A DNA stretch of 64,000 bases. It comes from Podarcis pityusensis (taxonomy: Eukaryota). The notes beneath the pieces were generated by a model, which saw only the letters and a program-made list of their open reading frames with translations, searched no databases and was not told the origin of the DNA. Positions 1 to 64,000 of the stretch are shown piece by piece. The translations under genes were made by a program, and so were the position numbers. The stretch lies in assembly GCA_964106645.2 (NCBI GenBank), contig OZ067045.1; one strand, 5' to 3'. How positions within the stretch are numbered: position 1 is the first letter of the stretch; each line of letters begins with the position of its first letter.

Positions 1-1254
1 TAACGGGTCACTGCAGTCTACTGCAGCGCATATATTTAAAACTAGTCTTGTAACCCTGAGAGAAAGAGAGAGCTGATTTAGTTATGTAAAAGCTTCTTAA
101 CCATCTCTACATTTTAATTTAATAGACATTCTTATATGCAGTATGATTTGGGCAAATCACATTTGCAGCCTTTTATTTTAGATCATGTTCATTTTGCTCT
201 AATTATACAAGGGCATTCTGTGTTTTGGAAATTTTTCAGCAAACTGTGAAAGTGTATATTTCGGGGGGGGGGGGGCGTTAAGTGTAATGTATTATTCCTC
301 TCTTTATGAACCTTGGGTTGTTGTTTTTCTATATTCTACAGGTTTTTATCAATGAACAGCAAAATAAGCACCAAAAGTATTGGGGATTTTTGTGTCATCT
401 TTTGACATAAATCTGCCTTTCCTCTTGATTCCACAATCAAGAACTCACCAAAATTCAAGCCAACTGTATTTTATCAGAAGTACTATAACCTTTTTTTCCT
501 TGCAAGTCTGGGCTTCAGCTGGGGTGACAGTCTTGAAAACAGAGTCGCCAACTGACAGGGAAATATAATTTTTTTTTTTAAAAAAAGGTATTTGTGAAGG
601 ATGGCAGAAAAGAAAGGGGCAATGCCATGAATTCCTCTAGGGGAGGCTGCTTCACTGTCATTTTCCTCCCAGCTGGATCCTTCTTCATGGATTGTCACGT
701 GTATGGATGGTGCCAAAGTTTGTTAAGAGCAAGCAAAAGAACTCCATCAAAGCTCGTTCCCTAACACAGAAACCAATCTCCGGCCTTACATGCAAGACTT
801 AGCGAGCAGTCTTCGATACCGATCTTTTAATACTTTCATCCCGAATTTCATGTCACTGTTCTCAATCTCTGAACTAACTTGTAACTTTGCTCTCTGTTAT
901 TGTTTCTGTGTATTGGAACTGTCTGTGTCTCCTGCAGTAGCAATACACAAGAAACGTACAGAAGACCTTTTTTGAAAAATGTACTAGCGATGAGCAGCAT
1001 GCTTTGCCAAAAGCAGAAAAGAGAGGTATAAATTCATAATCATGTACCTGCATTCTATGATTCTATGAATCAGCGAATATGTAAAGATATTTTTTATTTT
1101 TAAAAAATCAAGGCTTTTGGCCAATAGTCTTATGAAGTTTTGACTCTACTTGTTTTAACTGCAATATGTTATAGTGTTGTTTTATATTGTTCTTTGGTGT
1201 GTGCGTGCATGTGTGTGTACACCAAACGTATTGAAATTATGAATAAGTGAATCA

Positions 1255-2085
1255 ATCACAGAATCTTTGAAATCTCCAATGAAGGAGAGTCCACCACCTT
1301 CTGACATAATATATTCTACTGTCAAACAGCTTTTACCCTCAAAGTTCTTCCTAATGTTGAGTCCGAATCTCCTTTCTTGTAACGTGAATCCATTGGTTTG
1401 AGACCTACGCCCTGGAGCAGCAGAAAACAAGCTTGTTCCACCTGACAGCCCTGCAGATATTTGAAGATGACTATCATATCACTTCTCAGTCTTCTTGAAG
1501 CTAAACATACCTAACTTATTGTCAATATTATTTTTAAACTGTAGTGCTTTGAACTAAGTGGGGTCTGACCAAGGCGGAATAGAGTAATACTATTACTTCC
1601 CTTGATCAGGACACTATACTTTTTTTGGTGCAATCTGGAATTGTGTTAGCTTTCTTTGGTGCTACATCACACTGCTGACTTATATTAAGCTTGTGGTCTA
1701 CTAAGACCCCTAGATCCTTTCCCTTGCCATCAGGTCCGGACGACTTGGCCGCCTCCATCTCAGCCTTCACCTCGGGGCTGCCAGCAATGTTCTGGACCTT
1801 GGTCAGGGTGGGGTAGGGGGACGGGCGGACCTCCACCTTCAGGGAGATGATCCAGTGCTTGGTGCTGCTGCATTGGTGTGGGACGTGGCCGGGGCTTCCG
1901 AGGCCGCTGCTGTAGAGGCAGGCGTGAGTCCGGGGAGGGGCTTGGCCTTTTCACATGTACTACTTGATCCTTTTCACATGTACTACTGACAAGCCAGGTG
2001 TTCTCCATTCTTTATTTGTGTACCTGATTATTTCAGCCTAAGTGTAGAATCTTACATTTGTCATTATTGAAATTCATTTTGTTAG
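1255..2085 (-). mobile_element. CR1 LINE 3' fragment (degenerate RT), interrupted by a foreign insert at ~1721-1965
   Basis: Minus-strand peptides KDLGVLVDHKLNISQQCDVAPKKANTI and LFSAAPGRRSQTNGFTLQERRFGLNIRKNF match the CR1 ORF2 C-terminal region; similar to the copies at 4850-5174 and 56760-57490. Confidence 0.9.
1721..1947 (-). pseudogene. Captured fragment of an unidentified GC3-rich protein-coding sequence inserted in CR1
   Basis: 76 stop-free codons (GQAPPRTHACLYSSGLGSPGHVPHQCSSTKHWIISLKVEVRPSPYPTLTKVQNIAGSPEVKAEMEAAKSSGPDGKG); 63/76 codons end in G/C by hand count; sharp GC step against the CR1 flanks; no splice sites at its ends. Confidence 0.6.
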
Positions 2086-3931
2086 AGCTGAAATCAATCA
2101 CAACATTAAGCTGGAGATCAGCATTGTGGCTGACAGCAGAGTCAATATATCTGCTATGGGCCAAGTGAACTAAGTATTAGCATGAGCTGAGCTTGTGTGG
2201 TAAGAAGCACAACACGAAAGGGGTACAGACAAGCAGTGAACCCCATCCCTAGTCACATGGGTAAGCTATGGCAGACTGGACTTGCCCTACCATAAAGTAG
2301 AGTGAAACAGCTGCTGGGGGCAACACAAAGGAGAGAATTGTGTGTGCTTGCACTGCTGCCCTGGATTGTAGTGGATGGTGCTATCCAGTTGCCAGTGTCA
2401 AAGTAACAGTAGTCCATGGACTGGGGGTGGCCATCTTGTCCTTTGCCTCAGGTGGCAAAACATCTTGGACCAGCCCTGAAGCTCACCAGGGATTATATGG
2501 ATGGTAAAGAGGATGATTTAACAAGGATTTACAGGTAAACAAAGTTGGCTATGCGATGACATCACTAAGGGCAAAGCTTTCTAGATTAGTCATATAGATG
2601 ATCCTACCCAACCAGGGGTTAGTCACTGAATGAGATATTATGAATCAGATATGGCTCTTCTTTCCAACACCGCCTGAGTTAGTTGTTTTCATCCACTCTA
2701 GAGAGGCTCCTGTGGCTTTAAATTTTATCCACTTTGGCCAAAATGAAAAACTTATCCATTTTAGTGTCTGCATTATAGTGGATAGAGGACAGAGACTTTT
2801 TAATATTTTTGAAACATTTATATTTTTTACTTAGTATTCAAGAAAGACTGTGCTACAGTAGGGTTGTAAACCTCATTCTTGTGGTGAAGAGAATTTATTT
2901 CTGCAAAAGAGTCCAGATCAGGAACTTTGTTGCACAACTTGTAACACCATACAGACCCCTAGCTACTGGACCCAACTACAGCGGGGACTGAGACAAGTGT
3001 TTTCCCTCTGTGTATGTCAGTGGAGACGTAGCCTGGCTGCTGAAATATAGCCAGCAATGGAGAAACACTTATGAATGTTGAAGCTAGCTGAGGAGAACTG
3101 CATGCTGTTTGCTTTTGGGAAAACAGAGACTGCTTTTTGCACTATCTGCATCTGCATGCTTGCTTGCTTCATGCTATGACATTTGTAAATAAAGAGATAC
3201 TACACAAATACACAGACACAAAATCCTAGCCCTCTTTCTTCAGAAGGACACTGATCTTGTAGCAGCTGCCCCTTCAAGCTACCATTCAGGGAAGCCTGGA
3301 GTCCCTGACACAATATTGTTAACAGCTCCAAGCCCTGGGGTGAATGAAATATCAATACAATAAATAGTTACAAGGGAAGCAGAAAATAAAAACACAGCTG
3401 CCCTTAAAAAAAAGAAAAGCCTGCACCTAAAATGACAAAGTCATTTCCTGCTTTCTCTGCAACAGACTTGCCCAATAGACTATAACTTGCAAAGGGCTTT
3501 TGTGGAATACCATTCTGCTCCAGCCTGTGTAGAGAGCAGTCAGCCGAAGGAATTAACCTTTTGAAAGAGCTCACAAGCAGGTGCCTTGTATCCCCACGGG
3601 CCTTGTGTAAATTATTGACAACATGACTAAAAGGACGCAGGATTTGCCTTAGAGATAGACCAGAGATGGGTTCTGCTGGGGGTTGCATGACGCATATCTA
3701 ATGACATTTGGAAATCCAGGCATGATGCTGTGTGCTGCCTGAGCCATCAGCTACTAAAGCTTAAATGGGATTACTATCAGAGGTGATCCAATTTCTCTAG
3801 GGGCATGGTCTATACTTACATATTTCATTCTGTTTACTAATCATGGCTTTCCACTCACCCCGCCCCTGGCAATTGTATTTGCAAGAGGGGCTCATGGGAA
3901 ACTTCATTATTATGATTATTTTTTTATATAT

Positions 3932-4461
3932 TGTTGCAGGAAATTCCAGTCTTCAAGTGGCAAGAGACTTGAGGATTTCCAGTGCTTACCCATCGTTTGG
4001 TTTCCTTGGAGACCTGAGTGTCTTTGGGATATATGGTTTTATTTGCACATACACACAACCACAGTATGGGATGGAGAGGCTCACAACATTAATAATACCC
4101 CTGTAGGTCTTTCTCCCCATTGGGATTTCCAGGGAAGCCCCAAACTCACAGCCTTGGGTCTAGCACAGAACAGACACGCCTCTGTCTCTTCAGCATCCAG
4201 CGTCAGCCCAACTCACACACATATCTGACATACACAGCTCCCTTTGGCCTATTGTCCTCCAGCCAGATGAGGCGGGAAAAGACCCACCCATTTCTCTCTA
4301 TGGCAGCCTCTTAGCACATATAAATAGAAGTACTTAACTGGTTGGTTTGGATGGTTCAGCAGGTTTCTTCTTATACATTCTTCCCTCACAGATAAAGGAT
4401 CTCAGGTTTGGAAGGGACCCAGGGAATCATCCAGACTGAACCACCACAAAAAGACATAACA
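3932..4461 (-). mobile_element. Solo LTR, family A (probably Gypsy-like), ATAT TSD
   Basis: Minus-strand termini TGTTAT...TGCAACA; ATAT at 3928-3931 and 4462-4465; colinear with the copy at 36829-37389. Confidence 0.7.
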
Positions 4462-4849
4462 ATATATTTAGTGCATCCATAATAAATAAATGCTGTACAT
4501 AAATCAAGTCTAGGGGTGTGCCCAACATTCTCCAGCTTTGATCTGCAGATCAAAAATACTAACTTCAAAGTGGAAGACACAGGGTAGACATGCCACACAA
4601 AGCCCACAAAAAGCAATTTGCTTCTATGAGGTGTAGTGATGGCTACAGACTTGGGTGGCTTTAAAAGAGAACTGGATAAGACTATCAAATGCCAGTAGCC
4701 ACAACGGCTATGCTCTGCCATATAACCTCTGGTGTGGAGGAAGTGTGCCTGAGCACCAAATTTAAGAAATATATTAACAAGCCAGAATGTGTGGAGAGCC
4801 ACCAACATTATTAAAAGTCTGTAAACAAAGCCATGTGAGAAATGACTGT

Positions 4850-5174
4850 AGTTTTGTATGTTTAGCATGCAGAAAAGAAGACTGAGAGGTGATATGATAG
4901 CCTCATTCATATATCTGAAGGGCTGTCACATGAAAGATTGAACACACTTGTTTTCTGGTAGGACCAATGGATTCAAATTACAACAAAGAACCTTTTGATG
5001 GTATGAACTGTTTGACAGTGAAATAGACAGAAGGTGGTGGATTCTTCTTCACTGGAGTTTTTCAAGTAGAGGTTGGATGGCCATCTGTCAGGGATTATTT
5101 AGCTCTGATTCCTGCATTGCAGGGGGTTGGATTAGATGACCCTTGGTACCCCTTCAAACTATATGATTCTATGA
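4850..5174 (+). mobile_element. CR1 LINE 3' end
   Basis: agaagactgagaggtgatatgatagcc...gattcctgcattgcagggggttgga...atgattctatga: CR1 RT end, 3' UTR and ATTCTATG-type tail. Confidence 0.9.
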
Positions 5175-5559
5175 CTTAAAGAAGAAGTCTTCAGCTCAGT
5201 TCCCCTAGGATGATTGACTTAAGATCAAGTGGTTCCCTGACTCAGTGCCCTGTGTGCCATGCCACACCCCTAGGGTCCCCCACCCAGGAACCAGCCACCT
5301 CCAGCATATTTATCACAGCAGGTCTAGGAGACTCTCATCAGTAGGGCCCCCTGTTAGGATGCGGGGCATTGGTAGAACATTCAGTTGCCAGCAGTGAATG
5401 AAGGGTAATAAGAACAGCCAACCCACAATGACCTAATGAATGCTGGGTGTTGTGTGTGTGTGAGGGAGGGAGGGGGGTCACCAGTGAGGGAGGAAGCACA
5501 CCAGGGTGTGCTATGTGTCAAAGGCGGTGAAAATAGCCCCACTCTGATTGTATGTTATA

Positions 5560-6085
5560 CTTTTTCATAAAATCTTTAGAAGTTCTGGATCAAAAGGCAC
5601 GGTAGCAATCACATTTATTCATACATGTCGCTGATGATAAAACATTGAGATAAAAACTATCTGGTGATAGGTTATCCCTTCTGCCCCAACCCGGTTGTCT
5701 TGTCACACTCTGAGATTTTCCCTTTCATGATGCTCTTTTTGGGTGATGTTTCAGCCTTAGAATGTTTGGAAATAGACATTGTAATAACGATTGCAATCAG
5801 CCCTTTGTTAATCAGCAAATTACAGGCTTGCCTTGTATTACAATGCATTTAAGCGCCAGCTGCTTATCAAAGCACATTTATGCGGTAACAAGTCTGCCAA
5901 GCCGATTCCTCGTCTATTACTGAGCTGTTAAGACTCGGCAAATGTGGTCTTAATGACTGGCTGCCATTTATTTAGGACACGGTAACCCGCCTGCTACAGC
6001 ATATTGAAAAGAGACCTGCAGGTGAGTGCATTTAAGGGACCACACTGGAGAGTCTATTATGGAAACAATGAATGGGTCTGAATGC
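5560..6085. promoter_or_regulatory. Putative conserved non-coding element (enhancer-like)
   Basis: TE-free, CpG-retaining, dense in TAAT/ATTTAT, CAGCTG and CTTTGT/ATCAAAG motifs; conservation not tested. Confidence 0.45.
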
Positions 6086-6628
6086 AGACCAGACTAGTCT
6101 GACAGCTGTGCAAGGGGCAAGTAGGGAAATGGATAAGGCACTGCAGGGTTTGGGGGTTTTGCCTCTGGGGCACATCCAACATGGAATAAATTACACACAT
6201 ACACACAGAGACAGAAAATCACAGATATTTAAAAGACTTTGACAAAACTGCTGAGCTGTTTTTATTAAAAAAGCACAACAGTTTTCAGTTCTCTTTTTTT
6301 AAAATAACCCAGCAGTTTTTCAAAGTTTTTCAATGTGGCGTGTGTGTGTGTGTGTGTGTAATTTGTTCGTGCTAGATGTGTACCATAAGCAAACCCCAAA
6401 CCCTGCAGAGCCTTCTCCATTTTCCCTCTTGTCCCATGCACAACTGCGAAAGCAGCCCAATACACGTTCAGCCCCATTCATTGTTTCCATAATAGACTTT
6501 CCGGTCTGGTCCCTTAAATATACTCACCTGCAGGTCTCTTTTCAATTTGCTGAAGCAGGTGGGTTACCATGTCCTCAATAAATGCCTGCCAGTCATTAAG
6601 ACCACATTAACCGAGTTTTTAACAGCTC
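5922..6628. repeat. Long imperfect inverted repeat (arms ~5922-6272 and ~6293-6628, ~20-nt spacer)
   Basis: Left gagctgttaagactcggcaaatgtggtcttaatgactgg...gaaaagagacctgcaggtgagt...tattatggaaacaatgaatg is the reverse complement of right cattcattgtttccataata...actcacctgcaggtctcttttc...ccagtcattaagaccacatt...aacagctc; the (CA)n/(TG)n tract is mirrored too. Confidence 0.95.
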
Positions 6629-6910
6629 GGTTTTCAAAACTGTTTCAAAACAGTTCATAATGCTTTATAGGTTTTCCCACCGACACACACTCCATTCATA
6701 GTTATTCTGGCCAGAGTATTGGATGCCTGAAAATTAATTTTGTCTACAGGCTTGGTTAACCCATTGCTTAATTTCTATTTTGTTTTTAGAATATCTGCAA
6801 GCAACCTTGTGATGCCAAGCCTTCTCCAAGTGCAGAGCAGCAATTGAAAAAAGAAAAGAAAAAGATGCACTGAAAAGCAAGGGGTTGTTAGGGATGCTGC
6901 CTGTGAGGAA

Positions 6911-7320
6911 GGGCTGTCACTCAGTGGCAGAGCATATGGCTTACCGTATTTTTCACTCTATAAGACACACCAGACCACAAGACGCACATAGTTTTTGGAG
7001 GAGGAAAACAAGAAAAAAAATATTCTGTATCTCAGAAGCCAGAACAGCAAGAGGGATCGCTGCGCAGTGAAAGCAGCAATCCCTCTTGCTGTTCTGGCTT
7101 CTAGGATAGCTGTGCAGCCTGCATTTGCTCAATAAGACGCACACACATTTCCCCTTACTTTTTAGGGGGGGAAAAGTGAGTCTTATAGAGCAAAAAATAC
7201 GGTACATGCAGAAGGTCCTGGTTGCAATTCCTAACATCTCCAGGTACAGCTGGGAGAGAACCCTGTCTGAAACCCTGGAGAGCCACTGCCAGTCGAGGAG
7301 ACAATACCTATGTTCTTACT
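6911..7320 (+). mobile_element. tRNA-derived SINE split by a MITE
   Basis: gggctgtcactcagtggcagagcat (A box) resumes after the MITE as catgcagaaggtcctggttgcaattcc...gaaaccctggagagccactgccagtc; same family at 11895-12088, 23665-23815, 33063-33263, 35130-35415, 40230-40350, 43020-43200. Confidence 0.8.
6944..7202. mobile_element. Tc1/mariner-superfamily MITE, TA TSD
   Basis: TIRs ccgtatttttcactctataagac / gtcttatagagcaaaaaatacgg; TA at 6942-6943 and 7203-7204; internal hairpin at 7034-7102. Confidence 0.9.
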
Positions 7321-8599
7321 AGGATTGCTGATGTAATCTCAGCTCCTGTACAACCAGGCTCTGTTGAATGCAGGGCAAGCAGGGTTGCCATCCGCCCCCC
7401 CTTCCCACTGCCATTTCTCATTGCCAGGGGGCCTCTGATAGCACCTTGGTTTGTAGGCAATAACAAATGGTGACGTTTATATTTGTTCTGTAAAAACCTC
7501 CACATGCAAACCTCTTCAGTTCAAACTGCTAGGCTCAAGAGTAGGATATGTCTTGTTTAGTAGGCAACCCCTCGGCAGCCTAAGGGAAACTCTTGATTGG
7601 AAGGGAGAAAGTGCTGCTCTAACATTTATCTAGTGGGTACACCAGGCTGAGTGAAGGGCATAAACTGAGGAGTGAAACTGAAATTGCCCAAGTCATACAT
7701 CTGGTAATTATTTTTCACCTGAAGGTGTGGGATTCCCCCCTCCCCCCTCAAAAAACAACAACAAGGGATGGTTAATTAATTAATTAATATTTTTTTTAAA
7801 AAAATGTTGCTTAATATAAAAAACCTCTATGCAGTTTACATAAAAACAATAAAAATGTGACATTCAACATACTTTTCTAAAAACTGGATAAAATCAAACC
7901 ACATCTGCATATCATAAAGAAAAATGAGCAGTGTGCAAATTTACAAAATCCAAAGGAAAGCTTGGATAAGCATACATCTTTAAGAGATGTTCAGAAGGGA
8001 GGCAGTGTGGTGCTGTGGTTAGAGTGCTGCATTAGGACATGCGACGCCGGGGTTCAAATTCCCACTCAACCAAGTCCCTCAGCTCTGGGTAAGTCAGACA
8101 ATTTGGCAGCAAGGGGGTTTTGTACCCTGCTAGCTGGGTCCTGTGGCCCTGAGTGCAATGTCTCAGAAGTACCCTCTGAAGCCTTGCCTTTGTTCTTACC
8201 TGTCTGTGTTACATTTTCCCGCACCCCCCTGGCCATAATAGCCAAAATAACTTGCTTAATGTACGGTACCTTTAGATACACCCAAGGTACTAACACTGGA
8301 TGGACAGCATAGACTAGGTGAATTCACTGTTAAACTATGCCAATCTGGTAAGCAAACAACAACAACCCCCTACTCAGCTCATTTGCAATTAATTAATCCT
8401 ATGCTGTAACCCTAGCCTGGAGTGCAGTTCTAAGAGAGCAGCAAAAGAGAGCTAGTTGTGGGTGCTTAAATATTCCACCTGCCTTCTCACCTCAACCATC
8501 ATTGGTGTGAAATGTTTGTATACACATGCCTTGCCCATATCCCAGATGGCCATAAGAACCGGCCCAGCCCAAATTCATTTGCATCAGGAGGAATAAAAA

Positions 8600-8982
8600 A
8601 AAGGGGGAGGTAAAGAACCCCTGGATGGTTAAGTCCAGTCAAAGGCGACTATGGGGTTGCGGCACTCATCTTGCTTCAGGCCGAGGGAGCTGGCATTTGT
8701 CCACAGACAGCTTTCCAGGTCATGTGGCCAGCAAGACTAAACCGCTTCTTGCACAACGGAACACCATAAGGGAAGCCAGTCTGCACAGAAATGCTGTTTA
8801 CCTTCCTGCCAGAGTGGTACCTATTTATCTACTTGCACAGGGGTGCTTTGAAATTGCTAGGCTGGCAGGAGCTGGGACAGAGCAACGGGAGCTCACCCCA
8901 TTGTGTGTATTCGAACCACCGACCTTCTGATCGGAAAGCCCAAGAGGCTCAGTGGTTTTGACCACAGCACTACACGCGTCCC
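8600..8982 (-). mobile_element. Sauria SINE
   Basis: Reverse complement of gggacgcgtgtagtgctgtggtc...aaggtcggtggttcgaat...gtgagctcccgttgctctgtcccagctcctgcc...caagtagataaataggtacc with an ACCTTT-type tail. Confidence 0.92.
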
Positions 8983-9520
8983 TTTTACCTTTTATCAGGA
9001 AGAATATGCAGATGTCAGTGCCTCTTTCTTCCATTTGGGCGTAGATCGTTTCTCCTCTGAATATGCATCCAGATCCATTATCCAATGCATTCCAGAAAAG
9101 TCTGTCAATACTAAGTATTAAATGAGCCTCCTTTCCTCTCAAGTGCCTTGAAGGGACAGATGAGATAATCCTCCTTTGGAAATCATAGCAATGGTTCCCA
9201 CCCCGCTGTCAATAAACAGAAGAAAGGCAGAAAGGTATGTGCCTGCTTCTCTCTCAGAAGCTGCTTTCTCCCAGGAAAATCATTGGGAAAGTGTTTTCAT
9301 TTGGTGTGAGCCTGGGCCTGATTTCTTAGGATCTGGCCCTTCTCATTAATTTCTATTGTATGGTTTGAGTTACAGCACCCTCCTGGTCATTGTTAGTTCT
9401 GCTGGGCTGCCAGGTCACTTGACCAAGCTAAATGGGGTTAGGATCTAGCATGTCTGTCCTTCTTGGTCCCACCCCCACCACTCCCCCAGGACACCCACTT
9501 TTCAGGACATACAGCAGCTT

Positions 9521-10251
9521 TTTTTAAAAAAAATAATATTTATTACTTTTCCAAAAATTTAAACACTAAAAAGACAATACAATGCAATACATTATACTAA
9601 CAAAACAAAACAAAAACAATAAAATAAATCAAACAATTTCATTATCCCATCTTTCATTCACTTATTTCCACGACCTCCTCACACCTCCCTTTTTGTATTC
9701 CACTTCTGTTAATTATTTCAGCAATTCCTTTCCATCTTCCTCTGTTTTCTATCCTATAATTATCTTAACTCATTCTAACCTTATTTTTTCCTTTAATACT
9801 CTATTAATCTATTTATACTTAATTCTTTATAACGTTTCTACTAAAGCCATATAACGTCATTCCAACATTTTTCTAACATTCATTAATTTTACAGTATTTC
9901 TGTAAATAGTCTTTAAATTTTTTCCAGTCTTCTTCCACCGACTCTTCTCCCTGGTCTCGGATTCTGCCAGTCATTTCCGCCAGTTCCATATAGTCCATCA
10001 ACTTCATCTGCCATTCTTCCCGGGTGGGTAAATCTTGTGTCTTCCAATATTTTGCGATGAGTATCCTTGCTGCTGTTGTTGCATACATAAAAAAAAATTC
10101 TATCCTTCTTTGACACCAATTGGCCGACCATGCCCAGGAGAAAAGCCTCTGGTTTCTTCAGAAAGGTATATTTAAATACCTTTTTCATTTCGTTATAAAT
10201 CATCTCCCAGAATGTCTTAATCCTTGGGCATGTCTTAATCCTTGGGCATGG
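9521..10251 (-). mobile_element. 5'-truncated L1 (ORF2 C-terminus and 3' UTR), 16-bp TSD
   Basis: Peptides CPRIKTFWEMIYNEMKKVF... and YATTAARILIAKYWKTQDLPTREEWQMKL..., joined across a frameshift in an A-run near 10090; TSD ggacatacagcagctt at 9505-9520 and 10252-10267. Confidence 0.88.
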
Positions 10252-11150
10252 GGACATACAGCAGCTTAAGATCCACTAGGATCAGCTGAGCCAGCTATGT
10301 CCTGTCTGAACTGAGCCTGGAGACTTATTCTGGCATGGCCAGCTGAGCCAGGACCCAGCCGGCTGAGCCAGAGATCTTCTGAATCCTAACTCATCCCAGT
10401 GGATCTAGGGATAGGGTTGCACTTTAAATTAGGTCCATTAATTTCAGTGTGTCTACTTGGAATAAAACCTAGTTGGCTGCAACCCTATATGTCCAAGAAA
10501 ATGTATGTATAATCATGCTAATGTTTGTTAAAATAATAAAATTGCATATATCTGCTTTGTTCCTCTTTTAGAGGATATAAAGTACTCAGAAACCAAAAAT
10601 GAGACTGATGACGACTGTGTTCCTGGAGACGGAAGAATGGCCATTATGTTCTGCTCTTAAAGCCATGAGGGCTAAATTGGCAATGCGGACCAAAATTGCA
10701 GGCATAACATTTGAAGATATGTATTTTTAAAAATGTGAGGGGTGGGGTGGTTACAGATGAAAAAATTATTCTGAGCATGATGGAAAAGCTGCAGGATTTG
10801 GTGCTTTTCGATCAAGCCATGAAACATTTTCCTTCCGCTATCACTCACTTTTTGAAAGCTAAGCCTTTTTTTTTTTTTGCTCGCTATTTCATAAGGCAGG
10901 AAAATGCTTTACTATTAGCTCCCATTAGCCAACCATTCTGAGCCATTAAACAGCAATCTGCCTAACAAAGGTATGTCCAGTGGTCAGCCAACAGTGTAAC
11001 AATACAAAGGGAGGGGGCAGATCAAATGCAGATTTGCATATGAACATGAGAAGAACCTGTCGAATGACCCAATCAGGCCAGCATCCTGTTTTCACAGTGG
11101 TCAGCCAGATGCCTGTGGGAAACTCTCAAGGGGGACCTGAACACAGTGAT

Positions 11151-11783
11151 AAAGGTAAAGGGACCCCTGACCATTAGGTCCAGTCGTGACCGACACTGGG
11201 GTTGCGGCGCTCATCTTGCTTTATTGGCCGAGGGAGCCGGCGTACAGCTTCCGGGTCATGTGGCCAGCATGACTAAGCCGCTTCTGGCGAACCAGAGCAG
11301 TGCATGGAAATGCCGTTTACCTTCCTGTTGGAGCAGTACCTATTTATCTACTTGCACTTTGACGTGCTTTCGAACTGCTAGGTTAGCAGGAGCAGGGACC
11401 GAGCAACGGGAGCTCTGTCGCAGTCTTTTTAATGTGAGCTATATAGAAGTATTTACAAAAGCAGTTCATACAGAGTACCTGCACCTTAAGGCAAACGAAA
11501 ATTCTCCACCACAGCACCACCACACTACAGCACAACCACACCACAACCACACTTACTGTTGAACAGGCTTTCCTTTTAAAACAGGTGATAGCCAATCACA
11601 TTCCTGCTGAGTCACTCTGACCCAGCACTTCACAGAGTATTGCATCAGCCTGTTGAAGCCTGCAGACTTACTCATCATCCTGCGAATCCCAACAAGCTCA
11701 CCCCGTCGCGGGGATTCGAAGCACCAATCTTCTGATCGGCAAGTCCTAGGCTCTGTGGTTTAACCCACAGCGCCACCCTCGTC
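11151..11783 (-). mobile_element. Sauria SINE interrupted by a solo LTR
   Basis: aaaggtaaagggacccctgaccattaggtccagtcg...taacccacagcgccacc; imperfect TSD gaacacagtgat / gaatacagtgat. Confidence 0.92.
11416..11694 (-). mobile_element. 279-bp solo LTR (Copia-like by size and 5-bp TSD)
   Basis: TG...CA termini (minus strand TGTTGGG...GCGACA); exact TSD agctc at 11411-11415 and 11695-11699; ATTGG box, TTTAAAA and ATTAAA in LTR order on the minus strand. Confidence 0.85.
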
Positions 11784-11894
11784 GAATACAGTGATGCTCT
11801 CCCCATTTATTCAACCCCCCCTTTATTCCTGTTTCCCTCCCTGCTTTCTGTCTTGCTGCCCTACATCCATAATCAGACTGTAAGACCTTAGGTA

Positions 11895-12088
11895 GGGCTA
11901 TAGCTCAGTGACACATCATCTGCTTTGCATACAGGAAGTCCCAGGTTCAATTCCTGGAATGCCAATGTAGAACTGAGAGACATCGTGGTCTGAAATCCTG
12001 TAGAGTCACACCCCATCAGTGTGGACAATGCTAGGCTATGTGGACCAATGGTTCAATTCAGTATAAGACAGCCCCCTATGTTCTTATG
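11895..12088 (+). mobile_element. tRNA-derived SINE (same family as 6911-7320)
   Basis: gggctatagctcagtg...aagtcccaggttcaattcctgg...ggaccaatggttcaattcagtataagacagc...atgttcttatg. Confidence 0.75.
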
Positions 12089-12342
12089 GGTCTTGTTGCT
12101 AATAACAATGTACGAAGTTGCCAAAAATATTTACATAATTCCTTTCTCCTCCATAGCTTCTAATTAGGGGGCAGGGACAGAAGTCAAATACCTGGGTTCA
12201 AATCGCAGCTCTGTCGAGGAATTTACTGGATAGCCTTGCCACCAACCACCTTTGCTCATTCAACCGTGTTTCACAAGGTTTCCATGCATGGATAAAATTG
12301 CTTGGCTATATCTCCTGCCTGGAGATCGCATGAGGAAAATCT

Positions 12343-12597
12343 GGAGCCAGTGTGGTGTAGTGGTTAAGAGCGGTAGTCTCCTAATCTGGGGAACCGGGTT
12401 CGCGTCTCCGCTCCTCCACATGCAGCTGCTGGGTGACCTTGGGCCAGTCACACTTCTTTGAAGTCTCTCAGCCCCACTCACCTCACAGAGTGTTTGTTGT
12501 GGGGGAGGAAGGGAAAGGAGAATGTTAGCCGCTTTGAGACTCCTTAAAGGGAGTGAAAGGCGGGATATCAAATCCAAACTCTTCTTCTTCTTCTTCT
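12343..12597 (+). mobile_element. Squam3-like tRNA SINE with L2-type 3' stem-loop and (CTT)n tail
   Basis: A box tggtgtagtgg, B box gggttcgcgtc, CORE-like gggtgaccttgggccagtcac, stem-loop ccgctttgagactcc...ggagtgaaaggcgg, CTT tail; many CpGs retained. Confidence 0.85.
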
Positions 12598-13767
12598 GGA
12601 TATAGAAAGAGGAGAGAGAGAGAAAAGCAAGCCCAATCATTCAAAATATTGTGTCATTCCTAGGAGATTGCTGTGATTGTTAGCACTGAAACGCATCTAA
12701 ATTGACTGGCAGGAAGGAAAAAGAAAGTCCTTTACTCAATGCATAAATATCTCATGTGGCTTTCACTACTATAACTACCAAACAGAGCAATGGGCTGTTA
12801 GATAGCTTTTCTTAAAATATTAGATAAGTCTACCAATGACCACTGGCTGTGATGGGCATTTGGAACGTCTGAGTCAGCCTTCCTCAGCCTGGGATGCTAC
12901 AAATGTTGTTAGACTACAATTCCCTTCACCTCTGATGGCTGGGCAGGCTGGCTGAGCTAGATGAGCCTTCAGTCTCACTTAGGAAGGCAACTTTCCAAGA
13001 GAAACTTAGTTGGATGCATTTTCTTTCCACATTGGCCCCACGAGATCTTGCTGAGCCTGTTGGAGCCTTTCTGAGTGAATCTTTGTGGAGGATGGGTGGA
13101 GGAAATCTATGTCTTCATCTTCCTGTGAGCGTTTGGCCACTTTGCCAGCCATAAATAATTGAGATAATACTTATTTTAATTATATCTGGATAGAATAAAT
13201 TAGAAATTCAATTACTGTGCTGCGCGCTGAAGAGGCATTCAAAATGTTTGGGCTATTAGTTGAACAAATTATCAGTAAAAGACAACAGCATTTGTGGAGA
13301 CTCACCCCAATGCCCTTATTTTAATGAGAGTGAGTCAAGGCAGAAAACATGACTAAGCAGATTTCTGTACAAGAGGACTCGGGTGCCCCTTCACCCAGGC
13401 TTTGTTGTGGGAGGGGGAAACCTAAGGATCTCGTGTCTACAGTTACCTTATTCCTTAGCTTGTAGCTTTCACATTTGTGGTTGCTGCTGCTATGACCATA
13501 ATGCAGGAAAGAAGAAGACAAAACAATGGGAAGTGGGTACAACATGGACTGCATTTTTAACTAGGGAGATTTGGAGGGTGACAATCTGTGCAGAAAGCTA
13601 AATACAGTTCAACTGCCATTTACTTGGTGAATTTGTCCCTTGTTCCTTGAACCTCACAACTCTGAGCAGGTTCAACAAGTTCACCCAAGAGATGATCCTT
13701 ACCCTGGCCACAGACCCTGTGTGTTTATAATAATTGTCATTTTAATTACTGGATATTGAATTTGGTT

Positions 13768-13920
13768 GTCATAGAATCATTAAATTGTAGAGTTGGAAGG
13801 GACACTAAGGGTCATCTAGACAAAGTCTCTGCAATACAGGAATATCAACTAAAGCATCCATGACAGATTGCCATCCAACCTCTGCTTAAAAACCTTGAAG
13901 GAATGAGAGTCCACCACCTT
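13768..13920 (-). mobile_element. CR1 3' end
   Basis: tcatagaatcat...gagttggaagggacactaagggtcatctag...ccatccaacctctgcttaaaaacc...gagtccaccacc. Confidence 0.8.
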
Positions 13921-14667
13921 AATGGCATAATGATGTAACTGCAATCTTCTTAACAGGGAGAAGGACAGCAGAGCCCCTGTTCACTGAGAGGCCACTGTAG
14001 AGGTAGCAGATCTGGCCTCCAAAGAGTGTATTGCAGTCCTTGCTGCCACCACGTGGGCAACAGTGGGCAACACATTCCCTGGAGGCCAGATCTGCTGCCC
14101 CTGTGGATCCTGCCACTTGAGGCAGTTGCTTCACCTTGCCTCATGGGTGGGCTGGCCCTGTCTTGTTATATTTATCATTCTGAAATGTTGTTTTTGATAT
14201 ATGTTGTTATATTTGCTATTACGTGGCTCTTTTCTTATGTTATTCTTATGTTATTATTCTCGTCATGTTTGATTTTGAGATGTATTCCTCTTTTCTTTGC
14301 TGTAAGACACTTTGAGCATGATTCGTGTGTGTGGGTGTGTGTGTGTGTGTGTGGGTGTAATAGAGGTGTACAAATAAAATTATAAATGCATGAGAGCTTT
14401 AGGGTGACGATTATGCTTTTCTGGCAAACCTGCAAGCAAAACACATACCTTTTGGGAAGGGGGCATGGTTGTTGCAGTGTAAATGCAAGGATAGGAACTG
14501 AAGAACCTTCAGCAATGTGTAATGGTTGAAGGAGATAGAGTTGGCAATGTATGGGATCAGGAGCATTAAATATGTATCCCGCTTTTCATCTGTGAAATTG
14601 TAGAGGGCATTCTTACCAATATGGCCAGAATGTGCATTTCAGCTCCCTACTTGCTTAATTGCCTATG

Positions 14668-14810
14668 GTAGGGATGGGGAACCTGTGGTCACCCAGATGT
14701 TGTTGGACTCCAGCTCCTATCAGCCCTATCCAGCACAGCCAATGGTCGGAGATGATGGGAGTTGGGATACAGCAACATCTGTAGGGACACAGGATCCCCA
14801 TCTTTGGCCT
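14668..14810. mobile_element. Short hAT-type MITE (abundant family)
   Basis: tagggatggggaacctgtgg...gatgttgttggactccagctcc...gatgggagttggg...caacatctgtagggacacaggatccccatc; related copies near 12880, 19240, 26570, 27640, 32720, 38335, 43705. Confidence 0.7.
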
Positions 14811-15905
14811 ATGGCAAACCCTGAGCAACTTAAAATGGAGAGACGGGATTGACACTGAAGGTTCGAGAAGAAGGCACTTGTCTACCATGTCCTCTGCACA
14901 ATCTATTGCTTTAGCAGAGGCCAGCCCCAGGAGCTGTCATCTGCAGTGGTGGGCGAGGAGGTTTTTTCAGGTGGGATTCCTGGACTTTCCACTACTTGGG
15001 GCCCACAGCCAACTACTTGGAGGAAGATCACCCCAGTCAGACATTGCTTATTATCCCTTGCTCCTGACTGCTGTCGCATGCGGCCTTGGAAGTTTCTCTC
15101 TGGACCTGACCCAGTGTGAATAATGCATGAACTACCCATTGTCTCGCTTGCTTGCTGAACTGTGGCTCTCTCTTTCTGCAGAGGCAATGTGGATGGCGTT
15201 GGTTTTAATATTTATTTCTTATCCTCCATAAATATTTAAATGTTCTGCCTTTTGGAGGCCAGGAGAGCTCATGAAGGGGAGGGAGGCAGGGAAGATGACC
15301 CATTTGCTCATACTAGTGACTGCCCAAGCAAAACCTTTGCTGCCTTAGGGCAGTAATATTCCTCAGTAAACATGGCTGAGGGGTGATGAGGGTTACATCT
15401 TCTGAGAAACCTATGCAACTCAGTTTGCCCCAGGCTGAAGAAGACAAACACATCAAGGAAGGTCTGGCAAATGGGGTGGGGGGTTGGTCTCCAAAGGCTT
15501 TAAAAGAATTCTCAAGCAAAAACTACAGTCTGAATAGCAAATACGATTCCCTATGCATTTCAGTCCATCATTCACGATGCTCATTCAGCAATAAGCTATC
15601 TGCTTGTAGACTGAGGAGCTTCCTGAAAATAACTCTTTGAATATCTTTCACCAGATCTTAATTTAAACCATGGTCAAGTAGAACCCTATTTATGGTGCCA
15701 GGGCTTCAATTATAATGTGGAGTAAAAATTAGTGTTTTTCCTTAACCATTCAATAATTAGGGAGAGGGGGGGGATTTAGGATTGTGGGAAAGGGCTGCCA
15801 AATTAATCCATAAATTCCCCTAATTCCTCAGACTAATTCCTCTAATTTAGATTATCATAATGTTGAGCATTAAGGATGGTGTGGTTCAGTATTCCATTTG
15901 GGAAT

Positions 15906-16388
15906 TGCAGGGACTGGGCAGAGGAGGAATGGTGGAAACCGCCTCCCCATCCTGACCCTTCCAGGGAGGAGGAAGGGGAAGACAGTATAGATTTAGAACA
16001 GGGATCTGAAGGAGGTAGCAGATTAGAGACAGATGAGGGGGAAAGCAGGGAAAGCATGGGACAGCTGGAACAATAACCAGCTGACACATTGTCATTAGAA
16101 AGCATTCCAGATCCTCCATCTCCCAGAACCTGACGAGCCTTAAAAGTAGGACAGCAAAGAGCTCAAAAACAGAGGGCACGTAGCAGAAGAGACGATGAGA
16201 ATAATGAATGAGGGAGTGTGAGAGACAGGGTGGGGTGGGGTGGGGTGGAGATTCACTCGGTACAATGCCATTATCCAAGAGGCTGGGTTCTATAGCCTCT
16301 CTCTGTAATTGTTGAATTAAAAAAGGACAGTAGTAAACTTTCTCTTGTCTTTATATTTTCCTGGGCAACAAGCCAGCACCCGCTGACA
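15906..16388 (+). mobile_element. Solo-LTR-like repeat, family B
   Basis: Purine-rich body (gcagaggaggaatggtgg..., catctcccagaac) shared with 55497-56075; ends ctgaca; TSD not recognisable. Confidence 0.5.
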
Positions 16389-16439
16389 GCATGCTGACAG
16401 GTATCATGTTCTGGATGTTGTGTGTGCACTCAGATCTGC

Positions 16440-16623
16440 ATATCCTCCAACATTTCTCTGATGAAAACAGGGACGTCCTCTATTCCATACTCTCCTATCT
16501 TTCTCCTATGAAAATTGGGACGTCTTAAGGAAAAGCAGGACATTCCAGGATCAAATCAGAAATGGGGATGGCTTCTGTAAACCTGGGACTGTTCCTGGAA
16601 AATAGGGACAATTTGAGGGTCTG
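16440..16623. mobile_element. hAT-like MITE
   Basis: tcctccaacatttctctgatgaaaacagggacgtcc...aaaatagggacaatttgagggtctg; repeated GGGAC subterminal motifs; partial copy near 30572. Confidence 0.6.
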
Positions 16624-19600
16624 GACCTGGGGAATATTGCATTTGTTTTTCTGATTACAATGCTAGCATTTTTCTAATGTTCTTTGCATCCTGCAATACC
16701 TGTTGTGCTATGGAACTGTAGCTTTTTGACTGATACACTGGCATGTTGTACTAAATGTCATTCACCAGTGTCTGCCCTCCCCTCCCATGTGTAACGACTA
16801 CAGAATTCCCCCTCCTCCTGGAGAAATGTGGTGAAATGTCCCCCCTCCCAGTTTGCATGCTAAGAAATAGGATGTAGAATTTCAAGAGGTCATTTTCACA
16901 CAGCTCTAACTCTGAACCTACTGCCAATTAATTTCACTGGGCCATTCTGAGTTGCAGTACTATGAGAAAGGGATACAAATTCCTTCTACCTATGGAGTCT
17001 ATGAACAAAATGTGTGCTGTGCTATAGTTAACTGAAATGAACAAGCAGAATTCTGACGAAGTCTAATAGCTGCTGGAGTTTATGGGTCTGGCGCAATGCA
17101 ACTTGCCATGATCTGACAGGTTAAGTATGGCATTAAAGCTGAATCGTCACCATCTACTGGTTATGAGGCCATCTTCTGAATCCTGTCAATGTGGTGGTAG
17201 CAGCAGGATAATAGAAAATTAGTGAGCAATAAAAATATTCTGGGAGCCTGGACAGCTGCCATGTAACAGTTCCACTCCATGAATGAACTTTGCTAAATGT
17301 TTAGAAACCCAGATACACTATACAATTAATTGAGCATAGCACACAAAGCAAATATCACTGTGAAATGGGATAAAACAGAGACATAAAAATAAAAACAGCC
17401 AAATCAAGGCAATGTAACTGGTGCACAAAATAGCCAAGGAATGAGTGTGTTAATGGATACTGTAATAAATACGATGGATGACATAATAAAAATATACCTA
17501 GACATTTTCCACAGAAGGCCAAATTGCAAGACAGGAGAGTAAAGGCCATACAACGGTTCGCTTGGAGGGTAGCAAGACCCCTCAGAAGTTCCAAGGTGCT
17601 TCTACTGACAGTGTTAACAGGTCCTATTTTATGAATTCTTTTTGCTGCTGCCTGTGTCAGTTTACATTTTTTAGTGCAGAAAGTATTGATCTGATGTGTA
17701 GAGATCTTTCCTATTCTACTTAATTCAAAAGGGTTCTGGAAGCTTCTCTGTGTGAAAGAAACAAGCAGAAGGTTCATGATGTTTGGGTTATACCTTCAGA
17801 GAAGCTGAGTATAGCTGGCTTAAACTGGTTCTCTTATCGTCTTCTGTCAAGGTCATGCTGACTATAAAAGTAAGGTCAAAAAGAGCCTGGCTTTCACTTT
17901 CCCTTTCTATCTCTTTTCCTTCTGGTATGGTGTTCTGTACATAGTATGCTTAGTGTTAAGGTTTGGACTTATTATAAGCTATTGTAAGTTTAAGTTAAGT
18001 CAGCTGAAACTGGATTTCTTATGGACAGTGCCAATTCTGAATATATTGGATCTGTGACCATTATGTTCATTTGCCTTCTGTAGCAGTAAAACTCTGCTGG
18101 ATGAACTATAATTGCCTCTGGTCTATTTTTGGGGAATCTTGCAACGTGTTTAAGTTTTTATTATTCCAGCTATACATTGGAATCTGCTCTAGACTGATAT
18201 TGAGGAGAATTCCATGATAGCCTGTGGTGCTAGTGGGGGTAAAGTTAATTGTGGTAGCCATCATTCTTTCCCCCTCCAAAGCCTCTGGATGATGCAACAG
18301 CAACAGTTCTGAGGTGCTGCATTATTTCAACATCATTATCTTGAAATCATTCTCTCTTATTAGAAGCTAGACCTGTCAATCAGAGGAGCTCCCCGCTCCC
18401 CACAGCATGGGGTTTTCCTTATATGGCATGCTTGGGGAGAAATATTTCAATTTTTGCATGCACACAGTGTTTTTTTTTTTTTTAAAAAAAACATCTGAAT
18501 CTCTGAAACACTCCAAAGCACTCCAGAGATTCGCACTTCAGCCTGGGATGCTTTGGAGAGATCTTGCTTCAGCTCTGACAAGCTCTGAATCTCTCCATAG
18601 TGACTCTACTTTGGTTCTTGATTTGAGAGTTTTCCAAACCTTTTGCATATCCTACTGGAAACCCTGAGAATTTGAACTGAACCAGCTTTGCAGATTGTGC
18701 TCTGAATCTCAGCCAACAAAAATATTCTGCACTCAGACAGTTTCCCATAATATATTGCAGCATGGCTACATTTTGTCCATATGGCTTATTATATTAAAAG
18801 CTTATTACACAATCAGTACTGCAGGGAAGTTGCCCTTTGCGTATGTTTACTGTGTACTCGTAAATCCCCAGTGTCCATATGCTCAGCTCAGCCTAATGGC
18901 TCCAACAACAGACCCATCAAATACTGCTCTGTTTCCAACAATGTGTTCCGGGAACGGCTGTGACAAATGGAAATCGGAAGCTGCCTCCTTCTGGAAAACT
19001 CTTTCATCTGAGTGGTTGAGCATTAAGTACTATTCATCCAAAGCAGCCTACAAATCCCATGAATCTTATCAAACACAGTCTAAACAATCAGACAATCACA
19101 ATCTAGATCTACTTCAACATGGAGTAGTCCCCAGGGCAACATCTACATAAGTTCAGGGGAGACAACAGTCCTTTCAAGGTGAGGACTAACCTGCCACAAA
19201 CTAAGTTGGAATGTGAGAGTGTGGCAGTCATTTAATCAGGGATGGAGAACCTCTGCCTTGATGTTGTTGTGCTCCAACTCCCATCAGCTGCAGCCGGTAT
19301 AGTCCTTAGTCAGTGCTGATGGGAATTTTAGACTAGAAAAATCTGCTGGCCACAGATTCCGTGTCCCTGCATCCCAGGGTGGGTCTGTCCCCTGCCCATC
19401 TCCTTTGCATTCTTTGCATTTGAACAAATTTATTCTCTGACTGAAGCACTAAATATTCTTAAATCCTTTCATGCCCCCCCCCCCCATAATTCCACCTTCT
19501 ATAGTGCCGAATTTACTCGACAGATATAAGGGTATTTTCATTTGAGGATGGATTATAGAAAGACACACTCCAAGCCAAGCCCTTCTGTATTCAGAGAAGC

Positions 19601-21006
19601 CATTATCTGAAGGAACAGCTAAGCTTAATAAAAAGAAAGAAAGAAAACCTTCAGGAAATAAAAGTGTTCGTGGCGTATTTAACCATGATCTAGCCTCCGG
19701 TGTAAGTAAAGAGCAAGGCAATTAATAAGGTATATTTAGCATACAGCTGAGAAACATGGGTACCCAAGTGGATTGGTGGAGCAATTTAAATAATATTTAT
19801 CTTTAAGATCATTCTAGCTGTGACTAGTTCAACTACAACCTGTGATTCTGTACAAACCTGAGTTTTTCAACCCCCCCCCCGAAAGAAAAGAAATTGGAGC
19901 ATGTCTCCACATGAGGATTAATATGAGGGCCCCATTGCTTTGCTCTGCCCCGCCCCGCCCTGCTTTTGAGTCTGTTAAGCATTAATCCAAATACTGGTGC
20001 TACTGACCTTCAGCTGGAGAAATGTAGCAGCATACATGTTACAGGCAGAAGGGTTGGGGTAGAAGTTCTAGCTGCCACTAGGTGCTGCCTGTTTGGCACT
20101 GACTCATGGCAAACCCTTCTCAGGGGCAGTTCCCCATTTGTGGAATGTCATCTCTGTCTCCCATATTATTAACATTCAGGGGGAATTTAAATGCACTTCT
20201 GTTCACCCGGGCATTTGATGACAGTAAGACAAGGCTCCTGGCAACCTTGAAATTACTAGGTGTGAGGGTATGTGACTGCATTTACATGTTTTTAATTCTT
20301 CTAAAATGTCTTAAATATGTTATTTTGTTTTTAATTGCATTGGCTTACCATTTTCCCTCCTTGGCTTCTAAAGGGATGAGAAGTGTGCGGAAGTTAAAAG
20401 GGCTTTACCTCTATGCCTTGAGCTGTGGCATCATTTAATGGCCTTCAACTGCATCCTCACCCTGCTCCATCAAGGACCCATGGGAGACCCATCAAGCTTC
20501 ATTGGTTGATAGGTTGCTTGCTTCAGAAGTCAAAAGATTGGAGCTCCTCCTATCAGGTTAGGAGCATAGTAACTTGTCTTCCAGTTCAATCAGGTGTTTG
20601 GAAGGGTGTGATACTCATTCATTCATTCATTCATCCATTCTATTTCCATCCTGCTTTTTATGGGGGGTGGGATGCTTTCCCAGTTGAATACAGTAATGGT
20701 GGCAAGCACGGGACATAAGTAAAGCAGACAGACTGTCCTCAACAGAAATGATAAGACACATGAATGAAGAGGCATAGCACAATGCCAAAATGAAGTGACT
20801 TTCCCCCCTGCCAACACAGAAACATAAAAGCTGCCGGATACATCTAGCTCAACATTATCTGCACTGCATGGCAGCAGCTCCCTGGGGCAGGGTTTCAGCC
20901 AAGGTTCTGTCCCAAACCTGGCAGGAGTTGCTGCAGACTAAGCAAGAGTCCCTTGTATGCATGTCTGGGCAGAAGAGGTGCAATTGTTAGAGCCAGGTCA
21001 ACTGTA

Positions 21007-21386
21007 AAAAGGTAAAGAAAAAGGACCTCTGGCAGTTAAGTCTAGTCGCAGTCGACTCTGGGGTTGTGGTGCTCATCTCACAGGCCGAGGGAGCTGGTGT
21101 TTGTCCGTAGACAGTTTTTCCAGGTCATGTGGCCAGCATGACTAAGCCGCTTCTGGTACAACAGAACACCGAAACCAGAGAAGCAAAGAAATGCCGTTTA
21201 GCCTCCCACCGGAGTGGTACCTATTTATCTACTTGCACTTTTTGGTGTGCTTTCGAACTGCTAGGTTGGCAGGAGCTGGGACCGAACAATGGGAGCTCAC
21301 CCCGTTGCAGGGATTGGAACCGCTGACCTTCTGATTGGCAAGCCTAAGAGGCTCCGTGGTTTAGACCACAGTACCGCCTGCGTCCC
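21007..21386 (-). mobile_element. Sauria SINE
   Basis: Full-length body; imperfect TSD aggtcaactgtaa / aggtcaacagtaa. Confidence 0.92.
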
Positions 21387-22838
21387 ACTAGGTCAACAGT
21401 AACATGTTCTAAATGCCTGTTTAAGAAGATGTGTTTCCCTAAGCATTATGGGCTCTGAGGCTTGTCTCCAGTGTAGCACGAAGTAACTGTTCCATCAGTG
21501 CAAGAGTTTACCCTTGTGCAATGGGGCTTCCCTGCCTTTCCTCCTCCTCCTCTTGTGTGGGGTTGATGAGAGTCACAGTTCAGAACATCTGGCAAAGGCT
21601 GCTCTAGAGCCCACTTGGCCCCCAGGTACCATTTTCTGAGTCAGATTTTCACTTATTTTCCTTTTCCCCTTTTTATAAAAAGAAAAATAATAATAATCCC
21701 ATGATGGGATGAATAGCCTCTTAAAATAATAGCCAAATGGCTGGGCTGATTGACATCTCACCCTGACCTTATCCACCAGTCATTTCCCAGCTTCCTTTAT
21801 CTGCTGCAGGGATGCAGAGAGCTCTCTCCATCTTGGCGTGATTAAAGTTGGCCTATTTGCGGCTGGTAATAAAATCCTCCACACAAGGGCTTTATTACAA
21901 CCCCCACCAAATGGAAAAAGGATGGTTAAGAGATTTAGGAGTGGAAAAAACAGGAGGAGGAAAAAAGGCCTGATCTCAGCAAAATCTCTATGCAAATGAG
22001 CTGTTAAAACTTCCAAGACTTGACATTATGGACCTAGAAGCAAAACGTATGAGAGCCATTGTAAAGAGTTAAGCATCTTTTCCCCAGTGAAGAAAGTGAA
22101 GTTTTGAAATGAACAGCACTGGGATGTTCTATTAACGATCTTTATTGCCTTGTAATTTATGGTGATCACCCCCCCCCCCTTGAGGAATTGTTTTGGAGGA
22201 AAAGGGACATCAGCCTTTCCTCTCTGCATGACATATGCCCAGTCCCTTGCTGTCTCTTGCTTTAAGCCCATGCAGAGTGGGGCTGGCCTGGCGAGTCCAG
22301 AGGGTCAGACAGATAGACCTGAAGGGATGCATTTGGGTACAGAATCTCAGGCCAAATGCAGCCCTTCAGGGCCCTTCCCAGACTGCCACCACCCCTCACT
22401 CTGCTGCATGTCCTCCGTGAGTGCTTTTGCCCAACTAACTAGCTACCCTGCTGTTAAGTATTTAAACAAAAAGTAAATTCACAGGTGTCTCAAACGTCCT
22501 TCTCTACCACATTGATGAACTGCTAGGACAGCGGCTTGATCACTTCCTGGGCTTGGTGGCAATTAAAAATATAATTTGGTAGCACAAGTGACATTGCCTC
22601 TCCACAAAACTCACCTTGCCTGCTTCCCTGCTGAAGCCAGTTCATAGACTGAAGGGGGAAGAACTAAGAAATGGATCTTCCTTTTCCACTTAGGTCAAAG
22701 TGTTGCCCTATTGTCCAGCACTGGCAACCTTGGGCAGCTGACAGAGCTCTCCTTCCTTGGCAGGCTTCACTGCTGATGCTTGCCAAGACCACACTCTGCC
22801 TTTTTTTGCTGTTCTGGTAGTCCCAGCAGTCTCATATG

Positions 22839-22917
22839 TAGGGTTGCCATACTTCCGGAATTTCCCGGAGATATCCGGAATACTGTAGTTTTCACTGTTT
22901 GAAATATGGCAACCCTA
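22839..22917. mobile_element. 79-bp hAT-type mini-element
   Basis: Perfect 13-bp TIRs tagggttgccata / tatggcaacccta with internal ccgga repeats; related ends at ~7380-7570 and ~32832-32968. Confidence 0.75.
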
Positions 22918-23962
22918 CTTGTGTGGCTGGATCTACCCATTCATTTAAAGCCTCTATTCTAGCATCACTCAGGGAAATTGTGGGTAATTAAAAGTGTAAC
23001 TAGATCCACCAGTCTGGTGCTGCACATGCTATCCAGTCAAAAAGAAATGAAGAATTGGGTAGGGCAGGCATCAGCAGTGATCCCTGACAGGATGCTGAAG
23101 GCCTGACAGCTGCCTGAGGATCCCATGTGAATCTGTGCTATTATTATTTGCTTCCAGTATGTTCTGGTCCCTTTCTAAACCAGCGCTTTGCTCTCAAGCC
23201 AACAAGAATGAGCATCAACTTACAACCCAACTAGATGAGATACCATTCGTGCAATTAGCTGCTTGACATGTTGCCACCACAGCCAGGGGTCCACAGCAGG
23301 GCACTTTGCCCAGGGCCCTCTGAAACAGGAAGCCATCCCTGCTGTCATCAGTCTCCTTACAAAAACTAGGATTAGGTCTCAATCATTGTAAGGGAAAGGT
23401 TCCAAATTATTTCAGCCACACAATAACAAAATTCGGTCAAACGATTTAGCAAAACAAAGAATGTTTATCAGACAATAGAGGTGGTCTCACAAAAACCTTA
23501 ACTGCAAAAGGTCAGTGTAAAGAGGTGCCTCTTTAGCAAATGATGAAAACTTTATAATGAGGAGTGGATTAGGAGTCCTGAGCATACAGGGTTTTAGCTC
23601 ATGGGCACAGTCCACACACTTTAAACAGGTTTGTTTCCTTCAGAAATTTCCCCAGTATCTCATAGGAATGTAGGAAGTTGCCTTATACCAAGTCCATTTA
23701 GCTCTGCATTGTCTACACTGACCAGCAGTGTCTCTCCAGAGTTTCAAACAGGGGATATTTGCAATCCAACCTAGGGATGCCAGCGATTGAACCTGGGACC
23801 TTCTGCATGCTTTGTTCTACCAGTGCCCTTCAAATGTGTGGTGGTGGTGCTAGGCAGGATAGGTGAGCCTTAAGGAAATTTAGCCCACTGTGTCAAGGTA
23901 AAGGTCGCATCCATTACTCTGCCCACTTTTGCCTCTAGCCTCATCCCTCCCTGGAAGTTTGC

Positions 23963-24622
23963 TGTGATGTTCGAAAGTATATGCAAATAATGTCATGTGT
24001 TAATGTAATGAGATATTAGAGTAATGAAGGTAAACTAATATGTGACAAATGTGTAGGTAAATATAATATGTAAATCAGAGTGTTTGGTTGATATTAGTGA
24101 GGGAGTGTGCTTGGAATGCTGGAAGTGAATGGAGAATGGATAAGAGTTTGAAAGGGAGTTTGAATGCTTGGGGGAGACCATTTAGAGAGACAGTTGAGTT
24201 GAAGCTGGTGTGAGAGTTGTATGTGGAGAGAGTGTGTTTTGTGGGAGCAGGGTCAGCATTGTTATTAGTTGTTGCTTTATATGAACCAAAGTAACTGGTA
24301 TGGAAGTGCAAAACTGGAACAATATGCTTCTGTACTCTGAGTTACCTTAAAACCTTTTTATTGTTGTTGTTTAGTCATTTAGTCGTGTCTGACTCTTCGT
24401 GACCCCATGGACCAGAGCACGCCAAGCACTCCTGTCTTCCACTGCCTCCCGCAGTTTTTATTACTTCTGTTCTAATAAATTGCTGTATCATATTCTCATG
24501 CCTATTGACTGGTTGTATTAGAGGTAGGAGATAGTCAGCTACTTGGTCTCTGTGGTGGCAGTAGAAACAGAATTTAAGAATGCCTATTAACAAACCCAGC
24601 TCAGGACTCTGTACACCTTACA
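23963..24622 (+). mobile_element. Solo-LTR-like element carrying a BovB 3' fragment
   Basis: TG...CA ends, GT-rich U3-like body, AATAAA near 24475; TSD not found. Confidence 0.45.
24361..24454 (-). mobile_element. BovB extreme 3' end
   Basis: ttgttgttgtttagtcatttagtcgtgtctgactcttcgtgaccccatggaccagagcacgcc is the reverse complement of the BovB tail seen at ~38870-38930. Confidence 0.9.
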
Positions 24623-24848
24623 GAAAGAGGGAGAAGAATGGTGGTACAAGGGAGCTGAGGTGACTCCATGGGTAGTGCCACGGCACCCCATAGCTGGAGT
24701 GAGGGTGGCATGAGAGTTGCCTATGAAAGAATGCATCCTTCAGACTGTTCTAAACAATTTTTTAAAAATCTTAAATACACATTGAAAATGAATGTGGTAT
24801 ACTTTTGAGCCAAGAAGTATACTGCAAAATTCAGATGAGCATAAAGTA

Positions 24849-25090
24849 CAGTGGTACCTCAGATTACAAACACCTCGGGTTACAAACACTTTGGGTTACA
24901 GACTCCACTAACCCAGAAGTAGTACCTTGGGTTAAGAACTTTACCTCAGGATGAGAAGAGAAATCGTGCGCCAGTGGCGCGGCAGCAATGGGAGGCCCCA
25001 TTAGCTAAAGTGGTACCTCAGGTTAAGAACGGTTTCAGGTTAAGAACGGACCTCAGGAACAAATTAAGTTCGTAACCAGAGGTACAACTG
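24849..25090. mobile_element. Tigger/mariner-type MITE, TA TSD
   Basis: TIRs cagtggtacctc / gaggtacaactg flanked by TA; internal ggttaagaac repeats. Confidence 0.88.
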
Positions 25091-27317
25091 TAATTATGTT
25101 CTGATAGCCACATTAGCCTGAGAGGTACAGCTTTGCTCAGTTCACACAGGAATTCATAGAAATCAAATTCATCAGACATCCCTAGGTTGGATAAAAAAAC
25201 CAGACATTGTGTATAAAGAGATATCAGTGAAACAGCCCAACAGGATATGACTCTGTGGCAGTGCTTATAAACAGCTATTTTTGCTCCCTGTATGTTAAAA
25301 TTACTTTCTGCAGCTCTAGGGATGGCAGTCACCTTCTGCCCTCTCTTTCCCCCGATCCAGCAAGGCCATTAAGAGTTTCTCCTGGAATTGTACCAGAGTA
25401 TTTGTCTCCTTTATAGCAACTGCCACCCAGAGTATACAACCTACACCAAAGCACTTCTGACCTGGCCTCTGTGAGTGAGAGGGGAAATGGTGGCACGTCG
25501 CATAGAGGCAATAACAATACTTCGTGGTGTTGCAGCTCTGAGGGTTGTTGGAAGTGTTTTACAAGCCATAGATTTCAGAGGCTGAAAAACTACAAAGTAT
25601 ATAACATTTCTCTCTCTCTCTCTCTCTCTCTGGCATACACACTGGAAGCTATAACCAAGGCCATTCAGATCATGCAAGTATAAACATGCAAAATTAGCTA
25701 TCTGCAATAATTTTAACCCCTCTCCCTTCTGTCCTCACAACCACCCTGTGAGGTAGGTTGAGCAAATACTTCATGAGTGGCTCAGACATAAGCAGACTTT
25801 CAATGCAAGAGGAAGTCCATTGCCAGCATAGCTCATTCGAGTGGGGACAGCCATATTCTGTGTCTAAATCCATTTAAAATGGATTCCTCCTCCCTCCCTA
25901 CAACAGACTGTAGGAGCCAAGCATTAGAGGACTCACACAATAGCCTAGAAAATTATCAGGATTCCCACCATCCGGATTTTCTTTGTTTAATCTTTAAGCA
26001 TTTCATTCAACAGTCAAAGCTCATGAAGTATGGACCTGATTTGTGCTTAAACATGAGACCACTGGGAATCTAGCTAAATTGTGCAAGGACTTGTTTATTT
26101 CAAAATTACATTTGAGTTTTGTTGTTATTGTTATTAGAGATGCCATTCATTTTGTTATTCATGAAAATCATATTTGGTCTCTTACATGATAATTAAAGTC
26201 ACGTTTGTTTCATTACATTCATTCTTCTTTCATATGTTGCTTCCCCCACTCCTCAACCCCTTTCTTTTGGCCAATTAAGGCAACATTGAAACTGATTCCA
26301 TTACCTGCCCCTTGGAGGCCACCATTTTATTTTGCCAGATCCCCTGACATGACATTGTTATGGGGAAATCTGGGAGTGAAATGGTGGCCCCTACTGGTGG
26401 ACACCATTGCCCCACCCCACAGAATGCCCCAGAATGATTCAACACGAAGGGCAGCTAGATAAAATAGAATGGTTGCCCTAAGGAGACAGCCAGTGAAATC
26501 AGTTCTACTGATCCTAGTGAAGAGATGCCACCAAATATGTTTTCTAAATAATCTACAGAATCTTTTAAAATCAGGGGTCGGCCTCCCAAAGTGGTCAATA
26601 ACCAGGGATGATGGGAGTTGCAGTCCAGCAACATCTTGGAGGGCCACACATTCCCTATTCTGTCTCTTAAATAGTGGGCACCACATCAACATGGACCAGT
26701 TGCTGCTAGAGTGTTTGATCAGCTACTGCTACCTGGGCCACAGTAACTCTCCTACAGTTTTTCTGGTGTAATGCCAATGTCAGTGAGATGAGGCGCAAAT
26801 TCAGAAAGGCTCTCCCCATTGCCACTCTTGATGGTGCAAAAAAAAGGGGGGCATATTAGATTGGACTCTAAGCCACAAGCACTCCACGGAGATTGTACAA
26901 GACTGACATTAATGAAAATAAGATTGGATGCAAATGCAGAGAAAGTCCACGGGGGGCAGACCAGAGTGACACCACTATAAATAGGATGAGATGTAATTCT
27001 GGAGTAACTTTAACTTGGCTTACTATCGAGTGACATTAATGTTCGGGTTTTCAGATGGATACATGGGAGATCTTTTCTTCTTTACTCTTTTTCCAAGATG
27101 AGGTGAGATAAATCATCAGCCCTAACTTCACAGCTTCATTCGTAATCTGCAAAATCTGCACTTTTTGTCAATTTTTGGGAAAGCTACAAAGATTGGCGAA
27201 GATGTTCCATAAGAGCCTGCCTAAGCAAGTGGTCAAAGTTACCTTATTGTTATATTTTGCTTTTCCTCCAAGGAGCTCATGGTGGTAAACATGGAGGATA
27301 AAGCTATTAGTGTCTAC

Positions 27318-27492
27318 TAGGCATGATGGCTATGCTCCGTCTCCATGGTTGGAAGACACAGGTGGTGAAGGTGCTCTTGTGCTTGGGGTCCTGCTGTTGG
27401 ATTTCCCACAGATGTATGGCTGGCCATTGTGAAAACAGGATAGTGGACTAGATGGGCTATTGGCCTGATCCAGCAGGCCCTTCTTATGTTCT
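27318..27492 (+). mobile_element. CR1-type 3' UTR fragment
   Basis: ggatagtggactagatgggctattggcctgatccagcaggcccttcttatgttctta; reverse-orientation copies near 11050, 49450, 61310, 62600. Confidence 0.7.
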
Positions 27493-28529
27493 TAAAGGGG
27501 TCAGGCTGGTGATTTACCAGCTTGTGTAAATAAAGGAAAAGAAAGGGAGGATGCTGGTCACTAGTCACTGTGGTTAGTTGGCCCCTCTGCTCTCATAATT
27601 GGCCTCATTACATGTTCCTGTGCTGCAGAGCATCTAGACCAGGGGTTGCCAACATGGTGTCCACAATCCTCTGAGCCCCCCAATCAGAGGGTGGCTAACT
27701 TTCAATCCCTTGAAAAGTACATCAAACTGAAAGAGGAAGTTGGAAAAGTTCAACAGGGGCAAACACTGAAACTTTGGAGGAGCAGGAAGCTTGGGGCCAG
27801 TCCCACCGTCTGGATGATTGCAAGTAAGATGGCAAGAAGGTAGGCACTGGCTGGGGCTAATGGGCAGTGTAGTCCAAAACAGCTGGAGGGCACCAGGTTG
27901 GCAAAGGCTGGCATCACTCATCCCCTGAGTTGCCAATGTCCAGCACTCATTTAACTGCAATTAAAAGGGGTGGAGTTTTGGTGTAAATGTTTGGCTTGCC
28001 TCTTTTCTAAAGCCTCTTCCACTAAAGGTCACTTGAGATGAGATAAACAGGCTGTCACCAAGCTGGACCAATTCTGTCTGAGTTTTGAGGGCAATGTAAG
28101 ACATGGCTTAATGGAGCCAGACAGGGTAGGTGAATCACTGGAGCAGATAAGCCCCATCCATAATGAATTTTCTTCTTTGTGCCGAGCTCCTCTACCCGCC
28201 AGGAGCCCCCTAACGCCTTTAATTTAAAAGCTCTGTAATCTATTCCCTTACCTGCTGCTTCTTAAACTTGTGTTGATTTCCTCCTCTGGGTCTCTCAGGC
28301 AGCCTGACATTCTCCACTGTCTTCTGCTTCTCCTTTTGTTTGCTTTCCCTTTCTTCCTGGTGAGTAGCCGCAGGCCGCTCTATTCCCTTTCTGTTGAGGT
28401 ACTTACAACAGGCTCCCGTCCCTTCCTTTCCTTTTTCTTCATTCCTTTCTCTAATGCACAGAGACATGAAATCTGCTGTGAGTGTGTACATTAGGTTTGG
28501 GTTTCTTTTGCATGTTTCCGTCACACCAA

Positions 28530-28812
28530 GGCCACATTCACACCAGACATTTAAAGCACTATTATATCACTTTAAATAGTTGTCCCAACCCCCAAAGAGT
28601 TCTGGGAGCTGTAGTTTGTTAAGGGTGCTGTGAGGTGTTAGGAGAGCCCTATTCCCCTCACAGAACTACAATTCTCAGAGCTCCCTGTGAAGAGGGATTG
28701 GTTGTTAAATCACCCTGAGAATAGTAGCTTTGGCAGTAGACTAGGGGTCTTCCTAACAAGAACCATGACTTTAAACGGTATGGTCCTATGGATGTATAGA
28801 GCAGATGTGGTC
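28530..28812. mobile_element. Non-autonomous DNA element (Harbinger-like termini)
   Basis: Starts ggccacattcacacca; internally palindromic ctgggagctgtagttt / aactacaattctcag; related pieces near 38935, 39140-39315 and 54807-54935. Confidence 0.55.
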
Positions 28813-29139
28813 TCAGTTGTTGTGAGGATAAAATGGGATAACTTTGGGGAAATGTGTAGAACCCCTGTCCTAAGAAATCTGTTTAGTCTCTGTAACCCTA
28901 TTATAGCTTCTCTTAAGGTTCCTGAGACATTTTACTTTGGGATGCTCCCCAAATCACGTTAAATTTCATTCTTGGAATAAACTGAGTTAACTCTAACCTC
29001 ATGGGTGCTGCTGACTGCTTATAAGAACAGTGAACTACAAACTCCATGAAAACATAGCTAGTTGGGCTTCCAAAAAAATCAGATGGGTGAAATCATATAA
29101 CGAAGAAACTGCCTTATACTGAATCAGAGCACTAATATG

Positions 29140-29740
29140 ATGCTTAATATTTCAAAGAAAAAAAATCTCAAAGCAGTTTACAGCACACTAAAACATCAGA
29201 TAAAACAATCCATAATAAAACATTATGGAAGAAAGTCAAATATAAAGTTTATATTCAAAGCAACATAATTAACAGGAAACTAAAATATTATCTTGAAGAT
29301 TTCAAAATAAAACATTATAAAGGAGATCAACTACAGAATGCATATTCAATACAGCAAAGTTTGCAACAAATATCTTAAACATTTCGAAAAAAAACATTAC
29401 TAAAGGAAGTTAGATATCAAATGCACATTTAAAACAACATAATTAACAAGAGAATAAAATATTATCATAAGCATAGAATACACAGTATCTGCTGATCTTG
29501 CTGCCAGTCCTGCCAGTGGTGGTTCATAGTGGGCGGTGGCTGTCAAATCTAAGTCTCGATGACCTAGGTCTGCAGTTAAGAGACTCCCAATATGGTCTTT
29601 GGCCTCCCTGTGGGGATGGGACCCTGACTGACTCCAACTACAAAAGCTAGGACTGCTGTAGTTGGAGTCAATCAGGGTGTCTCCCCAGGTCAGGTGGAAA
29701 AAGCCCTCAAGGCAGGAAGCAGGTCTTCCAGGACTCAGCC
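29140..29740 (-). mobile_element. L2-like 3' region (same family as 45858-46240)
   Basis: Reverse complement of tcctggaagacctgc...ctgccttg...gactccaactaca matches 45858-45945; ctcaaagcagtttaca is a reversed L2-type end. Confidence 0.55.
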
Positions 29741-30289
29741 AAGATGGTCCAGCTTATCAGATTCCAGCTGAGTGTCTGCCAAACCTCCCCATGCATAACT
29801 TCCTTGCATAGCTAACACGAAAAGGCCTGTAAACAAGAGATGTTTTGTTAAAAAAGAATCTGAAAGTGAAACCTCTTCTTCTGTCTCAATGACCCATCCA
29901 AAATCTAAAGCTCTAATTGCCGGGTGGGCATCGCAGCTGGATGCCGCTTAAATTGGTTATTATGCCAAGAGAGAGAATTGTTCCCTTTGATGCAGAATAT
30001 GCAACCAGATGAGACAAAAACTTTTGAGAAAGCAAAGCTTTCTTTTCTTTTTTCCCCTGCATGACAATCCATAACAATAAAAGAACATCAGGAGAAGATT
30101 GAGGCCCAAACCATCCAATTAGCTATATGGATGCCTTGTAACATCCACAAGGAGACATCCCTTCTCTTTGTGTTTCCTTAAAGAGTCTCTTTGGTCGTTT
30201 AAAAAAGCTGTGGCATTTCCATGCATTTGAATCATCTCGCCTTTGGGATCCAGAATTTGGTTTAGCTTCAGCCAATTTGCTTCTGAAGC

Positions 30290-30545
30290 AAGAGTTTAAG
30301 GTGTTGAACAACTTGGGGCCTGGTTACCTGAGACAGCATTTGTGCCTGACTACCAAGATCTCAGGATGAGAATCTCTTGCTTGTGCTAGAGCCAGTGGAT
30401 GTACATCTGGCAACTACCAACAAGAGGACCTTCTCTGTAGTGACACCCAGTTTATAGAACCACCGCCACCTAGAAATAAGGCAGGCATCACTGAGTTTCG
30501 GAACCTGCCAGAAAGCACATTAATCTATCCAGAACTTTGAGGGCT
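30290..30545 (+). mobile_element. Degenerate L2 RT-end fragment
   Basis: aacaacttggggcctggttacctgagacagc...gaggaccttctctgtagtgacacccagtttatagaac resembles the L2 C-terminal GPGYL...RAFSVVAP.LWN region. Confidence 0.6.
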
Positions 30546-33279
30546 TCTGATACCTGTCCTTGAGAATTTATTACATACCCTCCAATATTTGGCTAATGAA
30601 AATCGGGACACCCATCTTTTGGTTCCCAGAACCAAAAGATGGGTGTTTTAATTATTATTTGATTTCCTCACCTCAGCTCTGGCCTCTGAACCACAGGTTG
30701 TGGTGGCGGCAGCTTCTGCTGCTCCCGTTGAGGAAGAGGCAGCTCCCAGTCTTGGCTGGTCTACAAAACATATGGCCAGAAGCAGCAAAGGAAGTGGCTG
30801 GAGCTGAACAGGGCCTGCCATTCCTGGCACTGAACTCAATGTGGCCTTCAGGCCCATTGCCAGGAACACCCAAGACCAACGCTCACATCCCTCACCTTGG
30901 GATTCTTCTTAAGGAGTCTCTGTATTAAAGATGTCTCGAGATCTTTCGCAAAGGTGTTATTTTCTCCAGCCATGCAACGGAAGCCTTAAATACGCCCTGC
31001 CCTCTTGCTCTGCATCCACCTCTTTTATTTGAAAAGAGGGAGGCATGTCTTTTGGTGCTGCTGGCTAATTTGCAAGGAGCAGGTGGCAATTGGAGGGCTC
31101 TACAATTCCAGGCTGTACAATTTCCTCCGGCAGAAAAACTTCATTGATCAGCATTTGGATTTATGCAAGTAATTATAATTACCCTTACTGCCCCCTCATC
31201 TCAATGTCATTTGGAAAGTGGGAGTTCAGAAAGGCGATAATAGATCTCCTGCTCAATTCCTCTTCTAGTGTCAGTATGGAGTTTCAACATGCTACCACAA
31301 CTAGTTCCCTGTGTGCTAGAGACACCTTCCATGGCCCTCCTATGGATCCCTTGAACTAGCATTGCTATAAATCAGGGATGGGAAACCACTCTCAGTCTGA
31401 GGGCCATATACCCTTCTAGGAAACCTTCCGGAGGCCACATGCCAGTGATGGGCGAGCCTCACAAAACCTCTTCTCAATCTCCCTCCAGGCAAGTAAGAAG
31501 CATTATCAGAATTCAAGGACACATTCCAGCCAGGCAAAACACTCAAGGCATGGCTGGTGAGAGCTGTGACTGCAGAGCTTGTGTGACCTGGGGCCGGACA
31601 GAGAAGCCTGGAGGGCTGCATGTGGCCCCCAGGTTGGAGCATCCCCATCCCTGTTATAAATGCTTCTGGATAAAGCTTGGGGTTTCTTTGGGCAACAGTG
31701 AGCTTTGACCTTATCTGCCCACTGTTATTAAGGGCCCTTTGGGTAATTCCTTTGCCCTTGGGTGTTTGATGGGTGGCACCCCAGGAGAGGGCATCCTCTA
31801 TGGCAGCCCTCGAGTTGTGCAACTCCCTCTGGCACCTTGATTGTGTAGCTTTCATCACCTGTACCTCTTTACCCTGGTCTTTGACAGCTGAACGATATCT
31901 ATAGGAGTCACCTTGTCCTTGTGATGTAAATTGTTCTAACAGATCTTAAAATTTTATTTTTTTAATTGTTGCAATCTACCTTGGGACCTAATGGTGAAGA
32001 AAGGAAGGTAGGAAATCCTATAATTAAATGAACGAATATCTGTCCTGGTTTGACTGAGGCTCTGGTCCCAGGCATCCCTACTCATCACCCTGCAAATCTA
32101 TAACCTGCCTACAGCCAGGAACATCGTGACATGAAAACACAATCTCTTCAATAAAAGAAAATGAAAGTTCTCTTTTGTTGGGCCATGGGCAGAAAATTGG
32201 GATATAGATGTATACAACAAATAAATGTGAAAGAAGCAATAGCTTCATAATTATTTTTTACTTACTATTTTTAACTGAATACTTGCAAGCAAGCCACGGA
32301 AGTCTGTCATCCCCTTGCTTTTTATTTTATTTATTTTTATTTATTTTTTTAAATGGTCCCAGCACAATGAATTATTTAACATGGAAATATCTCATTAATT
32401 CTCAACAGGGCCTTAAATATCTTGTGTAACTGGGATAATTCAAGGTAATGAGCACGAATCTGTACCTATTGTGGCCTGTACCTGTAGGATGTTATTTGAA
32501 AGAGGACTTCATTATTGCTTTTGCTATCATCATTGGCTCTGTAGTATAGTAATTATTTGGAATGCAAGAGGTTCAAGTTCAATGCCTGCCATCTCCTGAA
32601 ACCTGGAGAGACCCTGTCAATCAGGGTAGGCAACACTGAGCTAGATGGAAAGGTCTGTAGTGCAGTGGTAGAACACATCCTTTGCACAGAGAGGGTCTCC
32701 AGTTCAATATTGTCTACACCCCTTGGCCTTCTAGATATTGCTGAACTACAGCTCCCACCAGCTCCAGGAAGCATAACCAATGGTCATGGAAGATGGGAGT
32801 TGCAGTTCCACAACATCTGGAAGGCCATTGATAAGGTTGCCATGTGTCCTCTTTTTCCAGCACACGTCCTCTTTTTCAGGGGTAAAATTTGAGACAAATT
32901 GCATTTATTTGCTTTGAATGGCCGTCATGGTGTCCTCTTTTTTGCTCTTCAAAATATGGCAGCCCTAAAGGTTTCCCTTTCCTGGCCACGTAACACTGAA
33001 CTAAATGGACCAGGCTTCATATAAAACAACTTTCCATCCTGTAAAAATTAGAAGCTCTTAGAAGGGCTGTGACTCAGTGGTGGTGAAGCACAGGCTTTGC
33101 ACATGAAAGGTCCCTGCTTCAATCCTAACATCTCCAGGCAGGACTGAAAAAGGAACATACCCTACCCAAAATCTTGGAGAGCCCCTGCCACTCAGTGTAG
33201 TCAACACTGAGTTGGATGCACCAATGGTCTGACTCATTGCAAGGAAGCTTCCAGTGTTCCTATGTGTGTGTCTGGAATG

Positions 33280-33830
33280 GTAAAAGGCTGGTGTTATTAA
33301 GTGTCTTTAAGTGGACCAGGCCCTACAATGCTTGGATCTAATTAGTTACAAGCACTTCTACTTTGGTGACAAAGCTGGATTTTAACACATGGAACGCTCC
33401 ATTCCTGGCATGGCGATGCATGTTAATTACTGGCAGCAGCTGCTGAACAGCAAAGCCTGGCGCAGTTGTGATAAAGGCGAGGTCTGTGTAAATCCAACCA
33501 GACTCATGCCACTCAGGCCTAAATACTTTGTTTTAATATCTGTAGCCAATCCCAGGGCTTTTAGGCAAATAGTATTTTGTAAGACATAAACAGAGGGGGG
33601 AGAGGGAGGGGAGAGAAAGAGAGAGAGAGAGAGAGAGAGTGCCTGTCCCAGAGCCTGTCCTCGCTGCATCTTGAAAAGAGGTAATAAAAATGAATAGACT
33701 TTATTCCCCTGGGGGGCTCATTCGATCTCAGCCTCCATTCTTCTCACACTTGCTTTCTCGTCACATCTTTTCCCTGGCCTTGCAAAGATCAGGACTTGAG
33801 GAGAGGAAGAAGACAATTTACTGCAGAGGG
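33280..33830. promoter_or_regulatory. Putative conserved non-coding element
   Basis: TE-free; TAATTA twice, CAGCTG, TGATAA, TGTAAAT; CpGs retained; conservation not tested. Confidence 0.4.
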
Positions 33831-34308
33831 AGCAGGAAGTTTTTACAATGGGCTGATTTGCAGGTCCAGAGGGTGGAGTGCAAACCAGATTCGTTCAAGG
33901 TTTGATACTTAAGTCTGATTTGGGTAGAGACTGAGCTGAAGCTGAGACTGAAAAAATGCTATAGAGAGAGAAACCAACTCCCAGTGTTTGTTATTTCTGC
34001 AGTGGCGTCCTCATCCCCTGATTGTTGCTGCTGGCAGGAGGGGGTAAGGATATGGCCAAGGAAGTTCCACTTCTGCAAAGGTCCCTGCCACACTCAGCTT
34101 GGTGGGATGTCATTGCTGGCAGCAGAGAGAGCCTTTGGTCCATCTAGCTCAGTATTGTCTACGCTGCCTGGGAATGACTGAACTCTCTCTGTCCCAACTG
34201 AAGAAGCCCTTGGTTGAATTTGGGATCTTCCACATGAAAGCAATTTATTTATTTTAATTTTATATCCTGCTCTTCACATGTGTCTCACCACTGATTTACT
34301 AAATGTAA

Positions 34309-34700
34309 TGTTGCACGCACCCTAATCTCCAAATGGTGTGAGACTCCAGGGGTTGCAATGCTTACCCAGGGTTTGATTTCCTTGGAATGAAGATCGACAG
34401 AGACTGTGGTGTCTTTAGGATATATGGTTTTCTCTACACATATACACATCCTGAGCATAGGATGGAGGAGCTCTCAGCTTTAACACCTCAATTGATCTTG
34501 TGTTCCCATTAAATTTCATAAGAAGCCCCAAGTCACAGCTCTTGAGTCCAGCACAGAGCACATCTCTGTGTCTGCAGCTTCCAACCTCAGCCCCAAAGCT
34601 TCTCACACACCCTACACTCCCATACATGGCCCCTCTTGGCTTATTGTTCTCCATCCTAGAATGAGATGGCATCCAGCCAGGTGAGCTGGGGAAAGGCCAG
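34309..34700 (-). mobile_element. Partial solo LTR, family A
   Basis: Begins tgttgcacgcaccc (reverse complement of the ...gcgtgcaaca end); colinear with 3932-4300 (gtctttaggatatatggtttt, ggatggaggagctc, aagccccaagtcacagc). Confidence 0.7.
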
Positions 34701-36828
34701 GACTCAAAAACCTATTCCATAAGTTTAAGGATGGAGGAACAGACTTTCTCACTGTCAGGCCTCTTAGGGTCAAACAGGGGGCTGCAGAGGGGACTCAAAG
34801 CCTCTTCCTTAAGATCATGGATACCAAGCCAGTCACATTCATAGATTACATAGCACCCCAAAAATAAATTATTTTGTCAATGGGACCCCTAAGGTTCTGG
34901 GGCCACACAGAGGGCTGTGGAGACTTGAAATCTCTCCTATATAGTCAGGAGCAGTGAGACAATTGCATAAAGGAGCCACAAGCCATCCCTAAAACCAAAA
35001 TAGCACTTTCAGGGGAATCCTATAGCAGTTCTAAAAGAAAGTGAGACTTCTGGTGAAATGTGAGAGAGACACCTGCCTTTTTTAAGTTTGATGAATGGCA
35101 GTTCTCTTCTTTTTTTCTGGTTCAGGAATGTCAGCACTGACTGGCAGTGGCTCTCCAGGCTCTCCAGGGTTTCAGGCAAGAGAAGCCGCCTGGAGATGTT
35201 ACAGATTGAACCTGGACCTTCTGCATGCAAAGCAAACCTTAATCCACTGGCCTAAATCTCTTCCTCAAAGGTAAGAACATAAGAACACAGGATACTGCCC
35301 TATATTCTCCAGGATTTCAGACTGGTGTCTCTCCCAATTCTATTTGGAGGTGATGGGGATTGAACCTGGGACTTTTTGCATGCAAAGCAGATTCTCTACC
35401 ACTGAGCTATGGGCCTGTCCCAACTTCTGGAGTGCCACAGGTTCCCCACTCATGCTCTGGAGGCAACTGATGGCCTGCTGATGTGAAAAGAATGGCAGAT
35501 TACATGGGTCTTAGTCTGGTCCAGCCAGGCATTTTGTATGTTCTTATGCCATGTGTGGCTGTCACTGGGCATCTGCCTGGATTTAAAGAAGGCTCTCAGG
35601 TCCTATGGCCTTTGGCTCAGTTCAGCAGCTCTAGGCATTGCCCTTCTGCCAGTGGAGCAACACTGCAGGTGTCAAGGTCAGGGAAGATGTGAAGCTGCTT
35701 CCATGATATTAATATTACATTGGGAAGATGTAATGGAGAATGTGAATGAAGGCTATCAGTCACCAGCTCATAATCCATCACACAGAGGGTGGAAGGTGAC
35801 AGTGACTTTTGTTTCTTGTACCAGCTCTCTTTGGCAAGAAAAGCACAGGAGGAATTTCCCCAGAGTGAAGCCTGTTAACTAGTAAAGTACAATCAATATA
35901 GGTGTGAGTCACCCCAAACCTTCCATCCACTGGTTTCAATCTGGAAAGGCTTAAGTATAATAGCAGCTGGAGGAGGAGAGGGCAAGAGGCTATGGAAAGA
36001 ACTGTGAGTGGAGTGGTGTCCTTTCCCCATCCTTGGAACCCCCTGGGAAACTCACCAAACCTGCTGAACCTGAAACTGTGTGTGGAAAGTGTAGCTGGCT
36101 GCTGAATTAGACTATTTGCTATTGTTGTAGCAAAGCAACGTAATTTTTTAAATTAAAAAATGTAAATGAAGCTTCATAAATAGTTTTTTTAAAAATCCTT
36201 CCCTGTTGTGCTTTAACACCAACAAAAAAACATAGAGCTCTTCAGTGCTTTGCAGGCAATATTTTGGACAGTCTCACTCTTTGTAAGCTAAAACTCATGG
36301 ACCTAGAGAAACAGTTATGAGTGCCAAATAGCTCTGCAAATAGCTCTGTACAGCAATAGCAGAGTTCCACAATGCTCTATGGGGGCCCTGATCCACCTCA
36401 AAGTGTATAAATGACATGGTGCTTTGACTCAGAAGGTGGGACAGACCCCCAAACAACCCTGATTTGCCTGATTAATTGGCCTACAGTCAGAGCTGATGCA
36501 GACTTCTAATGCATATTATTATTAGGAAAGAAAAGTGAAGAAATAGAAATTTAATGGACTGTGCATTGTTTCCATTTACTGAAAACTGCATTCCATGTTT
36601 GGAAACAACTAACTCTTTCTGTTCCAAACAATAAACAACATCCATTTTTTTACCCAAAAAATAATTCTTACCTTAGTCTCCTTTTGCCTTTGATCTCAAA
36701 AAGTGTGTAACATTTGCCACTGAAATGAATGCATTGCTATATTTAACTTTTAATATCATATTCATCACCTCATGATATAGATTTTCCAGGCAACATATAC
36801 AAGAAGTTAAATGAAAACAACTTTATAT

Positions 36829-37389
36829 TGTTATTAGTTTGGGAGTTCAATCTGGATGATGCCCATGGGTTCCTTCCCAGGCCTGTTTATAATCTTCTAG
36901 TAGAAGAAACCAGTTCCTTTGTTAAGGTAATGACTTCGGCTGACTAGTTAAGTACTGCTATTTTCCTTATCCAAATAGATTGCTCTTTTGCTATAGATAC
37001 AAATGGGTGGACCTTTCCACACCTCACCTGGCTGGATGTCACCTCATCCTAGTTTGGAGAACAATAGAACAAGGGGAACTGTATATGGGCCAGTTTTGAG
37101 TGAGAGTTTTGGCTGATGCTGGAAGTTGGATACAGAGACACCTTTTGCTCTGTGCTAAACCCACAGTCAGCTTTGGGGTTTCCCTGGAAACATAATGAGG
37201 AAGCAAGGTCTACTGGAGTGTTAATGCTGTGAGCTCCTCCATCCTTTGTTCAGGTACTCTATTTGTGTAAATAAAAAGATATATCAACTACAGACTCTGT
37301 TGCCCTTCATTCCAAGGAAACTGAATCCTATGTTAAGTTCATGAACCCCTGGAGTCTCTTGCTACTCAGTGACCGGGACGCATGCAACA
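36829..37389 (+). mobile_element. 561-bp solo LTR, family A, ATAT TSD
   Basis: TGTT...AACA termini; ATAT at 36825-36828 and 37390-37393; AATAAA near 37270. Confidence 0.75.
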
Positions 37390-37468
37390 ATATTTAAATA
37401 TAAAGTTGCATTTGTTTAACTGTGTTGCATGTTGTCTAGAAAATCTATATTATGAGGTGACTTGTGCA

Positions 37469-37509
37469 ACAAACAAACAAACAAACAAACAAACAAACAA
37501 ACAAACAAA
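37469..37509. repeat. (AAAC)n microsatellite
   Basis: About 10 tandem AAAC units. Confidence 0.95.
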
Positions 37510-37599
37510 GTCAATCCTACTTTGTCTTCCTTCTCCCAATGTACAATGACCACCCACTCCTCCCTCCCTCAGCCCAGGGGACTGCCCCAGATAGCGATC

Positions 37600-38000
37600 T
37601 CAAAATCTACAATTTGTGCAGATGGTTTTCCCATCACTGACAAACCTGCACACAGGAGCCCTGTTGCTTCGAATCCCTTAAATGCAATTACCACCAAACA
37701 GAGCCCAAGCCGCAAGAGTTCAGGCGGCTGCTACTCCTGTTGAATGTACAATTAACAAACTAATCTGAAGATGTGATAATTGATGTCACTTCATACCGAG
37801 CCTACGATAACAAAAGAAGCCTGAGAGATCTCTCTCCCGTCCTGCCAGTGACATGGAACTGGGAAATTTAATCGCATCAATACGGGGGGTCAGACACTTG
37901 GAAGCCATTTCCATATTTATTGACAAATTTAATTTACACCCTGAATTTTCACTTTGCCAAGTGTAATCTTTAACAGCAGAATGTATTGGTCTTTAGCAGC
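37600..38000. promoter_or_regulatory. Putative conserved non-coding element
   Basis: TE-free; acaattaacaaactaat, gataattga, tgacaaatttaattta motifs; CpGs retained; conservation not tested. Confidence 0.45.
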
Positions 38001-38577
38001 TGGCAACCCTCCCCCCTTTTGTCTTTCAGACTTTTTTCTTCTTTTTAACACAAAGGTGCTGATTTTTTTTTATTTAAAAAATCCATATGGTTGTAACAAT
38101 TTCAAAGAAAAAACTTTTAAGTGTCCATTTTAAGAACTGAGATGCAAATTAATTGCAGCACACAACAATCTGGGAAGGAAGCAGCAGAATAGGAAATTAT
38201 ATGGTTGTGAAGCACTCATACACATTCTTTGACTGAAAGAGGACTCTCAGGGCCTCTTTCTTATCAAGAACCGTGTGTGGTCCATGCTGGTTTCTCTGAA
38301 GCTGGAGATTTGATGATTTTATGTTATTTTATTGCAGGGGTGGCCAATTAGGTGCCCTCCAGACTGTAGCTCCCATAATCCCTGATCATTGGCCATACTG
38401 GCCAAAGTTGATGGGAGTTGGAGTCCAATAATATCTAGAAAGTCACAGGTTCCTCATTTTGTGACCTAGACTGTGGAACTCATTCTTTGAAAGGACACGG
38501 CAACCATCTCCAAAACAGGCTATTTCAAAATTGGTTGGTATAAAAGTGCAATCCTGTTTTTTAAGCACCCTTATGGT

Positions 38578-38935
38578 GAGGAGGAGACTCTTGAGAGTCC
38601 CATGGACTGCAAGAAGATCAAACCTATCCATTCTTAAGGAAATCAGCCCTGAGTGCTCACTGGAAGGACAGATCGTGAAGCTGAGGCTTCAATACTTTGG
38701 CCACTTCATGAGAAGAGAAGACTCCCTGGAAAAGACCCTGATGTTGGGAAAGATTGAGGGCACAAGGAGAAGGGGACGACAGAGGATGAGATGGTTGGGT
38801 AGTGTTCTCGAAGCTACCAGCATGAGTTTGACCAAACTGCGGGAGGCAGTGGAAGACAGGCGTGCCTGGCGTGCTCTGGTCCATGGGTCATGAAGAGTCG
38901 GACACGACTAAATGACTAAACAACAACAAAACAAA
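38578..38935 (+). mobile_element. BovB (RTE) LINE 3' fragment
   Basis: RRLLRVPWTARRSNLSILKEISPECSLEGQIVKLRLQYFGHFMRREDSLEKTLMLGKIEGTRRRGRQRMRWL; (CAA)n tail. Confidence 0.95.
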
Positions 38936-41900
38936 CTATAGCTCCCAGAATTCTTTGAGGGAAGCCATGACTATTTGATACAGTGAAGGTTGAGGTGCCT
39001 TGTTGCTGTCCTTGGTCCTGCAGACCAAGTTGGCAGATTTTTCAACAACCTGCAGGCTAATAATGATGTTGGAGTGTTACTATTTCCTCCAGTGGAGACT
39101 CCTCTATTGGGCAAAGTGGACTGTAACCTTTCCAAGATTCTTCTGCACATCTCCTCTGCTAGAGGGAATTATTATGAAATCACTCTGGGAATTGCAGCTC
39201 TGTGTGGGGAACTCCCTGCACTCTTAAAGAACTACAGCTCCCATAATTCCTTGTGGGAAGTCATGACTGTTTAGGATGGTATCATGGTGCTTAACTGTGT
39301 GGTGTGAATGTAGCCCGCGAGTACTGAAATTCCTTGTTAGACAGATCAATCTGGAACAGATTACCAGAGGTTAGGATATTTTGAAAAAAGCATGTGTAAA
39401 TCCACAACAGTCAAATGCTCTTTTCTGATAGATTTTTTTGAGGAACATTTTTCAGTTTTCATTTCCTATTCACACACACTTGTTCTGTCACATTCTGCCA
39501 TTAATCTCTTGTTAAGCTTTAGGTTTCTATTTCTTCTTGCCGTTCCACACACAACCATCAAAGAGACAACAAAATGGATCCTGATATGTAACAAATAGGA
39601 AGTGTTAAGGTTACCTGATAATTGCTTTCTTACTAAGACATGGTCCATGCATCTCCCTAGGTCTGAGAGGAGACTCTCTTTGAAACCTGTTGACAGCTAT
39701 TTCTAACCACCTCAAAGGTGCTTTGAACCTGTCCGAAAAGTTCGGCGGGGGGGGAGGAGAAGGACGGTCTTATTTCTAAATGTGATTTGCTCTTCTAGAT
39801 AACTGAGTGATGAGCAGAAGATATAATGCAAGTCTAAAACTTGCTTTATGGCAGGTGTGAGGAACCCTTTTGGCCCACCTTGCAAGTCAATTTTGACAGG
39901 TGAGAGGGATAACCCCCCTGCCAATCAAATGATGCCATTATGACACCATGATTGACATCTGGCTGTTGGGCACTTGGGAACCACATTGCAAAGGGCATTG
40001 CCAGTCCTATATCCAGTGCTTTGGGAAGCTCTGAGCAAAGACCTGGCAAAGCACTAGCCTCACCCTCTTGCACATCAGCTGAGTTCATGAATGACAGCAG
40101 GGTATGGTTGCTTTGGGGGAAATGGTCACAAGGGCCAGACTGGATCCCCTTGTAGGCCAAGATTAGCCCTTGGGCCAGAGATTCCCCACCTCTGCTTTAT
40201 AGTGTTCCACTGGGCCATTCAACTCTGCACTGACTGGTAGTAGCTCTCAAAGGTTTCAGGCAGGGAACATTCTCAGCCCTACCTGGAGATGCTGAGGATT
40301 GAAGCTGATACCTTCTGGTTTCAAAGTGAATGCTCTACCACTCAGATATGCCTCTTACTTTAAGAGGAAGTCCCTTAAAGTTACTCCCTTAAGGTAGGAT
40401 GGCATTGGGGCAGGAGCAGAGAAAAGTTTTGCGGTGGTCCTCATTTGGATTTCCAGGACTGAACCCATCAGTAGTTCTGGTGCAGTGCTTTATTTTTGGC
40501 TTCAGGAATAAATAAATTGCCTGCTATAAAGGGCATGCCACATAGGGCTATTGGGGTGCTTCCTTGGGATTGTGTAAGTGGAGATTACTATTTATTAAGA
40601 TGTTTTAAAAATGGTATTTCTCTTCCCTCTTCCTAGGCAACAAAACATGCTCTAGCCCATTACCTGAGCATTACCTTCCTTGAGACAGTCAATAATCATG
40701 GGACAATGTTAACAGCCAGGCTATTCCAACGGATTTTAAAGATCAGCGATATGCCAATGGCCACTTTCTAACCCAAAATCCATTAAAACGTTTCTGTTCT
40801 GCTGTCCCTAGGAATAAAACCCTCGAAGAAGAAATTGCATCTCCATTAAAGAGAAATAGAGGAGGGAGGGAAGGGGAGACTACTTATGATCAGTCCCTTT
40901 GCTTCCAGCTTAGAACAGTTATCGGCCTCTGCAGGCCTCTTTCATGTCAAGAAGGATGCTATAAGACATCAGTCTAGAAAGTAGACTGGGTCTGGTGAGG
41001 ACTACATAACCTTTACTTTCACTGTTGTACTTAACAGTTTTGACTTGTATTCTTCTTGCAGAAAGGAGATGACTATCGGCTACAATCCAGGACACAAGGT
41101 GAAACTGTCAGATGTTTTATATTGAGCCTATATTGAGCTCTGTGTGTGTAAGCAGGGAAGGAGTTGGGCTTCAGGGAAGACTTTCTTCATGAAGGAGGAC
41201 CAGAGGGCCCTTCATTAGAATTCCCAACAATATTTCACCTAGGCAAACTTAGGTCTCTCTTTCTCTCTCACACACAAACATATCAGAAGTGAAGGCATGG
41301 CGAGGGGAATTTCTCCATTGTGTTACATGCAACCCAAGGTGGTCTAAAGTGAGAAGCAAATGTTTGAGGTTCTTCCTCAAGCAAAGCATTTGAAGAGATC
41401 TTGTAGAAGCCAAAAGTGTGCAGATAATGAAGCCTACTGAAAAGACAGGGTGGCTCACATGTCACTTTGACCTTGGCTAATCTGTGAAAAAGCTTATCCC
41501 TATGGTGGTAATTCAACTGTGGTTTGCTCAGAGTAGACCTGTTGAAATTAAAAGATGTCTCAGTCATGTGCATCAATTTCAATAGCTCTGCTTGAAGTAA
41601 GTATTCAACTAATACCCCCCCCATTTCTCTAGCATTCTCTGTGTTCATGCTATACAAAAGAGGTAAGGAACCAAATGTGGCAATTCGAGTCTCTCTTTCT
41701 GGCCCTTGGAACTCCCCCCCCCCCCCCAGGCCACACTGCTCACTTGCTCCCCACTTGCATGTTTTTGCCTGACTGGAATGTGTCCTTGAACTCTGATAAT
41801 ACATCTTGTCTGGTAGAAAGGAGTAGAAAGCAGATAGGAAGGAGTCAGTGGGTGTGCGTAAAAGCTAGCCTGCTTTACAAAGGTGAAATTAGCATTTGTT

Positions 41901-42244
41901 GCCCCACATATTTTTGCCTCTGGTCCCACCCAGTGGCTCTCAGAAGGAAAAGTGACCCTTGCATTCAAAAAGTTTCCCTACCCCTGCTATACAGAGGGAA
42001 AGAAGCCAAAATACAGGTTTTTGCTGCAAAATGAGTTGTGTGAAGGAAAGGAAGGAAAGCCAAGGGTAGCAAGGGTAGGAGGATGTTGGCAAATTATTGT
42101 TATTGTTAATATCATTATTATTATCATTATTTTTGGAGTTATCTGCACACATGGCTATGATAAAAATGGACAACGTCTGCATTCACTATGGATAACAGCT
42201 AAATGCACCCAAGCTTATTTTTTTCTCTTTAGGGAAGGGCATAG

Positions 42245-42286
<42 letters not shown>
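42245..42286. repeat. (AAT)n microsatellite
   Basis: About 14 tandem AAT units. Confidence 0.95.
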
Positions 42287-44307
42287 GAAACAATAATAAT
42301 GACAGATTCGTCCAGCTCTACTTTGTAATTCTGCCCCAGGAAGTCAGTATCAAAGCTAAGGGGCAGCGGGTGATTCTGAAATTCACATATTGAGATACCA
42401 GCCATATTTTTGCCTGCAGGGTTTTAGTTATTAATTGGTTTTTAACCACTGTAAGCCACGCTGAGCATTCAGAGACGGAGCAGGTTAAAAATACCCAATC
42501 AAATCAATCTATTGTCTGGGCAACCAGAAATGCATTGATTCCACATTCGTTATCCTGCCTGCTGGGTGCAGCTTAAAATCATCGACTTCGGAGGCATTCC
42601 TGCTTTCAGCTGAGGGTGTATTTCTCCCCCCCTCCAACTTCTTGCTACTCAAATGCACCTTTTGGCAAACCTGAATGTTGACAGCTTGGTAAGCGAGTGA
42701 GCATCAAGAGAGGAAGAAATATGTGCGCAGTTGCTTTGTCTTGATTGGTGACTGAAATATGACACCCAAGACTTCATTTTGCAGTCTGGGCAAATATGAA
42801 GCACCCTATCCAAAACTCTGGGATGGCTGCAGTCACAAACAATAGTGCACCTGAGTGATTTCTCTGGCTTTCTCTGCATAGAGGCCAGGCATTGTGAGAG
42901 GAGGTAGACCCTGGATTTTTCAGTTTCATTTTTTGATTCAGTTGCACAATGTGGACTCAGGCTCTGTTACTTCCACCCAGAGCTTTAGTGAAGTTTAGTG
43001 AAGGTCCATAATTCACTCAAGGAAGATTCCAGGTTCAATTCCCAGTGTCTCCAGGAATAACTCCTGCCTGAAACCCTGGAGAATCACCGCCAGTCATTGC
43101 AGACCTTACTGAGCTATATGGACCAACTGATTTGGAATAAGGCAGCTTAATTGAAGGGCTACAGCTGTGTGGTAGACCACAGGCTTTGTATGCAAGAGGT
43201 CTCACTTTCAACACACAACATTTATGATTAAAAAGCAAACTGGGATTAATGCTCAATTAAAAAATGGAGGAGCTCTAATATGGCATGGTGGATTCATCAC
43301 AGTGCATATTGCATCTCTGGACTGTTTTAAATCTGCTAGATTTTAGAATAAATTTCTGAATCTGTTTCAGAGTCATTCCATGATGGGCAAAGCTATAATT
43401 TGCCACTGACTTCTAGGTTTCCCAGTGGTAACCCAAGATTTTCTCCTAGAAATCTGTTCATCTCTAGTTCATTCATGACTGATTATCTCAGCAGCACTGG
43501 TTCAGGCACCAGGCATGACTCCTTCGCAAAGCTACTTGTCCTGGACAATGATGCTGACACACCACACCATATCAGGTGCCATCAACAGCAGCCACCTCAC
43601 CTAGGAATACCAGGACACAGCTGGATGTATCTTTGTCCCTCCATTCTGCTCAGTGGGCTTTTACTTTGGTTGTCATGGCAATGAATCAAGCAGGGATTAC
43701 TCCAGTAGTAGGAAAGATGAGCCCCCTCCAGATGTTGCTGGACTACAATACCCATCATCCCTGAATAATGGCCTGGCAGGTGGAAGTTGTAGTCCAACAA
43801 CATCTGGACAGCACCAGGTTCCCTATCCCTGAATTAGACCCATTTGTTATGTGCAAAAAAGGTCAACCAACAGGACCACTTGGAATGTCACCTGACGCAA
43901 AAGAGCCAGTGTGATGCAGTAAGACCTCAGAGGCCAGAATTCAAACCCCTACTCAGCCATGAAGCCCAGGGTGACATTGGACTAGTCACTCAGTCTTAAC
44001 CTACCTCGCAAGGTTGTTTTGTCAATAAAATGGGGAATGAGAAAACCAAGTATGTCACTTTGTGCTCCTTGGATGAATGGTGGGACATCATCACCACCAC
44101 TACCATCCTATCCATGTCTGCTCAGAAGTAAATCCTGTTGAATTCATTGGAGCTTATTCACAGGTAAATGGAGTTAGGAATGCATTGATCTATTGCAGAA
44201 TATGCTTTACTTGCAAAACCCCCCAAAAAAACTACAGGAGAAAAGGATTGGGAGGAATGTTAGACATTAGAATGCAGCCCTGTTTTGGGAAGCTTTTAAT
44301 GGTTATG

Positions 44308-44308
44308 G

Positions 44309-44338
<30 letters not shown>
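44308..44338. repeat. (GTT)n microsatellite
   Basis: About 10 tandem GTT units; source of the poly-V in ORF 44077..44409. Confidence 0.9.
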
Positions 44339-44339
<1 letters not shown>

Positions 44340-45399
44340 GTATTACCTGTACTTTTGTTGGAAGCTGCCAGAGTGGTGGGGACAACCCAGCCAGAAGGGT
44401 GGGGTATAAAAAATAAATAATTGTTGTTGTTGATATTGTTGTTGTTATTACAAAGTTATCCTGCTTTTAAAAATGTTTATATAAACTGTATTCTTACAAT
44501 ATGCGCTAACTCGTACATAAAAATAATGTAAATGGAACTTTGATCTTTTCCCAGTATTTTGCACAGTAAATCTTCATAGCCACAACCATTCACAAGATTG
44601 GTTCATGAGACTGTGTAGGAAAATCTTTAATAAAAGCCAAACAGATTCTGACGTTAGTATCAATATGGGTTTGAAAAGAATAGGGGTCTAGATACAACAC
44701 TTAAATCTGCAGAGCAGAGAAAAAGATGTTGTGTTCAAGGCAACTGTGTCTACCTACAGTACAACTTAATTTCATTTATTTTTGTCATTTAGATTGGCAG
44801 GTACTTTTTAGAACTACTGGGAGTTCTTGTTGACAATAGTAAGAGGGGACAGGCTATAAGCACAGCAGGAAATGGGAATTCACAAGTCCTGTTTTCTGTT
44901 CTATCATTTACAGTAATGGACATGGCCAAGTTAGGCTATGTTCAATGTGATACAGCAAGTAGTATTTAGTTAGAGCTGATGGATACCGCCAAGATGAAAT
45001 TTCCTCCCAACGCATTTTGACACAAATCCCATTTTGCAATGACAAAAATCTACTCAGCCTTGTAAGATGCCCAAGGCTATTTGCTGGGACATGAAGATAC
45101 AAGAGACCATCTTCCCATCTAGCATGTCAAAAGCATCAAAACCAGCTATGCTTCTGGGCATGCTGTGAATATGTTTAGAAATGCACACCCTGTCCCTTGA
45201 GGGCATGAAGAACACCTCTGTGAAATGTCGCTGGAAGAGTTTTGACACTCCTTCCAAAATTTGTTGGAATTTTTTTTTTCAAAGAAGGCTAGTATATGCC
45301 CAGATATCACCAACTAGATAGAAGAGACATTCCTCTACCCTGCACCAGCTCTTGTGGGATTGGTTCAGAAATAAGTCATTCCATTTCCCACTCAGCTTA

Positions 45400-45756
45400 A
45401 AGGTAAAGGTAAAGGGACCCCTGACTATTAGGTCCAGTCATGACCGACTCTGGGGTTGTGGCGCTCATCTCGCTTTATTGGCCGAGGGAGTCGGCGTACA
45501 GCTTCCTGGTCATTTCACCAGCATGACTAAGCCGCTTCTGGCGAACCAGAGCAGCACACGGAAACGCCGTTTACCTTCCCACCGGAACGGTAATAAATTT
45601 ATCTACTTGCACTTTGACGTGCTTTCGAACTGCTAGGTTGGCAGGAACAGGGACTGAGCAATGGGAGCTCACCCCGTCGCGGGGATTCGAACTTCTGACC
45701 TTCTGATCGGCAAATCCTAGGTTCTGTGGTTTAACCCACAGCGCCACCCGCGTCCC
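45400..45756 (-). mobile_element. Sauria SINE, 14-bp TSD
   Basis: Exact TSD tcccactcagctta at 45386-45399 and 45757-45770; (AAAGGT)n tail. Confidence 0.95.
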
Positions 45757-45857
45757 TCCCACTCAGCTTACTTTTAAGCAAATCTAAGTTGAGCCTCCAA
45801 AGTCACCCTCTATACAGAAGCCTCAGCTCTCAGCCATACCCACACACAGCTCCAAAG

Positions 45858-46240
45858 TCCTGGAAGACCTGCCTCCTCCTGCCTTGCTGGCCTTTCCCCA
45901 TCTGGCCTGGGAGAGTGGAGTGTTGACTGACTCCAGCTACAAAAGCAGAGACTGTTGAACAGATTCTTGGGCTGGAGTATTGTTTAAGTGGGGTTGAGAG
46001 AGCTGGTTGCTGTTATTGATATTATTGTTGTATCTTTAGTTTTAGATCCTACGATTTACATGGAAATTGTTTCCATTTGGTTGTGTACTTTTTGATGTGT
46101 TTTATTTATTGTTTATGACTTCTGTTATGATTGTACTTATGTTAATCTTGTCATGTTGTAAGCCGCCTTGAGCATAGTTTCAACTATGGAAAGGCGGCAT
46201 ACAAATAAAATGGTGATGATGATGATGATGATGATGATGA
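45858..46240 (+). mobile_element. L2-like 3' end with (GAT)n tail
   Basis: Terminal stem-loop gccgccttgagcatagtttcaactatggaaaggcggc, then aataaa and GAT repeats. Confidence 0.7.
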
Positions 46241-46939
46241 AGTTCTCATTTGTAGCTAGCAGTCATGGAATAAGATGGGACAGGCTGAACTGTGAAAGGG
46301 AGTGGGGTCAAAGCCAGACCCTCCTCTAGTCCTCACTTATTGCCATAGGAGATGGGCACTGACATCTTTATTAGTTAATCACAAGACAGAAACAAAGCCT
46401 GCCCTGTCTTGTTCTATGCATTTTTTAAAAATTATAAAAATCACAAAAGGCCCAAACAGGGGTGGAGAACCTCAGACCCAGGGTCAAAAGGGCCCCCAGA
46501 CCCTTCTATCTGACCCTTGGGACTCTCCCCAGGCCACACCCTTCACTGGCCCTTCACACCCTCCTTGTGCCTGGTTGGAATATGGATAAATTCATGAAAG
46601 TAACATATTAGATAAAACTGTTTTGCAAATATGTGTATATTAGGCAAAATTTGCACACAAAATGCAGACATTCAGATAAATTCTCACAAAGATGCTAATG
46701 AATTTCCTTTAAATAAAAAATTGCAAATTAAGGTGGAAAGGTGGCAAACTGAACTTAAGACTAAAGAAACTGAAACTGAAATGTACAGATTTGCATATCC
46801 CTATCTGCAACCTTGCGCTAATATTTTCTGTGAGTTATTTGGTGAGATAGCTAGAGAAATCGTTTAAGGAGTTCTTGGGATTAGATCAGGAGTGTGCAAC
46901 AAGCATGGCTATTGCATAGAGGATTAACTCGGTTGGAAC

Positions 46940-47570
46940 AAGTTGCTGGAAATGTCAGGAAGCGAGAAGGGACTACATCCACATGTGGTGGAAGTATAAG
47001 ATTTTCATATAATAAAAAACCAAATTATACAGATTTTAGGATATGAGATCCCACTGCACCCTATATTCTTTTCGTTTAATTAAGTTAGACAATTGGTGAA
47101 ATTAGAAGACCAAGAGATGGTTTCTTAAATGCTCACTATAGCTAGAATTCTTTGTGCTGAATATTGAATATTCCAAATTATACCAACAGTCACTATACCA
47201 ACAATCAAAGAATGGGTTGAGAAAACGGGATTAACAAACTTTCTAAAAGATCAAGAAAGAAGACAGAGCTGACGTAATTGTTTGGCAAAAGGGCAGAAAT
47301 GTATGGGGTATCGATCCCAACCAATACTTATGGACTTACTGTGTATTAATAGTACTGTGGAAAAATGAATAGAAATACTATTAAAATTTTAAAATTAGTC
47401 CTATAGAAAGTAGATAAAGATATGATTTATATATTAAGAGATTAAGAAAATTATGGAAATGGTGCTTTATATTAATTTGAAAATCAAATGGGTAGGAAGA
47501 TTAAAGTTTACCTTTTGGATAAGCTTTTGGTTATTAAAGGATTATTATTAAGGGATCAATGTTATATTGT
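46940..47570 (+). mobile_element. Old, degenerate L1 3' end
   Basis: cacatgtggtgg (HMWW) and gctagaattctttgtgctgaatattga (ARIL.AEY*) parallel the L1 C-terminus at 9873-10250; AT-rich 3' UTR follows. Confidence 0.6.
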
Positions 47571-47584
47571 TTTATCTGTTAGCA

Positions 47585-47790
47585 CAGAGCTTTCCAAACT
47601 GTGTGTCGCGACACATTAGTGTGTTGGCTGCAGTATGTAGGTGTGTTGCACAAATGATCCCTGTGCTCCTCCCTGGGCTGGAAAGAGGTTAGTTTAACCT
47701 CCAGTTTGCTAGTAAAACTGAATCGCTGTGTCGTGAAACGATGCATGTCTAAAAAGTGTGCCACCAACACGAAAAGTTTGGAAAGCTCTG
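47585..47790. mobile_element. hAT MITE, 8-bp TSD
   Basis: Perfect 16-bp TIRs cagagctttccaaact / agtttggaaagctctg; TSD tgttagca at 47577-47584 and 47791-47798. Confidence 0.95.
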
Positions 47791-49449
47791 TGTTAGCATG
47801 AACAATTTATTCATTTTGTGATATGATTATGTATGCTGTTATGATAATAAATTAACTGATAAATATATTTTGCTGTAGGTTGCAGGTAGGTATGTGTGGG
47901 ATACTCCCAATATGAGAAAAGTACCCCCTGAGGAACAAAGCCTACTGACAGGGTGGAGAACCTTTTCAAACTGAGGCATTCTCATCTGGGCAAATTTCCA
48001 GAAGTCACATGCCTGTGGTGGGCAGGGCCAGAGACAAAACTGAGGGGAGTAAAAAAAAATGCACAATTTGCTTTTCTACAGTAAACTAGTTTCTACACAA
48101 ACTCATGCACCTCTTTCTATCCTACCAGCTAAACAAAAGAGGCAATATTGTTTAACTACATATTTCAAGCAGGTAAAAATTGTTAAGGAATATATTGGTG
48201 ACAGGAGTGGCATGGGGGAAAGGCAGATGCCCTGGAGAGAGACCTGAGGGCTGGACAGAGAGATCTGAAAGTCTGGATTTGCATCCTTGGGCCTAAGGGT
48301 ATGAATTGTATCCAGCTATACACAATTATGGAGGGCCACATATACATAATTATCAATTATTTCCAGTAGTTGGTGAAGGTAGCAAGAATAGCATGTTGAC
48401 CACAGTAATTTGAGGATTTCACTTGGAGCCAGTTCCCAAGTTTGGGGAGCTGCCAAGTTTCTTATGAAGTACAAAGTCATGTTTCTGTCTGGTTCTCTGC
48501 TGTGTGTTCAGTTGAAACATATCTTCCAGCTAAGAAGTTGCTTGGTGCCAGGATGCCAGATTCCTAGCCTGTTGTGTAGCAGCTGCTCTTATATGCCTTT
48601 TTCAACTCTTTGTACAAAGGACAAAAGGGGCAACCTTTGGTGAAGTGAATAGCACCTACAAATGAAGAAGGGAGTCCCCATCAGAGATGCTACAGGGTGC
48701 TACATTGGCTATCCCAGAGGTATAGGGAGGATTACATTATTATTCATATATTTGAAAACTTGGATTTAGCAAACAGATGGGGAATATCTGGACTGAGAAC
48801 AGAGAGGGGAGTGTGAGTGTTTGTAGAAATCAGTGCAAAGGTTAGGGACAGGCATAATATTGGATGCAGTTTGCATTTAGAGGCAAACCTCATTAATTTG
48901 CACTTTTTAAAACAATAAGAAAACTGAAATGCAGCCATCCTTTGAATTTTGCAGTGCAATGCTCCAGCTCAGCACCAGGTACTAAAATTCATATGCTAGG
49001 ATAAAGTGTGCATACAAATGCATGTATAGTAGCGAAAGCAGTGTACAAAGAAGCATTGTATTAAGCAAAACTTCTTAGCAAAAATGGTATTAGGCAACAC
49101 TGCATGCAAGCATGTATATATTAGAAATTCACAGTAAAATGCTGGTGAATATTCACGAGGAATTTTAAAAAAACTTCATAAATTTCATGTGGAAATGTGG
49201 CAAAAAGAACAAGATTGGAAAAGTGCAAAACAAAGAGAAACTGAAATAGATAGATTCAGCCACCCCTAACAATGTAACATTTACATCCATCACTCCAAAT
49301 TTGCCCCAGGCCTCACCCACCACCATTACCTAGAAGGGAATGAGGTCTCCAGGTTGCAAAAAGTTCCCCACTCTTACCTTAGGGCACAGTGTCCCACCAA
49401 ACTAAACACTGGGGATTTGCTGGCCACTTTGTGGACCACCACTGATATC

Positions 49450-49890
49450 TGTTCAACATCTTGCTTCTCACAGTAGCCAACCAGATGCTTCTGGGAAGTT
49501 CAAAAGCAAGGGACGAAAAAGGGCCATATTCTTTCCTGCAGTTCCTACTCAGAGGCAAACTGCTTTTGAACCTACAGGTTCCACTTTGCTATCATGGTGA
49601 CTAGCCATTGACAGCCATTCCCTCCTCTGTGAACTTGTCTCATCCCCTTTTAATGCCATCTAAGCTATTAGCTATCACTGCATTTAGTAGCGATGAATTC
49701 CATAAATTATGTATTGCACAAAGAAATACTTTTCTTTTGTCTGTCCTGAATTTCCTGTCAATCATTTTAATTGGATGGTCCTGAATTTTAGTGTTACAAA
49801 ATGGGAGGAAAGTTCCCATTTAGCCACTTCCTCGACACCATGAATTGTTTTGTTTTTTTAAAAAAAAACTTCTGTCATGTTCCCCAGTAC
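49450..49890 (-). mobile_element. Degenerate CR1 3' fragment
   Basis: ttctcacagtagccaaccagatgc...ccccttttaatgccatctaag...ttcttttgtctgtcctgaat. Confidence 0.65.
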
Positions 49891-50489
49891 CACGACCTCC
49901 CTGCAGTTGTCAAAATGTCAACATTTGCTGCACACACACATGCAAAAAGAGAATGAGCAAGTGTGAGAAAGAGAATCCCATATATACATTTCTAGTAGGA
50001 ACGGGGTCTGGCTGCTTTGGGAAACAGGAATCCGGCCTGAAGACAGAGAGATCCCATTGCTTATGTTCCAAAATCGGGTTTCTAACAAGAATTAATCTGA
50101 GCTTGAACCAAGAGAACATCGGAATCTGAGAACGAAAACAGATTCATTAAACTCCTCACTGTTTAAAACCTGCTGACATGTTGATCAACAAAATTTTGAA
50201 AAATTGAGGCTGCTTGTTACTTCTTTAAAAAGGACCCTCCCCCCCCCAAAAAAAAAACCCCAACACATTTATTTAGGAAATTAATTTTCTTTAATTATAT
50301 GAAGAGACCCTGTATGTTGATAGTGGAATTGTCCAACCACTTTATGTATTGGCCCACTGAATTAAAGCAGACGATTGAGGATTCCTGTTTCTTAAAGCCC
50401 ACCTTCTAGGAAAGACCCCCTCTTAGTGCACCTTCCAATATTTTATTTTTTTGGTGAAAAACAAGAACAGGGCTTATGTGGCGATAATG

Positions 50490-50800
50490 GCGACGATGCA
50501 TTCTACGTGGGGCTACCTTTGAGAAGTGCTCAGATACTCCAGCAGTCTCAACCAGACTGTTGACCAGGATCCTTATACAAATCCTCTATTACAACTGCTC
50601 CACTGGCTGTCAGTCAGTTTCTGGGCACAATTCAAAGCACTGGTTATGACCTGATATAGCTTGTGACGTGGGAGAGGGCCTTCTTGGTGGCTGCTCCCAA
50701 GCTTTGGAACTCCCTTTGTAGAGAAGTTAGGTTGGCTCCCTCCTTGCTCCCTTCCACTGGCAAGTGAATACATTTCTATTCCAACAGGCCTTTGGTGACT
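50490..50800 (+). mobile_element. Degenerate L2 RT-end fragment
   Basis: tacgtggggctacctttg...caactgctccactggctgtcagtcagtttctgggcacaattcaaag (LHWL..FWAQFK)...gctcccaagctttggaactccct (APKLWNSL). Confidence 0.7.
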
Positions 50801-51060
50801 GACTTTTTGAGGAAAGGGCTGGTGCAGTAATCTTTGTGTTTTTAATGGTTCTTTGATATTACACTAATAGAATTAGTGTTTAATTAAATTTCCATGATTG
50901 TCCTTTGTATGTTCTTAGCATGCTCTATTTCATCTGGGGGAAAGGTGAGATATAAATATAACAATATAAATATACGAACATAATAAATAATAATATAGCA
51001 TATAATATATAATTATATTATATTATAAATATATATAATATAATAATATGGCAACATATA

Positions 51061-51419
51061 GGGACGCGGGTGGTGCTGTGGGTTAAACCACAGAGCCTAG
51101 GACCTGCCGATCGAAAGATCGATGGTTCGAATCCCCACAGCGGGGTGAGCTCCCATCGTTCGGTCCCAGCTCCTGCCTACCTAGCAGTTCGAAAGCACCC
51201 CTAAGTGCAAGTAGATAAATAGGGACCGCTTTCTAGTGGGAAGGTAAACGGCGTTTCCGTGTGCGGCGCTGGTGCTGGCTCGCCAGATGCAGCTTCGTCA
51301 CGCTGGCCACGTGACCCGGAAGTGTCTTCGGACAGCGCCGGCTCCTCGCCTCTTGAGCGAGATGAGCGAGCAACCCTAGAGTCGGACACGACTGGCCCTG
51401 ACGGGCAGGGGTACCTTTT
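51061..51419 (+). mobile_element. Sauria SINE (CpG-rich), flanked by a ~130-bp direct duplication
   Basis: gggacgcgggtggtgctgtgggttaaaccacagagcctagg...ggttcgaatcccc...ggggtaccttt; duplicated flanks at 50926-51056 and 51420-51545. Confidence 0.95.
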
Positions 51420-52627
51420 TATTTCATCTGGGGGAAAGGTGGGATATAAATATAACAATATAAATATAAGAACATAATAAATAATAATATAGTATATAAT
51501 ATATAATTATATTATAAATATATATAATATAACAATATAGCAACAAATTATTTATACAACATATAGTAAACACTTGATTTAACAAACACTGATTTAACAC
51601 CGCATAGGCATCTGTACCAGACACCATACAGCTATGTTCTGGTTTAGATTCTTTCTTTTATATTACTCTCTCTCCAGCCACCAGCTGCTTAGACATTTGT
51701 TCTCCTTCCCAACTGACAAGTCTCCAAGCGGCAGGAGAGCCACCATCTGGAAGGTCAGGAGAAAAGATAGTTTGGGAAGTGCAAATGAGCTGGCAGTCTT
51801 TCATCTGGTGCCTGGGAAATGGCAACCGCTCCCGACTCACTCAAGCAGGCCTGGGAAACAGGCCGTGCCGCATTGGGGGCCTGAGGCCTGGTTGGAGAGA
51901 GGGAGGAGATGATAGGGAAGATGGGAGCCTATCAACATCCCCTTGCACTGAGGGATGTCTTGCCATCTGTGAGAGATGTCCTGCTAAGGGAAAAGGAGTT
52001 AATGAGGAAACGAGCAAGTTATTCATGTAGGACACAGTGGATGGAGGAAGCTCCGTGGCAGTCATGTTTTGCCTGCAGGACAGAATCATCATTATTTATT
52101 TATTTTGCAAGAATATTTATATGCTACAAAATCCTAAGAAAGGAATTGTCCTCTGTTCCCGCTACTATTTGTTTTAGTTTTTGAGCCTCTGGCACTGCAC
52201 TTGAGGACTGTGGTGGGAACACAGGGGCTCCTGACTGGTGACAAAATATACATTTTAGAGACGTACTCAGACAGCATGGTGTGGGTTACACTCATCCAAT
52301 TCACACAGCTATGATTCTGAAAGAAGAATGGGGGGCGGGGGCAGGGAAAGAGTATAGTTTCTGGCTTGAATGAGAATTTCCTTAAACTAGGGGTTATGCT
52401 CATTAATATTCAACCATATATACAGACTCCCCTTTCCAATCACTTCCACTTTGGATACCCCCCCCAAGACAATTGGCTTTATGGAAAAAGAAACTAAATA
52501 GCATACCTTACAAGTATCCTGGGAAAAAGGGACATTCCATTTTTTCGCAAAAGAGCACAGCGGCTATTTTGGGGGCTGTAATCTCTAGGTTTGTCATTGC
52601 TTTTCTTCCAAGAAGCAGGCGTCTTTT

Positions 52628-53163
52628 AAAAGACACCTGCTTCTTGGGAGAAAAGCGATGACAAACCTAGACAGCATCTTAAAAAGCAGAGACATCACCT
52701 TGCTGACAAAGGTCTGTATAGTTAAAGCTATTGTTTTCCCAGTAGTGATGTATGGAAGTGAGAGCTGGACCATAAAGAAGGCTGATCGCGGAAGAATTGA
52801 TGCTTTTGAATTATGGTGCTGGAGGAGACTCTTGAGAGTCCCATGGACTGCAAGAAGATCAAACCTATCCATTCTGAAGGAAATCAGCCTTGAGTGCTCA
52901 CTGGAAGGACAGATCCTGAAGCTGAGGCTCCAATACTTTGGCTACCTCTTGAGAAGAGAAGACTCCCTGGAAAAGACCCTGATGTTGGGAAAGATTGAGG
53001 GCACAAGGAGAAGGGGACGACAGAGGGTGAGATGGTTGGACAGTGTTCTCGAAGCTACCAGCATGAGTTTGACGAAACTGCGGGAGGCAGTGGAAGACAG
53101 GAGTGCCTGGCATGCTCTGGTCCATGGGGTCACAAAGAGTTGGACACGACTAAACGACTACAA
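52628..53163 (+). mobile_element. BovB (RTE) LINE 3' fragment, open RT C-terminal frame
   Basis: ORF 52658..53179: MTNLDSILKSRDITLLTKVCIVKAIVFPVVMYGSESWTIKKADRGRIDAFELWCWRRLLRVPWTARRSN...; 5' fold-back at 52584-52627. Confidence 0.95.
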
Positions 53164-54996
53164 TCTCACACAAATTTGAGCTGAGATCTCACCCTGAAAA
53201 AAGCAGGGGGGGTTTCCGGGGCTGCAATCTCGTGTGGCACCCCAAAGTGTACATCTTTTGGCACTTTGTAAGCATGGCCACCCCAAAATGCATGTCTTTT
53301 GGGTTCTGTGATCTCATGTGGGAACATGGATAGCAAGATGCATGTCCCAGTTTTGGAACTCAAGGTGTTGGATGGTATGAAATATGTTTATCTTTAAGTC
53401 AACTAGACCTAGAATTATTATATCTTTAAAAAGAACTTTATACAAGACTATTGGCTGGTGGCTGGAGTTCTGAACCTTGCCCATTACTATTATGCTTCCC
53501 AATTAAGTCACATGTTTTCCCTGATAATAGAGAATGAAAGTGATCTATGGATGCAAATGGGAAATGTGGAACTGGAAGGTAACTTGCTCTGTGCTTACCC
53601 ATTCTGGAAATACAAATTTTGTTCTCCAAATTCATTAACTAATATATTTTCATTAACAATGTTTAACCTCTGGATTAAATGGGTAGAACACCTGGCACCT
53701 GACATGTTTCCAATCATTTCATTGCAACATCACCCCTTGTTCAAAACTAAAAGTAGACCTTACAATACTGCTTCCTGGAAAATCAGCCACTTAGTTTGCT
53801 GGAGTTTTGTGCAGAGGGTGCCCCTTTTTCTATAGCAGGCATAAAATACCATATAGGTAATATGCAGGTCCTCCTATTCATTTTGGCCCACAAACAAAAA
53901 GGGATGCAACCAGTGTGGTGTGTGGGGGAGTGGGGAAGAGAGAGATGGAAATGGGAGTATGGATTGCCAACACCACAGGGGGAAGGCTATGTGGGGAAAT
54001 CTACTGAATTCCCTCAAAACCAGGAGGTTCACCATCAAACTCAGCTGGTTGGTGGTGCCATAGCTTAGCCCCTGAGCCATGTTTTTACAATCCAGTTGAG
54101 TTTGCAGCTTCTTGTCGCTGAGGTTCACTGAAGGATGGAGGCTTTACGATAAACCATTCCACCGCTTCTGCTATAAAAACTGGTTCCAGGTCACTAGAGC
54201 CTGCAATGAACTCAATTGCTGGAAAAACTCACATTGAATTTATAAAGCTATTTTAGCTATTGACAAATGAAATTGTTTTCATAACAGGGGAAATGAGAGT
54301 CCGTTTATACCCTCCCCCCCCCAAAAAAATCTTTCACCATCGCCATCAACAACAACAACCTAAAAGATCATCTCACACCTTATATATCCAATTTAACACT
54401 GTGCTCTGCAGGTGGGGGTGTCTTGCAGATACCAACCTATCAGAAGGTCCATTCTATGCAATATAGGAATTGGGTCTCCCCAGTTCCTGTTAAATATTAG
54501 ACAAGCACAATCTTTGCTGTTGTTTTTGGTGCCTACTGAGATCTTTCCAAGTCTGCAGACATCTTTCTCAGTCTGCATCTGTATTGGATTTTTAGAAGTT
54601 TTAATGATTTATTGTCTGTATGTCTGCTGCCCTGACTCTTCTGGGAGGAAGGGTGGGATAGAAATTTAAGAGGAGGGACAATAATAAAAACAAAAAGCTA
54701 TTCTTGAACCCTACCACTTTACCATGCACATTATTTTTCTCTGTACAGGGAAATTTATTTATTTTATTTTTATTCCCCTCTTCCTCTGCAGAAGCTTGCA
54801 ATATAGGCCACATACACACCATAATTTAAAGCACTATGATACCACTTTAAACACCCATGGATTTTCCCAAAGAATTTTGGGAACTATAGTTTGTTGAGGG
54901 TGCTGAGAGTTGTTAGGAGACCCTTGTTCCTCTTACAAATATTCACATTCAATATTCACATTCCCCATATGAATATCCATGCTTGGATTGGACTTC

Positions 54997-55428
54997 TTGT
55001 TGTTGTTTAGTTGTTCAGTCATGTCCGACTCTTTGTGACCCCAGGGACCAGAGCACGCCAGGCACTCCTGTCTTCCACTGCCTCCCGCAGTTTGGTCAGA
55101 CTCATGTTGGTAGCTTTGAGAACACTGTCCAATCATCTTGTCCTCTGTTGTCCCCTTCTCCTTGTGCCCTCAATCTTTCCCAACATCAGGGTCTTTTCCA
55201 AGGAGTCTTTTCTTCTCATGAGGTGGCCAAAGTATTGGAGCTTCAGCTTCAGGATCTGTCCTTCCAGTGAGCACTCAGGGCTGATTTCCTTCAGAATGGA
55301 TAGGTTTGATCTACTTGCAGTCCATGGGACTCTCAAGAGTCTCCTCCAGCACCATAATTCAAAACCATCAATTCTTTGACAATCAGCCTTCTTCCATTCA
55401 TCACTACTGGGAAAACCATAGCTTTAAC
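54997..55428 (-). mobile_element. BovB (RTE) LINE 3' fragment with internal deletions
   Basis: ORF 55133..55336 RVPWTASRSNLSILKEISPECSLEGQILKLKLQYFGHLMRRKDSLEKTLMLGKIEG; (TTG)n tail at left. Confidence 0.93.
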
Positions 55429-55496
55429 ATTAAATGTACATTTTGTTGCTTTTTCAGAGACCATGATGGTATACATGATGTCATGTATACCTTTAT

Positions 55497-56075
55497 CATG
55501 AACTGGCTGGATGCAAAGGAGTGGTGAGGCACCAGCTGGGGAACCCCCAAGGGAAGATGGCTGAGTCAGGCGATTGGTGGTGGGATGACAATAAACGATC
55601 AGGTGGAGAAGAGGGAGCAGAGTGGGAGGAGGAGGTGTCAGGAGCTGAAGAGGTAACAAGGTTTAGTGAGCAGGAAGAGGCTGTGGCAGACAGCAATTCA
55701 GAATCAGAGGCAAAAACAGAGACTGGAGGAAAGGGGCAAGAGGCAGATATGAGGTGCTATGCTGAAGAAGCCAGGGGGTCTCACCCTCCTGCTGTGACCA
55801 GCTTCCATTCCACCCCACCCATCTCCCAGAACACAGAGAGGTATGAAAAGGGTGGAGCAAAGACAGGCAAGACAAAGAAGTCAAGTCTTGAGAAGGACCT
55901 GGGGGGAGGAGAAGACTTAGGGAACAGTCCTCACAGCTGCTTCATTAGGACAAAACTTATTGAGAAGAGTTGCTGTGCTCGCTAGGCTTAAGCTGTTTTG
56001 TTTCTTTGAATAAAGAGTCAACTTCACTGGCACCTTGCGAGTTATTGCTGACTTGCACTCTGCTCTTGCCTCGAC
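55497..56075 (+). mobile_element. Solo-LTR-like repeat, family B
   Basis: Purine-rich body giving a spurious E/G-rich ORF; catctcccagaac shared with 15906-16388; AATAAA near 56010; ends ctcgaca. Confidence 0.5.
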
Positions 56076-56165
56076 AACCATCCCACTATTGAAAAATCTG
56101 AAGATGCTTTTCACCATTTGGGTACCTTCATCCTAGCCACTACAAGAAAGAATGTTAACAACACC

Positions 56166-56594
56166 TAGGGATGGGCGAGAAATGTTTTCAATTTTAAAGG
56201 AAACCTACCTGATTCATGCTTAGGAGAACAATGCACAAACTGAAACACAGATACCCTTCAAAAGTCACACACCTCCAAATGTTGTGATGCAATTCTCCAA
56301 CCAAATAATGTGCACAGAAATGTATGTATTACAGGAAGGTTGCATAAATATGCATATAGTAGTGACAGTAACATATAAGTGAAATTGCTTATAAGTGAAA
56401 TTGCTTGCTAAACATGTATTGGAAAATTGCAAGCAAAATTTAGTATATTTGGATGAATTTGCACTAAAATGCTGACACGTTTTTATGAGGATCTTTTTGT
56501 TTTTGTTTTTAATGCAAACCAATGCAGAAATTTGCTTAAGGCTGAAAAGTAGAGAAACTGAGAGGAACCAAAACTGACAGATTCATCCATCCCT
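56166..56594. mobile_element. Non-autonomous DNA element with tagggatgg / ccatcccta termini
   Basis: Short TIRs; AT-rich body shared with ~46600-46803 and ~48840-49268. Confidence 0.6.
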
Positions 56595-56759
56595 AGCAGG
56601 TCCATAGGAACCATTATCCTAAGCATATATGGACAGGCGAGATCAATAAAGATGTTCTGTCTCTATCCTGTTCCAGGCAGGGTGCAAAGGGAGAACAGGG
56701 AGAACACAGCAAAAGTTCAGACAAAGCAGTCAAGCTAAGCAAACCGCCGGCTGACAGTC

Positions 56760-57490
56760 TGTTCCACTGTCAAACAGCAGTTCCTAATGTTCAATCAGAC
56801 TCTCATTTCTTGTAATTTGAATCCCCTGGTTTGAGTCCTACATGCTGGAGCAGCAGAAAACAAGCTTGCTCCATCTTCCATGTGACAGCCCTTCAGATAT
56901 TTGACAATGGTTATCCTATCACCTCTCAGTCTTCTATTCTCTAGGCTAAACATAACCAACTCCCTCAACCATTCCTCATAAGTCTTGGTTTCTGGACCCT
57001 TTATCATATTGGTCATCCTCCTCCGCACATTTTCCAGCTTGTCAAGATCCTCTTTAAACTGTGGTGTCCAGAACTGTACACAGTACTCCAGGTGGGGTCT
57101 GACCACGGCAGAATACAGTGGTACTATAACGTCCCTTGGCAACGAGCCATTGGTGAGCACTCCTTGTGTTCGGACATTCAACCAGCTACAAACTCGCCTG
57201 AGAGTAACATTGTCTAGACCACATTTTACCAGGCTTCTCCACAAGGATATCAAAAGCCTTACTGAAATGAAGATACATTGCAAGCTTGCAACTTTGTTAA
57301 AAGCAAAACAAAACAAAACATGGTCATCACAGCATCCTTTTCTAAGTGTTCACAGATACGCTCCTTAATTGTCTGTTTAGGCCCTTTCCTGGTATGAATG
57401 AAAGCTGGCCGGTCAGTAGTTGCCTGGATCCTCTTCCCCCGACTTTTTGAAGGTGGGGACAACATTTGCCTGCCTCCATTCTGCAATGGT
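56760..57490 (-). mobile_element. CR1 LINE RT fragment with internal deletions
   Basis: ORF 56795..57316 PLYSAVVRPHLEYCVQFWTPQFKEDLDKLENVRRRMTNMIKG...LFSAAP is typical CR1 ORF2. Confidence 0.93.
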
Positions 57491-57699
57491 CTCATGTGTT
57501 TTCCAAGAACAAGGCTCTCCCTCTCACCAGTAATTTTTGCAATGCCCAGAGATCTTGATTCCTGAGAAAATATATTTCCCCCATTTACAGATGACTTCTC
57601 TATTTACCAGAAGATATGACACTCTGTTAGCATGTGTGTGTGTAGTGGGGAGAGGGAATCAAAATTGGCTGTGGAGTGAAAACATATTTACATTTCATT

Positions 57700-58020
57700 C
57701 TACGGGAAATAAATCTAATGACCATGTAAGTGATTCAAAATTACATAAGCAATAAAAGCATAATTACCTTTGTATTAATGTCTCTACTAGAGTAGGGCCT
57801 CCCCCTCCCCCCGACAGCAAGTACCCGCTGGCGCTTGACCAGAGTGATATGGCGAGAAAGTGATTAGGAGCAGGTAATTGTTAACAGAGAGAGATGGGTC
57901 GGTATTAATTAATAATTAACTGAGTAAGTAGAATTCTATAGGAAAGTGTAATTAATTCCACCTGGGTTTTGTGGGACCGGCACTTATTAAAATGTAATAA
58001 TGAGCTTCCAGAATGCCAGA
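57700..58020. promoter_or_regulatory. Putative conserved non-coding element
   Basis: Clustered TAAT sites (tattaattaataattaa, gtaattaatt, ggtaattg) beside a CpG-retaining segment; TE-free; conservation not tested. Confidence 0.45.
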
Positions 58021-59157
58021 GGCTCTTGCTCTGTGAATGTGTGTGTGTTTTAAAAAAATTCTGGACTAGTATCAAGAGAGCTGATGGAGGATTCAGCGTC
58101 AAGCTTAGTTTTAATCCTACTAGTCTCAGGGCTAGAGCCGATACTAGCGCCCAGCCAAACAGGAAGCAAAATTATGTTATATATTCTGTTGGCTAAAAAA
58201 CCCCCATCCCTCACTTTTCAAATGTTCCATTCTGCCCTTCATTAAATTGTAGACGTTGTTTGAAAGATGAACTGCCCAATGATTCTTGGATGTCGCCTGA
58301 AGCAAAGGACAAGATGCACATACACACACACACAATTCCATTTCAGAAGGTGACTGACAGTTGAATCTTCCTTCAATACTGCCAGCAGGAAAGGGTCCTG
58401 AGAGCAGGAGGCTGGATACAGAGGAGCAAGACAGAGAATGTGGCACACACAGCCCTGTCTTCCACCCAATGGGTGTGGCCAGTAGACTCTGGAGGAACAA
58501 CTATGGGAGTAGTTGCCTTACTGTGCCTAATGGTAGGGCCGGCCCTGACAATTGTGTCACAATTATCCAGGGCTGAACCTAGGGAAACTTTCAACTGGCA
58601 AAAGTTGTTCTCATCCAGCTCACCTTTTCAGACAATGACCACCAGTTTTGCTGTGGTGGCAACATTTCTTCCACAAGTACAGACACTCCACCTGGACAGC
58701 GAGCAGCTGCCATCCCCTTCACACCTAAAAGTCCCCAGTGAACAATACAGTGAAGGGGGAATCCTTTTTGCCCCCTGCTGGGCAACCTTCCAGGGGGCAC
58801 ATCCCAACAGTGAGCAGGGCCAGAGGCAAAAATGGGTAGAGCAATAAATGTGAATTTTACCTTTGTGCAGTAGGCTAGTTTCTTCACTTTCACACATTGC
58901 TCTCTATTCCCCATTCAGGGAACCAAGAAGCATGATCGGAGTTCAAAGACACATTCTAGCCAGGCAAAAGCACTCATGGAGGGTGCAAAAAAGGTGCATT
59001 TTGGGAGATTGTGTGGCCTAAGAGCCAGACTGAGAGGCCTGGAGGGTCACAGTTGGCCCATGTGGCTGAGCTTCCCCATTCCTAGTGTATAGTCTTGACT
59101 CCCATGTTTGCCAGGCTTGGTATGAATGTATCACAAATAGGTTTGCACTCTTGGACT

Positions 59158-59443
59158 CAGGGGCGTATGAAGGGGGGTGCGGTGGGGGTGGTCCACCCCG
59201 GGTGCCATCCCAGAGAAGGGTGACAAAATCCCTCCCGGCGGATTGCGCCGCCTCGCTGCAATTGGCCTCCTGTCAGGAGGATCGCACCCCCTCATCACGA
59301 TCGGACCCCCTTCCCCAGGATCACGCCGTTGCACCGATCGCCCCATGGGCAGATTGCCCCGCCTGTGGGCAGATTGCCCCACCCCGTGAACAGATCGCCC
59401 CACCTCACTGCTCCAGATGCAGGAGCAGCTAGCTCCGCCACTA
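59158..59443. mobile_element. Young GC/CpG-rich hAT-type MITE, 8-bp TSD
   Basis: Exact TSD cttggact at 59150-59157 and 59444-59451; imperfect TIRs caggggcgta / tccgccacta; internal (ca)gat(c/t)gcccc repeats. Confidence 0.85.
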
Positions 59444-62400
59444 CTTGGACTAAGCAAAAACAAAAAAGCCCAGATAATTTCTGACTTTGGAGTGCTCTGG
59501 TGAATGACCTAGCTTTGTCCTTGAATTAAATTGATAAATAATGCACCGAGGACTAATGTTTTTCAAAGTGTTTTGCATGTAAAAATGAAAAGCAACCTGG
59601 GATTGTGAGGAGCGGAGTGGGAAGAAAGAAACTATCGAGCTCTCTGGGCCTTTGTTTATGCATCTGTTGAATGTGTGGAATCAGATGCTCTTTAGGGAGG
59701 CTGTGGTGGGCTTAATTATTTTCTGTTTGCAAAGCTGTTTAAGATCCTAAGTGAGCAGCGACACAGGAGCAGAAGGTATTGTGGTGACATTAGAGCTGGC
59801 ACTGCTGCTGTGCCAAGTTCACAATAAGGCACAAAACCAGGTCTGCAGTGGGAGAACAGAGAACTGTGGAGATATGCTAAGGAGGGATGCTGCCAAGTTT
59901 TGCAATTGTGGGATTCAAAAACAAACAAGCACCCACCCACCCACCCGTCCAGCAAGTAGAAGCTTTTTTACATTCCAAGTTAACACACACACCCTTTTGG
60001 ATTTTAGCTCAGTTTCTAAAACAGTTTTGCCCATTCTAAGCTGTTCCTTTCCTTTCCCCAAAATTTACCTTCCAGCATTCTGTGGGGGGTGGGGGGGTGG
60101 TATGGAGTTGTGATGAGGAAGGTTGTTCATGCCATTATTAGCCCCCAAAGCCCTACTAATAGGAAGACTAGGGATGCTCAAATATTTCATTCTGTCTGCA
60201 TATTTAAATGATGCCACTTGAGGCATTCTTTCTGGACTGATACATTGTTCAAAACAAAGTAGAAGTGGCTCGCTGTTTGGGGTGGGGACACCATGCTAAC
60301 TTCCCAGCAGGTGGGTTGCTGTTGCATGCCAGGAGGGGTGAGATGGTGGGAAGGTAGGAATGGTGCAAATGCACTGGCAGGGCTGATCTGGTGCTCCTGC
60401 CAGTGTGTCTGCACTGTGCCAACCTCCCTGCCATTTCCCCCTCCCTTCTGGCAAGCAGTCCATTCCCTCCCCACATGCCCTGTCTCTAGGTGGGAGGGAA
60501 GAGAAAATCTGCCCCCAATGAAAGCTAAGTGGATGGCATTTTCTGTGTTTTGTCAGCGATTTTGAACCACAGAGAAGTGGCATGAATGGTTATTCAACGA
60601 AAATCTTAATGAATGCAAAACAAAATAAAAGGCACAGCCCCTGCCCTCAGACTTCTAATTTGAAAGGCTTGAAAGAGACAACAGAAGATGAATGCAGGGG
60701 GAAAGAAGACGATCAGTTTGAGAAGAACGTGAGTTTCACATCACAATCCCATGGCTGTTTACTAGGGCTCTGTGTGTCTTCCCCCAAATATGATCCAGAG
60801 CCCAATCTGAACTTTGGATCAGCCCCAACACAAGCTGATCCAGAGCCAACCCAGCCCATATGTGGACCCTGAATCAATTTGGGGACAAGTGCTTTAATTG
60901 GGCTTTAATTAGGAGCAATCTGAGCTGTCTCATTTCAACCTGATTTGGCCAAAGAATTGATCCACCCAGAACTGTCTGAATTGGTTCAGGATCCAGGTTT
61001 GGACTGAATCCAGTGCACATACCTACTGTTTACTCAGAAGAAATCCCATTGAGTTCAAGGGGACTTCCTCCTTAGTATGGTTAGCCAAAGGTTGTGGAGC
61101 CTTTTTGCTGCTCCAGCAGGGATCTTACATTCTTACATCCTATAAGCAAATTGAAGAAACAACTGGATGTCCCAACAGCAGTGTCCCCACAAGAGCAGTG
61201 ACTGAGTTTTGTTTTTGTTTGTGTGTGTACAGTTTTGACACTAAGGATGAGTTGACCAAACAGAAAGGTGTACACAACTATTCTGATTACCCAAGCTCCA
61301 TAAAAATGTAAGAGCCTGATGGATCAGGTCAATGGCCCATCTAGTCCAACGTCCTGTTGTCCCAGTGGCCAGACATACCGATAGGAGACCAGCAAGCAGG
61401 CCCCAAGCACAAGCGCACTCTCCCCTCCTGTGACCTCCAACAATTGGTCTTTAGAAACATTACGGCCTCCAGCTGTGGAGACATGATGATGGGTGTTAAA
61501 ACTAGCAGTGGGGTGTGTGTGTCAGTGACAGCCAGTGGTTCTTTCCCTTTAGAAGGGAAATGATTCTCCTTTGCTAGAGCCATCCCCGGCTCTGTGCCGT
61601 AATGAAGGCATCCCTCTCCAGTGGTTGTCTTTTGAAGTGGCTAATTATGTGGCATGGCTGATGGGCCAACACGCCTTGCTTGCGTATTGAGTGGGCCACG
61701 CATATCGTACGGCGAATTACAGACTAAGATGAAGTGCCGGGAATCATTTGAAGATGAACGTCAGGATAAAGAGCTGAGTAGTGATCTCAATTAGGCAGCC
61801 CAAAGATCTCCTGGGGGATGTAAAGAACAAAAATCCATAGCTTGAACCATTTTAAATTGAAGAGGATGAAGGAAACCATGGGTGTGGGAGTCAGTATATG
61901 GACATTTACTTATCTGTTTCCAAATTTCTGCATAAGCTGGTCAGCATTGCTTTAGTTCTGGGGGGGGGGGGCAGTTTCCACCTCCTTTTCCGTGTTCTCT
62001 CTTTATGTGACAACTATATTTTCTGCTGCCCTCCCATCCTGATTCACTTACCTCTCTTTTCTCTGCTTTTGCTCCTCCACTACCCCATCAGACCCTCCCC
62101 ATGTTACTGAATCTCCGCTCTTTTATCAATCCAGTGTAGAGTACCTCCCACCCCTCAAAGGTGATAGCCTGTATATTTTTTCATCCCTTCACAAACTGTT
62201 GGGACTCTACATGTATATTCTGTCTGTTTGTCATAGCGTAGTGTGAGCAAGTCAGAAAAGCCAGAGTGAGACAATGCTGATGAAGCTGAGAGACTATATA
62301 AGAAGCAGCAGTCGGTGGGGTGGGACGGTGCAGTTTCCCTGGCTTCCTAGGAGAGACGTAACTACTGGCAACCGAAAGAGAGAGGGCCATTGTCCTGATC

Positions 62401-62967
62401 CAGCAGATTCTTATTACATTATTATGTTCCTATGATTCCATTTGCATGGGGTCTTGAGCTTGGGAACATGGGTAGAATTCCCCCTTCAAACCTTCTACCA
62501 TCAACATGGGAAAGTCAGATACTGGGTGGGCAGGGATAGACACGCTGAAGTTGAAGATGGCAGGCTCTTTCCTGCTCAGAACTGCAGTTCAGAAAATGCA
62601 GAATTGGGCTGGTTCATCTAAAACCAGCATAGTGGCCAACCAGATGTTCCAATGAGAAGCTTGCAAGCAGAACTTGAGCACAACAGCAACTCTCCCTACT
62701 TGTGAATCCTAGAAACTATTATTCAGAGGCATTCTGCCTTTGGCAGTGGAGGTAGAATGTAGGCTGGAAGCCAGGGATAGTATTTATGCAAACATTAGCT
62801 TGTTCCCATAGAATAAGTCTGAGCCTTGTGAAAAAGTTTGGTCTGGAAGATGAAATCATGCTCTAGGAAGACCTTCCAGGTCTGGAGGGCAGCAAGAAAG
62901 AATGGATGGAGTTGGTTAAAAGTGGCAGCCCTAAACATGCTTACCTGGGAGGAAGTCCCATTGAAAG

Positions 62968-63120
62968 CATGTGGGATAGCTCAATTGGTAGAGCATGAAA
63001 CTCTGAATCTCAGGGTCATGGGTCTGAGCGCCACGTTGAGCAAAAGATTCCTGCATTGCAGGGGTTGGACTAGATGACCCTCATGGTCCCTTCCAACTCT
63101 ACAGTTCTATGATTCTGTGA
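62968..63120 (+). mobile_element. SINE with tRNA-Lys-derived head and CR1 3' tail
   Basis: gatagctcaattggtagagcatgaaactctgaatctcagggtcatgggtctgagcgccacgttgagc resembles vertebrate tRNA-Lys(CTT) and is fused to gattcctgcattgcagggggttggactagatgaccc...ttctatgattctgtga. Confidence 0.85.
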
Positions 63121-63201
63121 TTGTTCTGGAAGAGACTCTAGGGTGGCCAAGACAGCAGCAAAGATCACTGGCCTGGATTTAACAGGAGGAGTCATAATAG
63201 A

Positions 63202-63220
63202 TTGACTCTAGATGGCGCAA
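63202..63220 (+). promoter_or_regulatory. Candidate CTCF site
   Basis: TTGACTCTAGATGGCGCAA fits the CTCF core C-W-S-Y-AG-R-K-GGC-R-C; CpG retained; in non-repeat sequence. Confidence 0.5.
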
Positions 63221-64000
63221 CTGTCTGCACTCCCAGTGCAGTTAAAGAGCCATGAATGAAGTGAGGTTTAAAGCTTCCAATAAATGAGAAGAAAAAGACT
63301 GAGCACCGTAGTCTCTTCACTTCATTCTCCTATCATTAATAGCCTCTCAACAACCTCATTTGCATCCTCTTAAAAGGCAGCAGAGCGCATTAAGCCCCAA
63401 GGAACTGTGTGCTAATGTGTCAGGGTGTGTGCTAATGGAAAACTCAGGTGAGGTTTCAGTTGCAATCCTGTCTTAAGGGCAGCACTTTGAAAATAATTCT
63501 CAGTGCCATGTTTCTCCAGACGATCATCATACTACTACTTCTCTACCTACACCTCCCTCCCCTGCCTCCTCAGTGACATACCTTCCAAGATAACAACAGG
63601 ACTCTCAATCCCTGGCCCAATGGGCTTTCAGGAAGGGTTAGCTTCTGCTAGCCAACAGGCTCTCGGGAGCTCATTTTGACATTGGGGGTGGAGGGGAGGA
63701 AGGCATCATTCAATTATCTCAATAAAAACAAGAAAAATCTGTTGCATTTTCAGGGGGGGGCCTAGTAATTTTAAGTAGGGCATAATTTCTCCAAATAAAC
63801 ACAATGCAACCCTATATTCCATGGGTTAGGAACTTCAGATCTGGGGGCCAAATGTGGCCCTCCAGGCTTCTCTATTTGGCCCTTGGGACTCTTCCTAGGC
63901 GAAACCAGTCACTTGTCCTACTTATAACCCCCTTTTCTTTCATCATGGAACTGAAGGTGACATACATGCGGCTCCCAGGTGGTCACTCATCCAGACCCAG

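What the first reader, a model, noticed from the sequence alone, without database searches (positions are those of the whole stretch)
5922..6628. ~707-bp palindrome that mirror-duplicates part of an enhancer-like element, with uneven arm divergence
Seen: two ~340-350-bp inverted arms around a ~20-nt spacer, with no recognisable TSD or TE signature and no other copy in the window. The outer ~155 bp differ at only about 15 substitutions plus one indel (about 90% identity by hand). The inner part is clearly more diverged (tgcagaccagactagtctga vs cgtgtattgggctgctttcg). The left arm continues leftward into an unduplicated enhancer-like block (5560-5921). Inference: a fold-back duplication whose outer module is kept in both copies by selection or arm-to-arm conversion. 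It could be a duplicated enhancer, a cruciform, or a long dsRNA hairpin (ADAR or endo-siRNA substrate). Best candidate here for an undescribed system.
Basis: partly seen in the sequence, partly recalled or inferred. Interest (0 to 1): 0.75.

Follow-up and report, generated by a model that had tools for sequence, protein, structure and literature searches.

The report
Old, decaying 713-base mirror repeat
A 350-base stretch of non-coding DNA sits next to its own mirror copy, and the two copies have drifted apart like ordinary old DNA, so it is most likely a replication slip beside a regulatory element or an unrecognised transposon rather than a new system.

Summary
The palindrome is real and single-copy in the window: arms 5919-6279 and 6288-6631, 284 of 343 ungapped columns identical, no target duplication of 4 nt or more. 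Uneven divergence is only partly confirmed. It comes mostly from one 24-nt block (13 mismatches, 7 at CpG columns); breakpoint-corrected p is 0.03-0.05, and without the block it is not significant. Upkeep of both arms is not supported: 9 of 10 visible CpG sites differ between arms, there is no conversion tract and no overall wobble bias.

The arm's terminal decamer recurs exactly at the centre, and the right junction resembles the centre. That fits a fold-back template switch that copied resident DNA, with the left arm original and only it constrained (0.45). Two hairpins and T-flanks at the right end fit a Helentron-like non-autonomous element (0.2); another palindromic transposon gets 0.2. 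One oddity is unexplained: four Smad-type pentamers in the left arm lie exactly on the diverged block. Orthologues and a repeat-library search would decide it and could not be run. Interest 0.3.

The parts
5919..6279 (+). Left arm (inferred original copy)
   Evidence: Local alignment to the reverse complement of the right arm
6288..6631 (-). Right arm (inferred mirror copy)
   Evidence: 284 of 343 ungapped columns identical to the left arm
6280..6287 (.). Minimal spacer; up to 6273-6294 under stricter scoring
5919..6080 (+). Outer module of left arm (pairs with 6469-6631); 17 of 162 mismatches, 1 gap
6081..6104 (+). Most diverged block (pairs with about 6445-6468): 13 of 24 mismatches, 7 at CpG columns, 9 G-U-compatible on the minus strand
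6076..6101 (+). Four copies of the pentamer CAGAC/GTCTG in both orientations (Smad/CAGA-box type; name recalled), left arm only
   Evidence: Only such cluster in the window; 1 in 40 simulated 64-kb sequences
5920..5929 (+). Terminal decamer of the left arm (putative return-switch microhomology, or 5' subterminal repeat)
   Evidence: Exact copies only at 5920 and 6251 in 64 kb, both strands; 7 sites at one mismatch or fewer
6251..6260 (+). Exact second copy of the terminal decamer, near the axis, 331 nt from the first
6244..6333 (.). Compound A/T-rich centre: local hairpin 6244-6262/6267-6285 and 26-nt direct repeat 6260-6285/6294-6319 (81%)
6191..6215 (+). Degenerate CA microsatellite; purer GT copy at about 6339-6359 in the right arm
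6609..6632 (.). Terminal hairpin at the right junction, perfect 7-bp stem; the left-end counterpart is degenerate
6638..6655 (.). Second hairpin, perfect 8-bp stem, outside the duplicated arm; TTT follows at 6664-6666
   Evidence: the hairpin pair is 1 of 4 such places in the window
5560..5918 (.). Unduplicated single-copy block, A/T-rich and CpG-retaining; enhancer-like by inference only
6019..6027 (+). Perfect splice-donor consensus, mirrored on the minus strand from 6530; no exon evidence
   Evidence: searches found no homologue of the upstream frame

Best explanation
A one-off fold-back duplication of resident DNA by replication template switching, now an old relic. Inferred sequence of events: the ancestral locus carried the left arm and, at its inner end, a short imperfect A/T-rich hairpin. 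The polymerase switched strand at that hairpin and copied about 340 nt backwards. It returned to the original template where the decamer at the arm's outer end matched the hairpin's right half (switch order 3-2-1-4 in the four-point model). The new perfect palindrome was stabilised by small indels near its centre, and the arms then drifted independently, with CpG decay. The left outer 160 nt probably belong to a constrained regulatory element with the block to their left, which would halve arm divergence there. The right arm is a by-product with no function of its own. Shown: the repeat, the junction homologies, independent divergence. Inferred: the mechanism, which arm is original, and any enhancer function.
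For: Terminal decamer recurs exactly at the centre; 2 exact copies in 64 kb. The right junction 6616-6649 resembles the centre directly (score reached by 27 of 6308 control windows) and inverted (40 of 6312), the order this model predicts. No target duplication; no second copy. Outer/inner ratio 0.41, interval 0.21-0.71, includes the 0.5 expected if one arm is frozen. GTCT/AGAC sites continue across the left junction (5892, 5912, 5931, 5947); the left arm has 8 in 184 nt against 4 in the right counterpart and at most 7 elsewhere. 6 of 7 gaps lie in the inner half; PMC1803023 (passages) states that mammalian inverted repeats are stabilised by central asymmetry. Six short palindromes of 39-108 nt elsewhere in the window show that such structures are common here. 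PMC5453318 (passages): type 3-2-1-4 and its mirror made up 31% of high-confidence human-chimp events.
Against: The pre-duplication sequence looks CpG-rich: about 12 sites inferred against 17 expected at o/e 1, window median o/e 0.17. The left inner arm has lost all of its CpGs, which suits a newly inserted element better than resident DNA. In the outer module CpG loss is symmetric (2 and 2), not one-sided. Strong/weak polarity is uninformative (7 to 4 outer, 15 to 15 inner). The right flank alone does not match the centre beyond chance (673 of 6296 controls), and these sequences are A/T-rich. The two hairpins at the right junction are not predicted by this model. The extra 34-nt-period repeat at the centre needs a further event; if it means the return point preceded the exit point, that order was not observed in PMC5453318. 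Events in that paper are much shorter. The GTCT/AGAC excess is matched by some 4-mer in 11 of 341 control windows. No orthologue was seen.
Confidence: 0.45

Rival explanations
1. A palindromic non-autonomous rolling-circle element of the Helentron/Helitron2 (HLE2, HINE) kind, spanning about 5918-6666, inserted whole at a T-rich site beside the block and decaying since.
For: Terminal anatomy matches PMC3627910, PMC4067079 and PMC11417382 (passages): TT just left of the repeat start, a hairpin that includes the terminal repeat (6609-6632), a second hairpin 6 nt beyond it (6638-6655), TTT 8 nt further, no target duplication, an internal microsatellite. Each hairpin condition holds at 0.8% of window positions and both at 0.03%; 4 such places in 64 kb. 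CpG-rich ancestor decaying in both arms.
Against: The described terminal repeats are 8-18 nt, not 350. The left-end hairpin is degenerate. The features were noticed after the fact. The central copy of the terminal decamer needs an added fold-back. HELIANO Table S10 lists only HLE1 for 2 of 4 reptile genomes and no HLE2 (that tool needs an intact transposase). The Helentron distribution sheet of PMC4067079 names no reptile. The terminal decamer was not found in either paper's supplements.
Confidence: 0.2
2. Another palindromic transposon relic: a long-TIR/foldback MITE with a decayed TA target, or a truncated Penelope-like insertion with head-to-head inverted repeats and a one-sided tail.
For: High prior: LIRBase reports that a large share of long inverted repeats come from transposons (PMC8728187, passages). 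At least 17% of the window is internally repeated. TA precedes 5920 and TT follows 6630, one change from a TA duplication. Penelope insertions show inverted repeats, palindromes at the junction and an optional 31-bp tail (PMC3846280, passages). Non-CpG arm divergence, 47 of 323, lies within the 3-24% range of 21 dispersed repeat pairs.
Against: No target duplication of 4 nt or more. No hammerhead by Rfam or by pattern. No RT, endonuclease or transposase domain among 431 frames scanned. 0 of 21 dispersed pairs (not independent) show unevenness below p 0.13.
Confidence: 0.2
3. Both arms are maintained, by selection on a duplicated enhancer or RNA hairpin or by arm-to-arm conversion.
For: The outer module is less diverged (corrected p 0.03-0.05). 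Three perfect duplex stretches of 21-26 bp would form if the region were transcribed. In the diverged block 9 of 13 mismatches still pair as G-U on the minus strand against 1 on the plus strand.
Against: 9 of 10 visible CpG sites differ between arms. No excess perfect run (539 of 5000). No overall wobble bias (15 to 19), and 4 of the block's 9 wobbles are reciprocal CpG decays. Conversion-maintained arms in PMC1803023 are mostly 95-100% identical (passages). No Rfam family at gathering score; 8 matches at E 1 or below, all far under their gathering scores.
Confidence: 0.1
4. Assembly or sequencing fold-back artefact.
For: Fold-back chimeras produce inverted copies around short hairpins (own knowledge).
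Against: The arms differ at 17% of columns, with 7 gaps and reciprocal CpG decay. An artefact would give near-identical arms.
Confidence: 0.02

Closest known systems
Four-point template-switch events, type 3-2-1-4 (PMC5453318, passages seen)
   Same: An inverted copy of adjacent sequence placed next to its source, no target duplication, complex junctions.
   Different: Those events are short and were shown against a reference allele. This one is about 340 nt, 17% diverged, and its ancestral allele was not available.
Fold-back inverted duplications primed at short inverted repeats (PMC7999016, passages; PMC3907307, listing only)
   Same: A short imperfect hairpin at the axis and a small asymmetric spacer.
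   Different: Those are large rearrangements. Here the event is sub-kilobase and returns to the original template.
Helentron/Helitron2 non-autonomous elements, HINE and DINE-1 (PMC4067079, PMC3627910, PMC11417382; passages and supplement rows)
   Same: Terminal repeat that forms its own hairpin, second hairpin beyond the 3' repeat, T-rich flanks, no target duplication, internal microsatellite.
   Different: Their terminal repeats are short and the body is not palindromic. They are multicopy, and none was listed for reptiles in the tables searched.
Penelope-like elements with inverted pLTRs (PMC3846280, passages)
   Same: Head-to-head arms, palindromic junction, extra sequence on one side.
   Different: No ORF, no hammerhead, no 8-10-bp target duplication; the splice donor points toward the axis.
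Conversion-maintained inverted repeats of Caenorhabditis (PMC1803023, passages)
   Same: Intergenic arms around a short spacer.
   Different: Those are mostly 95-100% identical and tied to gene pairs. Here identity is 83% with independent CpG loss.
Long inverted repeats / hairpin-RNA loci of LIRBase (PMC8728187, passages)
   Same: Would fold into a long hairpin if transcribed.
   Different: Arms are under that database's 400-nt cut-off, and no transcript or small RNA is known.

Membership tests
Template-switch inverted duplication (3-2-1-4) | Reverse-complement copy of neighbouring sequence | tested here: met
Template-switch inverted duplication (3-2-1-4) | Homology at the switch points (typical; not required by the model) | tested here: met
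   Exact decamer at 5920 and 6251; junction-centre score reached by 27 of 6308 controls; flank alone not significant
Template-switch inverted duplication (3-2-1-4) | Ancestral one-arm allele in an outgroup | not testable with these tools
Helentron/Helitron2 non-autonomous (HINE) | Short (8-18 nt) asymmetric terminal inverted repeats | tested here: not met
   The repeat is asymmetric to the putative ends but about 350 nt long
Helentron/Helitron2 non-autonomous (HINE) | 5' hairpin involving the terminal repeat | tested here: inconclusive
   Perfect 7-bp stem only in the right-end copy; degenerate at the left end
Helentron/Helitron2 non-autonomous (HINE) | Stem-loop just beyond the 3' repeat | tested here: met
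   6638-6655, 8-bp stem
Helentron/Helitron2 non-autonomous (HINE) | T-T insertion without target duplication | tested here: inconclusive
   TT at 5917-5918, TTT at 6664-6666, no TSD; no empty site available
Helentron/Helitron2 non-autonomous (HINE) | Dispersed copies and an autonomous RepHel partner | not testable with these tools
   None in the 64 kb; rest of the genome not available
Tc1/mariner-type MITE or foldback element | TA target duplication | tested here: inconclusive
   TA left of 5920, TT right of 6630; the rule is recalled
Tc1/mariner-type MITE or foldback element | High copy number with shared termini | not testable with these tools
   One copy in 64 kb
Penelope-like element | Inverted pLTRs with junction palindrome and optional tail | tested here: inconclusive
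   Geometry similar; no sequence comparison possible
Penelope-like element | RT/GIY-YIG ORF or hammerhead ribozyme | tested here: not met
Crypton-derived Eulor5/Eulor6 | 4-6-bp terminal direct repeats and no TIRs | tested here: not met
   No flanking direct repeat of 4 nt or more; definition from PMC3212892 passages
Eulor/UCON ancient repeats | Match to a Repbase/Dfam consensus | not testable with these tools
Conversion-maintained palindrome | Near-identical arms or conversion tracts | tested here: not met
   89.5% outer identity; longest run 26 nt, 539 of 5000 permutations; 4 of 5 outer CpG sites differ
Conversion-maintained palindrome | Arms closer to each other than to orthologues | not testable with these tools
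   No orthologues
Hairpin-RNA / endo-siRNA / miRNA locus | Transcription, processing to 21-23 nt, or editing | not testable with these tools
   No RNA data
Hairpin-RNA / endo-siRNA / miRNA locus | Match to a curated RNA family | tested here: not met
   0 at gathering score; best sub-threshold 61 bits against a cut-off of 211

The most novel reading that the evidence does not exclude
A lineage-specific fold-back duplication of a Smad- and GATA-motif enhancer became a two-layer element. The left arm keeps or gained a four-site Smad cluster. The right arm lost exactly those sites through changes that still pair as G-U in a minus-strand transcript (9 of 13), so motif dosage was cut while a long RNA hairpin was kept. 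A second, less novel but likelier reading (about 0.2) is a fully palindromic Helentron-type element in a reptile.
Probability: 0.07. Interest if true: 0.75.

Novelty: new member of a known kind. Interest (0 to 1): 0.3.

Why it matters
Under the best reading it is an ordinary event with one use. A mirror copy lying beside its source is an internal neutral control, so orthologues would show directly which bases of the left arm are constrained and how a new 700-bp palindrome gets stabilised. If it is a Helentron-type element, it would extend HLE2 to a lineage where the tables searched list none, in a fully palindromic form. Only if the right arm proves constrained would it bear on the open question of whether long inverted repeats in vertebrates are kept for RNA or DNA structure.

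Tried and rejected
Coding exon in the arms. Both arms carry the window's only perfect donor consensus, with a short open frame upstream. A two-sequence profile found nothing in the PDB below E 0.2 (11 weak rows) and 0 of 20 candidates in the protein collection (weak evidence). The 92-aa frame in the right arm gave 0 of 1 candidates. Rejected; one such 9-mer per window is about chance (own estimate).

Host gene. 0 of 431 frames matched Pfam: all 423 of 55 aa or more plus 8 shorter ones near the repeat. 245 of 249 frames of 45-54 aa were not scanned, so short exons are not excluded.

Known RNA family: none. Plasmid or vector DNA: no match. Crypton/Eulor: recalled as a lead, termini not met, consensus not available. 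Hammerhead/retrozyme: no pattern.

CpG decay as the whole cause of unevenness. My first idea; rejected. It removes the dense cluster (8 to 9 of 13 mismatches were not needed to fall for this: densest non-CpG window reached by 1408-3197 of 5000 permutations), but the outer/inner contrast persists at 235 of 5000.

Polarising changes by strong/weak bias: uninformative.

Literature. Ten searches, read at listing level, showed no paper describing this element. The single full-text hit for the terminal 12-mer (PMC10130345, a chicken plumage note, listing only) was not opened.

Not run: protein-representative, atlas, structure, complex and GTDB searches, as they do not bear on non-coding vertebrate DNA. 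Conservation of the block 5560-5918 stayed unchecked.

Full report
Observation. The window is N-free, about 43% GC, and non-coding as far as tested: 0 of 431 frames matched Pfam and no Rfam family reached its gathering score. Its repeats look like those of a lizard; that is recalled, not tested. The inverted repeat is real. Arms 5919-6279 and 6288-6631 align with 284 of 343 ungapped columns identical and 7 gaps; self-BLASTN gives E 5e-162. The spacer is 8-22 nt depending on scoring. No other copy of the arms or of the block was found in the window, and no flanking direct repeat of 4-12 nt at the boundaries tried. Arms 17% apart with reciprocal CpG decay are not an assembly fold-back.

Uneven divergence. 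Outer 17 of 162, inner 42 of 181 mismatches. The naive Fisher p of 0.003 becomes 57 of 2000 once the breakpoint is free. Most of the signal is the block 6081-6104 (13 of 24); without it the test gives 559 of 2000, and outer versus 6105-6190 gives p 0.07-0.30 across 4 scorings. Seven of the block's 13 mismatches lie in CpG columns, including two CA/TG pairs where each arm lost the same CpG in a different way. With CpG columns removed the cluster is no longer dense, but the outer/inner contrast remains borderline, 13 of 152 against 34 of 171, 235 of 5000. None of 21 overlapping dispersed-repeat pairs in the window was as uneven (lowest p 0.13). So there is one hot block and a mild, borderline excess inward.

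Are both arms maintained? Of 10 visible CpG sites, 1 survives in both arms, 2 only left, 5 only right and 2 decayed reciprocally. In the outer module 4 of 5 differ. The longest perfect run, 26 nt, is reached by 539 of 5000 permutations. G-U-compatible differences split 15 to 19 between strands. Non-CpG divergence, 47 of 323, lies in the middle of the 3-24% range of the window's dispersed repeat pairs. The corrected outer/inner ratio is 0.41 (0.21-0.71; optimistic, as the breakpoint was chosen after the fact). Constraint on one arm alone predicts about 0.5. Nothing here requires selection on both copies or conversion.

Junctions. The decamer 5920-5929 recurs exactly at 6251-6260; these are its only exact copies in 64 kb on both strands. 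The right junction 6616-6649 resembles the centre directly (score reached by 27 of 6308 control windows) and inverted (40 of 6312); with the centre as query, 31 and 45 of 6312. The flank alone is not significant (673 of 6296), and the sequences are A/T-rich. The centre holds a local hairpin and a 26-nt direct repeat. This order is what a template switch predicts if it left at a resident hairpin, copied the arm backwards and returned at the decamer: type 3-2-1-4 in PMC5453318 (passages), 31% of high-confidence events with its mirror. That paper did not observe orders in which the return precedes the exit, which counts against one reading of the extra central repeat. Six of 7 gaps are in the inner half, in line with stabilisation by central asymmetry (PMC1803023, passages).

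The transposon case. The right end carries a perfect 7-bp hairpin (6609-6632), an 8-bp hairpin (6638-6655) and TTT at 6664-6666; TT precedes the left end. Such a hairpin pair occurs at 4 places in the window. This matches the termini described for Helitron2/Helentron elements (PMC3627910, PMC4067079, PMC11417382; passages), and the CpG-rich ancestor (about 12 sites against 17 at o/e 1; window median 0.17) suits a newly inserted element. Against membership: the terminal repeat is 350 nt rather than 8-18, the left hairpin is degenerate, the HELIANO table lists no HLE2 for 4 reptile genomes, the Helentron distribution sheet names no reptile, and the terminal decamer is absent from both papers' supplements as held. 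Alignments printed as figures could not be seen. A decayed-TA MITE or a Penelope-type inverted insertion (PMC3846280, passages) stays open on prior grounds, since LIRBase finds many long inverted repeats to be transposon-made (PMC8728187, passages). No hammerhead, ORF or target duplication supports them. PMC12001565 (passages) reports a Helitron family in lacertid genomes, but the passages mention neither HLE2 nor palindromes. Crypton termini (PMC3212892, PMC5753468; passages) were not met.

The left block and the pentamer cluster. 5560-5918 is single-copy, 39% GC after a 53% GC flank, with 8 CpG (o/e 0.59; 2.9% of 1061 windows reach it) and GATA-type sites at 13.9 per kb against 1.8 (one of 8 motifs tried). 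GTCT/AGAC sites run across the junction into the left arm, which has the window's highest density (8 in 184 nt; right counterpart 4; elsewhere at most 7), though some 4-mer does as well in 11 of 341 control windows. At 6076-6101 the left arm has four CAGAC/GTCTG copies in both orientations, the only such cluster in the window and seen once in 40 simulated sequences. It coincides with the most diverged block and is absent from the right arm. It could be the scar of short template switches or a Smad-site cluster (the motif name is recalled). I cannot polarise it, and it stays unexplained. It is the most interesting feature of the locus.

Verdict. Most likely (0.45) an old local fold-back duplication whose left copy is the original and may belong to an enhancer, while the right copy is passive. 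Transposon origins together are nearly as likely (0.2 Helentron-like, 0.2 other). Upkeep of both arms 0.1, artefact 0.02. These weights are my judgement, not a computation. Ten literature searches (listings) showed no description of this element, but no repeat library or vertebrate genome could be searched, so novelty at family level is untested. New member of a known kind; interest 0.3.

Noticed in passing
window 6076-6101: Four CAGAC/GTCTG pentamers in both orientations, left arm only, on the most diverged block; unique in the window, 1 in 40 simulations. Unexplained.
   Followed up: partly
window 5635-5670: Four GATA-type sites within about 35 nt of the unduplicated block, a fifth near 5865 (read; density).
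   Followed up: partly
window 6019-6027 and 6530-6522: The window's only perfect splice-donor consensus lies once in each arm, in the 25-nt identical run 6003-6027; the upstream frame has no homologue.
   Followed up: yes
window 6943-7202: TA-flanked element with terminal inverted repeats and an 81-nt central palindrome (7028-7108); looks like a Tc1/mariner MITE (class recalled).
   Followed up: no
window 52584-52671, 29611-29687, 13999-14102, 30608-30646, 22318-22370: Further short palindromes of 39-104 nt, 74-93% complementary; the first lies next to a young dispersed repeat.
   Followed up: partly
window 52721-53160 and 55008-55428: Two young repeat copies in inverted orientation about 1.8 kb apart, 89-93% complementary: a better dsRNA candidate than the palindrome if the region is transcribed.
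   Followed up: no
window 661-1140: Another CpG-retaining stretch (o/e 0.6-0.7) with no repeat match in the window; possibly a second constrained block.
   Followed up: no
window 1720-1960: GC-rich insert inside an old repeat, with an internal 22-nt direct repeat at about 1945-1990 (read); origin not examined.
   Followed up: no
window 9500-10210: Long A/T-rich pyrimidine-skewed stretch that looks like the 3' end of a LINE on the minus strand (recalled); no Pfam hit.
   Followed up: no
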